Positions 1-64,000 of a stretch of DNA of 64,000 nucleotides are shown here, one piece after another. A program made the translations under genes and the position numbers. Positions within the stretch are counted from its first letter, which is position 1, and each line of letters starts with the position of its first letter. Source of the DNA: Hyphomicrobiaceae bacterium. GTDB lineage: Bacteria; Pseudomonadota; Alphaproteobacteria; Rhizobiales; Hyphomicrobiaceae. The notes under the pieces are model-generated. The model did no database searches, was not told the DNA's origin, and saw only the letters and a program-made list of their open reading frames with translations. The DNA is taken from NCBI GenBank assembly GCA_031379035.1, contig JANNEU010000083.1:2854-66853 (forward strand). Reading direction: 5' to 3'.

Positions 1-552
1 GGCGAAGATGCGGTCGCCATGATGGGCGGCCCACTCCAACACCTGCATGCCACCCATCGAGCCGCCGATGACGGCGAATAACTGATCAATACCAAGCCGG
101 TCAATGAGGCGGACTTGAGCGTCGACCATGTCACCGATGGTGATGACGGGGAAGTCGAGCCCGTAGGGCTTGCTGGTTTCGGGATTAAGCGACGCCGGAC
201 CCGTCGAGCCCAGGCAACCGCCGAGAACATTCGAGCAGATGACAAAGAAGCGGTTGGTATCAATCGGGCGGCCCGGGCCGACCATCGTTACCCACCAGCC
301 GGGTTTGCCGGTGACCGGGTGCACGTTGGCGACGTGCTGGTCGCCGGTCAGCGCGTGGCAGATGAGGATGGCGTTGGATTTGGCGGCGTTGAGTGTGCCG
401 TAAGTCTGGAAGGCGATGTCAAAGGGTGCAAGAGACTTGTCGCAATCCAGCTTCAGGGCTTCGCTGGGTCCGAAATGAGCGATTTGACTGACAAGACCGG
501 CATAGACACGCGGCGGGCTTTGGGCACCCGCGAGATGATCATCCTGTGCCAT
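1..552 (-). CDS. metX: homoserine O-acetyltransferase, N-terminal part (gene runs off the left window edge)
   Basis: Minus-strand translation from the ATG at 552 reads [87 protein letters not shown]...[15 protein letters not shown], a typical MetX N-terminus with the GxSxGG nucleophile elbow. It is absent from the ORF track because it is open at the edge. The + ORF 115..1014 is its shadow. Confidence 0.85.
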
Positions 553-593
553 GCAATACCAACCCTTCGGACGCCACCAGACGAGGCACGTCA

Positions 594-629
594 GAAAAAA
601 CCAGCCGGTCGAAAAAACGAGCGGACCGG
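594..629 (-). terminator. weak hairpin plus U-tract in the metX leader (possible riboswitch expression platform)
   Basis: Minus strand reads CCGGUC, a 13-nt loop, GACCGG, then CUGGUUUUUUC. It lies between the riboswitch candidate and the metX ATG. The stem is only 6 bp. Confidence 0.25.
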
Positions 630-644
630 AACACCGGAATTGGT

Positions 645-702
645 GGAACGGCCCTTTAGCGAGTTATTTAACGTGGCTGCAAGCCGGCCGGCCAAATCAC
701 CA
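645..702 (-). ncRNA. candidate SAM-II (metA/metX-type) riboswitch
   Basis: Minus-strand RNA GUGAUUUGGCCGGCCGGCUUGCAGCCACGUUAAAUAACUCGCUAAAGGGCC lies about 95 nt upstream of the metX ATG. It matches my recollection of the alphaproteobacterial SAM-II core (GAUUU..GGCUUGC.GCC..CGCUAAA). No covariance model was run. Confidence 0.5.
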
Positions 703-767
703 CGAGCGTCAACCTTATCGACCGGCCACCCTAGCCGTCAAGAACCGCGCGACGACCTGCGATGGCC

Positions 768-806
768 GGGTCAGTCACTGGGTCAGTCACTGGGCCAATC
801 ACTGGG
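768..806. repeat. 12-bp tandem repeat, about 3 copies (gggtcagtcact / gggtcagtcact / gggccaatcact)
   Basis: Read directly from the sequence. It straddles the stop codon (799-801) of the PAP2 gene. Confidence 0.85.
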
Positions 807-1824
807 CGAGGCTGCCCGCCGCAATTGGATGGCCGGGGGTACGCTCTGGACTGACTGGGACTTGACCCGGCACTGGGCGCTCTATTTTTGTGGCCAGAAC
901 GATGCCGACAAAACAGGCCATCGCACCGCCGATCACGTCCATCAGATGGTGACTGCCGATGGGCAGGGTCGTCAGCAGAACCAGCCCACTCAGCAGCGCG
1001 TTCAGCGGCCCTAGCACCGGCGTTCGCCACGTTGCCCAGCCAGCCGATACAGCGACGACGGTATGGAACGAGGGAAACTGAATAATGCCGTCCAGAGGGC
1101 CTGCCAGGTGTCGCAGAACGCCGCTGCGGACCGCATCGAAATCGGGCAAGAAATGCCGGACATCGACCAAGGCAGCGAGATTGCCGGAGGGGCCAGGGGT
1201 AATGCCATAAGTCCGATAGGCACCGGCGGCTGGCAGGAGCGCCGAGGTCGTGATCGTCAAGACCGTGGCGATCAACAGACCGGTCATATAAATATTCAAC
1301 CGGCTCAAGTCGCGGCGGCTCGCGAGCGCAATGATCGCAATCGGAATTTGTATGATCGAGTACTGATAAACAAATACGAACAGAGCCGCTGCCCCAACGG
1401 TCATATCGGTCCAACGCTGCAACGCGATCCAATCGAACCCGGCCGCTCGGTCCAGCGCCTGCAGCGTCTCATCAACGAGTGGCGCGTTGAAGCCCGCCGC
1501 CACATAGCTTGCTGGTAAGAGAACCGCGAGCATGGCGATCCAAAAAGCAAACAGCGCGCATGTTTCCGACATCGCATCGCTTTTGAAGCGGACGCGACCG
1601 AGACCAGCAATGGCGAGCAAGCCGCCGAATAGTACTACAGTGACCACGACGTCGCGCAACGGCAGCGTAAACCCCAACGCCGCACCGGCGACGACCGACG
1701 CCACCGTTGCACACGAAAGAAGACCCCACGCCCTCAGGCTCGGAGTATCAGGAAGGAACTGCATCGCGCACCTACGGGTCACACCCACACCGGCTCCGTG
1801 TCGCCACGGGGCACCAGTGGTCAA
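799..1824 (-). CDS. PAP2-superfamily membrane phosphatase
   Basis: Polytopic membrane protein with the PAP2 motifs FPSFHT and GSHHLMDVIGG. The TTG start at 1824 overlaps the upstream stop (TTGA). An alternative ATG is at 1764. Confidence 0.7.
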   Translation of the reverse strand: MTTGAPWRHGAGVGVTRRCAMQFLPDTPSLRAWGLLSCATVASVVAGAALGFTLPLRDVVVTVVLFGGLLAIAGLGRVRFKSDAMSETCALFAFWIAMLAVLLPASYVAAGFNAPLVDETLQALDRAAGFDWIALQRWTDMTVGAAALFVFVYQYSIIQIPIAIIALASRRDLSRLNIYMTGLLIATVLTITTSALLPAAGAYRTYGITPGPSGNLAALVDVRHFLPDFDAVRSGVLRHLAGPLDGIIQFPSFHTVVAVSAGWATWRTPVLGPLNALLSGLVLLTTLPIGSHHLMDVIGGAMACFVGIVLATKIERPVPGQVPVSPERTPGHPIAAGSLAQ

Positions 1825-2339
1825 TTGCTGCCGGGGTCACCCTTCTCGCCGCTGCTGCCTTCAGAGAAGCGGATCTTCTGCTGAGCGGCCTGAATATTCT
1901 GCGCCATGAAGCCGATGTCATCGCCCAGCGTGGCGGTCGGGTTGCATTGCGGCAGGCAGGCGAAAGTCTGCCGCGCGGTGCCGCGGGTGACGTTGACGAC
2001 CCCAACTTCATCGCGACGGACGGCGATGCGCTGATCCTGGATCACGTTGCGTTCGCCATCGAGGGCAATGATGTTGGTGATGCCATAGCTCTTGCCGGTG
2101 ATCACGAGGATGTTGCCGGATTGGATGGTGACGTCGGCGATGCTGGGGTTGCCGACGATGATCTCAGAAGCCGGGCGCGTCAGCCGGAGGATCTGTGATT
2201 GATCGAACTTGACGACCAAGTCATCGGCATTGGCGGAAAGGTTGGTTCCGGCCATCGCCGCCGCAGCGATCAACAGGCGGGCAGCACCGCGTGCGACGAC
2301 GCGAAGGCTCTTACAAGACATATGAGAATGGGCGGGCAT
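1821..2339 (-). CDS. secreted protein with pilus-formation N-terminal domain (secretin-N-like)
   Basis: Signal peptide followed by LVVKFDQSQILRLTRPASEIIVGNPSIADVTIQSGNILVITGKSYGITNIIALD. The same domain pattern starts CpaC. The gene is divergent from flp. Confidence 0.65.
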   Translation of the reverse strand: MPAHSHMSCKSLRVVARGAARLLIAAAAMAGTNLSANADDLVVKFDQSQILRLTRPASEIIVGNPSIADVTIQSGNILVITGKSYGITNIIALDGERNVIQDQRIAVRRDEVGVVNVTRGTARQTFACLPQCNPTATLGDDIGFMAQNIQAAQQKIRFSEGSSGEKGDPGSN

Positions 2340-2565
2340 GAACGATCACCTACCTGGAGCGGGCCTGACGCAGTACTTCAGACGCCACTGTCGCCGCCAA
2401 ACATGAAGAAAGTGCAAAATCTGGTTTCAAATCGACTGCCAAGTTCCAGATGCTCAGTAAATGGCTATCGGTATGGTTGATTCTTCATTTCGCTAAACTC
2501 GATTTTCACCATTCCGGGTAACACTCGGCATCTACCGTCGCGATTAAAGCCGTCGTGCCCCCAAA

Positions 2566-2580
2566 TTAACTCAACTTTAA
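2566..2580. promoter_or_regulatory. perfect CtrA-box motif TTAA-N7-TTAA in the flp promoter region
   Basis: ttaa ctcaact ttaa read directly, 104 nt upstream of the flp ATG. CtrA control of pilA is known in Caulobacter. Confidence 0.45.
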
Positions 2581-2683
2581 ACCGCCGCCGGTAACTTCCA
2601 CAACAGTTCAGCCACACGGGGCGGGTGCCCTCGGTCGAACTGCCCGCGCACAAGCGCTTCAGTCAAGAGTTGGGAGACTCACT

Positions 2684-2857
2684 ATGCAGACCCTCATCGC
2701 ACGTTTCGTTAAAGACGAGTCCGGCGCCACCGCCATCGAGTACGGCCTCATCGCCTCGCTCATCTCGGTTGCCATCATCTCGGCTGCTTCGACCCTCGGC
2801 AAGAACGTCGCCAACACGTTCAGCTCCGTCGCTGCAAACATGAACACCACCAAGTAA
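2684..2857 (+). CDS. flp: Flp/Fap-family type IVb pilin precursor (57 aa)
   Basis: MQTLIARFVKDESGATAIEYGLIASLISVAIISAASTLGKNVANTFSSVAANMNTTK. It has the Flp motif G/ATAIEYGLIA, a GGAG-like SD (tgggagactcact ATG), and sits at the head of the cpa locus. It is below the 60-aa cutoff of the ORF track. Confidence 0.9.
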   Translation: MQTLIARFVKDESGATAIEYGLIASLISVAIISAASTLGKNVANTFSSVAANMNTTK

Positions 2858-2912
2858 TGGTCCGGGCGTGCGACCCGCAAGGGTCTCACGCACTCGCCGA
2901 CTTGGTACGTTA

Positions 2913-2958
2913 TTCGAACGGGTCGAAAGCCATTGGCTTTCGACCCGTTCGAATTTTT
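2913..2958 (+). terminator. rho-independent terminator after flp
   Basis: 19-bp perfect stem ttcgaacgggtcgaaagcc / ggctttcgacccgttcgaa with a 3-nt loop, followed by TTTTT. Confidence 0.8.
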
Positions 2959-3080
2959 GCATGTGGCGGGACGATGACCGGTCCGCCGGCTTAATGCCGC
3001 GTTAACCGCTGTCCCTTAATGTGGTCGGCGGGTGAATTTGCTCCATCCCATTGCGACCGATCAACCGACGAGGCCTGCGC

Positions 3081-3584
3081 GTGTATCAGATCGCTATCCT
3101 GACCGTGTTTCCCATCGCCGTCATCTTCGCCGCCGCGATGGACCTCTTCAGCATGACGATCCCCAATCGGATCTCCTTGGTTCTCATCGGCGGCTTTTTC
3201 TGCCTGGCCCCGTTTGCCGGGCTTGGCATTGAAGAGATCGGCATGCATATCCTCGCTGGCCTCATGATGCTGGCCATCACGATCACGCTGTTCGCGATGA
3301 ACTACATCGGCGGCGGAGATGCGAAGCTGGCGTCGTCGGTGGCGCTTTGGCTCGGGTTCGGCGATCTGCTCGACTACGCCATCGGCGCATCGTTGCTCGG
3401 TGGCTTGCTGACCCTTGGCTTTCTTGCCTTCCGCCAAATCCCGCTGCCGTATGCCTGGGCGCAGGCGCCTTGGATCGAGCGCCTGCACACGCCGCGCGGT
3501 GGAATTCCATACGGGATCGCTCTCGCGGCTGCGGCGTTGATCGTCTACCATCAGTCCTTCTGGCTGCGCTCCATCGCGAGCTGA
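3081..3584 (+). CDS. cpaA: prepilin peptidase CpaA (A24 aspartic peptidase)
   Basis: Polytopic protein with AAAMDLFSMTIPN and GGGDAKL motifs. GTG start at 3081; the alternative TTG at 3051 is in the same frame. Confidence 0.85.
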   Translation: MYQIAILTVFPIAVIFAAAMDLFSMTIPNRISLVLIGGFFCLAPFAGLGIEEIGMHILAGLMMLAITITLFAMNYIGGGDAKLASSVALWLGFGDLLDYAIGASLLGGLLTLGFLAFRQIPLPYAWAQAPWIERLHTPRGGIPYGIALAAAALIVYHQSFWLRSIAS

Positions 3585-3614
3585 GACGCACACACCTTCG
3601 ACAGCTGAACCTTC

Positions 3615-3652
3615 AAGACGGGTGCCACAAGCGCCCGTCTTTGTTGTTTCTT
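3615..3652 (+). terminator. hairpin plus T-rich tail between cpaA and cpaB
   Basis: aagacgggtgc cacaa gcgcccgtctt (one mismatch) followed by tgttgtttctt. Confidence 0.45.
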
Positions 3653-3701
3653 GACCATGCCGCACAAAGCATTTTCGAAACGTTTGATTTTGATACGTCC
3701 A

Positions 3702-3716
3702 TTAACGCGCTGTTGA
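3702..3716. promoter_or_regulatory. near-consensus CtrA box (TTAA-N7-TTGA) upstream of cpaB
   Basis: ttaa cgcgctg ttga, 68 nt upstream of the cpaB ATG. It has one mismatch to TTAA-N7-TTAA. Confidence 0.25.
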
Positions 3717-3783
3717 GATTTGTCGCGCAGTGTAGGCCCACGCAGAGCAGTAGGCTCTTTTCAAAACGGGGATTTCGAGCGTC

Positions 3784-4587
3784 ATGCGGAAAGGGCAAAT
3801 TATCGCGGCAGGCGTCGCAGCAGTTTTCGGCCTCGGTTCAGTTGGCCTCCTCGCCACTTATGCAGCGCGCAAGCCCGAAGAAAAAATCGTTTCCGTTCAA
3901 CTGAACACCACCCAAGTGCTGGTCGCCAAGACGCAGATCGAGCTTGGGCAGATCGTCAACCGCGAGAACTTCCGCTGGCAGGAATGGCCGGCTGCTGCCG
4001 TCTCGGGCGGCTACATCAAGTCCAATCCGGGCGGCAAAGACCCGATGCAACCGCTGATCGGTTCGGTTGCGCGCGCGCCGATCCTGAAGGACGAACCCAT
4101 TACGCCTGCGAAACTTGTGAAGCCGGGTGACGGTGGCGTGCTGGCCGCGATCCTGCCCGCCGGCATGCGTGCGATCTCGACCAAGATCAGAGAAGAGACT
4201 GCGGTCGGCCGGCTGATCCTGCCGAACGACCATGTCGATGTCATTCTCATCCAGCGCCGCCGCGCGGCGCGCGGTGGTGGTGAAGAGTTTGTGTCTGATA
4301 CGTTGTTCCGCAACGTGCGCGTCCTGGCCATCGGCCAGTTGATTGCTGCGGCTGAGGGTAAAAAGGGCGCTGATGGCGCGACAGCCACGCTTGAGCTGAC
4401 GCCGCGTCAAACCGAACTGCTGGCGCTCGCAAACTCGATGGGCGAAATCTCGCTCTCGCTGAGGTCGGTGGCTGACATGTCGGCAGCCAATGGTCCCAGT
4501 GCTGGTAATGGTCTCAATGGCCAACGTGGAAATTCCATTCGTGTACTGCGTTACGGTGTCAAGTCGCGTGCTTATGGCGTGAACTGA
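3784..4587 (+). CDS. cpaB: Flp pilus assembly protein CpaB (RcpC-like, SAF domain)
   Basis: N-terminal TM anchor, correct size, and its position after cpaA and before the secretin match CpaB. Confidence 0.85.
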   Translation: MRKGQIIAAGVAAVFGLGSVGLLATYAARKPEEKIVSVQLNTTQVLVAKTQIELGQIVNRENFRWQEWPAAAVSGGYIKSNPGGKDPMQPLIGSVARAPILKDEPITPAKLVKPGDGGVLAAILPAGMRAISTKIREETAVGRLILPNDHVDVILIQRRRAARGGGEEFVSDTLFRNVRVLAIGQLIAAAEGKKGADGATATLELTPRQTELLALANSMGEISLSLRSVADMSAANGPSAGNGLNGQRGNSIRVLRYGVKSRAYGVN

Positions 4588-4631
4588 GGCAACTCTCCCG
4601 AGAGTCCGAACGCAGTCCGAGGGGATTGAAT

Positions 4632-6281
4632 ATGCAGGTAAATATTTGCCGTGCGCTCAGCGCGGTCGCGCTGCTGCTCGCCATGGCTATGGGCGCGCCG
4701 TCGAGTGCACAAATGCATCGCGCTACTGAGGCTGCGCCAGACGGTTCTGTGATGCAGATCCCGGCGCGCTCGAACTTCCCAATCTCCCGGAAGATCACGC
4801 TCGGTGTGGGACGCTCCATGATGATGCAGTTCCCCATGGAGCTGCGCGACGTGATGGTCGCCGATCCAACGAAAGTTGATGCGATCGTGCAGACTTCGGA
4901 TCGCGTGTTCCTCGTCGCCCGCGGTGCGGGGTCGACCAACGCGTTCTTCTTCGACGCGCAGGGCAACCAGATCATGACGCTGGAGATTGCCATCGGCAGC
5001 GATCTCAGTTCACTCGATAACTTGCTGAAGCGCCTGCTGCCAAACTCCAATATCCGCACCGACCTGGCCGGCACAGCCATTGTGTTGATGGGCAGCGTGC
5101 GCACCCCTGGTGACGCTGCACGGGCCGCTGACATTGCAACCCAGTTTGCCTCAGCCAACAAGAACCTGACGGGTTCTGGCTACTCCTATCAGTCGACGAC
5201 TGTTGGCGGCGTGACCACGTCGAGCGGCAACTTCAACTACGGTCAAGGCCGCGACGCCCAGTCGGAAAAGAAGATCATCAACCTGCTCAATATTGAGGGC
5301 GAAGAGCAGGTGATGCTGAAGGTCACTGTGGCGGAGGTTCAACGTTCGGTCCTCAAGCAGTTCGGTGTCAACTTTGCTTCGAGCTTCTCAGTTGGTCCGT
5401 TCAACCTGTCGCCGATGGGTGTGAACAGCTTCCCAGTGACTGGTGCGGCGCTCGGAGGACTCGACAAGGCCGGCGTCGTTACAGGTGACGCCATAGCCAA
5501 GGCCTTGAAGGAAGGCATTGCACCGCCGGCAGGCTGTACTACTGTTCTGCCACAGATCCATCCAAGCTACGTTGCCTCGGCGGGTGTCAGCGGCGGTTTC
5601 AGCGCCGGTGGTGCGTGTTTGAGCTACATGATCAAGGCGATGGAGCGTGTGGGTCTGGTCCGTACGCTTGCCGAACCGAACTTGACCGCCGTATCTGGCG
5701 AATCTGCGAAGTTCCTCGCTGGTGGCGAATATCCTGTGCCGGTTTCGGCCGACAACGGTGCCATCGGCATCTCCTTCAAGGAATACGGTATCGGCGTGGC
5801 CTTCACACCGACGGTGCTCTCCGAAGGACGCATCAGCCTGAAGATCGATACGCAGGTTTCGGAATTGTCGAACGAAGGCGCGTTGGTTCTGTCCGGCACG
5901 CAGATCCCGTCGCTGAAAAAGCGCTCGGCTCTCTCGACGGTGGAACTGCCCTCGGGTGGCTCAATCGTGATGGCCGGCCTGCTCTCTGACAACGTGCGCC
6001 AGAACGTGGAAGGTCTGCCAGGTCTGAAAGATCTGCCGATCCTCGGCACACTCTTCCGCAGCCGCGACTTCCAACAGAACGAAACCGAACTGGTCATCAT
6101 CGTCACGCCGTTGATGGTTCGTCCCACGGCGATTCAGAACCTGGCGAAACCCGACGATGGCCTCGCCGCCGCCTCGGACCTTAAAGCCAGCTTCCTCGGC
6201 CATCTGAACCGGGTCTACGGCAAGGGCCGCTCCATTCCCGACGGCGGTCTCAAGGGCAACTACGGCTTCATTGTCGAATAA
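4632..6281 (+). CDS. cpaC: Flp pilus secretin CpaC (RcpA-like)
   Basis: Signal peptide, pilus N-terminal domain and secretin C-terminal domain (LPGLKDLPILGTLFRSRDF..ELVIIVTP). Confidence 0.9.
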   Translation: MQVNICRALSAVALLLAMAMGAPSSAQMHRATEAAPDGSVMQIPARSNFPISRKITLGVGRSMMMQFPMELRDVMVADPTKVDAIVQTSDRVFLVARGAGSTNAFFFDAQGNQIMTLEIAIGSDLSSLDNLLKRLLPNSNIRTDLAGTAIVLMGSVRTPGDAARAADIATQFASANKNLTGSGYSYQSTTVGGVTTSSGNFNYGQGRDAQSEKKIINLLNIEGEEQVMLKVTVAEVQRSVLKQFGVNFASSFSVGPFNLSPMGVNSFPVTGAALGGLDKAGVVTGDAIAKALKEGIAPPAGCTTVLPQIHPSYVASAGVSGGFSAGGACLSYMIKAMERVGLVRTLAEPNLTAVSGESAKFLAGGEYPVPVSADNGAIGISFKEYGIGVAFTPTVLSEGRISLKIDTQVSELSNEGALVLSGTQIPSLKKRSALSTVELPSGGSIVMAGLLSDNVRQNVEGLPGLKDLPILGTLFRSRDFQQNETELVIIVTPLMVRPTAIQNLAKPDDGLAAASDLKASFLGHLNRVYGKGRSIPDGGLKGNYGFIVE

Positions 6282-6320
6282 TCATCGATCCTTGTCCCCT
6301 GGCGGACCACGGAGAGCATT

Positions 6321-7043
6321 ATGAAGAAAACATCAACACACCGGATGTCCGGGGTTCGCGGGCGACTGCTGGTGATCGCGCTGGCCGGCAGCGGCTTGGC
6401 AGGCTGCGATTCCCTTATGGCTGAAAAACAGGACAGCTTCAGCGCCGGCACGCAACTGCTGACGCCGGCCGAGCGGCACCCGATCATCGTCTCGCAGCAA
6501 CCGCACAAAATGTCGGTCAAAGTGGCGCGCGGCGCAGCAGGGCTGGCACCTGCCCAGAAAGCGGCGATGATTGACTTCTTGACGCGCTATCGCACAGCAG
6601 ACGCTGGCAACAGCAAGCTGATCATCTCGGTGCCGAGCGGTTCTTCGAACGAAGTTTCTGCGATGAACGCGGTGGCCGACATGCGGCCGATCCTGGCGGA
6701 CCAGGGCTTCGCTGAAAGCTCGATCTCGATTGAGCCCTACCATGCCGAGGGCGACCCACAACCGCCGGTGCGCATTGCCTATCTGCGCTACGCCGCTGAA
6801 GGCCCGACGTGCGGCAAGTGGCCGAGCAACGTTACGGAAACCTCTCGCAATGTAAACTACGAGAACTTCGGCTGCGCTACGCAAAAGAACCTCGCTTCCA
6901 TGGTTGCAAATCCTGCGGATCTGCTCGGACCGCGGACCATGACACCGGCCAGCGCAGACCGCCGCGATGTGACGTGGGACAAATACGTGAAGGGCGCCCC
7001 GACCGGCGCAAGTCGCAGTGCTGATGATCGCGTAACGAAGTAA
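6321..7043 (+). CDS. cpaD: pilus biogenesis lipoprotein CpaD
   Basis: Lipobox LAGC after the signal peptide, a GGAGAG SD, and the conserved position between cpaC and cpaE. Confidence 0.75.
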   Translation: MKKTSTHRMSGVRGRLLVIALAGSGLAGCDSLMAEKQDSFSAGTQLLTPAERHPIIVSQQPHKMSVKVARGAAGLAPAQKAAMIDFLTRYRTADAGNSKLIISVPSGSSNEVSAMNAVADMRPILADQGFAESSISIEPYHAEGDPQPPVRIAYLRYAAEGPTCGKWPSNVTETSRNVNYENFGCATQKNLASMVANPADLLGPRTMTPASADRRDVTWDKYVKGAPTGASRSADDRVTK

Positions 7044-7063
7044 GACGCCAAGGAGAGTTTCAC

Positions 7064-8374
7064 ATGAGCCGTCCTTCCAACGCCGCCCAGCGTGACGATC
7101 AGACTGACGGGAGCGCGTCCGAGATGGGCGGTGCCGACATCGAGCACGCGCAACGGGCCCGGCCGATTCCGCGCATCTCGATCCAGGCGTTCTGCGAGGA
7201 TGGAGATACGACCGAAGTGCTGCAAACAGCGGCGGAGGACCGCCGTCTTTCCAAGACACATGTTAGCATTCACATGGGCGGCATTGCTGCGGCTGTCGCG
7301 CACTACCAGGAGAATCCGACCCCGAACCTGATCGTGATCGAGTCGAGCCTTGAGCGCGCGGCGCTGCTGGTACAGCTCGACCACCTCTCCGAGTTCTGCG
7401 ATGCGGGGACGCGCGTCGTGGTCATCGGTCACGCCAACGACGTGGTTCTTTATCGTGAGCTGCTTAAGCGCGGCGTCAGCGAATACCTGGTCGCCCCCAT
7501 CACGCCCTTGCAGCTGATGGAAGGGCTTTCCAACCTCTACAATAACCCTGACTCGGAACCAGTTGGGAGCGTCATCGCGTTTATCGGTGCCAAGGGTGGC
7601 GTCGGATCGTCGACGATCTGCCACAACGTGGCCTGGTCGCTCAGCGAACAGCTGAAGACCAACGTGATCATCGCTGACCTCGACCTCGCGTTCGGCACGA
7701 CGGGTCTGGATTTCAATCAAGACCCCGTCCAAGGCATTGCTGACGCACTTCAATCGCCTGAGCGGTTGGACGAAATGCTGCTCGACCGGCTGCTGACGAA
7801 ATGCACCGACCGGCTGTCCATCTTCGCAGCACCCGTGGTGCTTGATCGCGAATTCGACGTGACCGGCGACGCCTGTGACGTGGTGATCGATGTGACTCGC
7901 CAGCATGTGCCGTTCGTAGCTGTCGACCTTCCGCATACCTGGAGCCCCTGGGTCCGCAGCGTATTGCTGAAGGCCGACGAGATCGTCATCACCGCGACAC
8001 CGGATCTCGCAAACCTTCGCAATGCCAAGAACCTGATGGACCTCATCAAGGCCAACCGCACCAATGACGTGCCGCCGCGTCTGGTCATCAACATGGCCGG
8101 TGTGCCGAAGCGGCCGGAGATCCCGGTCAAAGAATTTGCTGCCAATCTCGGCATTGACCCCGTGCAGGTGTTCGAGTTCGACAGCGAGAATTTCGGTCAG
8201 GCGGCCAACAATGGCCAGATGATTGAGGAGTTCTCCGCCAAAGCGAAAGCTGTCCCGCAGATCCGGGAATTGGCGATGACGCTGGCGGGCCGCAAAGACA
8301 TGCGGGCCGACGTCAAGGCTAAAGCCAAGCCGACGAGTGGCGGGTTCCTGCAGAAACTGAAGCTGAAGCGCTGA
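7064..8374 (+). CDS. cpaE: pilus assembly ATPase-like protein CpaE (TadZ; receiver-like N-domain plus MinD/ParA fold)
   Basis: Deviant Walker A in AFIGAKGGVGSSTICHN, an AAGGAG SD, and locus context. Confidence 0.85.
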   Translation: MSRPSNAAQRDDQTDGSASEMGGADIEHAQRARPIPRISIQAFCEDGDTTEVLQTAAEDRRLSKTHVSIHMGGIAAAVAHYQENPTPNLIVIESSLERAALLVQLDHLSEFCDAGTRVVVIGHANDVVLYRELLKRGVSEYLVAPITPLQLMEGLSNLYNNPDSEPVGSVIAFIGAKGGVGSSTICHNVAWSLSEQLKTNVIIADLDLAFGTTGLDFNQDPVQGIADALQSPERLDEMLLDRLLTKCTDRLSIFAAPVVLDREFDVTGDACDVVIDVTRQHVPFVAVDLPHTWSPWVRSVLLKADEIVITATPDLANLRNAKNLMDLIKANRTNDVPPRLVINMAGVPKRPEIPVKEFAANLGIDPVQVFEFDSENFGQAANNGQMIEEFSAKAKAVPQIRELAMTLAGRKDMRADVKAKAKPTSGGFLQKLKLKR

Positions 8375-8387
8375 AGGGTCGACGATA

Positions 8388-9866
8388 ATGTTTGGCAAAC
8401 GCACAAATGACGGTGGCATGAAGCGCCTTGCACCGGCGACGCCGGCGGCCGCGTCGGCTGTGCCGATGAAGTCGGCGGAACAGCAGCGCGCGGCTGCACC
8501 AGCGCCGGAACCGAAGCAGTCACGGGCACCGGAGACGGTAGCGGCGACAGAGCGGCGGCACTCGGAAGAGTACTATGACGTCAAGACGACGGTGTTCAAC
8601 GCGCTGATCGACACGATCGACCTGACGCAGCTTGCCAAGCTTGATGCCCCGGCGGCGCGCGAAGAAATTCGCGATATCGTGAGCGAGATCATCCAGCTCA
8701 AGAACGTCGTGATGTCGATCGCGGAGCAGGAAGAACTGCTCGAAGATATCTGCAACGACGTGCTGGGGTATGGTCCCCTGGAGCCGCTGCTCGCGCGCGA
8801 TGACATCGCCGACATCATGGTCAACGGTGCAACAACCACATTCATCGAAGTCGGTGGTAAGGTGCAAAAGACCTCCGTGCGCTTTGCCGATAATGCGCAG
8901 TTGATGAACATCTGCCAACGCATCGTGAGCCAAGTCGGCCGCCGCGTCGACGAATCAAGCCCCATATGTGACGCTCGTCTGCCGGACGGCAGCCGTGTCA
9001 ACGTCATCGCACCGCCGCTCGCCATTGATGGGCCTTGCCTGACCATTCGTAAGTTCAAGAAGGATCGTCTGCGCCTCGATAACCTGGTGAAGTTCGGATC
9101 TATCTCACCGGCTGCAAAGGTCGTGCTCGAAGTGATCGGGCGCGTTCGCTGCAACATTCTGATTTCCGGCGGCACCGGCTCTGGCAAGACGACACTGCTG
9201 AACTGCCTAACAGGTTGCGTCGATCACGAGGAGCGCATCATCACGTGCGAAGACTCGGCCGAATTGCAGCTTCAGCAGCCCCACGTTGTGCGCCTTGAAA
9301 CGCGGCCGCCCAACCTTGAAGGCGAAGGCGAGATCACCATGCGTGATCTTGTCAAGAACTGCCTGCGTATGCGCCCGGAACGCATCATCGTCGGCGAGGT
9401 CCGCGGACCGGAGGCGTTCGACCTGCTGCAGGCGATGAACACGGGCCATGACGGTTCGATGGGTACGCTTCACTCCAACAGCCCGCGCGAAGCCATCAGC
9501 CGTCTCGAAAGCATGATCATGATGGGCGGCTACGCCCTACCACCGAAGACCATTCGCGAAATGATTACCGGCTCCATCGACGTCATTGTGCAGGCTTCGC
9601 GCCTGCGTGACGGCAGCCGCAAGATCACGCACATCACCGAAGTGGTCGGCATGGAAGGTGATGTGGTCACATTGCAAGACATCATCGTTTACGAAATCAC
9701 CGGTGAAGATGCCAATGGCAAGCTGGTGGGGCGCCACCGTTCAACTGGCATCGCGCGTCCGCGCTTTTGGGAGCGGGCAGAATATTATGGTGACACGCCG
9801 CGACTCGCAGAAGCGCTGTCATCGGCGGAAGTTTCCGACTTCAACGGCAATCCGATGGGGAGCTGA
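8388..9866 (+). CDS. cpaF: Flp pilus secretion ATPase CpaF (TadA)
   Basis: MFGKR start, Walker [10 protein letters not shown], and VirB11/GspE-type motifs ([17 protein letters not shown]). Confidence 0.95.
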
Positions 9867-9871
9867 GGATC

Positions 9872-10864
9872 ATGGACTCCGATGATCTGCTATTTTTTGG
9901 CCTGATCGCCGTCGCCGCTTTGTGCGTGATCGTGGTGATCTATCTGCTGCTCGCGCCCTACACGACGGGCGAGAGGCGGGCGGAAAAACGTCTCGCCGGC
10001 GTCGCCGAAGGCACCCGCAAGATCAACGGTAAGATACAGGAAGCGGCCAATAACCGTAAAAAGCAGGTCGTCGATACGCTTAAGGACCTGGAGGCCAAGC
10101 AGGCCGCCAGCAAGAAGGTTTCACTCCGGCAACTGCTGATGCAGGCGGGATTGCAGATCGACGTGAAGACGTTCTGGGTCGCGAGTGCCGTTTCCGGCTT
10201 GCTGGTGACGGTGATCCTGTTTTTCTCGGCGCCGACGCTGCATCCGATCGTCGTGGTTGGCGTCGGCATTGCCGGCGCGCTCGGGTTGCCGCGCTTTATG
10301 GTCGGCCGGATGATCAAACGCCGGCACAAGAAGTTCCTCAACGAGTTTGCCAATTCCATCGACATCATTGTGCGCGGGGTCAAATCCGGCCTGCCGCTCA
10401 ACGAATGCCTCAACATCATCGCACGGGAAAGCCCGGAGCCTGTCTGCCTCGAGTTTCGCGAAGTTGTGGATCAGCAGCGCGTCGGTGTGCCGTTGCAGCA
10501 GTGTTTCGAGCGCATGATGGAACGCGTGCCGCTGGCAGAGGTCCGGTTCTTCGGCATCGTGATTGGTATTCAGCAGTCAGCCGGCGGCAACCTGTCGGAA
10601 GCACTTGGCAACCTGTCGGGCGTGCTGCGTGACCGTAAAACCATGGCTGCCAAGGTGCAGGCGCTGTCTGCCGAAGCCAAGGCATCGGCGGCCGTGCTTG
10701 GCTCGTTGCCGTTCATCGTGATGATCCTCGTGTACCTTTCAACGCCTGAATACATCGCGCTCCTCTGGCAGAAGACATACGGTAACTTCATGCTGCTTGG
10801 CTCTGGCGTGTGGATGACCTGTGGGCTGTTGATGATGCGCAAGATGATCAACTTCAAGTTCTGA
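9872..10864 (+). CDS. tadB: Flp pilus inner-membrane platform protein TadB
   Basis: T2SS-F-like membrane protein immediately after cpaF. Confidence 0.85.
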   Translation: MDSDDLLFFGLIAVAALCVIVVIYLLLAPYTTGERRAEKRLAGVAEGTRKINGKIQEAANNRKKQVVDTLKDLEAKQAASKKVSLRQLLMQAGLQIDVKTFWVASAVSGLLVTVILFFSAPTLHPIVVVGVGIAGALGLPRFMVGRMIKRRHKKFLNEFANSIDIIVRGVKSGLPLNECLNIIARESPEPVCLEFREVVDQQRVGVPLQQCFERMMERVPLAEVRFFGIVIGIQQSAGGNLSEALGNLSGVLRDRKTMAAKVQALSAEAKASAAVLGSLPFIVMILVYLSTPEYIALLWQKTYGNFMLLGSGVWMTCGLLMMRKMINFKF

Positions 10865-10944
10865 GCCGCGTACGTTGCGTTCTCGTGTTTCACCGGGATC
10901 CGCCCCAACACACATGAGCCCGCCTCAACAGCCTAGGTCCCATC

Positions 10945-11916
10945 ATGCAGGAATTTATCGAAGCGATTACACGGCCAGAGGTGCTCTTGGCACTTTTCGC
11001 AGCCGTTTCGATTTTCGCTACAGCGATGATCGTGCTGCTGCCGACGATGTCGCGCGACCGGTTGCCCGCACGGATGCGGGTGATGGCTGTCGAACGCGAC
11101 AAGATGCGCGCGTCGCGGATGGCGGAACTGAACAAGAAAGACGGAGCGTCGTTGCGGCAGTCGCCGCAGGGGTTCATGCTCGAAATCGTCGATAAGCTCA
11201 ATCTGCGATCCAGCTTTGACACCGAGGAAGTGCGTGACAAGCTGAAAATGGCCGGACTGCGCGGTCAGGCGCCGCTGGTTGCCTATATGTTTTTCCGGCT
11301 TGCGATGCCGATCATTCTGACAATTGCGGCGCTAATCTATCTGTTCTTCATCGCCAACCTCGAGCATCCGCCGATTGTGAAGATCGGTATCGCGCTTGGC
11401 GTCGGCTATGTCGGATACTATCTGCCGAACGTTTTTGTGCAGAACCAGATCACCAAGCGTCAGCAATCAATCTCGGCGGGCTTTCCAGATGCCCTCGACA
11501 TGCTGCTGATCTGTGTACAGTCGGGCATGTCGGTCGAAGCGGCATTTGGCAAGGTGGCTGCCGAAATCGGCGTACAGTCGCTTGAACTGGCCGAAGAACT
11601 CTCGGTCACCACTGCCGAACTTTCGTATCTTACTGAGCGCCGGCAAGCCTACGAAAACCTGGCGCGGCGGACCGGACTGCCCGGAGTGAAGGGCGTCGCA
11701 ACGGCGCTGATCCAGGCGGAACGCTATGGTACGCCGGTCGGCACCGCGCTGCGGGTGATGGCTAAAGAAAACCGTGATGCCCGCATGATGGACGCCGAAA
11801 AGAAAGCGGCGGCGCTGCCGCCCAAACTGACCGTGCCGATGATCGTGTTCTTCCTGCCAGTGCTATTCGTGGTCATTATCGGGCCGGCGCTTATTCAGGT
11901 GTTCCAGTGGGACTGA
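10945..11916 (+). CDS. tadC: Flp pilus inner-membrane platform protein TadC
   Basis: Second T2SS-F-like membrane protein, paralogous in architecture to TadB. Confidence 0.85.
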   Translation: MQEFIEAITRPEVLLALFAAVSIFATAMIVLLPTMSRDRLPARMRVMAVERDKMRASRMAELNKKDGASLRQSPQGFMLEIVDKLNLRSSFDTEEVRDKLKMAGLRGQAPLVAYMFFRLAMPIILTIAALIYLFFIANLEHPPIVKIGIALGVGYVGYYLPNVFVQNQITKRQQSISAGFPDALDMLLICVQSGMSVEAAFGKVAAEIGVQSLELAEELSVTTAELSYLTERRQAYENLARRTGLPGVKGVATALIQAERYGTPVGTALRVMAKENRDARMMDAEKKAAALPPKLTVPMIVFFLPVLFVVIIGPALIQVFQWD

Positions 11917-12110
11917 GCCAACGCGAGTAGAAGTCAGACCCGCAACCTCATGGCGTACCGAATTTCGGCGCGCCATTGACATGTCTGGTCCGATCCTTGA
12001 TATCGTCCACTTTCTAAGACAGAGCCGTGCTCAGTCTTGCCACCCGACAGCGCGAAGCGCCCTCGGGTGCGTTTTGCGTTGGGCGCTTGGTGGCCGGTAG
12101 GACTGTGAAA

Positions 12111-12755
12111 ATGCTGAAAATCTGGGGTCGGAAGACGTCGGTTAATGTCCAGAAGGTGATGTGGGCTGTCGCTGAACTCGGCGTTCCGCATGAGCGGATT
12201 GATGCCGGCGGGCCGTTTGGAAAGACCGATACGGCTGAGTATGGGATGTTGAACCCGAACCGGCTGGTGCCGGTGCTGGAAGATGATGGCCTCGTGCTTT
12301 GGGAAAGCAGCGCAATTGTCCGTTATCTCGCCAATCGGTACGGTAAGGCGGGATTGATGCCCGCAGATTTTATGGGCGCGGCCAGGGCCGACCAGTGGAT
12401 GGACTGGATGCTTTCGTCGCTCTATCCGGAAGTCATCACGACGCTCTTTCAACAGTTCGTGCGCGTAACGGCGGCGGATCGCAATACGGCGCTGGTAGAG
12501 GCTGCCGGGAAACGGGCAGGCGAGAAACTTGCGATTCTGGATAAGCAGCTGGCTGGCAAGCCGTACATTCTGGGCGATACGCTGACGATGGCCGATATCG
12601 CTGTTGGTGCGCTGCTCTATCGCTATCACACGATGCCGATTGCGCGGCCGAGCCTGCAGAACGTCGAAGCTTATTATCAGCGGCTGACATCCCGCAAAGC
12701 CTACCAGGATCACGTCATGATTGACTGGGTCGCCATGAAAATTCCCGGCGCATGA
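12111..12755 (+). CDS. glutathione S-transferase
   Basis: MLKIWGRKTSVNVQKVMWAVAELG...VPVLEDDGLVLWESSAIVRYLA is a GST N-terminal thioredoxin-like fold. ATG at 12111, within ORF 12027..12755. Confidence 0.85.
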   Translation: MLKIWGRKTSVNVQKVMWAVAELGVPHERIDAGGPFGKTDTAEYGMLNPNRLVPVLEDDGLVLWESSAIVRYLANRYGKAGLMPADFMGAARADQWMDWMLSSLYPEVITTLFQQFVRVTAADRNTALVEAAGKRAGEKLAILDKQLAGKPYILGDTLTMADIAVGALLYRYHTMPIARPSLQNVEAYYQRLTSRKAYQDHVMIDWVAMKIPGA

Positions 12756-12767
12756 AACGAGAGGTTC

Positions 12768-12850
12768 GAGGGGTTAGGGGTGAGGGATTAGGGAATTTTC
12801 CCAAAACCTCTTCCCTTACCCCTAAAACCTAACCCCTCACTCCTCACCCC
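12768..12850. repeat. G-rich imperfect palindrome (REP-like) between gst and ffh
   Basis: gaggggttagg (12768-12778) pairs with cctaacccctc (12828-12838), and the inner arms are partly complementary. It contains the word gggttaggggtgaggg, also seen at 40772 and (reverse complement) 41914. Confidence 0.6.
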
Positions 12851-12861
12851 TGGCTTTGCCC

Positions 12862-14502
12862 ATGTTTCAATCGCTGACAGATCGCCTTTCAGGCGTTTTC
12901 GACAAGCTGGCCCGCCGTGGTTCGCTGAGCGACAACGACGTGAACGAAGCGATGCGCGAGGTCCGCCGGGCGTTGCTGGAAGCGGACGTGGCGCTGGATG
13001 TGGTGCGGGACTTCACGGACAAAGTGAAGGCCAAGGCCGTCGGGCAGAACGTCATCAAGTCGGTGTCGCCCGGTCAGATGGTGATCAAGATCGTCAATGA
13101 CGAACTGGTCGCGATGTTGGGGTCGGACGCCGCGCCGATTGACCTCGGAGCGCAGCCGCCGGTGGCCATTCTGATGGTGGGCCTGCAGGGCTCCGGCAAG
13201 ACGACGACGACAGCAAAGATCGGCCACCGGCTGACGACGCGCGACAAGAAAAAAGTGCTGATGGCGTCGCTCGATACGCGACGGCCGGCGGCGATGGAAC
13301 AGCTGATTATTCTTGGTCATCAGATCAACGTCGATGTACTGCCTATCGTTGTGGGCCAGACACCGGTGCAAATTGCCCAGCGCGCACTCGATACGGCGCG
13401 GCTTGGCGGCTTCGATGTGGTGATGCTCGACACGGCTGGCCGGACGACCATCGACGATGAGCTGATGGACGAAGTGGCTGAGGTCAAGCGCATCGCGCAG
13501 CCGCACGAAGTGCTGTTGGTGGCGGATGCGCTGACTGGTCAGGACGCAGTTAACACAGCCAAGGCGTTTGAAGCGCGCGTTGGTGTCACCGGCATCGTGC
13601 TGACGCGCGTCGACGGTGACGGCCGCGGCGGTGCGGCGTTGTCGATGCGTGCGGTAACGGGCCGGCCGATCAAGCTGATCGGCGTCGGTGAAAAGTGGGA
13701 TGCGCTCGAAGACTTTGACCCGAAGCGGATTGCTGGCCGCATTCTCGGCATGGGCGATATCGTCGGGCTGGTTGAGAAGGCGGCGCAGACGCTGGACGCC
13801 GGCAAGGCGATGGCGATTGCCGAGAAGATGCGCAAGGGCGCGTTTGATCTCGATGATTTGTCGGAGCAGTTGAGCCAGGTTGAAAAGCTCGGCGGTATGG
13901 GTTCGATCATGGGCATGATGCCGGGCATCGGCAAAATGAAGAAGCAGATCGATGCGGCGGGTGGTGTCGACGAGAAGATGATTAAGCGGCAACGCGCGAT
14001 CATCTCGTCCATGACCCCGCATGAGCGGCGCCATCCGAAAGTGCTGGACGGTAAGCGCAAGCGGCGCGTCGCGGCCGGCAGCGGCACCAAACCGGAGGAG
14101 ATCAACAAGCTCCTCAAGATGCATCGCGACATGGCCGACATGATGAAGATGATGAAGAAGAACCCCGGCATGATGGGCAAGATGGCTGGTGCATTGGGGC
14201 TCGGCGGTGGTGGTTTGGGCGGCATGATGGGTGGTGGTGGCGCCCCAAGTGCGGTCGAGCTCGAAGCCATGCAGAAGGAGCTCGCCGGGCTTGACCCCCG
14301 CGCGCTGGAGCAGTTGCCGAAAGAGGTGCGCGACGCGCTGGCGAATTTGCCGGAAGCGGGCAAGACGCCGCCCAAGGCCACCCCGACATTGCCAGGTCTC
14401 GGCGGGGGACTCCCCGGCCTTGGCGGCTTGCGTCTCCCAGGCCTCGGTGGTCCCAGCCTGCCTAAAGGCCCGTTCCCCTTCGGCGGGGGGAAGAAAAAGT
14501 GA
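12862..14502 (+). CDS. ffh: signal recognition particle protein Ffh, with a long Gly/Met/Pro-rich C-terminal tail
   Basis: MFQSLTDRLSG start, GLQGSGKTTT, DTAGR, and a Met-rich M domain. Confidence 0.95.
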   Translation: MFQSLTDRLSGVFDKLARRGSLSDNDVNEAMREVRRALLEADVALDVVRDFTDKVKAKAVGQNVIKSVSPGQMVIKIVNDELVAMLGSDAAPIDLGAQPPVAILMVGLQGSGKTTTTAKIGHRLTTRDKKKVLMASLDTRRPAAMEQLIILGHQINVDVLPIVVGQTPVQIAQRALDTARLGGFDVVMLDTAGRTTIDDELMDEVAEVKRIAQPHEVLLVADALTGQDAVNTAKAFEARVGVTGIVLTRVDGDGRGGAALSMRAVTGRPIKLIGVGEKWDALEDFDPKRIAGRILGMGDIVGLVEKAAQTLDAGKAMAIAEKMRKGAFDLDDLSEQLSQVEKLGGMGSIMGMMPGIGKMKKQIDAAGGVDEKMIKRQRAIISSMTPHERRHPKVLDGKRKRRVAAGSGTKPEEINKLLKMHRDMADMMKMMKKNPGMMGKMAGALGLGGGGLGGMMGGGGAPSAVELEAMQKELAGLDPRALEQLPKEVRDALANLPEAGKTPPKATPTLPGLGGGLPGLGGLRLPGLGGPSLPKGPFPFGGGKKK

Positions 14503-15023
14503 CCGGGATTCCCACGCTGGAAACAGAGCGCCTCTGGCTTCGGAGCTGGCGCGAGAGCGATCTTGATCGCTATTTCATGCTGCGCGGTGATGAGGCGGCC
14601 ACGCAGTTTATCGGTGGTGTCACTTCACGCGACGATACTTGGCGCGGGATTGCAATGCTGCTCGGGCATCAGATCCTGCGTGGTTATAGTATTTTTGCGC
14701 TCGAAGAAAAGTCGACGGGTTTGCTTGTTGGTTATTGCGGGCCCTGGTTTCCGCTCGGCTTTCCCGAACCGGAAATCGGCTGGGGGCTCATCCCGTCTGA
14801 GCAGGGCAAAGGCTTTGCGACCGAAGCCGCCAAGCGCGCGCTCGCCTTCGCCTTCGGCCCGCTCGGCTGGACAACAGCCATCAGCTTGATCGCGCCAGAA
14901 AATTTGCCCTCTAAGCGCGTGGCCGAACGCCTCGGTGCCAAACTCGAGGGCAGCACAGAGTTTCGCGGCCGGATGTGCGGGATCTACCGCCATGCGGCTC
15001 GGATACAGACATCAACATCTTGA
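14499..15023 (+). CDS. GNAT-family N-acetyltransferase (RimJ/RimL-like)
   Basis: [11 protein letters not shown]...GYCGPW...IGWGL motifs. The GTG start overlaps the ffh stop (GTGA). Confidence 0.8.
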
Positions 15024-15045
15024 ACACGAAACTGGAGACGAAGAC

Positions 15046-15414
15046 ATGTCAGTGAAAATGCGTTTGTCGCGCGGCGGCAGCAAGAAGCGTCCCTATTACT
15101 ACGTTGTTATCGCGCATGCGCAGAGCCCGCGCGACGGCAAGTACATCGAGCAGATCGGCACTTTCAATCCGCTGCTGAAGAAAGATAATCCGGAGCGGTC
15201 CAAGCTCAACGCTGAGCGCGTTGCACATTGGCTGAAGGTCGGCGCACAGCCGACTGATCGCGTGATGCGGCTGCTGGATGCGGCGGGCCTCGCCAAGCGC
15301 GTAGCGCCGAACAATCCGGAAAAAGCCAAGCCGAAGAAGAAGGCGCAGGAGCGGACTGCTGCTGCTGCAGCGGCGGCTGCGAAGGCTGCTGGTGGTGACA
15401 AGCCGGCGGCGTGA
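15046..15414 (+). CDS. rpsP: 30S ribosomal protein S16 (with Ala/Lys-rich C-terminal extension)
   Basis: [42 protein letters not shown], with a GGAGA SD. Confidence 0.95.
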
Positions 15415-15431
15415 TCTGCCATTGAGTTCAG

Positions 15432-15473
15432 CCGCGCGGCCGCTGGTTTCAGCTGCCGCGCGGTTTGCATTTT
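15432..15473 (+). terminator. hairpin plus T-tract after rpsP
   Basis: ccgcgcggc, a 14-nt loop, gccgcgcgg, followed by tttgcatttt. Confidence 0.45.
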
Positions 15474-15657
15474 GAGTGACGCGAACAGGGCTTTGTTAAC
15501 TCCGTACAAAGACGCACTAAAAATATGTGCTTTTGGATTGCTTTCGAAACACCAGACAAAGGATTAATTTACCGCGCTCGTACAATCTCCGCCCCGAGAG
15601 ATGGCTACAACGGCTGGCGGGTCCGTTGAGCATCATTGCGGTTTGCTTGGGGGACTT

Positions 15658-16002
15658 ATGAAAGACGGGCTGTACGAGGCCGAGTTCGGCACGACTTTGG
15701 GCATGGGCACGGCGCAACTGACCCTGCGGGATGGTGTGGTGACAGGACGTACGTCCAACGGTCTCCCCATTGCAGGCCGGTGCAGCCTCGATCCGAGGCG
15801 CAATCTGATCGTCTATGAAATGACGGTTGAGGTTCCGCCGAATACGGACACGCTGTCGGGGTTCTCGACCGGTGACAATGGCCGCGCCGTGATGGTGCGC
15901 GGTGAGAAAGCGGTTGGCGCTGCTGGCAACCGTTTTTCTTTTGGATTTGCCGGGCGTGCGGTGGACGTGGCGATGCGCTATGTTGGTTCCCTCAAGGATT
16001 GA
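15658..16002 (+). CDS. small hypothetical protein (GrlR-family-like by N-terminal MKDGLYEAEF pattern; uncertain)
   Basis: ORF with an ATG at 15658. Its architecture resembles small lipocalin-like GrlR-family proteins from memory only. It is inserted between rpsP and rimM. Confidence 0.45.
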   Translation: MKDGLYEAEFGTTLGMGTAQLTLRDGVVTGRTSNGLPIAGRCSLDPRRNLIVYEMTVEVPPNTDTLSGFSTGDNGRAVMVRGEKAVGAAGNRFSFGFAGRAVDVAMRYVGSLKD

Positions 16003-16573
16003 TAGAGGGATCGGGTCCTACGTGCCTGCTGCAAAGTCACATCGCATTGTTATTGCCCACGTCACCAGTGCGCACGGCATCCGGGGCGATGTCGTGCTTA
16101 AGACGCACATGGACGATCCGCATGATCTCACTGGCTATGGGCCACTGACAGACGAGGCGGGGACGCGGCGGTTTGAGATCAAGTCACTGCGGGTGACCGC
16201 CAAGGGCGTGGTCGTCCACTTCAAAGGTGTGGAAGATCGGACGACGGCCGAGGGTCTGCGTGGGGTTGGACTATTTGTTGATCGCGCGGCACTGCTGCCG
16301 GCGGAGGACGGTGCCTTTTATCACGTCGATCTAATCGGGCTGGCAGCGGTCGATGCGGCGGGTGCCGTTGTCGGCAAGGTCGTTGCTGTGCAGAATTTCG
16401 GGGCGGGGACACTGTTGGAAATCAGCCGTTCTGGCGTGCGCGAGACCGAGTATGTGCCGTTCACGGATGCGTTCGTGCCGGAGGTTGATATCGCGGGCGG
16501 GCGTGTCATTGTCGTCATGCCGGTGATGGTTGGTGAGCCGGAGCCGAAGGACGACGGCGATGAGCGCGGCTGA
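15980..16573 (+). CDS. rimM: 16S rRNA processing protein RimM
   Basis: HRIVIAHVTSAHGIRGDVVLKTH plus a PRC-barrel C-terminus. The start is ambiguous (ATG 15980 or GTG 16022). Confidence 0.85.
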   Translation: MLVPSRIDRGIGSYVPAAKSHRIVIAHVTSAHGIRGDVVLKTHMDDPHDLTGYGPLTDEAGTRRFEIKSLRVTAKGVVVHFKGVEDRTTAEGLRGVGLFVDRAALLPAEDGAFYHVDLIGLAAVDAAGAVVGKVVAVQNFGAGTLLEISRSGVRETEYVPFTDAFVPEVDIAGGRVIVVMPVMVGEPEPKDDGDERG

Positions 16574-17033
16574 CAGCACACTCAACTGCCGGCCGGCGGC
16601 GGCCGGTGACCTGGAAGCGATCATCGCACTGCTGGCGGATGATGTTTACGGGCAGGCGCGCAATCCGCTCTATGGGGATGCGAAGACTGCCTACGACGCG
16701 GCGTTTGCGGAGATGGCCGACAATGCTGACAACACAGTGATTGTTGCGGACTTTGGTCGTCGGCTTGTGGTCGGCTGTTACCAGTTGACCTTCATCCGTG
16801 GCTTGAGCCATCGCGGCGCGCGGCGGGCGCAGATCGAGAGTGTGCGGATAGCCGGCGGACTGCGCGGGCAGGGGCTTGGCATGGATCTGATGCAGGATGC
16901 GATTAAGCGCGCGCGAGCGGGCGGTGCCAATCTCGTGCAGCTCACGACCGATATGCGGCGGCCGCAAACGAGGACGTTCTATGAGCGTCTCGGATTTGCG
17001 GCCAGCCATCACGGTATGAAGCTGATGTTGTAG
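16560..17033 (+). CDS. GNAT-family N-acetyltransferase
   Basis: The acetyl-CoA motif RGQGLGMDLMQDAI and YERLGF. The ATG overlaps the 3' end of rimM. Confidence 0.8.
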   Translation: MSAADSTLNCRPAAAGDLEAIIALLADDVYGQARNPLYGDAKTAYDAAFAEMADNADNTVIVADFGRRLVVGCYQLTFIRGLSHRGARRAQIESVRIAGGLRGQGLGMDLMQDAIKRARAGGANLVQLTTDMRRPQTRTFYERLGFAASHHGMKLML

Positions 17034-17043
17034 GCTGGCCCGA

Positions 17044-17772
17044 CTATTCCCCAGCACCGTCGGCGGTTTCCTTTTCGCCGAGGCCTTTGAGGCTGGCGAG
17101 CATGCGCGCTTCCTCTTCGGCGGCGGTTTCCTCGGCGGTTTCTGCCACTTTCGGCTTCATGATTTCCATGGTCGGCTGTGGGCCGAGGCCTGGTACCGAC
17201 TTCTCGACCGGCAACAGTGTGCCACCGCCGGCACCGGGCGGCAGACGCTTCGCTGATTTGCGAACTTCGGCGTCTAGATCGGTTTGTGTGCAGAGGCCAA
17301 GTGTCACCGGGTCCTGCGGGACCAAGTTCTGGGAATTCCAGTGGGTCCGCTCGCGGATCTGAGCGATGGTTGGCTTGGTGGTGCCGACAAGACGCATGAT
17401 CTGGGAGTCACGGAGTTCGGAATGACTTTTCAACAGCCAGAGCACGGCGTTGGGGCGATCATGGCGGCGAGAGACCGGCGTGTAACGCGGCCCGCGCTTG
17501 GTCTTGACTGGCGGTGCCGTAACGCGGCTCTCCGCAAGCCGCAGGGCGTGCTGGTCATTCTTTTCGCCGCGGGCGATCTCTTCGCGGGTCAGCTGGGAGT
17601 TGGTGACGGGGTCGTGACCCTTGATGCCCTGGGCGACATCGCCATCGGCGATGCCTTTGACTTCGAGTGGGTGCAGGCCGCAGAATACCGCGATCTGGGC
17701 GAACGACAGGGAGGTATTTTCGACGAGCCAAACGGCGGTCGCCTTCGGCATCAGGGGCTTACGATCACTCAT
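17044..17772 (-). CDS. DUF1013-family protein (TrcR-like cell-cycle regulator family)
   Basis: MSDRKPLMPKATAVWLVENTSLSFAQIAVFCGLHPLEVKGIADG... and a second repeat LLKSHSELRDSQIMRLVGTTKPTIAQIR, the typical duplicated DUF1013 pattern. Confidence 0.75.
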   Translation of the reverse strand: MSDRKPLMPKATAVWLVENTSLSFAQIAVFCGLHPLEVKGIADGDVAQGIKGHDPVTNSQLTREEIARGEKNDQHALRLAESRVTAPPVKTKRGPRYTPVSRRHDRPNAVLWLLKSHSELRDSQIMRLVGTTKPTIAQIRERTHWNSQNLVPQDPVTLGLCTQTDLDAEVRKSAKRLPPGAGGGTLLPVEKSVPGLGPQPTMEIMKPKVAETAEETAAEEEARMLASLKGLGEKETADGAGE

Positions 17773-17969
17773 GGGGGCTCTCCTCGACCCGAGCGGCCAT
17801 GCGGCACAAGCTCGAGCCCAACTGCGACTGATTGAATTGGATGATGTGTCTATAGCGCGGCTGGGCGGCTTTGCGCAACCGTTTCGACGCACCGCGATAG
17901 CAATGATTGCGGGCGTTGGTGCGGTGCGATAGAAAGCGGGTGTGTGGACTTTTCAGGGAGATGCGCGGC

Positions 17970-18377
17970 ATGGCCGATGCGAGCGTTAAGCATGAGCGGC
18001 CACTGTCGCCGCATCTCGGCATTTATCGAATGTCGATCAGCATGTTGATGTCGATCGTGCACCGGATCACCGGGGCGGCGCTTTATTTCGGCACCATCCT
18101 GCTGGCAGCGTGGCTGATCGGAATCGCGCAGGGGCCGAAGGCTTTTAACACCGTGAACAGCTTCTTTGGCCATCCGGTCGGGCTGTTCATCATGTTCGGC
18201 TACACTTGGGCACTGATCCACCACATGCTGGGCGGGCTCAAGCATTTCGTGTGGGACACCGGTCGGGGGTTCAATCTTCGGACGGTCAATCTGCTCAGCT
18301 GGCTGACGCCGATCTTGTCCGTGGGACTGACGGCCGCCATCTGGCTTGTTGCACTGCACATGCGGGGGTTGATCTAA
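17970..18377 (+). CDS. sdhC: succinate dehydrogenase cytochrome b556 subunit
   Basis: RPLSPHLGIYRMSISMLMSIVHRITG. Confidence 0.9.
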   Translation: MADASVKHERPLSPHLGIYRMSISMLMSIVHRITGAALYFGTILLAAWLIGIAQGPKAFNTVNSFFGHPVGLFIMFGYTWALIHHMLGGLKHFVWDTGRGFNLRTVNLLSWLTPILSVGLTAAIWLVALHMRGLI

Positions 18378-18796
18378 TGTCGACGACGCTACGCCCGACG
18401 CCTTCGCCCACACACGCAGCCATCCGGACGCCGCTCGCTAAGGTGCGCGGACTCGGCTCTGCCAAAGAGGGCACGGATCATTTCTGGAAGCAGCGGGTTA
18501 CTGCGCTCGCCAACGTGCCGCTGACGCTGTTTCTGGTCGGGCTGATCGCGATGCACGCGGGCTCGGACTACGCGACAGTCAAAAAAGTGATCCAACAGCC
18601 CGTTGTGGCCATTCTATTGTTATTGCTGGTGCTGTCCGGCATTCATCACATGCGGATGGGCATGCAGACCATCATCGAGGACTATGTGCCTTCGGAGGGC
18701 AAAAAAGTCTTGCTGGTGATGCTCAATTCGTTCTTTGCCTATTCGGTGGGCCTGACCTGCCTTTTCGCGGTGATGAAGCTGAGCTTCGGCGCCTGA
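18377..18796 (+). CDS. sdhD: succinate dehydrogenase membrane anchor subunit
   Basis: Three-TM small protein. Its ATG overlaps the sdhC stop (TAATG), and it has the heme-ligand region [11 protein letters not shown]. Confidence 0.9.
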
Positions 18797-18833
18797 TCTC
18801 GTCTTCGAAAATCTAGATACAACGGTCGATACC

Positions 18834-20669
18834 ATGAGCGGAAAAGCCAACGGTGCAGCGGCTCCCAAGGGCAACGGGCAAGCCTACAAATACACTGAGC
18901 ACACCTACGACGTTGTCGTCGTCGGTGCCGGTGGGGCGGGCCTCCGCGCCACCCTCGGCTGTGCCGAAGCCGGCCTGAAAACGGCCTGCATCACAAAGGT
19001 TTTCCCCACCCGCTCGCATACCGTTGCAGCCCAGGGCGGCGTCGCCGCCTCGCTTGGGAACATGCACCACGACGAGTGGCGCTGGCACATGTACGACACC
19101 GTCAAGGGTGCCGACTGGCTGGGTGACCAGGACGCCATCGAGTACCTGTGCCGCAATGCGCCTGCAGCGGTTTATGAGCTTGAACACTATGGTGTGCCGT
19201 TCAGCCGCACCGAAGACGGCAAGATCTACCAGCGCCCGTTCGGCGGCATGACCAAGGAAATGGGCGAGGGCGGTCCAGCCCAGCGCACGTGTGCGGCGGC
19301 TGACCGTACCGGTCACGCCATGCTGCACTCGTTATATGGACAAGCGCTGAAGCACTCGGCGGAGTTCTTCATCGAGTATTTCGCCATCGATCTGATCATG
19401 GATCAGGATGGGGTGTGCCGTGGTATTATCGCGCTGAACCTGGATGACGGCACGATCCATCGCTTCCGCGCCAAGAAGACCATTCTGGCAACGGGCGGTT
19501 ATGGCCGCGCGTACTTCTCGTGCACATCGGCGCATACGTGCACTGGTGACGGCAATGCGATGGTGCTGCGCGCTGGCCTGCCGTTGCAGGACATGGAGTT
19601 TGTGCAGTTCCACCCGACCGGCATTTACGGCGCGGGCGTGCTGATCACGGAAGGCTCGCGTGGCGAAGGCGGGTATCTGACCAACTCGAAGGGCGAGCGG
19701 TTCATGGAGCGGTATGCGCCGCACGTGAAGGATCTGGCATCGCGCGATGTGGTGTCGCGCTCGATGACGGTGGAGATCCGCGAGGGCCGCGGTGTCGGCG
19801 CAGAGCACGACCACATCTATCTGCATCTCGACCATCTGGACCCGAAGACGTTGGCAGAGCGGCTGCCGGGCATCACGGAGAGCGCGAAAATCTTTGCCGG
19901 CGTGGATATCCACCGCCAGCCGATCCCAGTGCTGCCGACCGTGCATTACAACATGGGTGGCATTCCGACGAACTATCACGGCGAAGTGCTGACGTTGAAA
20001 AACGGCAATCCGGATACGATTGTGCCGGGGCTGATGGCGATTGGCGAAGCGGCTTGCGTGTCGGTGCATGGCGCGAACCGGTTGGGTTCGAACTCGCTGA
20101 TCGATCTCGTGGTGTTCGGCCGGGCGGCAGGCTTGAAGTGCGGTGAGACCGTGGAAGCCGGCTCAGCCCAGCCCGATCTACCAAAGGATGCCGGCGAACT
20201 TGCGTTGTCGCGGTTAGACAAGTTCCGTTACGCCAAAGGTGGATCGCCGACGGCGGCGCTGCGGTTGAAAATGCAGAAAGTCATGCAGACGAACTGCGCC
20301 GTGTTCCGCGACGGACCGGTGCTAACGGAGGGCGTCGATAAAGTCGATGCGATCTGGAAAGAGTCGGGTGACATCAATGTCAATGATCGCTCGATGATCT
20401 GGAACTCGGACCTGATCGAAGCGATGGAATATGACAACCTTATTTCACAGGCTGCGGTGACGATGCACTCGGCCGCGAACCGTAAGGAAAGCCGTGGCGC
20501 GCATGCGCGTGAGGATTTCCCTGATCGCGACGATAAAGAGTGGATGAAGCATACGCTGGCGTTCGCCGATGACGCCAAGAAGCAGGTGATTTTGGATTAT
20601 CGCCCCGTGCACACGTACACGATGACGAACGAGACGGAGTACATCAAGCCGAAGGCGCGGGTGTATTGA
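18834..20669 (+). CDS. sdhA: succinate dehydrogenase flavoprotein subunit
   Basis: [21 protein letters not shown], and [15 protein letters not shown]. Confidence 0.97.
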
Positions 20670-20825
20670 GGGGGAAGGGACACCCCAAAGTGGTTCCGTG
20701 AGGAACAGCGCAGCCGACAGGACGAGAGACAGGCCCTGTGTTCTGCAGGTCCGAAGTTCGACTTCGGCGCTGAAGCTTTTGTTTGGGGTGACGAGAAGTG
20801 GGGAGTAACGACTCATAGAGTACTT

Positions 20826-21254
20826 TTGTCAGGCAAGGAGTGCCTGCTGTGGTTATATGACGAGGGAAGCTACAATTACACTTCCGCTAAGGTCAGCGAG
20901 ACAACGTACTCCGGCTACGTTCCATCACTTTGGGAGCGCCTACGAGGTCAAAAACACATTCCTCCTCAACACGAGAGAAAATTAGAGATTCGAGCCTACA
21001 GCCCCCATCACTACGACACGGACTCGGAGGGGCGCGAAATTCCCGATTCGCGAAAAGGCTGGGTGTTCGCGTTTCTTGAATTAGCCCCGAATATGGACTT
21101 GTTCGCAAAGCATGCGATGGAGAGTGTCAAAAGCCACCGCGCTGCACACGTAGCATATATAGCCCGAATAAAGTCCGAAATGGAACTCAGAGTCGGGAAG
21201 GCCGATGAGGCGCGGCTCGCCACTATCCGCAATCTCCCTCGGCTCCCCGAATAG
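20826..21254 (+). CDS. hypothetical protein (lower GC, rare codons)
   Basis: 142-aa ORF with a TTG start and tta/ata/aga codons atypical for the window. No motif recognised. Confidence 0.4.
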   Translation: MSGKECLLWLYDEGSYNYTSAKVSETTYSGYVPSLWERLRGQKHIPPQHERKLEIRAYSPHHYDTDSEGREIPDSRKGWVFAFLELAPNMDLFAKHAMESVKSHRAAHVAYIARIKSEMELRVGKADEARLATIRNLPRLPE

Positions 21255-21272
21255 CGCTTGAGGTCTTTCCCC

Positions 21273-21509
21273 ATGGACACCAACGACAGCTCCCCCGAAT
21301 CCCGCGCCGCCCATCGCCGTGCGACCTGGACCATCCGCCGCTTCACTGATCTCGACCAGATGAAGGCCGGAGAGTACACCTATTGGCAATCGCAACCAGT
21401 CCATGCTCGCTTAACTGCGGGGATGGAACTTGCAGCTGAAGGCTACGCCATGAAGGGCGTTCATGTTTCGAGACTTCATAGAACTCTTGTCCGTTCTCAA
21501 CGCGCATAA
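21273..21509 (+). CDS. small hypothetical protein, likely partner of the downstream nucleotidyltransferase
   Basis: FTDLDQMKAGEYTYWQSQPVHARLTAGMELAAEGYAMKG..RLHRTLVR. From memory, this resembles small proteins that precede this nucleotidyltransferase family. It overlaps the next ORF. Confidence 0.4.
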   Translation: MDTNDSSPESRAAHRRATWTIRRFTDLDQMKAGEYTYWQSQPVHARLTAGMELAAEGYAMKGVHVSRLHRTLVRSQRA

Positions 21510-21967
21510 GGTCAAATACCTTGTCGTTGGCGGCCAGGCTGTGATTGTCCATGCACAGCCGCGTGCGACCAAAGATCTCGACATCTTCATTCAGCCCGCG
21601 CCAAAAAAATGGCGTGGCCCTTTTTCGGGCCTTGCAGGAATTCGGCGCGCCCTTGCGCGATCTCACAGCTGGGGACTTTATTGAAAAGGGCACGTTCTTC
21701 ACGATGGGGGTACCGCCGATCGCCATCGACATTCTCTCGGAAATCGCAGGTGTAAAATTCGCGCAGGCTTGGAAGAACAGATCGACAGAAATTGTAGATC
21801 CGGAGAGCGGCTTGACGGCACATTTCATTTCGCGCGCCGATCTGATCGCGGGCAAGCTGGCGGCCGGACGTCCGCAAGACCTGGCGGACGTCGATGCGCT
21901 CCGCCGTGCACAAGCCGCCTTGGAACGGCAGGCCAAACGGAAGCGAAAGCCGCGTCAAAAAACGTGA
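21463..21967 (+). pseudogene. nucleotidyltransferase-fold protein (DUF6036/AbiEii-like), split by a frameshift in an A7 run
   Basis: ORF 21463..21684 (MFRDFIELLSVLNAHKVKYLVVGGQAVIVHAQPRATKDLDIFIQPAPK) and ORF 21545..21967 (..NGVALFRALQEFGAPL..DLIAGKLAAGRPQDLADV) join into one family-typical protein if A7 (21603-21609) is read as A6. Confidence 0.6.
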
Positions 21968-22008
21968 GAATGCCGTCAAGCGGCACCTGACATGTCGGAG
22001 ATTTTACC

Positions 22009-22257
22009 GTGCAGTCTGAACGCACCTACACCATCATCCTCGAACCCGACCCAGACGGCGGGTTCGTCGTGCACGTCCCGGCGCTGCCGGAAGTCTGCAC
22101 CCAAGGTGACACTGAGACGGACGCGCTAGCAAACGCGCGCGAGGCGATTGCACTCGCTGTAGAGGAGCGGATCGCAACAGGAGAAGCTGTCCCTGCCGAC
22201 CAGCTCCCGCAAATCCGCAAAGTGTCTGTCACTGTCGATTTTCCAACCGCTGCATGA
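22009..22257 (+). CDS. hicB: HicB-family antitoxin
   Basis: YTIILEPDPDGGFVVHVPALPEVCTQGDTETDALANAREAIALAVEE. GTG start. Confidence 0.8.
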   Translation: MQSERTYTIILEPDPDGGFVVHVPALPEVCTQGDTETDALANAREAIALAVEERIATGEAVPADQLPQIRKVSVTVDFPTAA

Positions 22258-22487
22258 ACCCTAGGCTTCGCCAGCTTCGCGGCAGCGATGCTGTCCGCGC
22301 GCTCGAACGCGGTGGCTTCGTCGTCACGCGCATCAGGGGCAGTCACCACATTCTTGTGCATCCCGGCGACAGGTCCCGGCGTGCGACCATACCTGTCCAC
22401 GCTGGCGAGTCACTCAAACAAGGCACGCTGCGATCAATCTTGAAACAAGCGCGACTGAGCGAGGATGAACTGGTGCAGTTGCTGTAA
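22254..22487 (+). CDS. hicA: HicA-family mRNA interferase toxin
   Basis: SDAVRALERGGFVVTRIRGSHHILVHPGDRSRRATIPVHAGESLKQGTLRSILKQARL. There is an ATGA overlap with hicB. Confidence 0.85.
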   Translation: MNPRLRQLRGSDAVRALERGGFVVTRIRGSHHILVHPGDRSRRATIPVHAGESLKQGTLRSILKQARLSEDELVQLL

Positions 22488-22736
22488 CCCTCCGTTGGCT
22501 CGGACACTTTACAGCTTCGCAGCCAAATACTTTGCCTGTGGCGACGTCTGCTGCCGCCGTCTCCTCATTCCGCCAAATCTAGCACAACACTCTGTGCAAC
22601 GCTGGCGCGAAAATCGTGGATGTTGGCCTGCCATCGCAACCGGATTTGTGGCAGAAGCTGCGGCCGGGGCACTCTCCAATCATCCCGCGCGCGGAACGCT
22701 GGGTTTGGGCGGTACGATCACGAGACCAAGCAGACT

Positions 22737-23417
22737 ATGGCCATCTTTCGCCGGACACCGCCGCCATCGACCCCACCTGGAGCACCGGAGACGGCTATCC
22801 CGGGGAAGGGGCCGGCGGGCGCTGGCGGCGTGAAACCTGTTGATCCAGGACGGGCGGCGCCGGAGCCATTGTCGATCATCCTGCCCGCCGTCGCAGCCCT
22901 CGGCTCCATTGCCTCCATCGCCGCCGTCGCCTGGCTGGCCGAAGACCGCACGGCCGACCGGCCAAAAGTGAAGCGGCGACTGGATGTGATCCTGCGGGAC
23001 CTGGAGACGAGTTGCCTGGGCCTTGCGGAAATCCTGCGGCGTGTGATCCGCCACAGCCCGATGTTCGGACTGCTGGGGGCGACAAGTGCGGCACCGATGA
23101 AGTTCGGCCTGCTGGGCACGCGGGTCGATACACAGCAGGGGCATGTCTATATTCACCTGGTCAACGACGTGGCGACCATGCTGGTACTAGCCACCCAGGC
23201 CAGCTTCGATGTGACGAATGCGATTGAGGATGGCGATCTGACGCCGACGGAAGCGCTGATCTACAGGTTCGGCGACGCACAGGCGAAGTTGACGGTGCTG
23301 CTGGCAAGCCGAGAAAGCCTCAAGACGACGGTCGAGACAGCGCTGGCCATTGCGGAGGGACTGGTGGTGTGTGTGCGCGAGTTGAAGGCGCTCAGGCCAC
23401 CTGAGACGCGGGCATAG
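22737..23417 (+). CDS. hypothetical single-pass membrane protein (Pro-rich N-terminus, helical C-domain)
   Basis: ATG at 22737 and a TM segment LSIILPAVAALGSIASIAAVAWL. No recognised domain. Confidence 0.45.
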   Translation: MAIFRRTPPPSTPPGAPETAIPGKGPAGAGGVKPVDPGRAAPEPLSIILPAVAALGSIASIAAVAWLAEDRTADRPKVKRRLDVILRDLETSCLGLAEILRRVIRHSPMFGLLGATSAAPMKFGLLGTRVDTQQGHVYIHLVNDVATMLVLATQASFDVTNAIEDGDLTPTEALIYRFGDAQAKLTVLLASRESLKTTVETALAIAEGLVVCVRELKALRPPETRA

Positions 23418-23537
23418 GGCACCTCCGGACAGCTTGCCGCAGCAGTGGTCGGAATGCCTCACTCAGCGTTGACTTGAACTGTGCTAATGAACAGAGTGCA
23501 CCGCACAAAAACTGGATTTCTCCGGAAGACGTACTCC

Positions 23538-24320
23538 ATGGTTCAGCTGTCGCTCCCCAGCAACTCCAAGATCACCACCGGCAAAGTCTGGAACAATCCC
23601 GGCAAGGCTAAGGGTGACTGGAAGCAGTTCAAGATCTACCGCTGGAATCCGGATGATCCAGCCAACCCGCGCACCGATACGTACTGGGTGGATCGCAGCA
23701 GCTGCGGGCCCATGGTTCTCGACGCGTTGATCAAGATCAAAGGCGAGATCGACAGCACGCTGACGTTCCGGCGGTCATGCCGGGAAGGCATCTGCGGATC
23801 GTGCGCTATGAACATCGACGGCACCAATACGCTGGCGTGTCTGAAGTCGATGGACGACGTGCGCGGCGCGGTGTCGGTTTATCCATTGCCGCACATGAAG
23901 GTCATCAAGGACCTGGTGCCGGATATGACGAATTTCTATGCGCAACACGCTTCGGTGGAGCCGTGGCTCAAGACCTCGACGCCGACGCCGCCGACCGAGT
24001 GGAAGCAGGCGCATAGTGATCGCGAGAAGCTAGACGGGCTTTATGAGTGCATTCTGTGCGCCTGCTGCTCGACGTCGTGCCCGAGTTACTGGTGGAATTC
24101 GGACCGCTACCTGGGTCCTGCAGCGCTGTTGCAGGCCTATCGCTGGGTGATCGACAGCCGCGACGAGGCAACCGGCGACCGGCTTGATGACTTGGAAGAT
24201 CCATTCCGGCTCTACCGTTGCCACACCATTTTGAATTGTGCGAAGGCCTGCCCCAAGGGGCTGAACCCAGCCAAGGCAATTGCCGAACTGAAAAAGCTGA
24301 TGGTGGAGCGGCGGGTTTAA
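23538..24320 (+). CDS. sdhB: succinate dehydrogenase iron-sulfur subunit
   Basis: [28 protein letters not shown] and [14 protein letters not shown] cluster motifs. Confidence 0.95.
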
Positions 24321-24472
24321 ACGAGACCGCCACTGCGGCACTGTTCGCTTTGAGACAATCTTGACCGTCACAATCACGGCATGACACCATCTCCGGATGT
24401 CGTCGAGTGTCCGCTATTTTTGCGGATGACACCTTACGATTTTGGAGCAGGCAATTTTAGCATGGATTAGCT

Positions 24473-24652
24473 ATGCGCAATTTTACTTTGAAGATGATCG
24501 CTCTGTCGGTGGCGGTTTGGGTGGCGGTGTGCATCACGGATGGTTCGTACACATCGAGTGAGGCCCGCGAGTGCCGTGTCGGCCCGCGCCGGGTCATGTC
24601 TTGCTGCCCGAACGGGTTCAAGTTCGCGGCCGGCAGGGCATGCAAGCGATAA
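24473..24652 (+). CDS. possible small secreted Cys-rich peptide (59 aa)
   Basis: MRNFTLKMIALSVAVWVAVCITDGSYTSSEARECRVGPRRVMSCCPNGFKFAAGRACKR has a signal-peptide-like N-terminus and four Cys in the mature part. It is below the ORF-track cutoff, and no strong SD was seen. Confidence 0.3.
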   Translation: MRNFTLKMIALSVAVWVAVCITDGSYTSSEARECRVGPRRVMSCCPNGFKFAAGRACKR

Positions 24653-24761
24653 CGGCCTCGGTTCACTCGCAACGCGGCCAGCCTGTTTTTCAGTCATTTG
24701 TCGCGCGGAGTTTGCCATGTAGGGTGCCGCTTAAGACCAGAGTTTCTTGCGGAGACCATCC

Positions 24762-25151
24762 ATGCTCGATCACGTTGGCATTCCGGTATCGGACTACGAA
24801 CGCTCAAAGGTGTTCTATTCGAAGGTGCTGAAACCGCTCGGCTATGAGCTGGCGTTTGAAGTATCGTCGGCAGAGACCGGTGGCAAGCGGCACGCGGGGT
24901 TTGGTGCCGGCGGCCGGCCGCAATTCTGGATCGGGACCGGAAAACCGCTGAAGGGTGGGCAGGCGCATTTTGCGTTCGTCGCCAAAACGCGTGACGCGGT
25001 GCGAGCGTTTTATGACGCGGCCATGAAGGCGGGCGGCAGCGACAACGGCGCACCCGGTTTGAGGCCGCATTATCACGAGAACTACTACGGGGCGTTTGTG
25101 TTCGATCCAGACGGTCAGAACATTGAAGCCGTGTGTCATACCGCTGAATGA
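24762..25151 (+). CDS. VOC/glyoxalase-family protein
   Basis: MLDHVGIPVSDYERSKVFYSKVLKPLGY...HFAFVAKTRDAVRAFYDAA..NIEAVCH. Confidence 0.85.
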   Translation: MLDHVGIPVSDYERSKVFYSKVLKPLGYELAFEVSSAETGGKRHAGFGAGGRPQFWIGTGKPLKGGQAHFAFVAKTRDAVRAFYDAAMKAGGSDNGAPGLRPHYHENYYGAFVFDPDGQNIEAVCHTAE

Positions 25152-25312
25152 ACAGGCGAACGAACGGCGAAATGCGGCCATGGCGTGGCGTTATCTGGGC
25201 CGCTATGGCGCGCAGGTGTGAATATGCAGTGACCCTGCCGTTCACGCCGCCGTCAGTGCGCAGAGGATAGGTTGTTGCTACCCTGCACTTTTAACTTCCC
25301 CGGCGTGATAGG

Positions 25313-25345
25313 GGCGCAGCGCGCAGGGTCGCTGCGCCTTTTTTT
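25313..25345 (+). terminator. GC hairpin followed by T7
   Basis: ggcgcagcg ... cgctgcgcc then ttttttt. It lies between the VOC gene and the 3' end of the second flp gene. Confidence 0.65.
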
Positions 25346-25378
25346 GCGCGTGCGTCCCCTTGGCAGCTGAGAGTAGCT

Positions 25379-25552
25379 TTACTTGGTGGTGTTCATATTG
25401 GTAGCGACCTTGGAGAACGTGTTCGCCACATTCTTGCCGAGGGTCGACGCAGCCGAAATGATGGCAACGGAAATCAAAGAGGCAATCAGGCCGTACTCGA
25501 TTGCGGTTGCGCCGCTTTCGTCTGCGATGAACCGGTCTAACAGCACTTTCAT
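25379..25552 (-). CDS. flp: second, orphan Flp-family pilin precursor (57 aa)
   Basis: Minus-strand MKVLLDRFIADESGATAIEYGLIASLISVAIISAASTLGKNVANTFSKVATNMNTTK, with SD gggagaacgagact ATG. The + ORF 25383..25571 is its shadow. Confidence 0.85.
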   Translation of the reverse strand: MKVLLDRFIADESGATAIEYGLIASLISVAIISAASTLGKNVANTFSKVATNMNTTK

Positions 25553-25892
25553 AGTCTCGTTCTCCCGCTAGGCCTTCTTCTTGATCACTCGTTGGAGCCA
25601 TTACTACGGCAAAAGTTTATTCAATTCGTTAAATGTCGCGGTGGATTGTGCGGACGCTTGTTTACCCGGCGGAAGCCAAGCTTCGGGTCTTGTGACGCTG
25701 AGCGCCCTGGAACGCGGTCATCCCTGGGCTGATCTCGGCCATAAGCGGCCTATTGTACCGCTTGGCACCATGACATCCCGTGACCGGTTGGGACTTGCTG
25801 ACCATAGTGTTACCATACCTCACACTTACGAGTTCCGAACTTCGCCTTTGCTATCGTTGACGGCCGCTACTCGTCCAACCTGAGCGTTCTCT

Positions 25893-26411
25893 ATGCTGCA
25901 CCTTGAAACGATCCGGCTTCGATCTGTGGTTGCGGGCGCACTCGTTGTCTTGACAGGTGGGATTGCCGCTTCGGCGCAGGAATACTGTGTCGCCTGTGCG
26001 GGGCCGGACACTCTCTACCGTTGTGTCATCGACGGTGCACGCCCCGGTGCCGCACCGTCGCTGCAAGTGTTGTGCATCACCGCGCTCGCCAAGGACGGCC
26101 AGCATGCGACGTGTGCGGTCAAGCGCGGCGTGGGGGTGCTCGACTGCAACGGAGCCGTCAAACGCGTAGCGGTCCCAGTTGACGGTGCAGCGCCTGTCGT
26201 CGCGCTGCCAGTACCGGAGCCAAAGCCGACGACCCCGCAAGGGGAGCCGAAAACAGTCGCCGAAATGTTGCAGCGCGCCAAAGACCAGAACGATCGCAGT
26301 TGGGAAAAAGCCAACGCGCAAATCAAAGCCAACAACGAAAAAGCCGGCTCGTTTCTCAAGAAATCCTGGGACTGTGTCGCGTCGCTGTTCTTCAAATGTG
26401 GGACTGAGTGA
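25893..26411 (+). CDS. secreted Cys-rich hypothetical protein
   Basis: Signal peptide (..GGIAASAQE), several Cys pairs, and a Pro-rich linker. No recognised family. Confidence 0.5.
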   Translation: MLHLETIRLRSVVAGALVVLTGGIAASAQEYCVACAGPDTLYRCVIDGARPGAAPSLQVLCITALAKDGQHATCAVKRGVGVLDCNGAVKRVAVPVDGAAPVVALPVPEPKPTTPQGEPKTVAEMLQRAKDQNDRSWEKANAQIKANNEKAGSFLKKSWDCVASLFFKCGTE

Positions 26412-26571
26412 CCTGCCTCGATACCGTTGGGCGTTGAAAAATATGGCGGGTATCCGAAGGTTACGCTTGATCTCCCAAAAGCGCTGCGCAAGTGTTTCGG
26501 CCAGGGCTTGAAACGCGGGCCTTGGCTGTTCTCTGATAGACGGCCCCAAAAAGCTAATGGAGGAATGCCAC

Positions 26572-27321
26572 ATGTTAGGAAAACAGCGCGTTGTGCTCGT
26601 GACGGGTGGCATGGGCGGCTTGGGCGAGGCCATCTGCAAAAAGATGGCCGCGATGGGCAATGTGGTCGTGACGACCTATTCGCCCTCCAACAAGACATCC
26701 GGCGATTGGCTCAAATCCATGAAGGCCGACGGGTTCACTTTTCACGCCTATGCCGCCGACGTGACCGACTTTGAAGCCTGCGGTGGGCTCGTTGCCAAAA
26801 TCCAGGCCGAACTTGGACCAGTTGACGTCCTGGTGAACAACGCCGGCATCACCCGCGACACGACTTTTAAGAAGATGACCAAGGTCGATTGGGACGCGGT
26901 GATGCACACCAATCTCGACAGTACCTTCAACATGACCAAGCCGGTTATGGACGGCATGGTCGAACGGGGCTGGGGCCGCGTTATCAACATCTCCTCGGTC
27001 AACGGCCAGAAGGGCGCGTTCGGGCAGACGAACTACTCTGCCGCCAAGGCTGGCATGCATGGGTTTACGAAAGCGCTGGCGCTTGAGGTTGCGCGCCGCG
27101 GCGTGACCGTCAATACGATCTCGCCGGGCTATATCGGCACCAAGATGGTGATGGCGATCGACAAGGCCGTGCTCGACAGCAAGATCCTGCCGCAGATCCC
27201 AATGGGGCGCCTTGGCAAGCCGGATGAAGTGGCAGGTCTTGTGGCCTATCTCGCGTCCGATGAAGCGGCGTTCCTGACCGGAGCCAACATCGCCATCAAC
27301 GGCGGTCAGCATATGCAGTAA
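26572..27321 (+). CDS. phaB: acetoacetyl-CoA reductase (SDR)
   Basis: VTGGMGGLG, NNAGITRD, YSAAKAG, overall PhaB-like sequence, and a GGAGGA SD. Confidence 0.88.
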   Translation: MLGKQRVVLVTGGMGGLGEAICKKMAAMGNVVVTTYSPSNKTSGDWLKSMKADGFTFHAYAADVTDFEACGGLVAKIQAELGPVDVLVNNAGITRDTTFKKMTKVDWDAVMHTNLDSTFNMTKPVMDGMVERGWGRVINISSVNGQKGAFGQTNYSAAKAGMHGFTKALALEVARRGVTVNTISPGYIGTKMVMAIDKAVLDSKILPQIPMGRLGKPDEVAGLVAYLASDEAAFLTGANIAINGGQHMQ

Positions 27322-27452
27322 TACCAGCGACGGCTGCGCTTCGCGATGATCTGGTGACAGGTCCGCGTGGCGCAGTCCGGCGCGCATGATGATTTTTGAA
27401 TAGATTTTTGATTGCTATTTTGTCAGCCCCCGGGGCGACCAGCGAAATGCAC

Positions 27453-27500
27453 GTGCGTGTGCGTGTGCGTGTGCGTGTGCGTGTGCGTGTGCGTGTGCGA
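27453..27500. repeat. hexanucleotide microsatellite (GTGCGT)7 plus one imperfect unit, within a 53-nt strictly alternating purine-pyrimidine tract (27447-27499)
   Basis: Read directly. It is intergenic, about 195 nt upstream of the outer-membrane protein gene. Confidence 0.95.
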
Positions 27501-27695
27501 TACTCAGCCTCGTGGTGCGGGCATCGTGACCGAACCGCATGGATTGCAACTTCTCCACAGTTCTCTTCGTGCGGACCATCGACTCAGGTACACGCCTGCG
27601 GTGATCGTGGCGTACGAACGATGATGACGGCCAGCAAAACGCCATGGCTATTGCGCGGCGTTCCTTTTTCACTTGAGCCTTGTGGGGACTGATTG

Positions 27696-28355
27696 ATGAT
27701 ACACACGCTATTTAAGACAACGCATTTCGCAGCTCTTGTTCTGAGTTCTGCACTTCTCTGTGGCCCGGCGCAGGCACAATCGTCGAACAGCGCGGCCAGC
27801 TTCCAAGGTCCATACATTGGAATATCGCCGATTTATGGATGGGCGAAGTCTAACATTACGCTGTCGCGCCCTGGGTTTGCGGACGTTAGTGGATCCAAGG
27901 ATAGCAACGGTCCGGCGATCGCTGTTTTTGCCGGCTACGATTGGCGCGTTGGTTCAGGGACGGTGTTGGGCGTGTCCGGTGATTTCGGTTTCGCAAAGTT
28001 GGGGGATTCGCGCACTGCGCCGGCTGGTACTGTTCGCGGACGGTTTGGTCAGGTCGTGGCTCCTGACGTTTTGCTTTATGCAACCGGCGGCGGAACATTT
28101 GCGCAGCAGTCGCTTTCCGGAACGCTCGGCGGTGTGGCGTACGATGTGACGCAAGTTAAAAGCGGCTTGGTTTTTGGTGGTGGGCTTGAGACCCGGACAG
28201 CTCTCGGAACTCAGCCCATCCGGCTTGGGGTCGAAGTGCTGCGGCATCACCTGAGCAAATTTGAATTTGACGCTGGCACGCGGCACCTCGCCATCGACAA
28301 TAAGGTTTGGACCCTCGGCCTGCGAGCGGCAATTCCACTAGGAGCCGGACGCTGA
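27696..28355 (+). CDS. outer-membrane beta-barrel protein (Omp25/OmpA-like small porin family)
   Basis: Signal peptide ..CGPAQAQ, an alternating beta-strand pattern, and Gly/aromatic-rich strands ([24 protein letters not shown]). Confidence 0.7.
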
Positions 28356-28515
28356 CGCGCCTTTTCGTTCCAGTTCATACCTGGGCCTCTGCCAACCAGC
28401 AGGGGCCTTCTCTTCGAGCCGCAGCCTCGGCCGCAACCACCACCATGGTTGCACTTGCTTGCGCGCGCGTTCTGCCCCACAAGCGGCCTCAAATTCCTGG
28501 AGCACACGCGCGCAC

Positions 28516-29415
28516 ATGGCCATTCTTGTTGACAGCAGCACCAAGGTTCTCTGCCAAGGTATTACCGGCAGTCAGGGTACATTCCACACCAAACAGGCGA
28601 AAGCCTATGGAACACAAGTGGTTGGGGGTGTGACCCCAGGCAAAGGTGGAACAATCCATCCGGATGCAGACCTTGCTGGTGTGCCGCTGTTTAACTCGGT
28701 TGCAGAAGCCAAGGCCAAAACGGGTGCCAACGCGACCTCGATCTATGTGCCCCCTCCGTTTGCCGCTGACGCTATTCTTGAAGCGATCGACGCTGAAATT
28801 CCGCTGATCATTTGCATCACCGAAGGTATCCCGGTGATGGACATGGTGCGCGTGAAGCGGGCGCTGACAGGTTCGTGGTCACGGCTGATTGGGCCTAACT
28901 GTCCAGGCGTGCTGACACCGAACCAGTGCAAGATCGGTATCATGCCCGGCAATATCTTCCGAAAGGGCCATGTGGGCATCGTCTCGCGGTCCGGTACCTT
29001 GACGTATGAAGCGGTGAAGCAGACTTCGGACGCTGGGCTTGGCCAGTCGACAGCCGTTGGCATCGGCGGTGACCCGGTCAAGGGTACAGAGTTTATCGAT
29101 GTGCTGGAGATGTTCCTGGCAGACCCCGATACACACTCGATCATCATGATCGGCGAGATTGGGGGATCGGCGGAGGAGGACGCAGCGGCGTTTATCAAAC
29201 GGGAGCGCGCTAAGGGGCGTTCCAAGCCAATGGCCGGCTTTATCGCGGGTTCGACGGCACCTCCAGGTCGCCGCATGGGTCATGCGGGCGCGATCATCTC
29301 GGGTGGCAAGGGCAAGGCCGAAGACAAGTTCGAAGCGATGCGTCAGGCCGGCATTGCAATTGCCGATAGCCCAGCGAGCCTCGGCACGACATTGGCAAAG
29401 GTGCTGAAGGGTTAG
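28516..29415 (+). CDS. sucD: succinate--CoA ligase subunit alpha
   Basis: [33 protein letters not shown] and [10 protein letters not shown]. Confidence 0.93.
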
Positions 29416-29480
29416 GCGTTTCGCTATCCTCTGCGTTCGATTGCGTTTTGTGCGCGTTGCGCTCAGCGGAGCCCCTCAAG

Positions 29481-30095
29481 ATGCAGCGCTTACGAGTTAT
29501 TCTTGGGATTGGACTGGCCGGCGTAACGCTGATTGCGGACCTGCGCCCAGGTCGCGCTGCAGAGCCGTGCGTGGATGGCGGGAAGATCGCAACGGTTGCC
29601 GAATTCAGTGACGGCAGCACCCTTCGCATTTTGGACCGGACTGCTGATACCTTGCGCTACGAGGTGGCAGGTTCAAAGGCTGGGAAATCGACCGTGACCG
29701 TGAAGAATGGGTTTTTCACCCTCTCCACTGAGACCGGTGCAGAGTCGAATACGTTCCAATGGCAAGGTGACCTCGATGGTATCGTTGCGCTCAAGGAGGG
29801 TGCGAAACATCGGGCCTCGGCCGTCATCAAAAGGGGCGACGGGGCGGAGGCCCAGGTGGAGGCCGAAATCGCTATTGGGCCGTCGGAGGTAATCACTGTT
29901 GAGGGCTGTCCTTATCCGACTGTTCAGGTGACGGTTGTTAACGAGGTCAAGAGCGCAAAGTCGGTTGGAAAGTCGATGGTGCTGCGGTCTTATCACGCAA
30001 AATCGATGCTCACGCTGCGGACGGTGGTTTTCCGATTTTTGGAAAGCGGTGCGCCAGAGGTGCTTGCAACGTACAATGCTGTCTCGCTGAAATAG
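29481..30095 (+). CDS. secreted hypothetical protein between sucD and sucA
   Basis: MQRLRVILGIGLAGVTLIADLRPGRAAE signal-like N-terminus. No recognised domain. Confidence 0.5.
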   Translation: MQRLRVILGIGLAGVTLIADLRPGRAAEPCVDGGKIATVAEFSDGSTLRILDRTADTLRYEVAGSKAGKSTVTVKNGFFTLSTETGAESNTFQWQGDLDGIVALKEGAKHRASAVIKRGDGAEAQVEAEIAIGPSEVITVEGCPYPTVQVTVVNEVKSAKSVGKSMVLRSYHAKSMLTLRTVVFRFLESGAPEVLATYNAVSLK

Positions 30096-30128
30096 GTTAC
30101 TCGGATTTTAACCTTTCCGGACGACTCT

Positions 30129-30158
30129 TTGCACACGTCAGGCGGGAAGTGGTATAAT
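30129..30158 (+). promoter_or_regulatory. sigma70-like promoter candidate upstream of sucA
   Basis: TTGCAC, an 18-nt spacer, then TATAAT. It would give a leader of about 245 nt. Confidence 0.3.
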
Positions 30159-30411
30159 AATACAAGTCAATCGCCCGTAGGCAGGTTTTGCTGCGGTCAC
30201 CTGCCTCCGAAAGTTGCAATACTGCGACTCCGGGGATGTTCTTTGACCATCGTCGGGCCTACCTGTGCGCCCCAGTATGGTTTATGGAAACGCCGACAAA
30301 TCGGCCTAACTTCCGCCCGGCACTCCCCGCACACCCTTTGCACCCCAGACACATACCTTTGCGCGCACTTCGAAGCCCACAGAGGCGCAGCGCCCCGAAC
30401 GAGAGCCCCTG

Positions 30412-33363
30412 ATGTCCCGCGAGCCAAAGAATACCGCCTTCGCCCAATCGTCGTTCCTTGATGGAACGAATGCCGCCTACATCGAGCAGATGCAGTCGAT
30501 CTATGACCGCAACCCTGGCGCGGTGCCGGAGGAATGGCGGCGGTTTTTCGAAAGCATGCAAGATCCGGAAGCTGGCCATGGGCCTTCGTGGGCGCGGAAG
30601 CCCAACGGCAGTGCTCAGGACAAGGATCTGCTAGGGGCGTTGACAGGCGACTATGGGCCGAACGAGGCTGAATTGCGTGGGCGGATCGAGAATAGGGCAC
30701 AGCAGGCAGGCTATGACCTGACGCCGGTCGCCAGCTTCCGAGCGACGCAGGACAGCATTCGTGCGCTGATGCTGATCCGCGCTTATCGCGTGATGGGGCA
30801 TTTGATCGCTGATCTGGACCCGCTCGATCTGACCGAACGTAAGGTCCACAAGGAACTGAAGCCGGAGACGTATGGTTTCACTGACGCTGATCTCGACCGG
30901 CCGATCTTCATCGACAAGGTGCTTGGCCTTGAGATGGCGACGGTGCGCCAGATCCTCAAAATTTTGAAGCGCACGTACTGCCGGCATATCGGCGTCGAAT
31001 TCATGCACATCACGTCGCCGGCGCAGAAGGCGTGGATCCAGGAGCGCATCGAGGGTGCCGACAAAGACGTTGTATTCACGGCCGAGGGCAAGAAGGCCAT
31101 CCTCAACAAACTGATCGAGGCCGAAGGCTTCGAGAAATTCGCGGATGTGAAGTACACCGGCACCAAGCGCTTCGGGCTTGAGGGTGCGGAGTCGATGGTG
31201 CCGGCGCTCGAACAAATCATCAAGCGCGGCGGGCAGCTCGGCGTGAAGGAGATCGTGATCGGCATGGCCCATCGCGGGCGGCTTAATACGCTCGCCAACG
31301 TAATGTCGAAGCCACTGCGCGCGATCTTCAATGAGTTTCGCGGTGGTTCGTTCAAGCCCGATGACGTCGAAGGTTCCGGCGATGTTAAGTACCACCTCGG
31401 GGCTTCTTCGGACCGCGAGTTTGACGGCAACAAGGTGCACCTGTCGCTGACGGCGAACCCGTCGCATCTCGAAATCGTTGATCCGGTGGTGCTGGGCAAA
31501 GTGCGCGCTAAGCAAGATCAGCATGGCTGCCTGCCGAATGACCGGCGCGCGGTGCTGCCGCTGCTGATCCATGGTGATGCGGCGTTTGCTGGCCAGGGCG
31601 TGGTGCCTGAGTGCCTGGGCCTCTCGGGATTGCGTGGTCACCGGACGGGCGGGTCGATCCACTTCGTCATCAACAACCAGATCGGGTTCACGACTAACCC
31701 AAAATTCTCGCGCTCGTCACCCTACTGCACCGACGTCGCAAAGATGGTCGAAGCACCGATCTTCCACGTGAATGGGGATGATCCGGAAGCAGTGGTGCAT
31801 GTCGCAAAGATTGCGACCGAGTTCCGCATGAAATTCCAGAAACCTGTGGTGATCGATCTGATCTGCTATCGACGCCACGGGCACAACGAGGGCGATGAGC
31901 CGGCATTCACGCAGCCGCTGATGTATCGCAAGATCAAGGCGCAGCCGACGACGGTGACGCTGTATTCGAAGAAGCTGGTCGATGAAGGCACGATGACGGC
32001 GGCGGACGTAGAGGGCATGCAAGCCCGCTTTCGTGCGACGCTCGATGAGGAGCTTACGGCATCAGAAGGCTACAAGCCGAACAAGGCGGATTGGCTGGAT
32101 GGCCGCTGGTCAACGGTCGGCAAGGACGAGGACGAGGAGCGGCGCGGCAATACAGGCGTTGCAGTCGATGTGTTGAAGGACGTGGGCCGACGGCTGACGG
32201 CCATTCCCAACGACTTTAACGCGCACAAGACGATCACGCGCCTGATCGAACGGCGCCGAGAGATGGTCGAAACGGGCCAGGGTATCGACTGGGCGATGGC
32301 GGAACATCTGGCGTTCGGCACACTGGTACGTGAGAAGTTTCACGTACGGCTGTCAGGTCAAGATAGTGAGCGGGGCACGTTCTCGCAGCGGCACTCGGTG
32401 CTGACCGATCAGGAGACCGAGCGCCACTACACGCCGCTAAAGCACGTGTCGCCGGATCAGGCGCGCTTCGAAGTCATCAACTCGATGCTGTCGGAAGAGG
32501 CGGTGCTTGGCTTCGAGTACGGCTATTCGCTGGCCGAACCGATGTCGCTGGTACTGTGGGAAGCGCAGTTTGGTGATTTTGCGAACGGCGCGCAGGTGAT
32601 CTTCGATCAGTTCCTCTCATCTGGCGAGCGCAAGTGGCTGCGGATGAGCGGTCTCGTGTGTCTCCTGCCGCATGGCTATGAGGGTCAGGGACCGGAGCAT
32701 TCGTCGGCGCGGCTTGAGCGCTTCTTGCAGTTGTCGGCGGAAGACAACTGGCAGGTGGCGAACTGCACGACGCCGTCGAACTACTTCCACATTCTGCGCC
32801 GCCAGCTGCAGCGCAAAGTGCGCAAACCGCTGATCCTGATGACGCCGAAGTCGCTGCTGCGGCATAAGCGGGTGACGTCAACGATTGGAGAGTTTGCGAC
32901 AGGGACCAGCTTCCATCGCCTGCTGTGGGACGACGCCCAGTCGCGCTCGGCGGAGCAGAGGGCTGGTGAGAAGATCACACTCAAGCCGGATGCTGGCATG
33001 CGCCGTGTCGTACTGTGCTCGGGCAAGGTCTACTACGATCTCTATGAGGCGCGCGAAGCCGCTGGCATGGACGATGTCTATCTGCTGCGGGTTGAGCAAC
33101 TGTATCCGTTCCCCCTCAAAGCGCTCGTCGCTGAGCTCACGCGCTTTTCGAACGCGGATATCGTCTGGTGCCAGGAAGAGCCGCAAAACATGGGCGCGTG
33201 GTCGTTCGTGGCACCGCAGCTTGAGTGGGTGCTGGAGCGTGCGCCGACCAAATCGAAACGCGCGAGCTATGCCGGACGGCATGCCTCGGCTTCCACTGCC
33301 ACCGGCCAAGCCAGCCGCCATGCGGCTGAACAAAAGGCGCTGATTGAGCAGGCGTTGAAATGA
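30412..33363 (+). CDS. sucA: 2-oxoglutarate dehydrogenase E1 component
   Basis: 983 aa with typical E1o sequence throughout (FLDGTNAAYIEQM, GMAHRGRLN, LLPHGYEGQGPEHSS). Confidence 0.97.
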   Translation: MSREPKNTAFAQSSFLDGTNAAYIEQMQSIYDRNPGAVPEEWRRFFESMQDPEAGHGPSWARKPNGSAQDKDLLGALTGDYGPNEAELRGRIENRAQQAGYDLTPVASFRATQDSIRALMLIRAYRVMGHLIADLDPLDLTERKVHKELKPETYGFTDADLDRPIFIDKVLGLEMATVRQILKILKRTYCRHIGVEFMHITSPAQKAWIQERIEGADKDVVFTAEGKKAILNKLIEAEGFEKFADVKYTGTKRFGLEGAESMVPALEQIIKRGGQLGVKEIVIGMAHRGRLNTLANVMSKPLRAIFNEFRGGSFKPDDVEGSGDVKYHLGASSDREFDGNKVHLSLTANPSHLEIVDPVVLGKVRAKQDQHGCLPNDRRAVLPLLIHGDAAFAGQGVVPECLGLSGLRGHRTGGSIHFVINNQIGFTTNPKFSRSSPYCTDVAKMVEAPIFHVNGDDPEAVVHVAKIATEFRMKFQKPVVIDLICYRRHGHNEGDEPAFTQPLMYRKIKAQPTTVTLYSKKLVDEGTMTAADVEGMQARFRATLDEELTASEGYKPNKADWLDGRWSTVGKDEDEERRGNTGVAVDVLKDVGRRLTAIPNDFNAHKTITRLIERRREMVETGQGIDWAMAEHLAFGTLVREKFHVRLSGQDSERGTFSQRHSVLTDQETERHYTPLKHVSPDQARFEVINSMLSEEAVLGFEYGYSLAEPMSLVLWEAQFGDFANGAQVIFDQFLSSGERKWLRMSGLVCLLPHGYEGQGPEHSSARLERFLQLSAEDNWQVANCTTPSNYFHILRRQLQRKVRKPLILMTPKSLLRHKRVTSTIGEFATGTSFHRLLWDDAQSRSAEQRAGEKITLKPDAGMRRVVLCSGKVYYDLYEAREAAGMDDVYLLRVEQLYPFPLKALVAELTRFSNADIVWCQEEPQNMGAWSFVAPQLEWVLERAPTKSKRASYAGRHASASTATGQASRHAAEQKALIEQALK

Positions 33364-33371
33364 GTGCGTAG

Positions 33372-33443
33372 TCCGTGGTGCTTAGTGCGTAGTGCCGGGG
33401 AACGAACCTTGGCGCGCGTGAGCTACGGACTAAGCACTACGGG
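33372..33443. repeat. imperfect 21-bp-arm palindrome in the sucA-sucB spacer
   Basis: tccgtggtgcttagtgcgtag pairs with ctacggactaagcactacggg (18/21), with a 30-nt loop. It is built from TAGTGC/TAGTCC-like words. Confidence 0.5.
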
Positions 33444-33472
33444 CTAAGAACTCCTTTTCTTGAGACATCTCC

Positions 33473-34735
33473 ATGACCATTGAAATTAAAGTGCCACCGC
33501 TGGGCGAGAGCGTGACGGAAGCGACTGTCGGCAAATGGTTCAAAAAGGCCGGCGACGCCGTAAAGGTCGATGAGCCGTTGTGCGAGCTGGAGACGGACAA
33601 GGTGACGGTTGAAGTGCCGGCACCGGTGTCGGGGATGCTGGCGGCGATCAACGTCGAACAGGGCGCGACGATTGGGGTGGGTGGCGTGCTGGGTTCGATC
33701 CGTGAAGGCGCGAGTGGCGCTGCGACGGCCGCACCACTGGCAGCGGCTCCGGCTAAGGCTGCCGTACCTGCGGCCGTCGCCGCTGCTGCTTCGTCTATGC
33801 CGCCAGCGCCCGCTGCGCGCCGCATGATGGACGAGATCGGCATCACCACGGCTGATGTCGCAGGTTCCGGACGACGCGGGCAGGTGCTGAAGGAAGACGT
33901 GATGGCGGTGGCGCGCGGCTCGGGCGCGGCGGGCGTATCGGCACCAACTGCGTCGATGCCAGTGGCCTACGCGCCGCCGCCGATGCCGGCCGCGGCACCT
34001 GCGGCATCGCGCATGCCGTCGATTGGGACAGATGGTGCGCGCGAGGAGCGGGTTAAGATGACCCGCTTGCGCCAAACGATCGCGCGGCGCCTGAAGGACG
34101 CGCAGAACAATGCGGCCATGCTGACGACGTTCAACGACGTCGACATGAGCAACGTCATGAAGCTGCGCGCCGACTACAAGGAGCTGTTCGAGAAGCGGCA
34201 TGGCACGAAACTGGGCTTCATGGGCTTCTTTGTGAAAGCTTGCATTCAGGCGCTGAAGGAAATCCCGGCGGTGAATGCCGAGATCGACGGCCAGGACATT
34301 ATCTACAAGAACTACTATCACGTCGGCGTGGCGGTCGGCACGGACAAGGGCTTGGTGGTGCCGGTCGTGCGCGAGGCGGATCATCTCAACCTCGCCGAGA
34401 TTGAGAAAACCATTGCCGGCTTCGGCAAACGCGCGCGCGACGGCAAGCTCACCATCGAAGAGATGCAGGGTGGCACCTTCACGATCTCGAACGGCGGCAC
34501 CTATGGCTCGATGATGTCGACGCCGATTTTGAATGCGCCGCAGTCCGGCATTCTGGGGATGCACCGCATCGAGGACCGTCCCGTCGTGCGCAATGGGCAG
34601 ATCGTCATCCGCCCGATGATGTATCTGGCGCTCAGCTACGATCACCGTATTGTGGATGGCAAGGACGCGGTCACCTTCCTGGTGCGCGTCAAAGAGTGCC
34701 TGGAAGATCCACAGCGGTTTGTGCTGGAGCTTTGA
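33473..34735 (+). CDS. sucB: dihydrolipoyllysine-residue succinyltransferase (E2o)
   Basis: Lipoyl motif [11 protein letters not shown], an Ala/Pro linker, and the catalytic DHRIVDG. Confidence 0.95.
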
Positions 34736-34745
34736 GGACCGACCG

Positions 34746-35144
34746 ATGGCCGATGACGAAGCGGATCCTCGTTTTGAGAGACTGATTGGCTTCCTCAGGC
34801 GCATTCCGGCGATTGAAGACGGCATCGGTTGTGGCGCGTTCGACGATCAGCGCTGGTGGGTCAAGTTTTCGATCGACATAGAGCATGCGTTAGCATGGCA
34901 AGTTGTGCAGGAGCTTGGCCACGTCCTGAACTATGTGTCGCTAGACGAACGTTTGCCGACGGCCTTCATGCCGGTGTCGCCACCGCCTTACATGAACGGT
35001 GGACCACGCGCGTATCTTGCGTGGGTGATCGAAACGAAGGACCTCGAATTCACACCAGATCAGACCGCTGAATGGCTTGAGAGCCGGTTGCCGCGTCCCG
35101 TTGACGATCCGACACATTGGAGCCGTGGTAATGACGACGACTGA
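34746..35144 (+). CDS. hypothetical protein between sucB and lpdA
   Basis: 133-aa ORF (MADDEADPRFERLIGFLRRIP...). No recognised domain. Confidence 0.5.
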   Translation: MADDEADPRFERLIGFLRRIPAIEDGIGCGAFDDQRWWVKFSIDIEHALAWQVVQELGHVLNYVSLDERLPTAFMPVSPPPYMNGGPRAYLAWVIETKDLEFTPDQTAEWLESRLPRPVDDPTHWSRGNDDD

Positions 35145-35156
35145 GGCACGTGGTCG

Positions 35157-35196
35157 AAAAAAATCCCCTGGAGCAAGGGGGGTGGAGCTCCAGGGG
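35157..35196 (-). terminator. canonical hairpin plus U7 oriented on the minus strand, with no annotated minus-strand gene upstream
   Basis: Minus strand reads cccctggagc tccacccccctt gctccagggg a ttttttt (10-bp perfect stem). Confidence 0.4.
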
Positions 35197-35404
35197 TGAC
35201 GCTGACAAGACCCTTGAGGCAACACGGTCAATTGGGGAAGACAGTGCGCAGATCATTGGGCGTTGACGAGGTCTTACGTTAGGCTCGCACTGATGAGAAC
35301 CACGTGCGGGGAATAGCTGTTTTATTGTAATGCAAACAATCCGCATCCTGACGGATATCCGCGGCGCAGATGCCCGCTCCCGTTGATGAGCCCTGAGGAC
35401 GACT

Positions 35405-36832
35405 ATGACCGCCACATTGCCTGTAACAACCTTGGCAAGCTACGACCTGATCGTGATCGGCACGGGGCCGGGCGGCTATGTGTGCGCCATTCGTGCGGCT
35501 CAGCTGGGCCTGAAAGTTGCCGTCGTCGAGAAGCGCACGACGCACGGTGGTACCTGCCTTAACGTCGGCTGCATACCTTCTAAGGCACTTTTGCATGCCT
35601 CAGAGCTGTTCGATGAAGCCGGCCACGGCTTCGCCGGCATGGGCATCAATGTGAAGCCGGAACTCGATCTCGCAAAGATGCTCGCCTACAAGGACGACGG
35701 CGTGAAGGGCAATGTGGCCGGCGTCGAGTTCCTGCTGAAGAAGAACAAGGTCGATGTGCATTTCGGTACCGGCCGGGTGAAGGCTGCCGGCACTGTCGAA
35801 GTGACAACGGTGGCTGGTGAGACCAAGTCATTGGCGACCAAGAGCATCGTTATTGCCACCGGTTCGGACATCGCCCGGTTGCCGGGCATTGAGATCGACG
35901 AGAAGCAGGTCGTGTCCTCGACCGGTGCGCTCACGCTTGATCGCGTGCCCGCGAAAATGCTGGTCGTCGGGGCGGGTGTGATCGGGCTTGAACTCGGCTC
36001 CGTGTGGCGCCGGCTCGGGGCTGAGGTAACAGTTGTTGAATATCTCGACCGCATTCTGCCGGGCATGGACAGCGACGTTGCGAAGAGCTTCCAGCGCATT
36101 CTCGCCAAGCAGGGCATAGCGTTCAAGCTCGCCTCGAAGGTGACGGCGCTCACCAAGGATGCCAGCGGCTGCACTGTGAAGATCGAACCGGCAGCGGGCG
36201 GCGTGGCAGAGACCGCGTTTGCCGATGTGGTGCTCGTCTGTATCGGCCGGGTGCCTTACACGGAAGGGCTGGGCCTTGAGGCTGCAGGTGTCGCGGTTGA
36301 TACCAAGAAGCGCGTGGTCGTCGATGCGCACTACATGACGAATGTGCCGGGCATCTACGCCATCGGTGATGTCATCGCCGGGCCGATGCTGGCGCACAAG
36401 GCAGAAGACGAGGGCGTGGCCGTTGCCGAAATTCTGGCGGGTCAGGCGGGGCACGTGAACTACGACGTGATTCCGAACGTCATCTACACCGCGCCTGAAG
36501 TTGCCACCGTCGGCAAGAGTGAAGATGAGCTGAAAATGGCGGGCATTGCCTACAACGTCGGCAAGTTCCCGTTCATGGCCAACGGCCGCGCTAAGGTGAA
36601 CCGTACCACGGATGGCTTCGTGAAGGTGCTGGCGGATGCGGCGACCGACCGCGTGCTGGGTGTACATATTATCGGTCCGCACGCCGGCGAGATGATCGGG
36701 GAATGCTCAGTGATCATGGAGTTCGGCGGTAGCGCGGAAGATCTCGCTCGCACCTGCCACGCTCATCCGACGCTGACCGAAGCGATCAAAGAAGCCGCCA
36801 TGGCGGTCGACAAGCGGGCCGTGCATATGTGA
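35405..36832 (+). CDS. lpdA: dihydrolipoyl dehydrogenase (E3)
   Basis: [20 protein letters not shown], the redox-active [13 protein letters not shown], and C-terminal HAHPTLTE. Confidence 0.95.
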
Positions 36833-36844
36833 AGGACTGGAACC

Positions 36845-37591
36845 TCACTTCTTCAATCGCTTTTCCTGCATGATCTCCAGCTGCATGCGTTGGATTTCGG
36901 CGAGGCGTTGCCATTGCTTGGAGATCAGGTGGTCGAGCTTTTCGTGCAGGTGGCGGATTTCGAGCTCGGCTTTAAGATTGACTCGATAGTCGTTCAACGC
37001 GCGGAGCCGATCTTTCGCCTCCTGACGCTTCTGGCTCATCATGATGATCGGTGCCTGGATGGCCGCGAGGCAGGACAGGATCAGATTGAGCAGGATGAAC
37101 GGATAGGTGTCGAAAGCCCGCTTTTCGCCCATGGCGAGATTGATGGCGATCCAGACGGCGAGAATGGCCGCGAAAGTGATCAGAAAAGCCCAGCTGCCGC
37201 CGAAGGTTGCGAGGTGATCTGAAAGACGCTGGCCGAATGTGCGATCTTCCTGGAAATCGTCTTCGACGTTTTCGGCGATGGTGTCGTGATTGGCGATGCT
37301 TTCGGCGACTTGCCGTTCGAGTTCGGTGAACTCACCGTGCTCGTTTTCGAGCAACTCTTCGACGTACTTCATGCGGTAGCGGGCTAATGTAATCGTGCTG
37401 ATCAACGCCTCTCCCTGCAATGCCGGATGATCTTTGCGAATATGGTCGGCGAGGCTTGGGCGCACGGCATCCAGAGGCACGAGGTCGCGTTTGCGGGTCG
37501 GCAGACCCGATACAGCGCAGACATGCTTCGACGTTTCCTGCTCATGATGCGGCGCGGCAACAGGTGTGTCTTGAGCAGTCGTGTCTGTCAT
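36845..37591 (-). CDS. DUF1003-family membrane protein
   Basis: FGGSWAFLITFAAILAVWIAINL...YPFILLNLILSCLAAIQAPIIMMSQKRQ plus a C-terminal coiled coil. ATG at 37591. Confidence 0.7.
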   Translation of the reverse strand: MTDTTAQDTPVAAPHHEQETSKHVCAVSGLPTRKRDLVPLDAVRPSLADHIRKDHPALQGEALISTITLARYRMKYVEELLENEHGEFTELERQVAESIANHDTIAENVEDDFQEDRTFGQRLSDHLATFGGSWAFLITFAAILAVWIAINLAMGEKRAFDTYPFILLNLILSCLAAIQAPIIMMSQKRQEAKDRLRALNDYRVNLKAELEIRHLHEKLDHLISKQWQRLAEIQRMQLEIMQEKRLKK

Positions 37592-37805
37592 GATGATCTT
37601 CCGGGAAAAGCCGCCGCCGCTCATGAAGCGTTGGGCGTCTTTAGCTTTGCAGTGGACAGGGCGCAAAGGGTTGCGACGCAACGATGACGTATTTTTGCAA
37701 TCGCGATACTATCATAGGTGGGCTGGATTCGCCCTGTCGCATCGCCGCCATGTTTTCGCCGCACAGCGAACGGTGTCGCGCGATGCGCAGACGGGGACAG
37801 GAGCC

Positions 37806-38999
37806 ATGATCTTTCGCCGCAAGAAGTCCGACGGGTTCGATTGGCACACCTATGTGCGAACCACGATCAAGCTACGCCGTGATCAGCGTAAGGCTAAGAT
37901 CGAAGAGATTGGCCGGGTTGCGGCCGTTCAGGCGAAGGCTGCGGGGGATGCGGCGGTGCAGGGTGTGGCGCAAGTGGCCGGTACGGGCTGGAGCGCATCC
38001 GTTGCGGCGTGGCGCAACACTGTCGCCCAACCTGCAATATCGCTACCGGTGACGCTATGTGGCGCGGCAGCGCTGGCGTCTGGGGCTTATCGGTGGATAT
38101 CGACATCCGGCGCTGACCGGGATGCGCTTATGCCGCTGCTGATCGGCGCGATACTGTTGCTGGCGGTGGCACCGCTGGTATTGGCGCGCTTTTTTGCAGG
38201 AACCGCTTCGCTACCAGCCCTCAAGGGCGTGACACTGCCAGCCAATATGCTGCCGATTGCGGCGGTGGGATTGGTGGTGCTGGCGCTTGGCTGGTTTGCC
38301 TGGGGCCAAGCGTTGCCCGGGCTGACCGCTGCGGTCCTGCCGTCCCAGGCGCCGGCAGGTGTTACCGGCGTTGCCAATGTGCTGGAGGGCCGCGCGAGTG
38401 TGCTATCGGGCGAGATGATCCGGCTCCAGGGCCGATTGTTGCATCTGGCTGGGATCGAAGCGCCGGACCGCCAGCAGACCTGCACACGTGCCACCAAGCA
38501 GACGTGGAAGTGCGGCGAGGTGGCGCTGCAGGCGCTGGAGCGGCTGGCGCGCTCCAAGACATTCCGCTGCGTCACCCAGGGTGGACCGGATCCGCAAGGC
38601 CGCATCGCCGCCAACTGCACCGTTGATGGCCGCGATGTGGCCGGAGAACTCGTCAAGGACGGCCATGTGTTCTCGGCTGCCACCTACTTCGGCGGTTATG
38701 GCTCGCAGGAGCAGGAAGCGCGCAAGTCCGGAGCCGGCGTGTGGTCCGGTGATGCCGTCCGACCAGCTGATTTTCGCTCAAAGCTATGGGATACCGCCAA
38801 GGCGTCAGCCCCGAACGGCTGTCCAGTGAAAGGCCAAGTCTCAGGCTCTCGCCGGACCTATCTGATGCCATGGGCCTCGGACTACGCACGAGCCAACGTT
38901 CGGACCGAACGCGGCGAGCGCTGGTTTTGCGATGAAAACGAAGCGGTTGCGGCTGGCTTCAAGCCGCCGCGCTCCGGTGCGCGCGTCGCGTCGCGTTAG
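37806..38999 (+). CDS. membrane-anchored thermonuclease (SNase)-like protein with a C-terminal Cys-containing 'sunset'-type domain
   Basis: The SNase-like region is IRLQGRLLHLAGIEAPDRQQTC..DVAGELVKDGHV. The C-terminus is CPVKGQVSGSRRTYLMPWASDYARANVRTERGERWFCDENEAVAAGF. Confidence 0.65.
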   Translation: MIFRRKKSDGFDWHTYVRTTIKLRRDQRKAKIEEIGRVAAVQAKAAGDAAVQGVAQVAGTGWSASVAAWRNTVAQPAISLPVTLCGAAALASGAYRWISTSGADRDALMPLLIGAILLLAVAPLVLARFFAGTASLPALKGVTLPANMLPIAAVGLVVLALGWFAWGQALPGLTAAVLPSQAPAGVTGVANVLEGRASVLSGEMIRLQGRLLHLAGIEAPDRQQTCTRATKQTWKCGEVALQALERLARSKTFRCVTQGGPDPQGRIAANCTVDGRDVAGELVKDGHVFSAATYFGGYGSQEQEARKSGAGVWSGDAVRPADFRSKLWDTAKASAPNGCPVKGQVSGSRRTYLMPWASDYARANVRTERGERWFCDENEAVAAGFKPPRSGARVASR

Positions 39000-39000
39000 A

Positions 39001-39354
39001 TCAAGACCCGCGTTTGCAGGCTTCGTAGCGCGCGCGCCAAACCTTGGCACCGGTCTGTTCGGCGCGGCCCTTGAGGTAGCTGCATGGTGGCGCGCCGGTT
39101 TGCGACGGCCCCTGAAGCGGGATCGCGAAGATGCTCTTGGTTGGTGCGTAGCTGCCGTTGTAGCGTTGATAGCCAGTGTAGGTGTTGTTGCCGCCGTAGC
39201 CGCCGAAGGTCTCGTAGTAGCCGCCGAAGCTGGAGACACCGTTGCGGTTGCCCTGATTGCCAAGTTCGCGCAGTTCCTGGGCACCGGCCGGACTACAGGT
39301 CGCGACGATGGCCAGAGCGAGGGCCGCGAGTGTCCGATTCATAGGCATTGTCAT
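39001..39354 (-). CDS. small secreted Gly/Tyr/Asn-rich protein
   Basis: Signal peptide ..ATCSPAGAQE, a GGYYETFGGYGGNNTYTGYQRYNG low-complexity region, and a C-terminal Cys pair. The start is ambiguous (39342, 39348 or 39354). Confidence 0.5.
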   Translation of the reverse strand: MTMPMNRTLAALALAIVATCSPAGAQELRELGNQGNRNGVSSFGGYYETFGGYGGNNTYTGYQRYNGSYAPTKSIFAIPLQGPSQTGAPPCSYLKGRAEQTGAKVWRARYEACKRGS

Positions 39355-39506
39355 GGGCGTGTCCCCTGGAAGATGTATCCTGATGACTGTCATCAAGTAC
39401 TTATTCGTAAAGTGTTAGCAAATCACGCGCTGGTGACGAACTCAGTCCACTTGCAATTCTGGCTGTGTTCCCGGAACATCCTTTCAAGAGCTGTTGGGAG
39501 GACGCA

Positions 39507-40730
39507 ATGAAAAACTCGAGGATACGGCGTCGGAGGCTTGGGTCGGCTGGCATTCTTGCCACGGCATGGGCCATATTCCTCGCTTTCCCGACCCATGCGC
39601 AGACGCCTGCGCCGCTGAAGATCGGAGTGTTGAGCGACCTCTCCGGACCTTATGCAGATTCGGGCGGGCCGGGCTCAGTGCTAGCGGCGCAGATGGCGGT
39701 AGCGGACTTCGGCGGCACGATGAAAGGCCGCAAGATCGAGATCGTGGCGGGCGATACGCTGAACAAGCCAGATGTGGCGTCGAGCGTGGCGCGGCGATGG
39801 TTTGATACCGAAGGCGTGGCGGCGGTGGTCGATCTGCCGGTGACGCCGGTTGCCTTTGCCGTGCACGCGCTGGCCAAGCAAGCCAACAAGACGGTGTTGA
39901 TCACAGCGGCGGCGACATCTGATCTCACGTCCAAGATGTGCATGCTGCAAAGTGTACATTGGGCCGACGACACGCACGCGCTGGCGGCCGGAACCGCCAA
40001 GGAGCTGCTCGCGAACGGTGCCAAGTCATGGCAGTTTATTGCCGTTGATATCGCCTTTGGCGCGGCGCTGGTGAAAGAGGCCAGCGATGTCGTGATCGCT
40101 GGCGGCGGTACGGTGACGGGCACGGTCCGGCATCCCATCGGCGCGACGGACTACAGCTCGCTGTTGCTGCAGGCGCAGGCGTCGAAGGCGCAGATGATCG
40201 GCCTGGCGAGTGTGGGTGGCGATCTGGTCAACGTCATCAAGCAGGCGAAGGAATTCCAGATCGGCGCGGACGGCAGCCAGTCGCTGGTCGCGTTTCTGGT
40301 CTACATCACCGACATCAACGCGCTCGGGCTGGATGTGGCGCAAAACCTCGTCGTGACGTCGAGCTTTTACTGGGATCAGAACGACCAATCGCGGGCGTTT
40401 GCGAAACGCTTTTTTGAGGTCCGCAAGGCGATGCCGACCAAGAACCAGGCATCCGTCTATGCCTCGGTTATGCACTATCTGCGGGCGGTGGATGCTGCGG
40501 GAACTGACGAGGCCGCCGCCGTTGGCAAGAAGATGCGCGAGCTGCCGGTCGACTATTTCGGGCGGCCGTCAAAGGTGCGTTCGGATGGCCGCGTGGTGTT
40601 CGATCTTGATGTCTATCGCGTGAAGAAGAAAGCCGACAGCAAAGGGCCGTGGGACTACTATGCGCCAGTGCGCAAGATCCCGGCGGCAGAGGCATTTTTG
40701 CCGGTGAATGCGGCGGTGTGTGGGGGGTGA
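39507..40730 (+). CDS. ABC transporter substrate-binding protein (LivK/branched-chain amino acid type), orphan
   Basis: Signal peptide plus LKIGVLSDLSGPYADSGG..., typical of the Leu/Ile/Val-binding family. No permease or ATPase genes are adjacent. Confidence 0.85.
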   Translation: MKNSRIRRRRLGSAGILATAWAIFLAFPTHAQTPAPLKIGVLSDLSGPYADSGGPGSVLAAQMAVADFGGTMKGRKIEIVAGDTLNKPDVASSVARRWFDTEGVAAVVDLPVTPVAFAVHALAKQANKTVLITAAATSDLTSKMCMLQSVHWADDTHALAAGTAKELLANGAKSWQFIAVDIAFGAALVKEASDVVIAGGGTVTGTVRHPIGATDYSSLLLQAQASKAQMIGLASVGGDLVNVIKQAKEFQIGADGSQSLVAFLVYITDINALGLDVAQNLVVTSSFYWDQNDQSRAFAKRFFEVRKAMPTKNQASVYASVMHYLRAVDAAGTDEAAAVGKKMRELPVDYFGRPSKVRSDGRVVFDLDVYRVKKKADSKGPWDYYAPVRKIPAAEAFLPVNAAVCGG

Positions 40731-40742
40731 GTGCTCGTGATT

Positions 40743-40802
40743 CCCCCTCTCTCCGTCCTTCAACGGGGAGAGGGTTAGGGTGAGGGGCGGCAACGAGTCG
40801 GA
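40743..40802. repeat. REP-like unit, left copy (imperfect hairpin plus a 39-bp block)
   Basis: Hairpin ccctctctccg/cggggagaggg. The block 40764-40802, cggggagagggttagggtgaggggcggcaacgagtcgga, is the exact reverse complement of 41900-41938. Confidence 0.9.
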
Positions 40803-41031
40803 TGCTGCTTCAGTGACAGCTTAACGCTCGTTTTCGTCCGAAGACGAACAAAAAAACCGACGCCGAAGTGGGCCAATTGCTGACGGAAATTATCTTGAGT
40901 TTTCCAATCTGCGACGTCGGCTTCGACTAGATTCGGAAGTCGTGATAAGTCGATAAGGTGCGGGGCCGATATCGGGCTGCGGCGATGTCGGACGATTGTC
41001 CGAAGGTGCCGGATTAGATGCCGAGGGCTGG

Positions 41032-41733
41032 ATGAAGTTCGAACTGGAGGAAAGTCTTCGGGGTGCGCCAGATGAAGCACTTCTGGACGACATGCGCAGG
41101 TGCGCAAAGCTGCTCCAACGTGACACGCTTACGCTGACTGAGTACGGCGAAGCTGGGAAAGCGCATCCGAGCACAATTCAGCGTCGCTTCGGTTCGTGGG
41201 TGAAGGCCTTGGAGTTAGCGGGCTTACAACCCAGTCGATCAAAAATCGGAATTTCGGACGAAGACCTATTCAACGATATCAAGAATCTCTGGGTCACGCT
41301 CGGTCGCCAACCTCGGTACTCCGAAATGAGGGCCCCCGCCGCGCAATTTTCAGCGGAGACTTTTTCTGCGCGCTTTGGTTCGTGGTCAGATGGTCTTGCA
41401 AAATTTGTAGTGTGGGTGAACGCCGACAATGCCGGAAACGCCCAGACCCAAGTTGACGCCTCAGGTGATGTAACTCCCGTACTCAAAGATGCGTTTGAAC
41501 CTGCGAAGCGTCGCACTCGTCGCGAAATCACAGACCGTCAACGATTCAGAACTCTCGTCAGAGACGGATTTAGGTGTCAGTCGTGTGGCGTGAGTCCACT
41601 AACCAAGCCGGGCACAGAGCTGCATGTTGATCACGTTATTCCCTGGTCGAAGGGTGGCGAAACTGTAGATGAAAACCTCGGGACCAAGTGTTTGCAATGT
41701 AACTTGGGTAAGGGAAACGCATTCACCGTTTAA
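41032..41733 (+). CDS. HNH endonuclease with two homing-endonuclease-associated repeats
   Basis: The repeats are ..YGEAGKAHPSTIQRRFGSWVKALELAG.. and ..YSEMRAPAAQFSAETFSARFGSWSDGLAKF... The HNH core is RCQSCGVSPLTKPGTELHVDHVIPWSKGGETVDENLGTKCLQCNLGKGN. An alternative TTG start is at 40996. Confidence 0.8.
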   Translation: MKFELEESLRGAPDEALLDDMRRCAKLLQRDTLTLTEYGEAGKAHPSTIQRRFGSWVKALELAGLQPSRSKIGISDEDLFNDIKNLWVTLGRQPRYSEMRAPAAQFSAETFSARFGSWSDGLAKFVVWVNADNAGNAQTQVDASGDVTPVLKDAFEPAKRRTRREITDRQRFRTLVRDGFRCQSCGVSPLTKPGTELHVDHVIPWSKGGETVDENLGTKCLQCNLGKGNAFTV

Positions 41734-41899
41734 TGCGAAGTCGATCAACGCAGAGATCGTCAGCTTCCGTCGGCTGCAGAAACTCGCTGATCAAATCTGG
41801 ACTGGAAGCACTGGCTCACAAGCGTCAAATCTTCATCCCTTGCAGGGCCAGAATTCACGGCAGCTTATCCCTCGACAGCGCGCGACCGCAGGAGTTGGT

Positions 41900-41967
41900 T
41901 CCGACTCGTTGCCGCCCCTCACCCTAACCCTCTCCCCGCACGCGCGAAAGCGCTACGGGGAGAGGGG
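41900..41967. repeat. REP-like unit, right copy (inverted)
   Basis: tccgactcgttgccgcccctcaccctaaccctctccccg plus the hairpin ccctctccccg / 17-nt loop / cggggagaggg. Confidence 0.9.
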
Positions 41968-42034
41968 ATAAAAGTGCGCTGCGCTTCGACTACAAAGGCT
42001 GATAATCCACAATTCCCCCGCTCATCGCTCCCCC

Positions 42035-42994
42035 CTACCGCCCGCTCGCTACCCGCCCGCCGCTCTGCGTCCGTGCGAGACCGGCTTCGGCGAGGTGGCC
42101 GGAGAGTTTTTCGTTGGGCAGGCCTTCGATGAGCACTTGGCGGACGGCCAGCAGCTTGGCGAGATCGATGCCGGTCGAGAGCCCCATTTCTTCCAGGATC
42201 CAGACGAGGTCTTCGGTGCAGACGTTACCGGAGGCACCGGGTGCGAACGGGCAACCGCCTAGACCGGCTAGGGACGTATCGAAGCTGGTAACACCGGCCT
42301 CGAGGGCAGCGAGTGCGTTAGCGATGCCCTGGCCGCGGGTATCATGAAAGTGAGACCCGCCGACCTTATCTTTGCCGACGGCCTTGAAGAGCGCGGCGTA
42401 GAGGCGTTTGACCTGAGCGGGGTTGCCGATGCCGATGGTGTCGCACGGCGTGATGTGATCGGCACCTGCGGCGAGGCATTTTTCGGCGAGAGCCAGCACA
42501 TCGGCGTCGGGTACTGCGCCGGCAATAGAACAGCCGAATGCCGTCGAGAGGCCGATCTCGATCTTTGGGCGCGATGCCGCAGGGTAACCGTCGCGCAGAT
42601 CGGCGATGCGGCGCAACTCGTTGATCGATTGCTCGTGCGTTTTGCGGATATTGGCGAGGTTGTGGGCGACGCTGACGGAGATCGGCATCGAGACCTTGTG
42701 CGCACCGGCGGCCATGGCGGCTTCGGCTCCCTTTAGGTTGGGTGCCAGGGCGATGACCGTCAGGCCGGGGATGGTGCGCGCGTACCGGACGATCTCGTCG
42801 GCGTCGGCCATGCCGGGCACGACCGTCGCTGGGACAAACGAGCAGACCTCGATCTCGCGCACACCGGCGGCGGCGGCTTCGTTGATCCAGCGCTTCTTGA
42901 AATGGGTCGGCAGGATGGATTTCAGGATCTGCAGTCCGTCGCGCGGACCGACTTCGACAATGGTGACATCGGGCTTACTGGCAGCTGCGGGCAT
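42035..42994 (-). CDS. hydroxymethylglutaryl-CoA lyase-like (HMGL family) enzyme
   Basis: IVEVGPRDGLQ and a DRE-TIM barrel pattern with GGCPFAPGASGNV. Confidence 0.88.
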   Translation of the reverse strand: MPAAASKPDVTIVEVGPRDGLQILKSILPTHFKKRWINEAAAAGVREIEVCSFVPATVVPGMADADEIVRYARTIPGLTVIALAPNLKGAEAAMAAGAHKVSMPISVSVAHNLANIRKTHEQSINELRRIADLRDGYPAASRPKIEIGLSTAFGCSIAGAVPDADVLALAEKCLAAGADHITPCDTIGIGNPAQVKRLYAALFKAVGKDKVGGSHFHDTRGQGIANALAALEAGVTSFDTSLAGLGGCPFAPGASGNVCTEDLVWILEEMGLSTGIDLAKLLAVRQVLIEGLPNEKLSGHLAEAGLARTQSGGRVASGR

Positions 42995-43088
42995 GACGAA
43001 ACCTCAGGGGTGACCGGCATCGGGCGCGCTTGCCGGGAATAACAAACTCGGGTCGGATAGCAGATAAGCGATCCTGCAGGCGAGACCC

Positions 43089-44249
43089 ATGACAACGGCG
43101 ACACTTCCATTGACGGGCATCCGGGTTCTTGAGTTCACCCACATGGTGGCTGGCCCGGCAGCAGGGTTGATACTGGCTGATCTGGGCGCTGACGTCATCA
43201 AGATCGAGCCATCCCCAAATGGCGATAAGACGCGCGACTTGACCGGCGCGGGGATCGGCTTCTTTGCGGTGATGAACCGGAATAAGCGCAGCATGATACT
43301 GGATTTGAAGAGCGAGGCTGGGCGCGCTGAGATCACAGAACTTGTCCGGACGGCGGACGTTTTGATCGAGAATTTCAGGCCCGGCGCAATGGACAACCTC
43401 GGTTTCGGAGCGGACGCGCTGCTGGAGGTCAATCCACGGCTTATCTATGCTTCGGTGAAAGGCTTTTTATCGGGGCCTTATGAGCAGCGCGCCGCGCTCG
43501 ACGAGGTGGTGCAGATGATGGCGGGCCTTGCCTACATGACCGGGCCGCCGGGCCGGCCGATGCGGGCGGGCTCATCGGTGATCGACATCATGAGCGGAAT
43601 GTTTGCAGTGATCGCCATCCAGGCCGCGTTGCACGCGCGACAACGCACAGGGCGCGGCCAACGCGTCGCCTGCGGGCTCTATGAGACATGCACACTGCTG
43701 ATGGCGCAGCATATGATGCAGACGAGCATGACCGGCGAACCAGTCCCGCCGATGAGCATGCGGCAGCCGGCTTGGGGCGTCTACGACATCTTCGAATGTA
43801 GCGACGGTCAGCTGTTTGTCGGCGTGGTGACGGATACGCAGTGGCGCGGTTTCTGTGAAGGCTTCGGCTTGGCGGACCTCGGTATCGATCCCCGGCTCGC
43901 AACCAACAATGACCGACGCAGCAACCGCCACTGGCTCATTCCCACGCTGGCAAAAGTGATCGCGCCCATGACGCGGGCAGCGTTCGAAGCGACGGTGGCG
44001 CGGCTGGGTCTGCCCTACGCGCCGATCGCCAAGCCGGATGATCTATTTGAAGACCCGCATCTGGTTCAGTCAGGTGGTTTGTTGGCACTGACGTTGCCGG
44101 ACGGCCGCGTGGCACTGACACCAGCGTTACCACTGGAAATGGATGGCCAACGGTTTGGGGTTCGGCAGGGACTGCCAAAACCGGGCGAGCACACCGAGGA
44201 CGTACTCAACGAAATTCGTGCCGCGAAGATCCGCCGGAGACAGCTATGA
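43089..44249 (+). CDS. family III CoA-transferase (CaiB/BaiF)
   Basis: LTGIRVLEFTHMVAGPAAGLILADLGADVIKIE...NRNKRS. Confidence 0.88.
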   Translation: MTTATLPLTGIRVLEFTHMVAGPAAGLILADLGADVIKIEPSPNGDKTRDLTGAGIGFFAVMNRNKRSMILDLKSEAGRAEITELVRTADVLIENFRPGAMDNLGFGADALLEVNPRLIYASVKGFLSGPYEQRAALDEVVQMMAGLAYMTGPPGRPMRAGSSVIDIMSGMFAVIAIQAALHARQRTGRGQRVACGLYETCTLLMAQHMMQTSMTGEPVPPMSMRQPAWGVYDIFECSDGQLFVGVVTDTQWRGFCEGFGLADLGIDPRLATNNDRRSNRHWLIPTLAKVIAPMTRAAFEATVARLGLPYAPIAKPDDLFEDPHLVQSGGLLALTLPDGRVALTPALPLEMDGQRFGVRQGLPKPGEHTEDVLNEIRAAKIRRRQL

Positions 44250-45271
44250 AAGCCCTCGCTGCGATACCACGCACAAACATTACCGCGCGCAATGGTGAGA
44301 CTTTCTCACTCTCAACATTAGGCCTCGGCACAGCGCCACTCGGCAACATCTATCAACCGATTTTAGAGACAGATGCGGATGCGACGCTGGAGGCGGCGTG
44401 GTCTGCGGGGATTCGGCTGTTCGATACGGCACCGTATTACGGTCGCGGGTTGGCGGAAACGCGGCTCAATCGTTTCCTGCGCGGGCGACGACGCGACGAC
44501 TATGTGCTGTCGACAAAGGTTGGTCGCATTCTGAAGCGCGTGCCAACGGAGGCGATGACCGCGCAAACGCACTATTTCGACACGCCGGCGCGGGAGGTTA
44601 TCTACGACTACAGCCGCGACGGTATTTTGCGGTCGGTCGAGCATTCGCTGGAGCGGCTTGGCCTGGATCGTATCGACATCCTGCTGGTGCATGACATTGA
44701 CCCGGTCACGCACGGTTCGACCGAGGTCTCAGCGGCGCACGTCCGGCTGCTGCGCGGGAGCGGTTGGAAGGCATTCGAAGAGTTGCGATCCGCCGGGGTT
44801 ATTCGGGCCGTTGGCACGGGGCTCAATGTGACCGAGACAACGGCGGACCTCGTTGCAACGCTGGATCTCGATTTTGTTCTCCTGGCTGGACGCTATACTC
44901 TGTTGGAACAAGAGCCGCTTAAGGCACTGCTGCCCTTGTGTCTCAAGCGCGGCACGCACCTGCTGGCCGCAGGCGTGTTCAACTCGGGTCTGTTGGCTGG
45001 CGGCGCGACCTACAACTACAAAGCGGCACCACGCGATCTGATCGCGCGGGCGTCGCGACTCGGGGATATCTGCCAGGCGCATGGCGTCAAGTTGCAAGAT
45101 GCGGCGCTGCAGTTTCCAGGCCGGCATGCGGCTGTTGCCGCGACCCTGTTCGGCGCGGTGTCGGCGCGTGAAGTCCGCTGCAACGTGGCGAGCCTCGCGA
45201 GACGGATTCCGGACGAGCTCTGGGAGGAACTCAAAGCCGAGGGACTTTTGGCAACGGATGCGCCGGTTTGA
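44246..45271 (+). CDS. aldo/keto reductase (aldose/fucose 1-dehydrogenase-like)
   Basis: LGLGTAPLGN...FDTAPYYGRGLAE...STKVGR. There is an ATGA overlap with the preceding gene. Confidence 0.85.
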   Translation: MKALAAIPRTNITARNGETFSLSTLGLGTAPLGNIYQPILETDADATLEAAWSAGIRLFDTAPYYGRGLAETRLNRFLRGRRRDDYVLSTKVGRILKRVPTEAMTAQTHYFDTPAREVIYDYSRDGILRSVEHSLERLGLDRIDILLVHDIDPVTHGSTEVSAAHVRLLRGSGWKAFEELRSAGVIRAVGTGLNVTETTADLVATLDLDFVLLAGRYTLLEQEPLKALLPLCLKRGTHLLAAGVFNSGLLAGGATYNYKAAPRDLIARASRLGDICQAHGVKLQDAALQFPGRHAAVAATLFGAVSAREVRCNVASLARRIPDELWEELKAEGLLATDAPV

Positions 45272-47213
45272 GGGCCTCGATCAGTTCCGAACGCAGAGCC
45301 CTTATGAGAAACTCCGATCCGTCCTTGGTCAGATGGGCCGCGTCGCGAAACAGCAGTGCGTTCGTTTCATTTCTGACAGAACAGCCGTGCGTGTTACAAA
45401 ACACCACTTTGGGATCGACGACTGAGATGGTCGGAATTTCGGCGCGAAGTTTGTCGATAAGCTGATCGGCTTGGGCGTAGTGCTGCTGGTTTTGCGCGAG
45501 GCTCATCGGCACACACTTGATGGCTGCCTGGTCCTTGGTTCCAGAGAGAGCCAGCTGCGCATAGCATTTCGGGAGATCGACACCAGTCGAATAGGCTTGT
45601 TTGAACACGATCATGCGTCGGTTTTGCGCGTCAATCTTTTCGAAACCTTCGACAAAGCGGCTCTTTAGCCAGGCGTAGAGTTCTGTTTCAGTGTAGCGTG
45701 GTTGGATGGTTGCGTCGGCTGGCGCAACGCCGCTGGTGCTGCTCGCGTAGTCGCCGGAAAATATTACCGGACGCCGATCCTTGGCGAGCGTTTCGTAGGC
45801 TTCGGCAATTCGCGCGCGGCAGACTGCATTGGGTACGCCCTTCTCAAATCGCGTTGTGCCATATGCGTGAAGGCAGCCGTGCCCATAGAGCGCAACACCT
45901 TTGACCTTCAACTCCTTAAACAGGCTGTCTAGCCCAGCGACCAAATGCGTCGCGGTGCTATCGCCGATCAAATAGACAATTTCGCCGGACGACGCGTCGC
46001 CGAAGATACAGCGCCCACGTTTTGCACCGCACAGATCGCCCCCGTAGGTCAATGTATTGTCTGCCTCCTGGACACGTTGCCCTTTTAGCCGATGGGGCAT
46101 TCCTTCCGTGGTGACAATGGCGACAGCACCCGAGACGGTTACGAGGACTGCTGTCACCACGCTGCGCGGAACGAACCGCCACGGCAGGCTCATAACGGCT
46201 GATGGCTGTTGGTACCTGAACAAAACCTCGACTGTGACATAAAGGACTGCTCCGGCGATGAGCGATGCCACCCCGAGCATGAGGAGTTGAAGACCACTGG
46301 GGTCCAGGACATTGGCGCTTCGAAACAACGTTATGATTGGCCAATGCACCAAGTAGATTGAATAGGAGTATCGGCCAATCAGACGCAGCGGATAGGCACT
46401 CAAAACGAGACGCCATAAACCGCCGCGACCTGCAAAAATAAGCGCCGCTGTTGCTGCTACGGGCAAAAACGTCCATCCACCTGGCCACGGCGTGTTAGCG
46501 TCGATGTAAACCAGTGAACCGATCAGCAGAATGCAACCGGCCGCACCGACCACATTGCAGACCCAACGAGCAACGGTGCCGATGTTGCGCTCCGCCAGTA
46601 CTATCAGCGCGCCGGTCGCGAACTCAAAAATACGGGCTGGAACCAGGTAAAACCCGACCAATGGGGCCCGACCCTGGAGATACGCCAAACACAGCAATGA
46701 TATCAGCGCGGCCGCAATAGTGGTGCCAACCACCCCGATCTTTGTTCGCGCGGCAAAAATGAGTAGGGCTGGCCAAAAGAGATAGAACTGTTCTTCGACG
46801 CCAAGTGACCACGTATGCAAAAGCGGATGTGACAGGCTTGACGCATTGAAATAGTCGACGGAGTTTAAAAAATAGACGTTTGACACTCCGAAAATCGCTG
46901 CGAGGGCTGAGCGTGCGAGTGCGGCGTAATCCTCCGGCCCGAGCAGCCGCCAAGCCGCAATGAGAGTTATCGCAGTGGTCGCCACGAGAGCGGGAAACAA
47001 ACGGAAAAATCTTCGCTTATAGAAATCACGAAAACTGAACGTAGTGCCCTGAACCAAGATCATGCGCGTGATCAGATAGCCGGAGATGACGAAGAAGATA
47101 TCAACGCCGACAAAGCCGCCCGGGCAAAGCGTGCTTTCTAAATGGAACACCAAGATCGGCAGGACTGCGAGTGCGCGCAGCCCCTCGATGTCAGTTCTGA
47201 AACTCTGAGCCAT
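45231..47213 (-). CDS. acyltransferase-3 family membrane protein with C-terminal SGNH domain (OafA/YrhL-like)
   Basis: FRTDIEGLRALAVLPILVFH.., multiple TM segments, and an SGNH-like C-terminal part. ATG at 47213; the ORF extends to 47282. Confidence 0.8.
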   Translation of the reverse strand: MAQSFRTDIEGLRALAVLPILVFHLESTLCPGGFVGVDIFFVISGYLITRMILVQGTTFSFRDFYKRRFFRLFPALVATTAITLIAAWRLLGPEDYAALARSALAAIFGVSNVYFLNSVDYFNASSLSHPLLHTWSLGVEEQFYLFWPALLIFAARTKIGVVGTTIAAALISLLCLAYLQGRAPLVGFYLVPARIFEFATGALIVLAERNIGTVARWVCNVVGAAGCILLIGSLVYIDANTPWPGGWTFLPVAATAALIFAGRGGLWRLVLSAYPLRLIGRYSYSIYLVHWPIITLFRSANVLDPSGLQLLMLGVASLIAGAVLYVTVEVLFRYQQPSAVMSLPWRFVPRSVVTAVLVTVSGAVAIVTTEGMPHRLKGQRVQEADNTLTYGGDLCGAKRGRCIFGDASSGEIVYLIGDSTATHLVAGLDSLFKELKVKGVALYGHGCLHAYGTTRFEKGVPNAVCRARIAEAYETLAKDRRPVIFSGDYASSTSGVAPADATIQPRYTETELYAWLKSRFVEGFEKIDAQNRRMIVFKQAYSTGVDLPKCYAQLALSGTKDQAAIKCVPMSLAQNQQHYAQADQLIDKLRAEIPTISVVDPKVVFCNTHGCSVRNETNALLFRDAAHLTKDGSEFLIRALRSELIEALKPAHPLPKVPRL

Positions 47214-47456
47214 CGCTGATCGACTATCCCGCCCCGACAAACGCGTCGCCGTGGTGGTATCATGATCGATAAGGAATATCACTTATCGGACTGTTTGTTC
47301 GCCGAAGTTCCTGGTGCTGTTGCTCTTGTGCCGAGGCCTCTTGGCACAGGCCGTCCCGCTCCAGTGACAGGAATGCCGGTCTGGCTTTGCGGGGCAAAGA
47401 CGCCCAGTGCACTGAGCCAGTAGAGCACTGCATCAGGTTTGCGGGAGGTTATGTGG

Positions 47457-49253
47457 TCACCCGCCCCACAGGCTTCGGATGCCGGCCCAGGCACCACGGG
47501 CAATCTCAGCGGCGCGACCGCTCATGATCATCGCGAGAAGGCCGACAGCGAGAAGGTTGCCGAAAAGAAGCAAGCCAACGAACCCGCGACGGCTCCGTCG
47601 GCGTGCGACGTCGATCTCGACGGTTTCTTCGCCGAACGGGATTTCTGCGCTGATCCCCTCGCTGCCAACGATGCGGGTGGCACCTGACAAGGTCAGCTTC
47701 AGGCGACCGCTCTGGCTTGGGGACACACGCCAACGCCATGTGGCGTCATCGGCACCCTGATGGGCGCGCGGCGGGCCGATCCATAATGTTTCGGGGCTGG
47801 CCATCTCGACGAAGGCGCGGTCGTCGGCGGCCTTCAAACGCAAGGTCGCGACGCGCAATGGTGGCCAGCGATGCCCGGGGACATAGGGAATTTCGAGCGC
47901 ACGGCGGGGCACGGTGATTTCGATCACGTTGGTTTGACCGCAGCGCATGGCTTTGGGCATGGCATTGACCAGCGCCCGCATATCGACCGTGACAGACGGT
48001 ATCGGTGGTGGCGCGACTTGGCGCGCTGGTTCGCGGAGTTGGCCTATACTTGGTCCTGCACTCGGGCCGTTCAGCGGTGGCGTGGCAGCGACCTTCTGTT
48101 GAAGCGTTGCCGACAGATTTTGCGATAGCGCTGCGGCGGTTGGTAAGGGCGGCGGCGGCATACGAGTTAGGCCTGCAGATACAGCAGACGGCATGGGGAT
48201 GGGGGGAGGGGATGATGGTGTTGCGCCGAGAGCAGGCAGAGGCCGCGGCGGGCTCAAATCATCGGGCGTGCGAGGCCCGGCATCGGCCATGATGGACTTT
48301 GGCGGCATGGGGGGCGGGATCGGCAGAGTAGATTTTGTTACTTCTACTGGATTTGACTGTTTTGCGATCTCTTCAATGGATTCTATGTTGACCTCAAGGC
48401 CGACAGTCGGGGGCTCAGTGCCAGTCGATGGTACAACGGCCTGGAGCGCTGGCTGCGATACCGGCGGCGTTGGTGGAGAAATCTGCGAACCTCGCTGCAC
48501 CGCTGGTTGGGCCAGTTCGGTCGCTGTCTTTTCAGTGTTAGGCGTAGCTAGGTCCGTCGCGGCTGACGCACCTGCTGCGGGCTCGGGACGTCGAGAGACC
48601 ACTGGTGGCGCCGCACCCTGCAGACGAGCGCGCACCGATGCCAGTATTTCGTCGGTCGAGGCATCGTCCCTGCGCGGCGGGGCTGCTGGTGATGCTGTGG
48701 TTGCTGCCAGCTCGGCTGCTGGAGACGCCGGCGGTGTGGGGACAGGTGGTGCCGCTTGTTGTGCCGGTTGCCCCGATGCTGAACCCTTCTGGAGAACACG
48801 AATGACTTCGTTGAAGGTCAAACCGTGAGACCGGAGCATACCAGCTGACGGCGTCGTTCCGTCACCAATCATCGCGGCCAGCACGATCGCGCCGTCGATC
48901 TGACGGCGGGCTGACTGCTGAGCCGCCATGGCGGCGAGTTTCAGCACTTTTAAAAGATCCGCAGTCGGCAACACAGGCTTTCCCGGCGGGGTGTCGTGTT
49001 GCAGCTGGGCCAGATAGGTTGAGATATCGGCGCGCAGGCGTTCTACACTGATTGTGCTGGCCCCCAAGACACCTTGCGCTTCCGGGTCTTCGGTCAACGT
49101 GAAGAGCAAATGCTCCGAGGTCACGCCAGAATGATGTTGGCCGACCGCATACTTATGGGCACGATCCAGGCTTGCATCGAGGTGCGGCGACCGCGCTGCC
49201 ATGGCAACCGTCTCGGCTGGTAGCGCGGCGGTCTGTGTTGCTTGGCGGGCCAT
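47457..49253 (-). CDS. Clp-N (ClpA/B N-terminal repeat) domain protein with Pro/Ala-rich linker and C-terminal TM anchor
   Basis: The N-terminus has SEHLLFTLTEDPEAQGVLGA.. and DGAIVLAAMIGDG.. repeats. About 250 aa are Pro-rich, and the C-terminus has GFVGLLLFGNLLAVGLLAMIM. Confidence 0.6.
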   Translation of the reverse strand: MARQATQTAALPAETVAMAARSPHLDASLDRAHKYAVGQHHSGVTSEHLLFTLTEDPEAQGVLGASTISVERLRADISTYLAQLQHDTPPGKPVLPTADLLKVLKLAAMAAQQSARRQIDGAIVLAAMIGDGTTPSAGMLRSHGLTFNEVIRVLQKGSASGQPAQQAAPPVPTPPASPAAELAATTASPAAPPRRDDASTDEILASVRARLQGAAPPVVSRRPEPAAGASAATDLATPNTEKTATELAQPAVQRGSQISPPTPPVSQPALQAVVPSTGTEPPTVGLEVNIESIEEIAKQSNPVEVTKSTLPIPPPMPPKSIMADAGPRTPDDLSPPRPLPALGATPSSPPPIPMPSAVSAGLTRMPPPPLPTAAALSQNLSATLQQKVAATPPLNGPSAGPSIGQLREPARQVAPPPIPSVTVDMRALVNAMPKAMRCGQTNVIEITVPRRALEIPYVPGHRWPPLRVATLRLKAADDRAFVEMASPETLWIGPPRAHQGADDATWRWRVSPSQSGRLKLTLSGATRIVGSEGISAEIPFGEETVEIDVARRRSRRGFVGLLLFGNLLAVGLLAMIMSGRAAEIARGAWAGIRSLWGG

Positions 49254-49455
49254 GATAATCCTGGAGAATCCTTATCGCGTAACGATTCTGTACCCTAGTC
49301 GCGGCCAACGCGCACGTTCGCATAGCAAGGAAACTGGTGGTATTTCCGACTATGCAATCCGCAGTGTGGGCACGTAGCACGCAATTGCGTAGAAATTTCG
49401 TTGTCCCCCTGCCACTGACGGCTATAAACGGCTCCAATCCTGTTTTGCTGTCGAG

Positions 49456-50433
49456 ATGCCGCCAATGTCTGCAAAAACTTCAGATGACGCCGCCAAGAAG
49501 GCTCAACAGCCGGCGCCGGCTCGGCCGATGCGTGACGAAGCCGATCCCTCGCCGCACTTGCAGGCGCGCATCCTGGCCGAGGCGCTGCCGCATCTGATCC
49601 GCTATGACGAACAGACCGTCGTCATCAAGTTCGGCGGCAATGCCATGGGCGATCAGGCGCTGGCCGACGCGTTCGCGCAGGATATCGTCTATCTGAAGCT
49701 CTCCGGTGTGAACCCGGTGGTGGTGCATGGGGGCGGACCGCAGATCGCCAACATGCTGAAAAAGCTCGAGATCAAGGCGGATTTCGTGCACGGCCTCAGG
49801 GTCACCGACAAGCCGACCGTGGAGGTCGTCGAGATGGTGCTGTCAGGCGCTATCAACAAGCAGATCGTCTCGGCCATCAACCGGCAGGGCGGCAAGGCGG
49901 TGGGCATCTCCGGCAAGGACGCCAACCTGATGATCGCCAAGAAGATCACGGAAATGCCGGACCCCGAGAGCAACATCATGCAGGCGGTCGACATCGGCTA
50001 TGTCGGCGATCCGGTGGAGGTAAACCCCTACATCGTCGAGATCATCTCAAAGTCGGACTTGATCCCGGTGATCGCGCCGGTCAGCGCTACCCGCGACGGA
50101 CAGACACTGAACATAAATGGAGACACGTTCGCTTCCGCGTTGGCTGCGCGGCTGAAGGCTAAACGCCTTCTGTTGCTGACAGACGTGGCGGGGGTGCTGG
50201 ACAAAGACAAGAAACTGATCGCCGATATGACTGTCGATGAGGCCCGCGCAATGATCCGCGACGGGACGATCTCGGGCGGGATGATCCCCAAGATTGAGGG
50301 TTGCATTGAGGTGGTTGAGGCAGGCGTGGAGGCGGTCAGTATTATCGACGGGCGAGTGCCACACTGCGTGTTGCTGGAGCTGTTCACCGAGCACGGGGTT
50401 GGCACGATCGTACGCCGAAAGCGGGGGAAATGA
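49456..50433 (+). CDS. argB: acetylglutamate kinase
   Basis: LAEALPHLIRYDEQTVVIKFGGNAMG...VVVHGGGPQI. The N-terminal extension makes the start uncertain. Confidence 0.92.
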   Translation: MPPMSAKTSDDAAKKAQQPAPARPMRDEADPSPHLQARILAEALPHLIRYDEQTVVIKFGGNAMGDQALADAFAQDIVYLKLSGVNPVVVHGGGPQIANMLKKLEIKADFVHGLRVTDKPTVEVVEMVLSGAINKQIVSAINRQGGKAVGISGKDANLMIAKKITEMPDPESNIMQAVDIGYVGDPVEVNPYIVEIISKSDLIPVIAPVSATRDGQTLNINGDTFASALAARLKAKRLLLLTDVAGVLDKDKKLIADMTVDEARAMIRDGTISGGMIPKIEGCIEVVEAGVEAVSIIDGRVPHCVLLELFTEHGVGTIVRRKRGK

Positions 50434-50627
50434 CCCGAGCGACGGGGGTTAGCGGCAACCGCTACAGACTTTCACCCTATATCGATGTGCATGGCACGGA
50501 TGAATTGACCCGTCCGTTGCTTGAGTGCCATAACAAACTGATATGTCCATTAGTTTTCAGTCGACAGGTGGGCCGTATTGCTTGCCGTCGATGGGGGGCG
50601 TGCGACATCCAGTCGTTTGCGCAATGA

Positions 50628-51515
50628 GTGCGTTGGTGGCCGCCGCACGGTCACGGGAGTTGTAAATTGCCAAAGGCGCTTGAGCATTTGTTGGCGCTGC
50701 GGCGCGCCTGCGGAACAGTTGCTGCGATCAATATCATGACCCGGCGCAGCCTCAATATGTCGGCGCCCGTAACGGCGCAGTTCACGGGCGCTAATGGCCG
50801 CAAGATGGCTGGTATCGAGATCCGTCCTATGGACAGCGACTTGTTCGTTGCCGGGCAAATCTTCGGTCGCCACCACTACGAGCTATCGGCACGGGTTGTG
50901 GCGGCACTTGCGCAACGCGCGCGGGATTGGCGGCGTGCCGGTCATACGCCTGTCATTGTTGATGGCGGTGCCAACACCGGATATGCGTCGCTTTATTTCG
51001 CTGACATCTACCCAGACGCTATTGTTCTTGCCGTCGAGCCAAATCCGGCGACATTTGAAATCTTAGTTCGGCATACCGCTGCCAATCCGAGGATTAAACC
51101 AAAATTCGGGGCGCTTTGGGGCGACCAAGGTGGTGTCGATATTGAGTTTCCGGCGGGTGGCGCTTGGGCGGCACGAACGGTCGCGCCAGAGGCAGAAGGA
51201 CAGAGTTCGATTGGCCAGAAGGCAGCGCGAATCCCTTCGCTAACGCTTGAGGACCTGATTGCCGAGACACCAAACGGGCGGCCACTGATTATCAAGCTTG
51301 ATATCGAGGGTGCTGAGCGGCAGGTGTGTGCGGCCTCAGCGCAAACACTGCGCGATGCGGCTTGCATTATCGTGGAGCCACACGACTGGCTCAACAACGG
51401 GGCTGGCTGCCTGACCCCACTGTTTAAAGCCCTTGCCGGCAAGGAAATGGATACATTCATTCAGGGCGAGAACCTGGTCCTAGTCTGCTCGCCACTCCTC
51501 GAAGCAACAGACTGA
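50628..51515 (+). CDS. FkbM-family methyltransferase
   Basis: VIVDGGANTGYASLYFADIYPDAIVLAVEPNPATFEIL..IKLDIEGAE. The true start is probably internal (for example the ATG at 50736). Confidence 0.7.
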   Translation: MRWWPPHGHGSCKLPKALEHLLALRRACGTVAAINIMTRRSLNMSAPVTAQFTGANGRKMAGIEIRPMDSDLFVAGQIFGRHHYELSARVVAALAQRARDWRRAGHTPVIVDGGANTGYASLYFADIYPDAIVLAVEPNPATFEILVRHTAANPRIKPKFGALWGDQGGVDIEFPAGGAWAARTVAPEAEGQSSIGQKAARIPSLTLEDLIAETPNGRPLIIKLDIEGAERQVCAASAQTLRDAACIIVEPHDWLNNGAGCLTPLFKALAGKEMDTFIQGENLVLVCSPLLEATD

Positions 51516-51542
51516 TATCGGTGCCCGTAGGGGTGCCCGCCC

Positions 51543-52445
51543 TCAGTGTTTGGTCGTGGTAGACGGGGAGACCACCGTGCTGCCTGCCACGGCGCCAGAG
51601 GAGACGCTGCCCTCCATTGCCGCCGCACGGAGTGCGCGTTCGGCTATGTCCTGGGTGTTCAATTGATGCCAGCGGCGCCAGCTCACTGGAATAATGGCCA
51701 GATAGGCAAAAACGACCACCGTCATTGTGGCGTGCGGATAAGTAACCAGGAGGCCGATCACGAGCGCAAGGGCCCCGAAAATGGGTGGCACCCACTCGCG
51801 GCTGATACGCTCTCCCAACAGCTTGCCGGAAAACGTCGGAATGGTGGAGACCAGCAGGAAGGCCATGGCCAACGTGTAGAGCGCGATCACTTTGGGGTAG
51901 GCGCGGACTTCAACCAAGCCCAGCGCATCAATATAGAGCGGCAGCAGCACGACAATGGCACCAGCAGGCGCTGGCACGCCGGTGAAGTAATTGCTCTGCC
52001 ATTTGGGTTTGTCGACATCGAGCATGGAATTGAAGCGGGCCAAACGGAGCCCCATGCAACAGGCAAAGACCAGAACTGCGATCCAGCCGAAGTCGCGCAG
52101 ACCACCGAGGCCCCAAGTGTAGACAACGAGCGCTGGCGCAATGCCGAAATTAACGAAGTCCGCCAGGCTGTCGAGTTCGGCACCGAGGCGGGACTGGGCC
52201 TTCAGCGCGCGGGCAACGCGGCCATCAATACCGTCGATAAGGGCGGCCAAAACGATGAGCAGTAATGCTACATCGTAGCGCTGTTCGATGGCCATGCGAA
52301 TGCCGGTGACCCCGGCGCAGAGGCTCAATAAAGTAAAGAAGTTCGGCACTAGCATCCGGACCGGAATTTTGGTGTTCCGGAACAACCGCCGACGCCGCAA
52401 CCGCCGGCGGGAGCCTTGATCTTCGGGCATGTCCGTGGACGCCAT
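51543..52445 (-). CDS. pssA: CDP-diacylglycerol--serine O-phosphatidyltransferase
   Basis: CDP-alcohol phosphatidyltransferase motif DGIDGRVARALKAQSRLGAELDSLAD. Confidence 0.9.
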   Translation of the reverse strand: MASTDMPEDQGSRRRLRRRRLFRNTKIPVRMLVPNFFTLLSLCAGVTGIRMAIEQRYDVALLLIVLAALIDGIDGRVARALKAQSRLGAELDSLADFVNFGIAPALVVYTWGLGGLRDFGWIAVLVFACCMGLRLARFNSMLDVDKPKWQSNYFTGVPAPAGAIVVLLPLYIDALGLVEVRAYPKVIALYTLAMAFLLVSTIPTFSGKLLGERISREWVPPIFGALALVIGLLVTYPHATMTVVVFAYLAIIPVSWRRWHQLNTQDIAERALRAAAMEGSVSSGAVAGSTVVSPSTTTKH

Positions 52446-52661
52446 GGGGTTGCTCCGGTAGACTTACGGGTGACACGATCCCCCAGCAGTTAGCGGCCGA
52501 TGCCGACGGGGTCAAACACGGCAGTTGAAAACGCTGCTGGCGCGGGTTCACTATGCCGGACGCTACAACGACGCACCCAGTTGCTGTATTCCATACCGGT
52601 CGAGTAGAGTATTCCGAAATCCAGCGATATCCGCGTGCCCTGCGCTCAAAAGAGTTAAGAC

Positions 52662-53075
52662 ATGCTCACTTCAAGACCAGCAGCCATTGCGCATAAGTTG
52701 CGGCAAGCGGGCTTGCGGCCGACACGTCAGCGGTGCTCGTTGGCAACGCTGCTGTTTGGGCAGGGAGACAGGCATGTCTCCGCCGAAGCTCTGCACGAAG
52801 AAGCCGTTGCGTCTGGAGTGCGGATCTCGCTTGCGACAATATACAATACACTGCACCAGTTCCAAGAAGCAGGGTTGTTGCGAGAGTTGGCGATTGACGG
52901 CCAGCGCAGCTATTTCGACACCAACACGTCGAACCATAATCATTTTTATTTCGAAGGCCAAGGCCGGTTGATCGACATCCCGGGCGATACGGTTCGGGTT
53001 GACGGTGTGCCAGAGGCACCGGCAGGCATGCGTATCAGCCATATCGACGTCGTTGTGAGGCTCGTGAAGGCGTAA
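52662..53075 (+). CDS. irr: Fur-family iron response regulator Irr
   Basis: LRQAGLRPTRQRCSLATLLFG...SLATIYNTLHQFQEAGLLREL..YFDTNTSNHNHFYFE closely parallels Bradyrhizobium Irr as I recall it. Confidence 0.8.
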   Translation: MLTSRPAAIAHKLRQAGLRPTRQRCSLATLLFGQGDRHVSAEALHEEAVASGVRISLATIYNTLHQFQEAGLLRELAIDGQRSYFDTNTSNHNHFYFEGQGRLIDIPGDTVRVDGVPEAPAGMRISHIDVVVRLVKA

Positions 53076-53095
53076 CGTCCTGCTTGAGTACAACG

Positions 53096-53650
53096 CTATT
53101 TCACCAACTCGCCCGGCCCGACGCCCCACAGATTTTGTTGATCGACAAATCCGCGCACGCCAGAGGCGGTGATCCGGCACGTGCGACCATCACATGAGAC
53201 GATCCCAACGATGACGCCGGGTTCGAGATAGGCGAGTGCATCTGACGTAGAGCGTGCAGCGGATCGCAAAGCGCGCGTGTTTTCGCCGCCGCCGACCGCT
53301 GGACTCAAGACCAACGCCGTGCGGCGACGCGAGATAGCATCAGCCGCGATCCACCCTGTCGTCCCCTCGGAATCCTGGACGCGTGCCCAAGTGCCCTGCT
53401 GCTCCAAAACCGCAATCGGTAAGCCAGCCCGCTTAAAAACCACGGTTATCGGTTTTTCAAGGCGGGGCTCGCCGCGCACTTCGACGTGATCTGCCATCAA
53501 GCTGGCAAACCCAGGGGTGGTTTGACCCAGCGCTTGGACCGGCAGCCCCAGAGCGGCGACCCCGATGGCGGCTGCTCGGATCAGGGCTAGAATTCGGGGC
53601 TGCGGGCGTCTGGAAGACTGGGACATAGTCTGGTGCCGAGCTCCGTTCAC
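53096..53650 (-). CDS. SH3-like domain (DUF1058-type) secreted protein
   Basis: Signal peptide plus two SH3b-like segments (..WARVQDSEGTTGWIAADAIS.. and ..CRITASGVRGFVDQQNLWGV). Confidence 0.6.
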   Translation of the reverse strand: MNGARHQTMSQSSRRPQPRILALIRAAAIGVAALGLPVQALGQTTPGFASLMADHVEVRGEPRLEKPITVVFKRAGLPIAVLEQQGTWARVQDSEGTTGWIAADAISRRRTALVLSPAVGGGENTRALRSAARSTSDALAYLEPGVIVGIVSCDGRTCRITASGVRGFVDQQNLWGVGPGELVK

Positions 53651-53846
53651 AGTTGAGTAAGCTCACAGCATAGCCTCATCACGATTTCTGTCGGCGCGGC
53701 AAGATGACGGGGCCTTGGGACCTAGCGGACGATCACACATCCGCAGTACGGTTTTGTGTCCGCCAGTGCATCTGTTATCACCCGACCCTTCTCCCGAAGC
53801 GCCCAACTTTACGGCGTGTCCACCCGACGCGAGGCTGCCCCCCGCC

Positions 53847-54848
53847 ATGCCCCAAAGTTCCGCTCAGAAACCGCTGGTCATTGTGACGCGTAAACTGCCG
53901 GACGTGGTCGAAACGCGCATGTGCGAGCTGTTTTCGACCCGCCTCAATATTGACGATACACCACTTGGCACCGCTGGGCTGATCGAGGCCGTCAAAACGG
54001 CCACCGTGTTGGTGCCGACGGTCACTGACCGTATTGATCGGGCGATCCTCGCGCAGGCTGGGCCGCAACTGAAGCTGATCGCAAATTTCGGGACCGGCGT
54101 TGACAACATCGATCTGGATACGGCCCGCAATCGAAATATCGCTGTCACCAATACACCCGGTGTGCTGACCGAAGACACTGCGGATATGACGATGGCGCTG
54201 ATTTTGGCCGTGCCGCGACGGCTGGCGGAAGGCACCGCACTGATGAAAGACCCGAGCACGCCATGGGCTGGGTGGGCGCCGACGGCGATGCTGGGGCATC
54301 GGATTTGGGGCAAACGACTCGGCATCATTGGCATGGGACGGATCGGGCAGGCGGTGGCCCGGCGGGCACGCGCGTTTGGGCTACAAATCCACTATCACAA
54401 TCGGCGACGGCTGGCCGAGGGGCTGGAGCAGGAGCTGGAGGCCACGTATTGGGAGAGCCTGGACCAAATGCTGGTTCGAATGGACATTGTGTCAGTGAAC
54501 TGCCCGCACACCCCGGCGACATTTCATTTGATGTCGGCACGACGACTTAAGCTGCTGAAACCGCATGCTTATTTGGTAAATACCGCGCGCGGTGAAGTGA
54601 TCGATGAAAATGAGTTGGCCCGGCTTATCGAAGCCGGGGCCATCGCGGGTGCCGGGCTCGACGTGTTTGAGCACGAACCGGCGGTCAACCCACGTCTGGT
54701 CGGCTCGCCGCGCGTTGTCGCGCTGCCGCACATGGGATCGGCCACAATCGAGGGCCGCATCGATATGGGCGAGAAGGTGATCATCAATATTAAGACATTC
54801 CTGGACGGGCACGCTCCGCCGGATCGGGTTCATGCTGCGATGTTCTGA
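53847..54848 (+). CDS. D-isomer-specific 2-hydroxyacid dehydrogenase (glyoxylate/hydroxypyruvate reductase-like)
   Basis: GKRLGIIGMGRIGQAVARRA, plus the catalytic region NTARG..D and PHMGSAT. Confidence 0.85.
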   Translation: MPQSSAQKPLVIVTRKLPDVVETRMCELFSTRLNIDDTPLGTAGLIEAVKTATVLVPTVTDRIDRAILAQAGPQLKLIANFGTGVDNIDLDTARNRNIAVTNTPGVLTEDTADMTMALILAVPRRLAEGTALMKDPSTPWAGWAPTAMLGHRIWGKRLGIIGMGRIGQAVARRARAFGLQIHYHNRRRLAEGLEQELEATYWESLDQMLVRMDIVSVNCPHTPATFHLMSARRLKLLKPHAYLVNTARGEVIDENELARLIEAGAIAGAGLDVFEHEPAVNPRLVGSPRVVALPHMGSATIEGRIDMGEKVIINIKTFLDGHAPPDRVHAAMF

Positions 54849-55032
54849 CCTTGTTGCGGCTGGGCCGCGCGCTTCAGGGCGCTTTTAATTCCGCATTTTC
54901 CAGGCTATAAGCCGCCGTGATCGAGGTCTTTGAGCTCGAAACCCCAATTCAAGATCAGCTGCGGCTGGCTCCTGGGTGCGCTGATAACTTTCGGTGCCTT
55001 CAATGAGTTAGGCCTGCGTACAGGAGATTCCG

Positions 55033-55218
55033 ATGGCCGTTCCAAAGAAAAAAGTCTCGCGCATGAAGCGCGGCTTCCGCCGTTCGGCAGATGCTCTTAA
55101 GGCCCCGACCTACACAACTGACAAGAAGTCGGGTGAATTGCGTCGGCCGCATCATATCGACCTCAAGAGCGGCATGTATCGCGGCATGCAGGTGTTGGAA
55201 CCGAAGACTGACGTTTAA
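55033..55218 (+). CDS. rpmF: 50S ribosomal protein L32
   Basis: [23 protein letters not shown], with a GGAGA SD. Confidence 0.95.
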
Positions 55219-55247
55219 GCTTCCTCAGTTCAACAGCACTATGTTTG

Positions 55248-55286
55248 GACCCCGCACGCCTAGCGCTTGCGGGGTCTTTTGCGTTT
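55248..55286 (+). terminator. rho-independent terminator after rpmF
   Basis: gaccccgca cgcctagcgct tgcggggtc then ttttgcgttt. Confidence 0.7.
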
Positions 55287-55519
55287 CCCGAGCGAGACGG
55301 GGCGTGAGGAGGGCAGCTGCGGCAAATGCGATAGTTTATGGGTTATTAGCGAATCCAATCTAACTTACCCGTATTCGGTGTGTCCGGCTCGGCACGCCGG
55401 GCCTTTGCCGCCTTCGGCTTCCCTTAGCAGCCTATGGAAAATTGCTCGTGACGTCCGCGCTGCCCATGAGAGCTTTTGCCGAGGTCTTGCCCCGCCCCAA
55501 CAGTCACAAGGGTGGCACA

Positions 55520-57244
55520 ATGCTGGAAAGTTCCGAGGCACTCGTCGCGGTTGAAAGCGAGGCCTTCGATCTGGTCGGCATATTATCCGGCGTGGATGAA
55601 ACAGCGTACCTCTGGGACATTCAGACCGATCTCATCTCCTGGGAAAGCAACGCCGTTAAGGTGTTGGCGGTGCGCAACGCGCACGCCGTCGAAACCGGGG
55701 CCGAATTCCGATTTCATGTTGCGACAGAACATGTTCGTCACCGTGACGACGCCATCCTGGGCGCAGGTGGCCGTACTAGCGAAGCGAGCCCGACGACAGG
55801 GTTGCCCTATCGCGTTCAATACCGGTTCAGCCCGGACGGACGACGCAGTGACCAGTCGCTTTGGATCGAGGATCGCGGACGGCTTTGGACTGATGTGTCC
55901 GGGCGGCCGCTGCGAGCGCGTGGCATTATCCGGCTTCTCGACAGCGACTATGAAGCAGATCGCAAGCACGCGCACCGAACTGACCATGACGAACTGACCG
56001 GTCAATTGAACCGCGTCCGTTTGACGGAGGCTATTGCGGCGGTGACGGCACGATGTGTCGAGAGCCAGCAGCCAGCCGCTTTCATGATGGTCGCGATCAA
56101 TAATCTGGCTACGATCAATCAGACCTTTGGGTTCGATATCGGTGATGAGGTGATTGCTTCAGCCGCGCGCACGCTGCGCCGCCGGCTCCGGGGCGGCGAT
56201 TCGATTGGTCGCTATTCGTCGAACAAATTTGGTATCGTGCTTTCAGACTGTGGAGCGGGGGCGATGCGCATTGCCGCCGACCGGTTCTTGAAAGCAGTAC
56301 GGAACGCCGCCATCGAAACATCGGCGTGTCAGTTGGCTGCCACGGTGTCGATCGGCGGTGTGCTGATCCCTGAGCAGGCGACCAGCGTGCAGGACGCAAT
56401 CAACCATGCGCTGCAGGCCTTGGACAACGCAAAAACGCGCCGGTTCGATAGCTTCGCACCTTACGAAGCACGACCCGGGCAAGCAACGCAGCGCCAGCGG
56501 AATATCAAGATCGCCGATGAAGTGTCGTCAGCACTCGATCAACACCGCATGCGTCTGATGCTGCAGCCGATCGTCGATAGCCACACGCTTGAGCCACGTC
56601 ACCACGAGTGTCTCTTGCGGATGGAGCAAACGGACGGAACGCTTATTTCTGCGGGTGAATTCATACCCGTCGCTGAACAACTCGGCATGTCACACCTTAT
56701 CGACCGGCGCACGCTCGAGTTAGCCATCGATCTGTTGAAGCGCTATCCGGATCTGCGGCTGGCACTCAATGTGTCGGGGCTGACGCCGGGCAATCAGGAA
56801 TGGCTGGCTGCGCTTCATCAGCTCTCAGCGGGACGACGTTCGCTGACAGAGCGTTTGCTGGTGGAGATCACAGAAACGGCTGTTATCTCGGAGATTGATC
56901 AGACAATTTTGTTTGTCGATACCGTCAAAGAGCTTGGCTGCAAAGTCGCAATCGACGATTTCGGTGCCGGCTACACCTCGTTTAAGAGCCTCAAGCTGCT
57001 CGATATCGATATGGTCAAGATTGACGGTGCGTTCATCCGCAATCTTGCGCAGGATCCGCAGGATCTTGTTTTTATCAAAGCGCTGCGCGATCTCGCCAAA
57101 AGCCTTGGCATGGAGACCGTCGCTGAATGGGTTCAAGATCAGCCCACGGTCGATATCCTGCGCGAGGCTGGTATTGATATGCTGCAAGGCTATTTCTGCG
57201 GTGAGCCGATTACGCCGGAGCAGCTCGCGTTGTCTTCGAAATAG
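55520..57244 (+). CDS. PAS-like / degenerate GGDEF / EAL signalling protein
   Basis: The GGDEF position reads SSNKF (RGGDSIGRYSSNKFGIVL) and the RxxD I-site is retained. The EAL domain has ECLLR, DDFGAGYTSF and QGYFCGEP. Confidence 0.85.
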   Translation: MLESSEALVAVESEAFDLVGILSGVDETAYLWDIQTDLISWESNAVKVLAVRNAHAVETGAEFRFHVATEHVRHRDDAILGAGGRTSEASPTTGLPYRVQYRFSPDGRRSDQSLWIEDRGRLWTDVSGRPLRARGIIRLLDSDYEADRKHAHRTDHDELTGQLNRVRLTEAIAAVTARCVESQQPAAFMMVAINNLATINQTFGFDIGDEVIASAARTLRRRLRGGDSIGRYSSNKFGIVLSDCGAGAMRIAADRFLKAVRNAAIETSACQLAATVSIGGVLIPEQATSVQDAINHALQALDNAKTRRFDSFAPYEARPGQATQRQRNIKIADEVSSALDQHRMRLMLQPIVDSHTLEPRHHECLLRMEQTDGTLISAGEFIPVAEQLGMSHLIDRRTLELAIDLLKRYPDLRLALNVSGLTPGNQEWLAALHQLSAGRRSLTERLLVEITETAVISEIDQTILFVDTVKELGCKVAIDDFGAGYTSFKSLKLLDIDMVKIDGAFIRNLAQDPQDLVFIKALRDLAKSLGMETVAEWVQDQPTVDILREAGIDMLQGYFCGEPITPEQLALSSK

Positions 57245-57265
57245 AGACGCAAGCCGCCCGGGCTG

Positions 57266-58366
57266 TTAACGGCCGTGCGGTTTACCTGCGTCGAATGCCG
57301 CCTTTTGCGCTGGACTTGCATCGGTCTGGTACTTTGCCTGCCAATCTTTGTACGGCATGCCGTAAACGTGAGCGCGCGCAGCGTCCTTGCTCACGTCGAG
57401 GCCTTTTTCGGCCGCGGCTTCCTGATACCAATTGGAAAGGCAGTTGCGGCAAAATCCGGCGAGATTCATCATGTCGATGTTCTGCACGTCGGTCCGGCTT
57501 CGCAGGTGGGCGACCAGCTTGCGGAACGCGGCGGCTTCCAGTTCTGTTTGGGTTGCGCTGTCAGGACCGGGCTTTGGTGATGCCGTCATGTTTTGCTCCT
57601 TCGGTCGTGCGGACCGGTGCTGTGCGTCCAGAATGCGCGTGAGTATTTCGGCAGTTCGATCTGCCCAGAGCTGCTGGCCGTGCGCGTCAGCAACGAGGTC
57701 CTGACGATACTCTATCACAGCATTCGGCAGGCGATGTGGCCGCGCGTGTTGGAAAAGCGTATCGCCGTGCAGGCCGCCGGCATAGGGGACATTGTCGCCC
57801 ACGACTAGATTGGGGTCCGCGCGAAACTCGCGCAAGAGTGCCTGCGCCAGGCCGAAGTCGTCTTGCCACAGGATCGATACGTGCCAGGGCCGGGAGATGC
57901 CCTTCCAGGCGTGCGTCATGGAATGGACGGAGAGGATGATCGGCGCTTGTTCAGCCGGACGGCAGGCAGACACGACGCGTTCGACTGCCTGGTGGTAGGG
58001 TTGGTAGTAGCGGCTGATCCGACGGTTCCGCTCACTCTCAGGCAGATCGCGGTTCCCCGGGATCACTGCACCGTCAGACAACTGCATGATCAGTGTGGGA
58101 TCGTCCTCACCTCGATTGGGGTCAATCAATAGGCGAGATACACGCGTGAGAACGGCCGGTGCGCCTAAGACTGCAGCCAGGCGTTCGGTGATTGCGGCAG
58201 CGCCGATGTCATAGGCGATATGGCGTTCGAATTCGGATGGTCGCAGTCCGAGGCTGGCGTAGCCGTCCGGGAGGGCGTTGCTGGCGTGATCGCACAGCAA
58301 GATCATGCCGCAGTCAGTCCGGCCGCCAATGATCCGGTAACCCTCGGCTGTTTCATTCAAGATCAT
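57266..58366 (-). CDS. N-formylglutamate amidohydrolase fused in frame to a DUF1244 domain
   Basis: The N-terminal part has GMILLCDHASN..LLIDPNRG.. (FGase family). The C-terminal 107 aa (from the ATG at 57589) has the DUF1244 pattern FCRNCLSNWY. It is one uninterrupted 366-codon ORF. Confidence 0.8.
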   Translation of the reverse strand: MILNETAEGYRIIGGRTDCGMILLCDHASNALPDGYASLGLRPSEFERHIAYDIGAAAITERLAAVLGAPAVLTRVSRLLIDPNRGEDDPTLIMQLSDGAVIPGNRDLPESERNRRISRYYQPYHQAVERVVSACRPAEQAPIILSVHSMTHAWKGISRPWHVSILWQDDFGLAQALLREFRADPNLVVGDNVPYAGGLHGDTLFQHARPHRLPNAVIEYRQDLVADAHGQQLWADRTAEILTRILDAQHRSARPKEQNMTASPKPGPDSATQTELEAAAFRKLVAHLRSRTDVQNIDMMNLAGFCRNCLSNWYQEAAAEKGLDVSKDAARAHVYGMPYKDWQAKYQTDASPAQKAAFDAGKPHGR

Positions 58367-58484
58367 CGGGACTGTCGGAATGCGGGGTTAAACGACGACG
58401 ATGGTCAAATCATAGCCACAATGAACCACGGTTCAACGAATGCTAACGGTTTCACCCTAAGGTCTCCTGGCGGTCCATCCAAGG

Positions 58485-59477
58485 GTGAAATCCATGACGG
58501 CGTTTCGGCAGCTGCTTGCCATTCTACTCCTGCTGGCCCTGGAAACCGGGCCGACTGCGGCACAAACCTCGACGGATCGTGAGATCCAGGATTCGGTCGC
58601 ATATGCCTATGCTAACTCCACGGCGGGGCCGGTGACGCTGCCACTGCGTGGGATAGCCACGCTGGACTTGCCCAAGGACTTTGTGTTCGTCAACGCAGAA
58701 GCCAGCCGGCGTCTGTCGCACGGGATTGGCAATGGCGCGGGCGATGCGCTTTTGGGGCTTATATTGCCAGCAAATACGTTCAGTGGCTGGTATCTTGTCG
58801 TCAATGCTCTCGATACCGGTCACGTCACGCGGGAGGCGATCTCGAAGCTGGATCTGGTCGATGTTCACGCGGCCGTACGAAGCTTGGCGCGCAAGGGCAA
58901 TATAGCGCGGGCGCAATTGGGCTCCGGCCCGATTGACGTTGGTGCTTGGGTCGAGCCACCCAAACAGGACGCCTTGAAGCACCGTTTCACAACGCTGGTG
59001 CGCGTGTTTGAATCCGGACCCAGCATGGGTGGAGACGATTCGGTCTATCTCGACAGCGTGGTCTTTGGGCGGACACGAGCGATAAAGATTTCGCTCATGG
59101 CGGGTTTGTCGGAGTATCCGAAGCACCGGGCAGCGCACGAACGGATCGTCAATGCCGTTGGTTTTCTGCCGGGGCATCGTGCCGAGGACTTCCAGGACGG
59201 AAAAGACAAGCTGTCACGCCATGTCATCGATGTTGTATTCGGTGGCCGGGCCGAAACGGAAATCGAAGCTGAACTGGCTGAAGAAGCCACGGATGCCAAA
59301 CGCCGCGCGGCGATGCCTCGTCCCATGGACGGTGCAACGCAGCTCAGACTGTTGCTCGGCGGGCTGCTCGGAGTGGTCGCACTGGTGCTCTTGATCTTTG
59401 CGTTCCGCGGTGGCCGCGGCGAGAAGGCTGCGGCGAGCACAACGGAGCGGGCAAAACGGACCGCGGCGTGGCGCTGA
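58485..59477 (+). CDS. membrane-anchored hypothetical protein (DUF2167-like)
   Basis: Signal peptide and a C-terminal TM segment LLLGGLLGVVALVLLIFAF. The family assignment is from memory only. Confidence 0.5.
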   Translation: MKSMTAFRQLLAILLLLALETGPTAAQTSTDREIQDSVAYAYANSTAGPVTLPLRGIATLDLPKDFVFVNAEASRRLSHGIGNGAGDALLGLILPANTFSGWYLVVNALDTGHVTREAISKLDLVDVHAAVRSLARKGNIARAQLGSGPIDVGAWVEPPKQDALKHRFTTLVRVFESGPSMGGDDSVYLDSVVFGRTRAIKISLMAGLSEYPKHRAAHERIVNAVGFLPGHRAEDFQDGKDKLSRHVIDVVFGGRAETEIEAELAEEATDAKRRAAMPRPMDGATQLRLLLGGLLGVVALVLLIFAFRGGRGEKAAASTTERAKRTAAWR

Positions 59478-59541
59478 AAGCGGCCGACCTGCGACTTCAG
59501 GGCGCAGGAAGCGGAAGGTCGCCTGTGGCATAGCCGCAGGT

Positions 59542-60603
59542 ATGGTCCGTGTTTCCCTTTTTGCTCTGGCTACTTTGTGTTGCGGGTTAGCCCCCCTGGG
59601 GCCAGCCGTGGGCCAAACCGGGCTGCAAGCGCTTTGCTTCGCACCAGAGACACTGGTTTCACGGCCTGGAGAAGCGGTGCCCGTCAAGCTCGGTCGACCC
59701 ATGCCGATCCGGATGCCCGCGTCTGTGATACCTGTGGCAGCCTCCGTTGTGCAACGCGGGGCCATCCGACGGGTGGAGTTGCCGCGTGGACGCAAGCTAA
59801 TTGCGCTGACACTCGACCTTTGTGAGCAATGGACTGAAGTTGCCGGCTATGACGGTGCTATTGTCGATTACTTGCGCGCGAACAAGATCAAGGCCACGTT
59901 TTTTGCCAGCGGCAAGTGGATGGCGACACATCCGGAGCGAACCCAGCAATTGCTGACCGACGCATTGTTTGAAATGGGAACTCACAATTGGGCCCATAAA
60001 AACGTGCGTGGACTGGTGGGTGCCGACCTGCTGCGTGAGATTACGTCACCGATCGTTACATATCGCCAGCAGCGTCAAACTATTCAGTCGCATCAATGCG
60101 CGGCCGGGCAACGGTTAGCGATGCAGTCGATCCCCGAGCAGCCGGCGCTGTATCGATTCCCGTTTGGGGCGTGCAGTGCGGAAGCGCTGGATGCCGTGCA
60201 GTCTGCGGGCCTGCGGGCCATTCAGTGGGATGTATCGACAGGTGACCCGGCGGCGACACAGTCTGCGCAAGCGATCGCCAATGAAATGATCGCTCATACA
60301 CGACCGGGGTCCATCATCATTGCCCACGCGAATGGCCGCGGCATCCATACTGCTGCGGCATTGCCGCTGGCCATTCCAGCGTTGAAGGCCAAGGGTTTTC
60401 AATTCGTGACTGTCTCTGAGTTGCTGGCGGCGGGGCGGCCGGTGGTGGTGGACAGCTGCTACGACAATAAACCGGGTGATACGGATAAGTACGATGTGTT
60501 CTGGAAGCCAGCCGTGGCGGTGCCCGATGCTGTTTCAGGTGTCGCGGCTGGCCGTCCAGCCGGGACGCCAGTGCCCGGTCTTCGACCTTCAGCGGTGCGT
60601 TGA
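59542..60603 (+). CDS. polysaccharide deacetylase (NodB homology domain)
   Basis: Signal peptide, IALTLDLC, ATFFASGKW, GTHNWAHKN, and IIIAHANG. Confidence 0.8.
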   Translation: MVRVSLFALATLCCGLAPLGPAVGQTGLQALCFAPETLVSRPGEAVPVKLGRPMPIRMPASVIPVAASVVQRGAIRRVELPRGRKLIALTLDLCEQWTEVAGYDGAIVDYLRANKIKATFFASGKWMATHPERTQQLLTDALFEMGTHNWAHKNVRGLVGADLLREITSPIVTYRQQRQTIQSHQCAAGQRLAMQSIPEQPALYRFPFGACSAEALDAVQSAGLRAIQWDVSTGDPAATQSAQAIANEMIAHTRPGSIIIAHANGRGIHTAAALPLAIPALKAKGFQFVTVSELLAAGRPVVVDSCYDNKPGDTDKYDVFWKPAVAVPDAVSGVAAGRPAGTPVPGLRPSAVR

Positions 60604-61005
60604 CATCGGCGCTGAAATTTTCTCCGTCCGGATCATGGGTTTTGAGCACGGCTCACTTGAGGAGGGCGCGGTCGGACTATTCGACTAGGGTCGTTCCGCT
60701 CTTGTTGGAATCGTGGAACGACCCCAGCTCTTTGTTTGGTCGTGCTTCTTATCGGGAAAACCGCTCACACCCACGGATCAAGTCCGAGGGCATGCTTTTC
60801 CCGGAAGCACTCTAGACGCGATACCTGGAGTTTATGCGCACGTTGGCTGATCAAGAGGCGCAGCAAAGGAGCGAACGTCAAGCCGCGAGGAAACGATTGA
60901 CCGGCGTGGCGAACGAGCGCTAACAGCGCTTGTGAAAAGAGCCCCGTTTTGTTGCGCTTTGTGTGCGTCTCGTGCTCCCTGGTCTCAGCCCATGGTGGTC
61001 TGTAC

Positions 61006-62130
61006 ATGACTTCGACTTCAATGCTGGACCAAGCCATGCTGGGTCGCGCGGCGACTACCCGCATCGCTTGGATCGCCGAAGATCGCGAGACGGTCCGGCT
61101 GCTCAGAGAGCCACTGCTCGCCGGTCTGATTGCACAAAGACATAAAGTATTGGTGCTTGCGCCAAATTTGACGGCCGCTGACCGGCTCGCGCTCGTCGCG
61201 AACGGCGTTGAAAGCGAGAATTTGGTGCTCCCGAAACTGCGTCGATTGCCGTTTGCGTTCTATTCGGGGCAACGCCACTTGGCCAACACTCTAAGGGCAT
61301 GGAACGCACGTGCTGTTGTCACTGATGGGGCGAGTGTGATGGGGCTTGGCCTTCGTGCTGCGTTGATGGCCGGTATCACACACCTCTATCCGCTGTGCCC
61401 ATCGAGTGATGACAGTAGCCAGGCAATCACACCCGAGACTCAGTACGCACTCAAGACCGCGACATGCGCTTTTGTCAGCAGCACGGAAGAGGCGCGCCTG
61501 ATCGAGCAGCGTTTTGGACAACGGGGCCTGCCAGGACTGACGGTGTTACCGCTGGCAAGCATTGATCTCCTGGCAACGCGATCCGTGCCCTTGCCCATGC
61601 TCGACGGCGGTTTCGTTTTCCGCGCCATCGAAGGCGCAGAGCCAGGACTATTTGGAGCGGCAGCAGCTTTGCTCGACGGTCGGTCCGCGAAGGCGCGCTT
61701 TGAGTTGTTGGACGGGGCAGAGCTGGACCCTTCGACGGGTCGGAGGGCGGGCTCGAGCACTTTTGATTTCTTTAACGACGACTCGCGGAAAGCTGCACTG
61801 AGTGCTGCCCATGTTGTCGTCGTTGACGGGGCTAGCGCGCGGCATCACTGTGCGCTGGTCACAGCGCTCATTCTGGGTCGGCCGGTACTGGCTCTTGAAA
61901 GCACGTTGACGCGCGACCTGATCGATAGTGGTGTGAATGGCTGGCTGGTCTCGTCAGATGCGGCCGCGTTGGCGGGAGCGATGACTGCCATTCTGAAACG
62001 GCCGGACCTGTTGCCTGGTATGGCGCACGCGGCACGGCAGAAAGCAGAGCGCAGGTTCGCTCATTCGGTGGCTGGTGCCTCGCTGCTCGACGGGCTGGGA
62101 TTGGGTGCGCGGGTGGCGCAAGTCGCCTAA
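61006..62130 (+). CDS. glycosyltransferase family 1/4-like
   Basis: The C-terminal GT-B half is ..ALILGRPVLALESTLTRDLIDSGVNGWLV..AARQKAERRF. Start uncertain. Confidence 0.7.
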   Translation: MTSTSMLDQAMLGRAATTRIAWIAEDRETVRLLREPLLAGLIAQRHKVLVLAPNLTAADRLALVANGVESENLVLPKLRRLPFAFYSGQRHLANTLRAWNARAVVTDGASVMGLGLRAALMAGITHLYPLCPSSDDSSQAITPETQYALKTATCAFVSSTEEARLIEQRFGQRGLPGLTVLPLASIDLLATRSVPLPMLDGGFVFRAIEGAEPGLFGAAAALLDGRSAKARFELLDGAELDPSTGRRAGSSTFDFFNDDSRKAALSAAHVVVVDGASARHHCALVTALILGRPVLALESTLTRDLIDSGVNGWLVSSDAAALAGAMTAILKRPDLLPGMAHAARQKAERRFAHSVAGASLLDGLGLGARVAQVA

Positions 62131-62318
62131 GTGGTATTGGCATTTACGAAATTTCACGGCCCGCCACATTTTCGGACATTTTCACCGTAACTCTGTCCGT
62201 GTGGGGCTATCCGGCCGTCAGCGACTTGCACCGACGGCGGACGATACTTGATAGTGGGCGCTGTTTTTTCCGCTCGTCCCTGGTCGCGGACCCAAGGACT
62301 GCACTGGGGACGCGCATC

Positions 62319-63602
62319 ATGTGGTGGATTGTACTTGTCGCGAGCGCCGCGCTCATTGCTATCGGTGTCTGGTTGCTTGTCCGGGATTTCCTGAAGCCTC
62401 GAGCCGCCGCAAAACCATCACAGGTTCATACACAGACGCTAGCCGAGACGTTGGCGCAAGCGGATGCAATGCCAAGTAGCCCAGGGCCACACGCGGTTCC
62501 TTTGGCGCAGCAACCACAGTTGCAGCCTTTGTTCGCACACCTCGCCGACAGCGCTGGCCCGGATACTATCCCCGTCACCCGACCCACCGGTGCCAGTGCG
62601 GCTCCGTTGCCGGATCCGTCGCAGCCTGGCCGGTTCCCGGCGGTCGAGACCCACTGGGAGCGCCTCAAACCAGAATTTGATACGGCCGTGGCCGCTGTCA
62701 ATGAAAGCATGGCACCATTGGCGGTGAGCATCGCTCGGCCGGGAGAAACGACGTGGAGCCTCCACAATCGTGGATTTGGCGACTACCGGCGGGTGCGGGT
62801 CGGCGGAGAAAGCGTTGCCTGGTTGCGGCTGGAACTGGCAGCCAACATGAGTATTTCTGCACACCTGCGCAGTCATGAGGCGCGCCATGACATGCTCAAC
62901 CGGGTTAGCACCCTTGCCAGGCCCCTGACCGCCAGCCGGATCGCGCCAATGCTGGCCGAATGCCTGGCGGCGCTGGCAACGGCGGCACCGCGATTGATGC
63001 CACAGGCCCCAACTTCTTCAATTGCGGTGCCAAGTCCGTCGCGGATGCCGCATGCGCACGAGAGGCTTGCTATCGACCCGCTTGAACGGGTGGCACCGGA
63101 GAGCCGAGACCGCGGGCACGCATGGCCGCAATGGCTAAACCGCCCGCGGCCGGGTGACGTCGCTGCGGCAGGGATTGCGCCACCGCCGCCGCCAGCCCCG
63201 CCAACCCCTGGCGCAACCCGCACGATCACAGGGTGGGGACGAGCGCGGCACGATGCACTGCCGACGACGGCGCTGATCGATACAGCGGTGACGCTGGTGA
63301 ATTCGGCGTTTGCAGAAACGGGTGCGCGGTTGGTACCGGCGAGTGATGCCATGCGGCGGGACCCGGTCGGACCGGACAGCCGTGCCTTGTCGATTGATGT
63401 GGCTGGTCTGTCGGTTGGTCTGATGCTGATTGAGCCGATGGCAGGGCGGATCGATATTGCCGTGGGCGTGGCTGATATCGCCAATTTTGATACGGCGCGG
63501 CGGCGGTCGCATGATCTCAATGGGCTGACGGTGCATCCATTGGCTGAGACGATTGCGACGTGTGCCTGGCCTGCGATTGCGGCGGCGAAGGCGGGTGGGT
63601 GA
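62319..63602 (+). CDS. hypothetical N-terminally anchored protein
   Basis: [23 protein letters not shown] segment and Pro-rich segments. No recognised domain. Confidence 0.45.
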
Positions 63603-63625
63603 GTGGTGAATTAGGGCAATAGGCC

Positions 63626-63668
<43 letters not shown>

Positions 63669-63791
63669 AAAGATTTTGTGTGTTCAATACCCGTCAATGG
63701 TCGGGTTGTGGTTTTGTGCGGAACGCGCTGCGTGACGACGCTGCGGATTTGACTTACACCGGCTCACGTTCTCGGAGCCCGATCTCAAATC

Positions 63792-64000
63792 TTGTCACCC
63801 CCCCCGCTCATCTTTGATTTATCAGCCGCTCGGCGCGTGCGAGCGCGCGCATGGAACCGTCACATCGCCAATGCCGGTCCGACGCCAGACTTTTTGTTGA
63901 CGAGAGTGGCGGAAGATTTTTCCGACCGGTTGTCGTTGATCAAGCGGACCTTTGGGGACGCGCTGGACCTTGGATGCCATCATGGTGTGATCGGAGCGCG
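63792..64000 (+). CDS. SAM-dependent methyltransferase, N-terminal part (runs off the right edge)
   Basis: The frame starting at 63792 (TTG) reads SPPPLIFDLSAARRVRARAWNRHIANAGPTPDFLLTRVAEDFSDRLSLIKRTFGDALDLGCHHGVIGA. This resembles the N-terminus of conserved alphaproteobacterial class I methyltransferases. Confidence 0.45.
   Translation, partial: MSPPPLIFDLSAARRVRARAWNRHIANAGPTPDFLLTRVAEDFSDRLSLIKRTFGDALDLGCHHGVIGA

Follow-up and report, generated by a model that had tools for sequence, protein, structure and literature searches.

The closest described systems in which a gene is tied to repetitive extragenic palindromes are the RAYT (REP-associated tyrosine transposase) and REP/REPIN systems, reportedly described by Nunvar in 2010, Bertels and Rainey in 2011 and Ton-Hoang in 2012. 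Insertion sequences that target REPs offer another point of reference, among them IS1397 and ISKpn1, which enter the loops of palindromic units, as well as ISPpu9/ISPpu10 and ISPa11. A further comparison is offered by homing endonuclease genes that stand alone and fall into the HNH, GIY-YIG and PD-(D/E)XK classes (e.g., phage mobE, the seg genes and I-HmuI), as is REP13E12 of Mycobacterium tuberculosis, a 1.4-kb repeat family encoding HNH (DUF222) proteins. REP13E12 may resemble the locus discussed here as a repeated chromosomal element tied to an HNH-domain protein, but it has another protein architecture and no REP-hairpin doublets. To our knowledge, the REPs of GTAG type, which have RAYT transposases, are the only ones whose spread is understood. 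The RAYT and REP/REPIN systems are also treated in PMC3733652 and PMC5581495; according to a survey, the CGTC-type REPs that dominate in Alphaproteobacteria have no associated transposase, and insertion sequences target REPs in Pseudomonas, Neisseria and Sinorhizobium (PMC3733652); PMC8450116 places ISPpu9 copies inside REPs.

Here we analyse a 64-kb stretch of DNA (the window) in which a single HNH endonuclease gene lies between two inverted REP-like units. As in RAYT/REPIN systems, a lone gene is bracketed by inverted REPs, and the REPs are also abundant as short-spacer inverted doublets. The locus differs from these systems in its enzyme, which is an HNH (beta-beta-alpha-Me) protein as opposed to the Y1 HUH transposase of RAYTs, in REPs that carry no GTAG tag, in a gene that forms a cassette with its own ends 67–73 nt inside the REPs, and in relatives that mostly lack REP flanks or sit in other REP families; the HNH family moreover looks horizontally mobile, whereas RAYTs are single-copy and vertically inherited. 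With the REP-targeting insertion sequences it shares a mobile element within a REP structure and a probable use of REPs as preferred landing sites, but the window has no transposase, element-specific inverted ends or target duplication, and the cargo is a lone nuclease gene. Homing endonuclease genes are matched by a solo nuclease ORF with DNA-binding repeats, by copies that are homologous over the ORF and short flanks only, and by presence/absence polymorphism and a patchy distribution that includes one possibly decayed copy. In contrast to them, the HNH gene lies outside phages, introns and inteins, has no conserved host-gene target, and is chromosomal and intergenic, with a minority of copies at the centre of host palindromic repeats. 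An earlier sequence-only reading of the locus knew of no described REP/HNH partnership, and our search of the literature (on PF18780, and on HNH, DUF559 or GIY-YIG with REP) likewise found no published link.

Results

The two arms that had been described as a perfect 39-nt inverted pair are indeed 100% complementary in an inverted-repeat comparison (left arm, 40764–40802, + strand; right arm, 41900–41938, − strand) and lie 1,097 nt apart. When the entire window was searched for other inverted repeats (22 nt or longer, arms within 3 kb of each other), none exceeded 86% complementarity. The imperfect GC hairpins claimed for the arms are present outward of both, as read from the sequence: the left one (40743–40774, +) has the stem CCCCCTCTCTCCG / CGGGGAGAGGG and the loop TCCTTCAA, and the right one (41928–41966, −) the stem CCCTCTCCCCG / CGGGGAGAGGG and a 17-nt loop that holds a mini-hairpin. 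Since the hairpin of each arm is completed by a partner strand outside it, the REP units reach beyond the 39 nt. The arms are perfectly identical and the outer hairpin halves and loops differ; no target-site duplication is found beside the arms, where the adjoining sequences differ as well (...TCCTTCAA on the left, CACGCGCG... on the right).

Four pieces make up the left arm: the inner hairpin arm, a tail rich in G (TTAGGGTGAGGGG), the tetranucleotide CGGC and, innermost, 11 nt of extension (AACGAGTCGGA). Its first 28 of 39 nt do not vary within the REP family and form its core (the 27-mer used for searching and the C preceding it), and the symmetry beyond this core is confined to the innermost 11 nt, compared with a palindromy of just 1–8 nt past the tails in ordinary doublets. 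The exact arm extension GTGAGGGGCGGCAACGAGTCGGA had 0 matches in a scan of the metagenome collection. The G-rich word is found twice in the window, both times in the arms, against a chance expectation of 0.32. A further palindrome, previously noted at 12771–12787 as a sign of a dispersed family, does contain GGGTTAGGG(G)TGAGGG with tail-to-tail symmetry (12761–12845), but its complementarity is no higher than 77% and the GGGGAGAGGG hairpins that terminate the arms are missing, and it is therefore weak evidence for such a family. The real support for dispersal is the hairpin-plus-tail unit on plasmids and metagenome contigs.

This unit is present in the intergenic DNA of 23 Rhizobium/Neorhizobium plasmids and, in a search with the 27-mer of the core, on at least 120 soil metagenome contigs; the left hairpin type also recurs on Rhizobium plasmids and in metagenome copies. 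None of the Rhizobium plasmids encodes the HNH protein, though the REP family occurs there. Tail-to-tail doublets in the orientation seen in the window account for 56 of 119 metagenome copies (47%), with a spacer of 19–35 nt, and once of 52 nt, between the tails, and the usual short-spacer doublet can fold into one long hairpin. Partner distances in the metagenome sample were either at most 52 nt (56 cases) or 424–508 nt (3 cases), with no other partners between 52 and 3000 nt, and each of the three longer pairs encloses a DUF559 gene. The arms are thereby members of a REP-like family, i.e., a short extragenic palindromic unit that is dispersed and often forms inverted doublets. They are the only copies of the family within 64 kb and are oriented like standard doublets, with 1,097 bp at the spacer position as opposed to the usual 19–35 nt. 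This is the one filled doublet known in the source organism, and a second copy is absent from the 64-kb window. With moderate confidence we take the two units, placed tail to tail, for a normal doublet that forms the outer layer of the locus and comes from a CGTC-like REP family of Alphaproteobacteria.

Other nuclease genes were found in comparable positions. The genes enclosed by the window's REP family on the fetched contigs are DUF559 genes, and REPs of this type also flank DUF559 genes of Sinorhizobium, Azospirillum and Sphingomonas. When 1.45 Mb were scanned blindly, with boxes picked regardless of their cargo, the enclosed genes were DUF559 (3), GIY-YIG (4), a RelE-like toxin (1) and two doubtful cases, a strong bias towards nucleases. 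Within the sampled loci, DUF559 pairs with one REP family, and a second family flanks three of the four GIY-YIG genes found in boxes.

The single gene with two repeats and a C-terminal HNH core that had been proposed for the interior was recovered by Pfam. It lies at 41032–41733 (+) and encodes 233 aa with two PF18780 HNH_repeat domains (E 2e-27), followed at the C-terminus by an HNH domain of zinc-finger type (E 2e-11), the scores for this PF18780-HNH architecture exceeding the curated cut-offs. Its ATG at 41032 agrees with the 233-aa relatives, the ORF is intact up to the stop at 41733, and an identical protein is found on two further contigs (L081 and L082). The Pfam scan took in this one gene between the arms, which the other listed ORFs overlap, and returned only HNH_repeat, HNH and HNH_5, with no Y1 HUH (IS200-like) transposase in the boxed gene; NCBIfam, PADLOC and PHROGs gave generic HNH matches only. 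Residues D200-H201, N215, N224, C182/C185 and C220/C223 are invariant across the relatives (alignment A1), and the protein carries a beta-beta-alpha-Me HNH motif with putative catalytic His/Asn and zinc-binding CxxC pairs and with PF18780 repeats N-terminal to it. The AlphaFold model is poor (pLDDT 59.7, reaching 75–88 in the helical N-terminal repeats only), also in the HNH part, and does not confirm the fold; Foldseek against the PDB gave no match below E 0.3. The strong conservation of the N-terminal repeats would suggest a fixed sequence target, not recognition of diverse REPs. A restriction-modification or defence system was considered and rejected, given that neither a methylase nor any conserved neighbouring gene accompanies the HNH gene and that PADLOC reports a generic HNH only.

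The window was aligned with L001, L002, L087 and L091 to compare the cassette ends. Judging from these alignments, the HNH gene is a self-contained cassette of ~950 bp (40870–41826) with its own conserved ends: the start GGGyCAAT and the end GGnTCA are kept in the window, L001 and L002. A short GGGyCAA motif marks both ends of the cassette in L001 and L002, and in the window it is fainter. The 5' non-coding part (40870–41031, +) starts with GGGCCAATTG and is common to L001 and, more weakly, to L002; its identity to L001 is ~80% by eye, and that of the whole block in common is 87.6%. The 3' non-coding part (41734–41826, +; ~92 nt) ends in GGCTCA (alignment A5) and is kept in the alphaproteobacterial clade. 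Integron-type GTTRRRY/RYYYAAC cores were not seen by eye in this conserved 3' segment, and the cassette lies in a context of syntenic housekeeping genes.

The cassette ends lie inside the REP arms, at a distance of 67 nt on the left and 73 nt on the right. The left filler (40803–40869, no strand assigned) has a GC content of 0.49 and a small hairpin and is not present in L001 or L002, and no relatives were found for the right filler (41827–41899, no strand assigned); for the two together (140 nt), neither the fetched loci nor the PLSDB plasmids yielded relatives, and no DUF559 remnant was seen. The interior had been described as richer in AT than its surroundings, which agrees with a GC content of 0.49–0.58 in the interior segments against 0.62–0.65 in the flanking genes. 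A promoter and terminator scan gave nothing informative.

To the left of the REPs lies a gene for a periplasmic solute-binding protein (39507–40730, +; Peripla_BP_6, Pfam E 7e-87), and to the right one for an HMGL-like lyase (42035–42994, −; Pfam E 1e-43). With the left gene on the + and the right gene on the − strand, the flanking genes converge, as the sequence-only reading had stated. The protein P0121 is 100% identical to the left flanking protein. Both genes are syntenic with L083, in which homology stops at 40708 on the left (87% nt) and restarts at 42033 on the right (88% nt). The empty site that the reading had proposed to look for in sister lineages is thus found in L083: the solute-binding gene is followed after 107 bp by the lyase gene, and REPs as well as the HNH gene are missing, so that a presence/absence polymorphism is seen at a syntenic site. 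At just 87% nt identity, L083 is not a close strain. Its empty site lacks the REP doublet too, so the order doublet first, cassette later is an inference, and a one-step insertion of the whole 1.2-kb unit is conceivable.

Relatives of the HNH protein number 530 among 185,579 species genomes and are scattered over many phyla in a patchy manner. No full-length relative was found in IMG/VR, and a phage origin was rejected on this ground. L001, the closest full-length relative (91% aa), has the same cassette and no REPs, and in L002, the next (83% aa), the cassette lies between inverted REPs of an unrelated family. More remote copies, two of them from a single Sulfuriferula genome, are homologous over the ORF ± 10–50 bp only. 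There is no conserved partner gene beside the HNH copies, whose neighbours are unrelated housekeeping genes, with a tyrosine recombinase as neighbour in 5 of 80 loci. The family looks horizontally mobile and not vertically inherited, and the cassette could well be a selfish, horizontally moving gene, sporadic across many bacterial phyla, although we give this reading no more than even weight. The surroundings of the alphaproteobacterial-clade loci L091 and L024 are rich in REPs, which point in different directions; the L024 copy is possibly decayed. A degenerate HTH gene upstream of the HNH gene, an idea taken from L087 and the candidate-phyla-radiation loci, was sought by tblastn with no result, and the gene in L087 looks by its own sequence like a HigA-type antitoxin that is merely a neighbour.

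The expectation that orthologues are boxed by the REPs of their own hosts holds for L002, L004 and L013, but ~90% of the relatives are without flanking inverted repeats. About 5–10% of them do have such repeats, with different repeats as arms. Flanking inverted repeats were present at 6–8 of 68 loci, and strong ones at 4 of 55–66 loci compared with 0 of ~226 control positions (Fisher p ~0.002). Short palindromes (<15 nt) around the remaining HNH loci showed no shift relative to the controls. With ~90% of the family outside palindromes, insertion does not depend on a palindrome. The Patescibacteria-type HNH elements measure ~1.76 kb (L051 is larger) and have perfect inverted ends of 55–112 nt, the sequence of which is conserved between different genomes (L042, L054, L055, L051).

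Discussion

We suggest, with as much reserve as conviction, that the locus is a nested structure in which the HNH cassette sits in filler DNA at the spacer of a REP doublet, the REPs being a landing site and not the ends of the element. The centre of the long palindrome would be the point of DNA breakage, and the break could be made by a structure- or site-directed HNH enzyme or by host hairpin nucleases. The cassette would then be copied or captured into the break, after which the REP arms could act as portable homology, allowing a filled doublet to convert other doublets. The same logic may apply to the DUF559 and GIY-YIG mini-nuclease genes inside doublets of related genomes. Landing of the cassette in a doublet explains neither the additional symmetry of 11 nt (AACGAGTCGGA) nor the filler of 140 nt. 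The ~90% of family members outside palindromes and the strongly conserved N-terminal repeats also speak against it. On this reading the HNH would not be the enzyme behind the spread of the window's REP family.

The sequence-only reading had raised the analogy to RAYTs, with the HNH enzyme as mobiliser of its REP family; in such a system the nuclease inside the box, here the HNH and at other loci DUF559 or GIY-YIG, would work on the REP hairpins beside it and multiply the doublets, and these would derive from it as non-autonomous forms. The layout is exactly that of RAYT/REPIN systems, with a gene between inverted REPs and many empty doublets alike in orientation, alphaproteobacterial CGTC-type REPs are reported without an associated transposase (PMC3733652), and both the nuclease bias of the box cargo and the pairing of DUF559 with one REP family and of most boxed GIY-YIG genes with a second are in keeping with it. 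However, ~90% of the HNH relatives lack flanking inverted repeats, an outcome that the reading itself had named as speaking against a mobilising role, and since the arms of other relatives are in addition different repeats, the HNH protein is no dedicated RAYT-like partner. Near-identical proteins occur without REPs (L001) or in another REP family (L002), the cassette ends do not coincide with the REP arms, and the REP family is plentiful where no HNH is seen, as on the Rhizobium plasmids; on the fetched contigs, the gene that it boxes is DUF559. The HNH family also appears to move horizontally, and it would be less parsimonious for nucleases of three unrelated folds to have converged on the mobilisation of REPs than for three selfish nucleases to share a landing site. 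We consider a RAYT-like system quite improbable; landing or homing of the cassette in REP hairpins would appear to fit better.

It is also conceivable, if unlikely, that REPs and small foreign genes simply pile up in permissive convergent gaps, so that the identity of the arms reflects the invariant core. That core, found on at least 120 unrelated contigs, provides 28 of the 39 identical nt, the loci of the alphaproteobacterial HNH clade are REP-rich with mixed orientations (L091, L024), and most family members are unboxed. Passive accumulation nevertheless leaves 11 further identical nt unaccounted for, and it does not fit with the sole two copies in 64 kb standing in standard doublet orientation, with partner distances of at most 52 nt or, in three cases with DUF559 throughout, 424–508 nt and none elsewhere up to 3000, with boxes at 0 of 226 control positions, or with a non-random cargo. 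A composite element, in which 40764–41938 travels as a whole and owes its mobility to a factor acting in trans or to the HNH enzyme, we regard as very unlikely. It would agree with the L083 site that is empty of both REPs and HNH gene, with identical arms next to divergent outer hairpin halves and loops, and with the ~1.76-kb candidate-phyla-radiation elements with element-specific inverted ends as a parallel case. Yet target-site duplication is absent beside the arms, the REP units extend past the 39 nt with the hairpin partner strand outside the arms, no second copy of arm plus filler was found in the fetched loci, PLSDB or the metagenome scan, and the L001 and L002 cassettes move without the window's arms.

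Beyond the nested insertion preferred here, we tentatively put forward, as a possibility about which we are doubtful, that alphaproteobacterial REP doublets are functionally coupled to DUF559/Vsr-like, small GIY-YIG and PF18780-HNH genes at doublet centres. The nucleases would either multiply the doublets, analogous to RAYT/REPIN, or the doublets would be multi-copy homing sites of new REP-homing endonucleases, the HNH box being one instance. The evidence points to a repeated association of REP doublets with selfish nucleases for which we found no earlier description in the literature. If nucleases recurrently fill doublet centres, this gives a testable handle on what cuts or moves CGTC-type REPs, as well as on how tiny selfish nucleases persist with no phage, intron or methylase partner. 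For annotation, the layout of a REP-boxed nuclease accounts for such genes on short, broken metagenome contigs, and the PF18780-HNH family, labelled a restriction enzyme or McrA by some sources, is wrongly so named and represents a widespread mobile cassette.

The boxed HNH locus and its empty site

The HNH gene is enclosed by a perfect inverted pair: over 39 nt, 40764-40802 matches the reverse complement of 41900-41938 without exception, and 1,097 nt separate the two. Each arm continues outward into a GC hairpin. Across the whole 64-kb window no other inverted repeat spaced up to 3 kb comes close to it, all the rest reaching at most 86% complementarity. The interior is lower in GC (0.49-0.58 vs 0.62-0.65 in the adjoining genes) and holds a single gene (ATG at 41032, 233 aa) encoding two repeats of the "homing endonuclease associated" type (PF18780) plus a zinc-finger HNH domain; the gap is flanked by convergent genes for a solute-binding protein and an HMGL-like lyase. 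The sequence-only reading had described the pair, hairpins, base composition, gene and neighbors in these terms, and the empty site that it had proposed to look for was found as well: in L083, a metagenome contig whose solute-binding and lyase genes are 87% and 88% identical to those of the window, the two genes are just 107 bp apart. Since homology to the window breaks at 40708 and 42033 and the 107-bp spacer contains neither REP nor HNH, the whole 1.3-kb block is either an insertion or was lost in L083.

The arms as a REP doublet

Each arm consists of a hairpin and the tail GGGTTAGGGTGAGGGG, a widespread REP-type unit that is intergenic on 23 Rhizobium/Neorhizobium plasmids; at least 120 soil metagenome contigs carry the 27-mer GGGGAGAGGGTTAGGGTGAGGGGCGGC. 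Of the 119 usable metagenome copies, 56 are paired with an inverted copy whose G-rich tail lies 19-35 nt from their own (52 nt in one case), and the normal form of the repeat is therefore a tail-to-tail doublet, in which it resembles a REPIN. The window shows exactly this layout with 1,097 bp in place of the spacer, and its two arms, when artificially joined, fold into one long hairpin. While the invariant core of the family accounts for 28 of the 39 identical arm bases, the other 11 (AACGAGTCGGA) are atypical, as palindromy extends only 1-8 nt past the tails in ordinary doublets, and this extension was not found elsewhere. In a survey of REP superfamilies, the CGTC-type REPs dominant in Alphaproteobacteria had no associated transposase genes (PMC3733652).

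A palindrome at 12761-12845 (35-nt arms, 15-nt spacer) had been assigned to the same repeat family. It does have a near-identical G-rich word (GGGGTTAGGGGTGAGGG) and the tail-to-tail symmetry in common with the arms, but its complementarity is just 77% and the terminal hairpins are missing; it may be a REP-doublet relative that has degenerated.

A self-contained HNH cassette

The HNH protein is one of a tight family, about 232 aa in length, for which the protein search gave 1,835 matches at E ≤ 1e-5. Among the matches listed, identity is 65-70% for members from Alpha-, Beta-, Gamma- and Deltaproteobacteria and 44-60% for those from Planctomycetota, Bacteroidota, Patescibacteria, Spirochaetes and Firmicutes. 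The family is nonetheless rare and patchy (530 relatives in 185,579 species, one genome each); no full-length member was found in IMG/VR, nor any family protein on the Rhizobium plasmids. Its neighbors are unrelated housekeeping genes; no partner gene recurs beside the family loci. Family libraries and the PDB returned generic HNH matches only, and our literature search yielded no publication on PF18780 proteins.

Where close copies lie in different contexts, as do two in one Sulfuriferula genome, their nucleotide homology is limited to the ORF and 10-50 bp on either side. The unit is slightly larger in the alphaproteobacterial clade, where block 40870-41826 is common to the window and the HNH relatives L001 (91% aa identity) and L002 (83%), starting in all three with GGGyCAAT some 160 bp ahead of the ATG and ending with GGnTCA about 92 bp past the stop. 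The HNH gene is therefore a self-contained cassette that ends 67 and 73 nt short of the REP arms; for the intervening 140 nt (40803-40869 and 41827-41899) a search for relatives detected none.

A similar short motif stands at both cassette ends in this clade: TGGGCCA and TGGCTCA in the window (40870-40880, 41818-41826), GGGTCAA twice in L001 (L001:295-302, 1237-1243) and ATGGGyCAATT twice in L002 (L002:3840-3852, 4773-4785). A target duplication is one possible explanation, a recognition site another. Downstream of the stop, a non-coding segment of about 92 nt (window 41734-41826) contains small hairpins and has equivalents in L001, L002 and three further loci (L087, L090, L091); its conservation is restricted to the cassette's alphaproteobacterial clade.

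Boxing among HNH relatives

We examined flanks of up to 700 nt at the 68 HNH loci with at least 300 nt on each side. Flanking inverted repeats were present at six to eight of these (L002, L004, L013, L042, L054, L055; more weakly L038, L069), the majority having none, and in L001 the window's cassette stands without any REPs. Judged by the refuting condition that the sequence-only reading itself had set, the proposal that the HNH enzyme is a dedicated partner of the window REP family fails on this distribution. Even so, boxing is genuine and recurs in a minority of loci: strong boxes occur at 4 of 55-66 HNH loci vs 0 of 226 control positions obtained by shifting within those loci (Fisher p ~0.002). 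Shorter palindromes at the other HNH loci showed no shift relative to controls.

The proteobacterial boxes have arms made of repeats of the host itself, namely inverted copies of the GTCATCCTCGGGCTTGTCCCGAGGA repeat in L002, arms of about 260 bp built of several REP-like modules in L004 and a local 47-nt repeat in L013. At L013:2823-3698 the same local repeat (31 nt) also boxes a gene adjoining the HNH gene, whose 109-aa product looks, by its sequence, like a RelE/HigB-type toxin. In Patescibacteria/Saccharibacteria MAGs the HNH gene lies within an element of roughly 1.76 kb whose inverted ends, 55-112 nt long, are perfect (L042:282-2050, L055:1475-3235, L054:3581-5342; larger in L051:1-2077); in L042 the element contains an XRE-type HTH gene, the HNH gene and a 149-aa gene, in that order. 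The end sequence is conserved between these genomes, and the ends there therefore belong to the element. Directly outside the L042 and L055 elements, inner-end segments recur as partial inverted copies.

Other mini-nucleases in REP boxes

Only three metagenome REP copies have a more distant inverted partner (424-508 nt), and each pair encloses a gene of about 120 aa for DUF559, a Vsr-like PD-(D/E)XK nuclease (Pfam, E 1e-33 to 1e-37; L159:209-690, L219:202-759, L242:1095-1647). These were the only DUF559 genes in the sequences collected before the plasmid sample, so that 3/3 were boxed. On alphaproteobacterial replicons, palindromic G/C-rich REP hairpins or doublets lie directly upstream of all seven DUF559 genes sampled and on both sides of four, with 114-nt arms at 96% in S. 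meliloti; those of Sinorhizobium and Azospirillum lipoferum are clearly of the GGGGAGAGGG type. Replicon genes within doublets are at L253:373-1062, L255:338-1062, L252:319-855 and L258:357-944.

Small GIY-YIG genes (~73-112 aa) are likewise boxed (L024:4797-5220, L090:1006-1491, L091:1295-1723 and L186:2316-2722, the last from a contig sampled for an unrelated reason), by 26-32 nt inverted repeats that are 97-100% complementary around interiors of 343-371 nt. The arms of L024, L091 and L186 are members of the GTCATCC repeat family (TGTCATCC..GGG..CCC..GGA), those of L090 a different palindromic repeat. A blind scan of 1.45 Mb of collected sequence, counting boxes not chosen via their cargo, returned DUF559 (3), GIY-YIG (4), a RelE-like toxin (1) and two doubtful cases; the cargo of REP boxes is therefore strongly biased to mini-nucleases of three unrelated folds, all classic homing-endonuclease folds. 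No paper linking HNH, DUF559 or GIY-YIG nucleases to REPs was found in the literature.

Origin of the boxed arrangement

The best-supported reading of the locus is a nested structure, in which a standard REP doublet contains 140 nt of filler and, at its center, a mobile HNH cassette. Most likely, the apex of the long palindrome would be a place where DNA preferentially breaks or selfish nuclease cassettes preferentially land, and the conserved REP arms could provide homology for copying. The sequences show the structure, the independence of the cassette, the enrichment of boxes and the cargo bias; cleavage, homing and the order of events are inferred from these. Passive co-accumulation of REPs and genes is difficult to reconcile with the discrete partner distances, the lack of boxes at control positions and the cargo bias. 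A composite element ending in the 39-bp repeats would suit the empty site in L083 and resemble the candidate-phyla-radiation elements, but it lacks a target duplication and no other copies were found.

A true RAYT-like role of the boxed nucleases is attractive for DUF559 and GIY-YIG and doubtful for HNH. The sequence-only reading, a RAYT-like layout with an HNH nuclease instead of a Y1 transposase or a cassette homing into REP hairpins, holds as an observation and is supported in part as an interpretation. As a nested REP doublet and cassette, the locus is a variant of a known theme, that of genes boxed by REPs or REPs as insertion targets; REP doublets hosting mini-nucleases are the broader lead, seemingly undescribed and directly testable.

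Further observations on HNH loci

Short metagenome contigs of about 1-2 kb (L081, L082, L088, L089) carry many members of the family, the exact window protein among them. L081 corresponds to window 40773-41929 and ends within the inverted arm on either side, as would be expected if the assembly broke at the flanking repeats. The HNH copy at L024:4001-4852 has 84-94% DNA identity to intact copies and a frameshift within the catalytic motif, after HVDHVVPW, reflecting either a decaying copy or an assembly indel error. A tyrosine-recombinase gene lies within 2.5 kb of the HNH gene in 5 of 80 loci (L030, L059, L063, L071, L072), and the L072 recombinase resembles XerC/D or integron integrases in combining a Phage_integrase with a SAM-like N-terminal domain.
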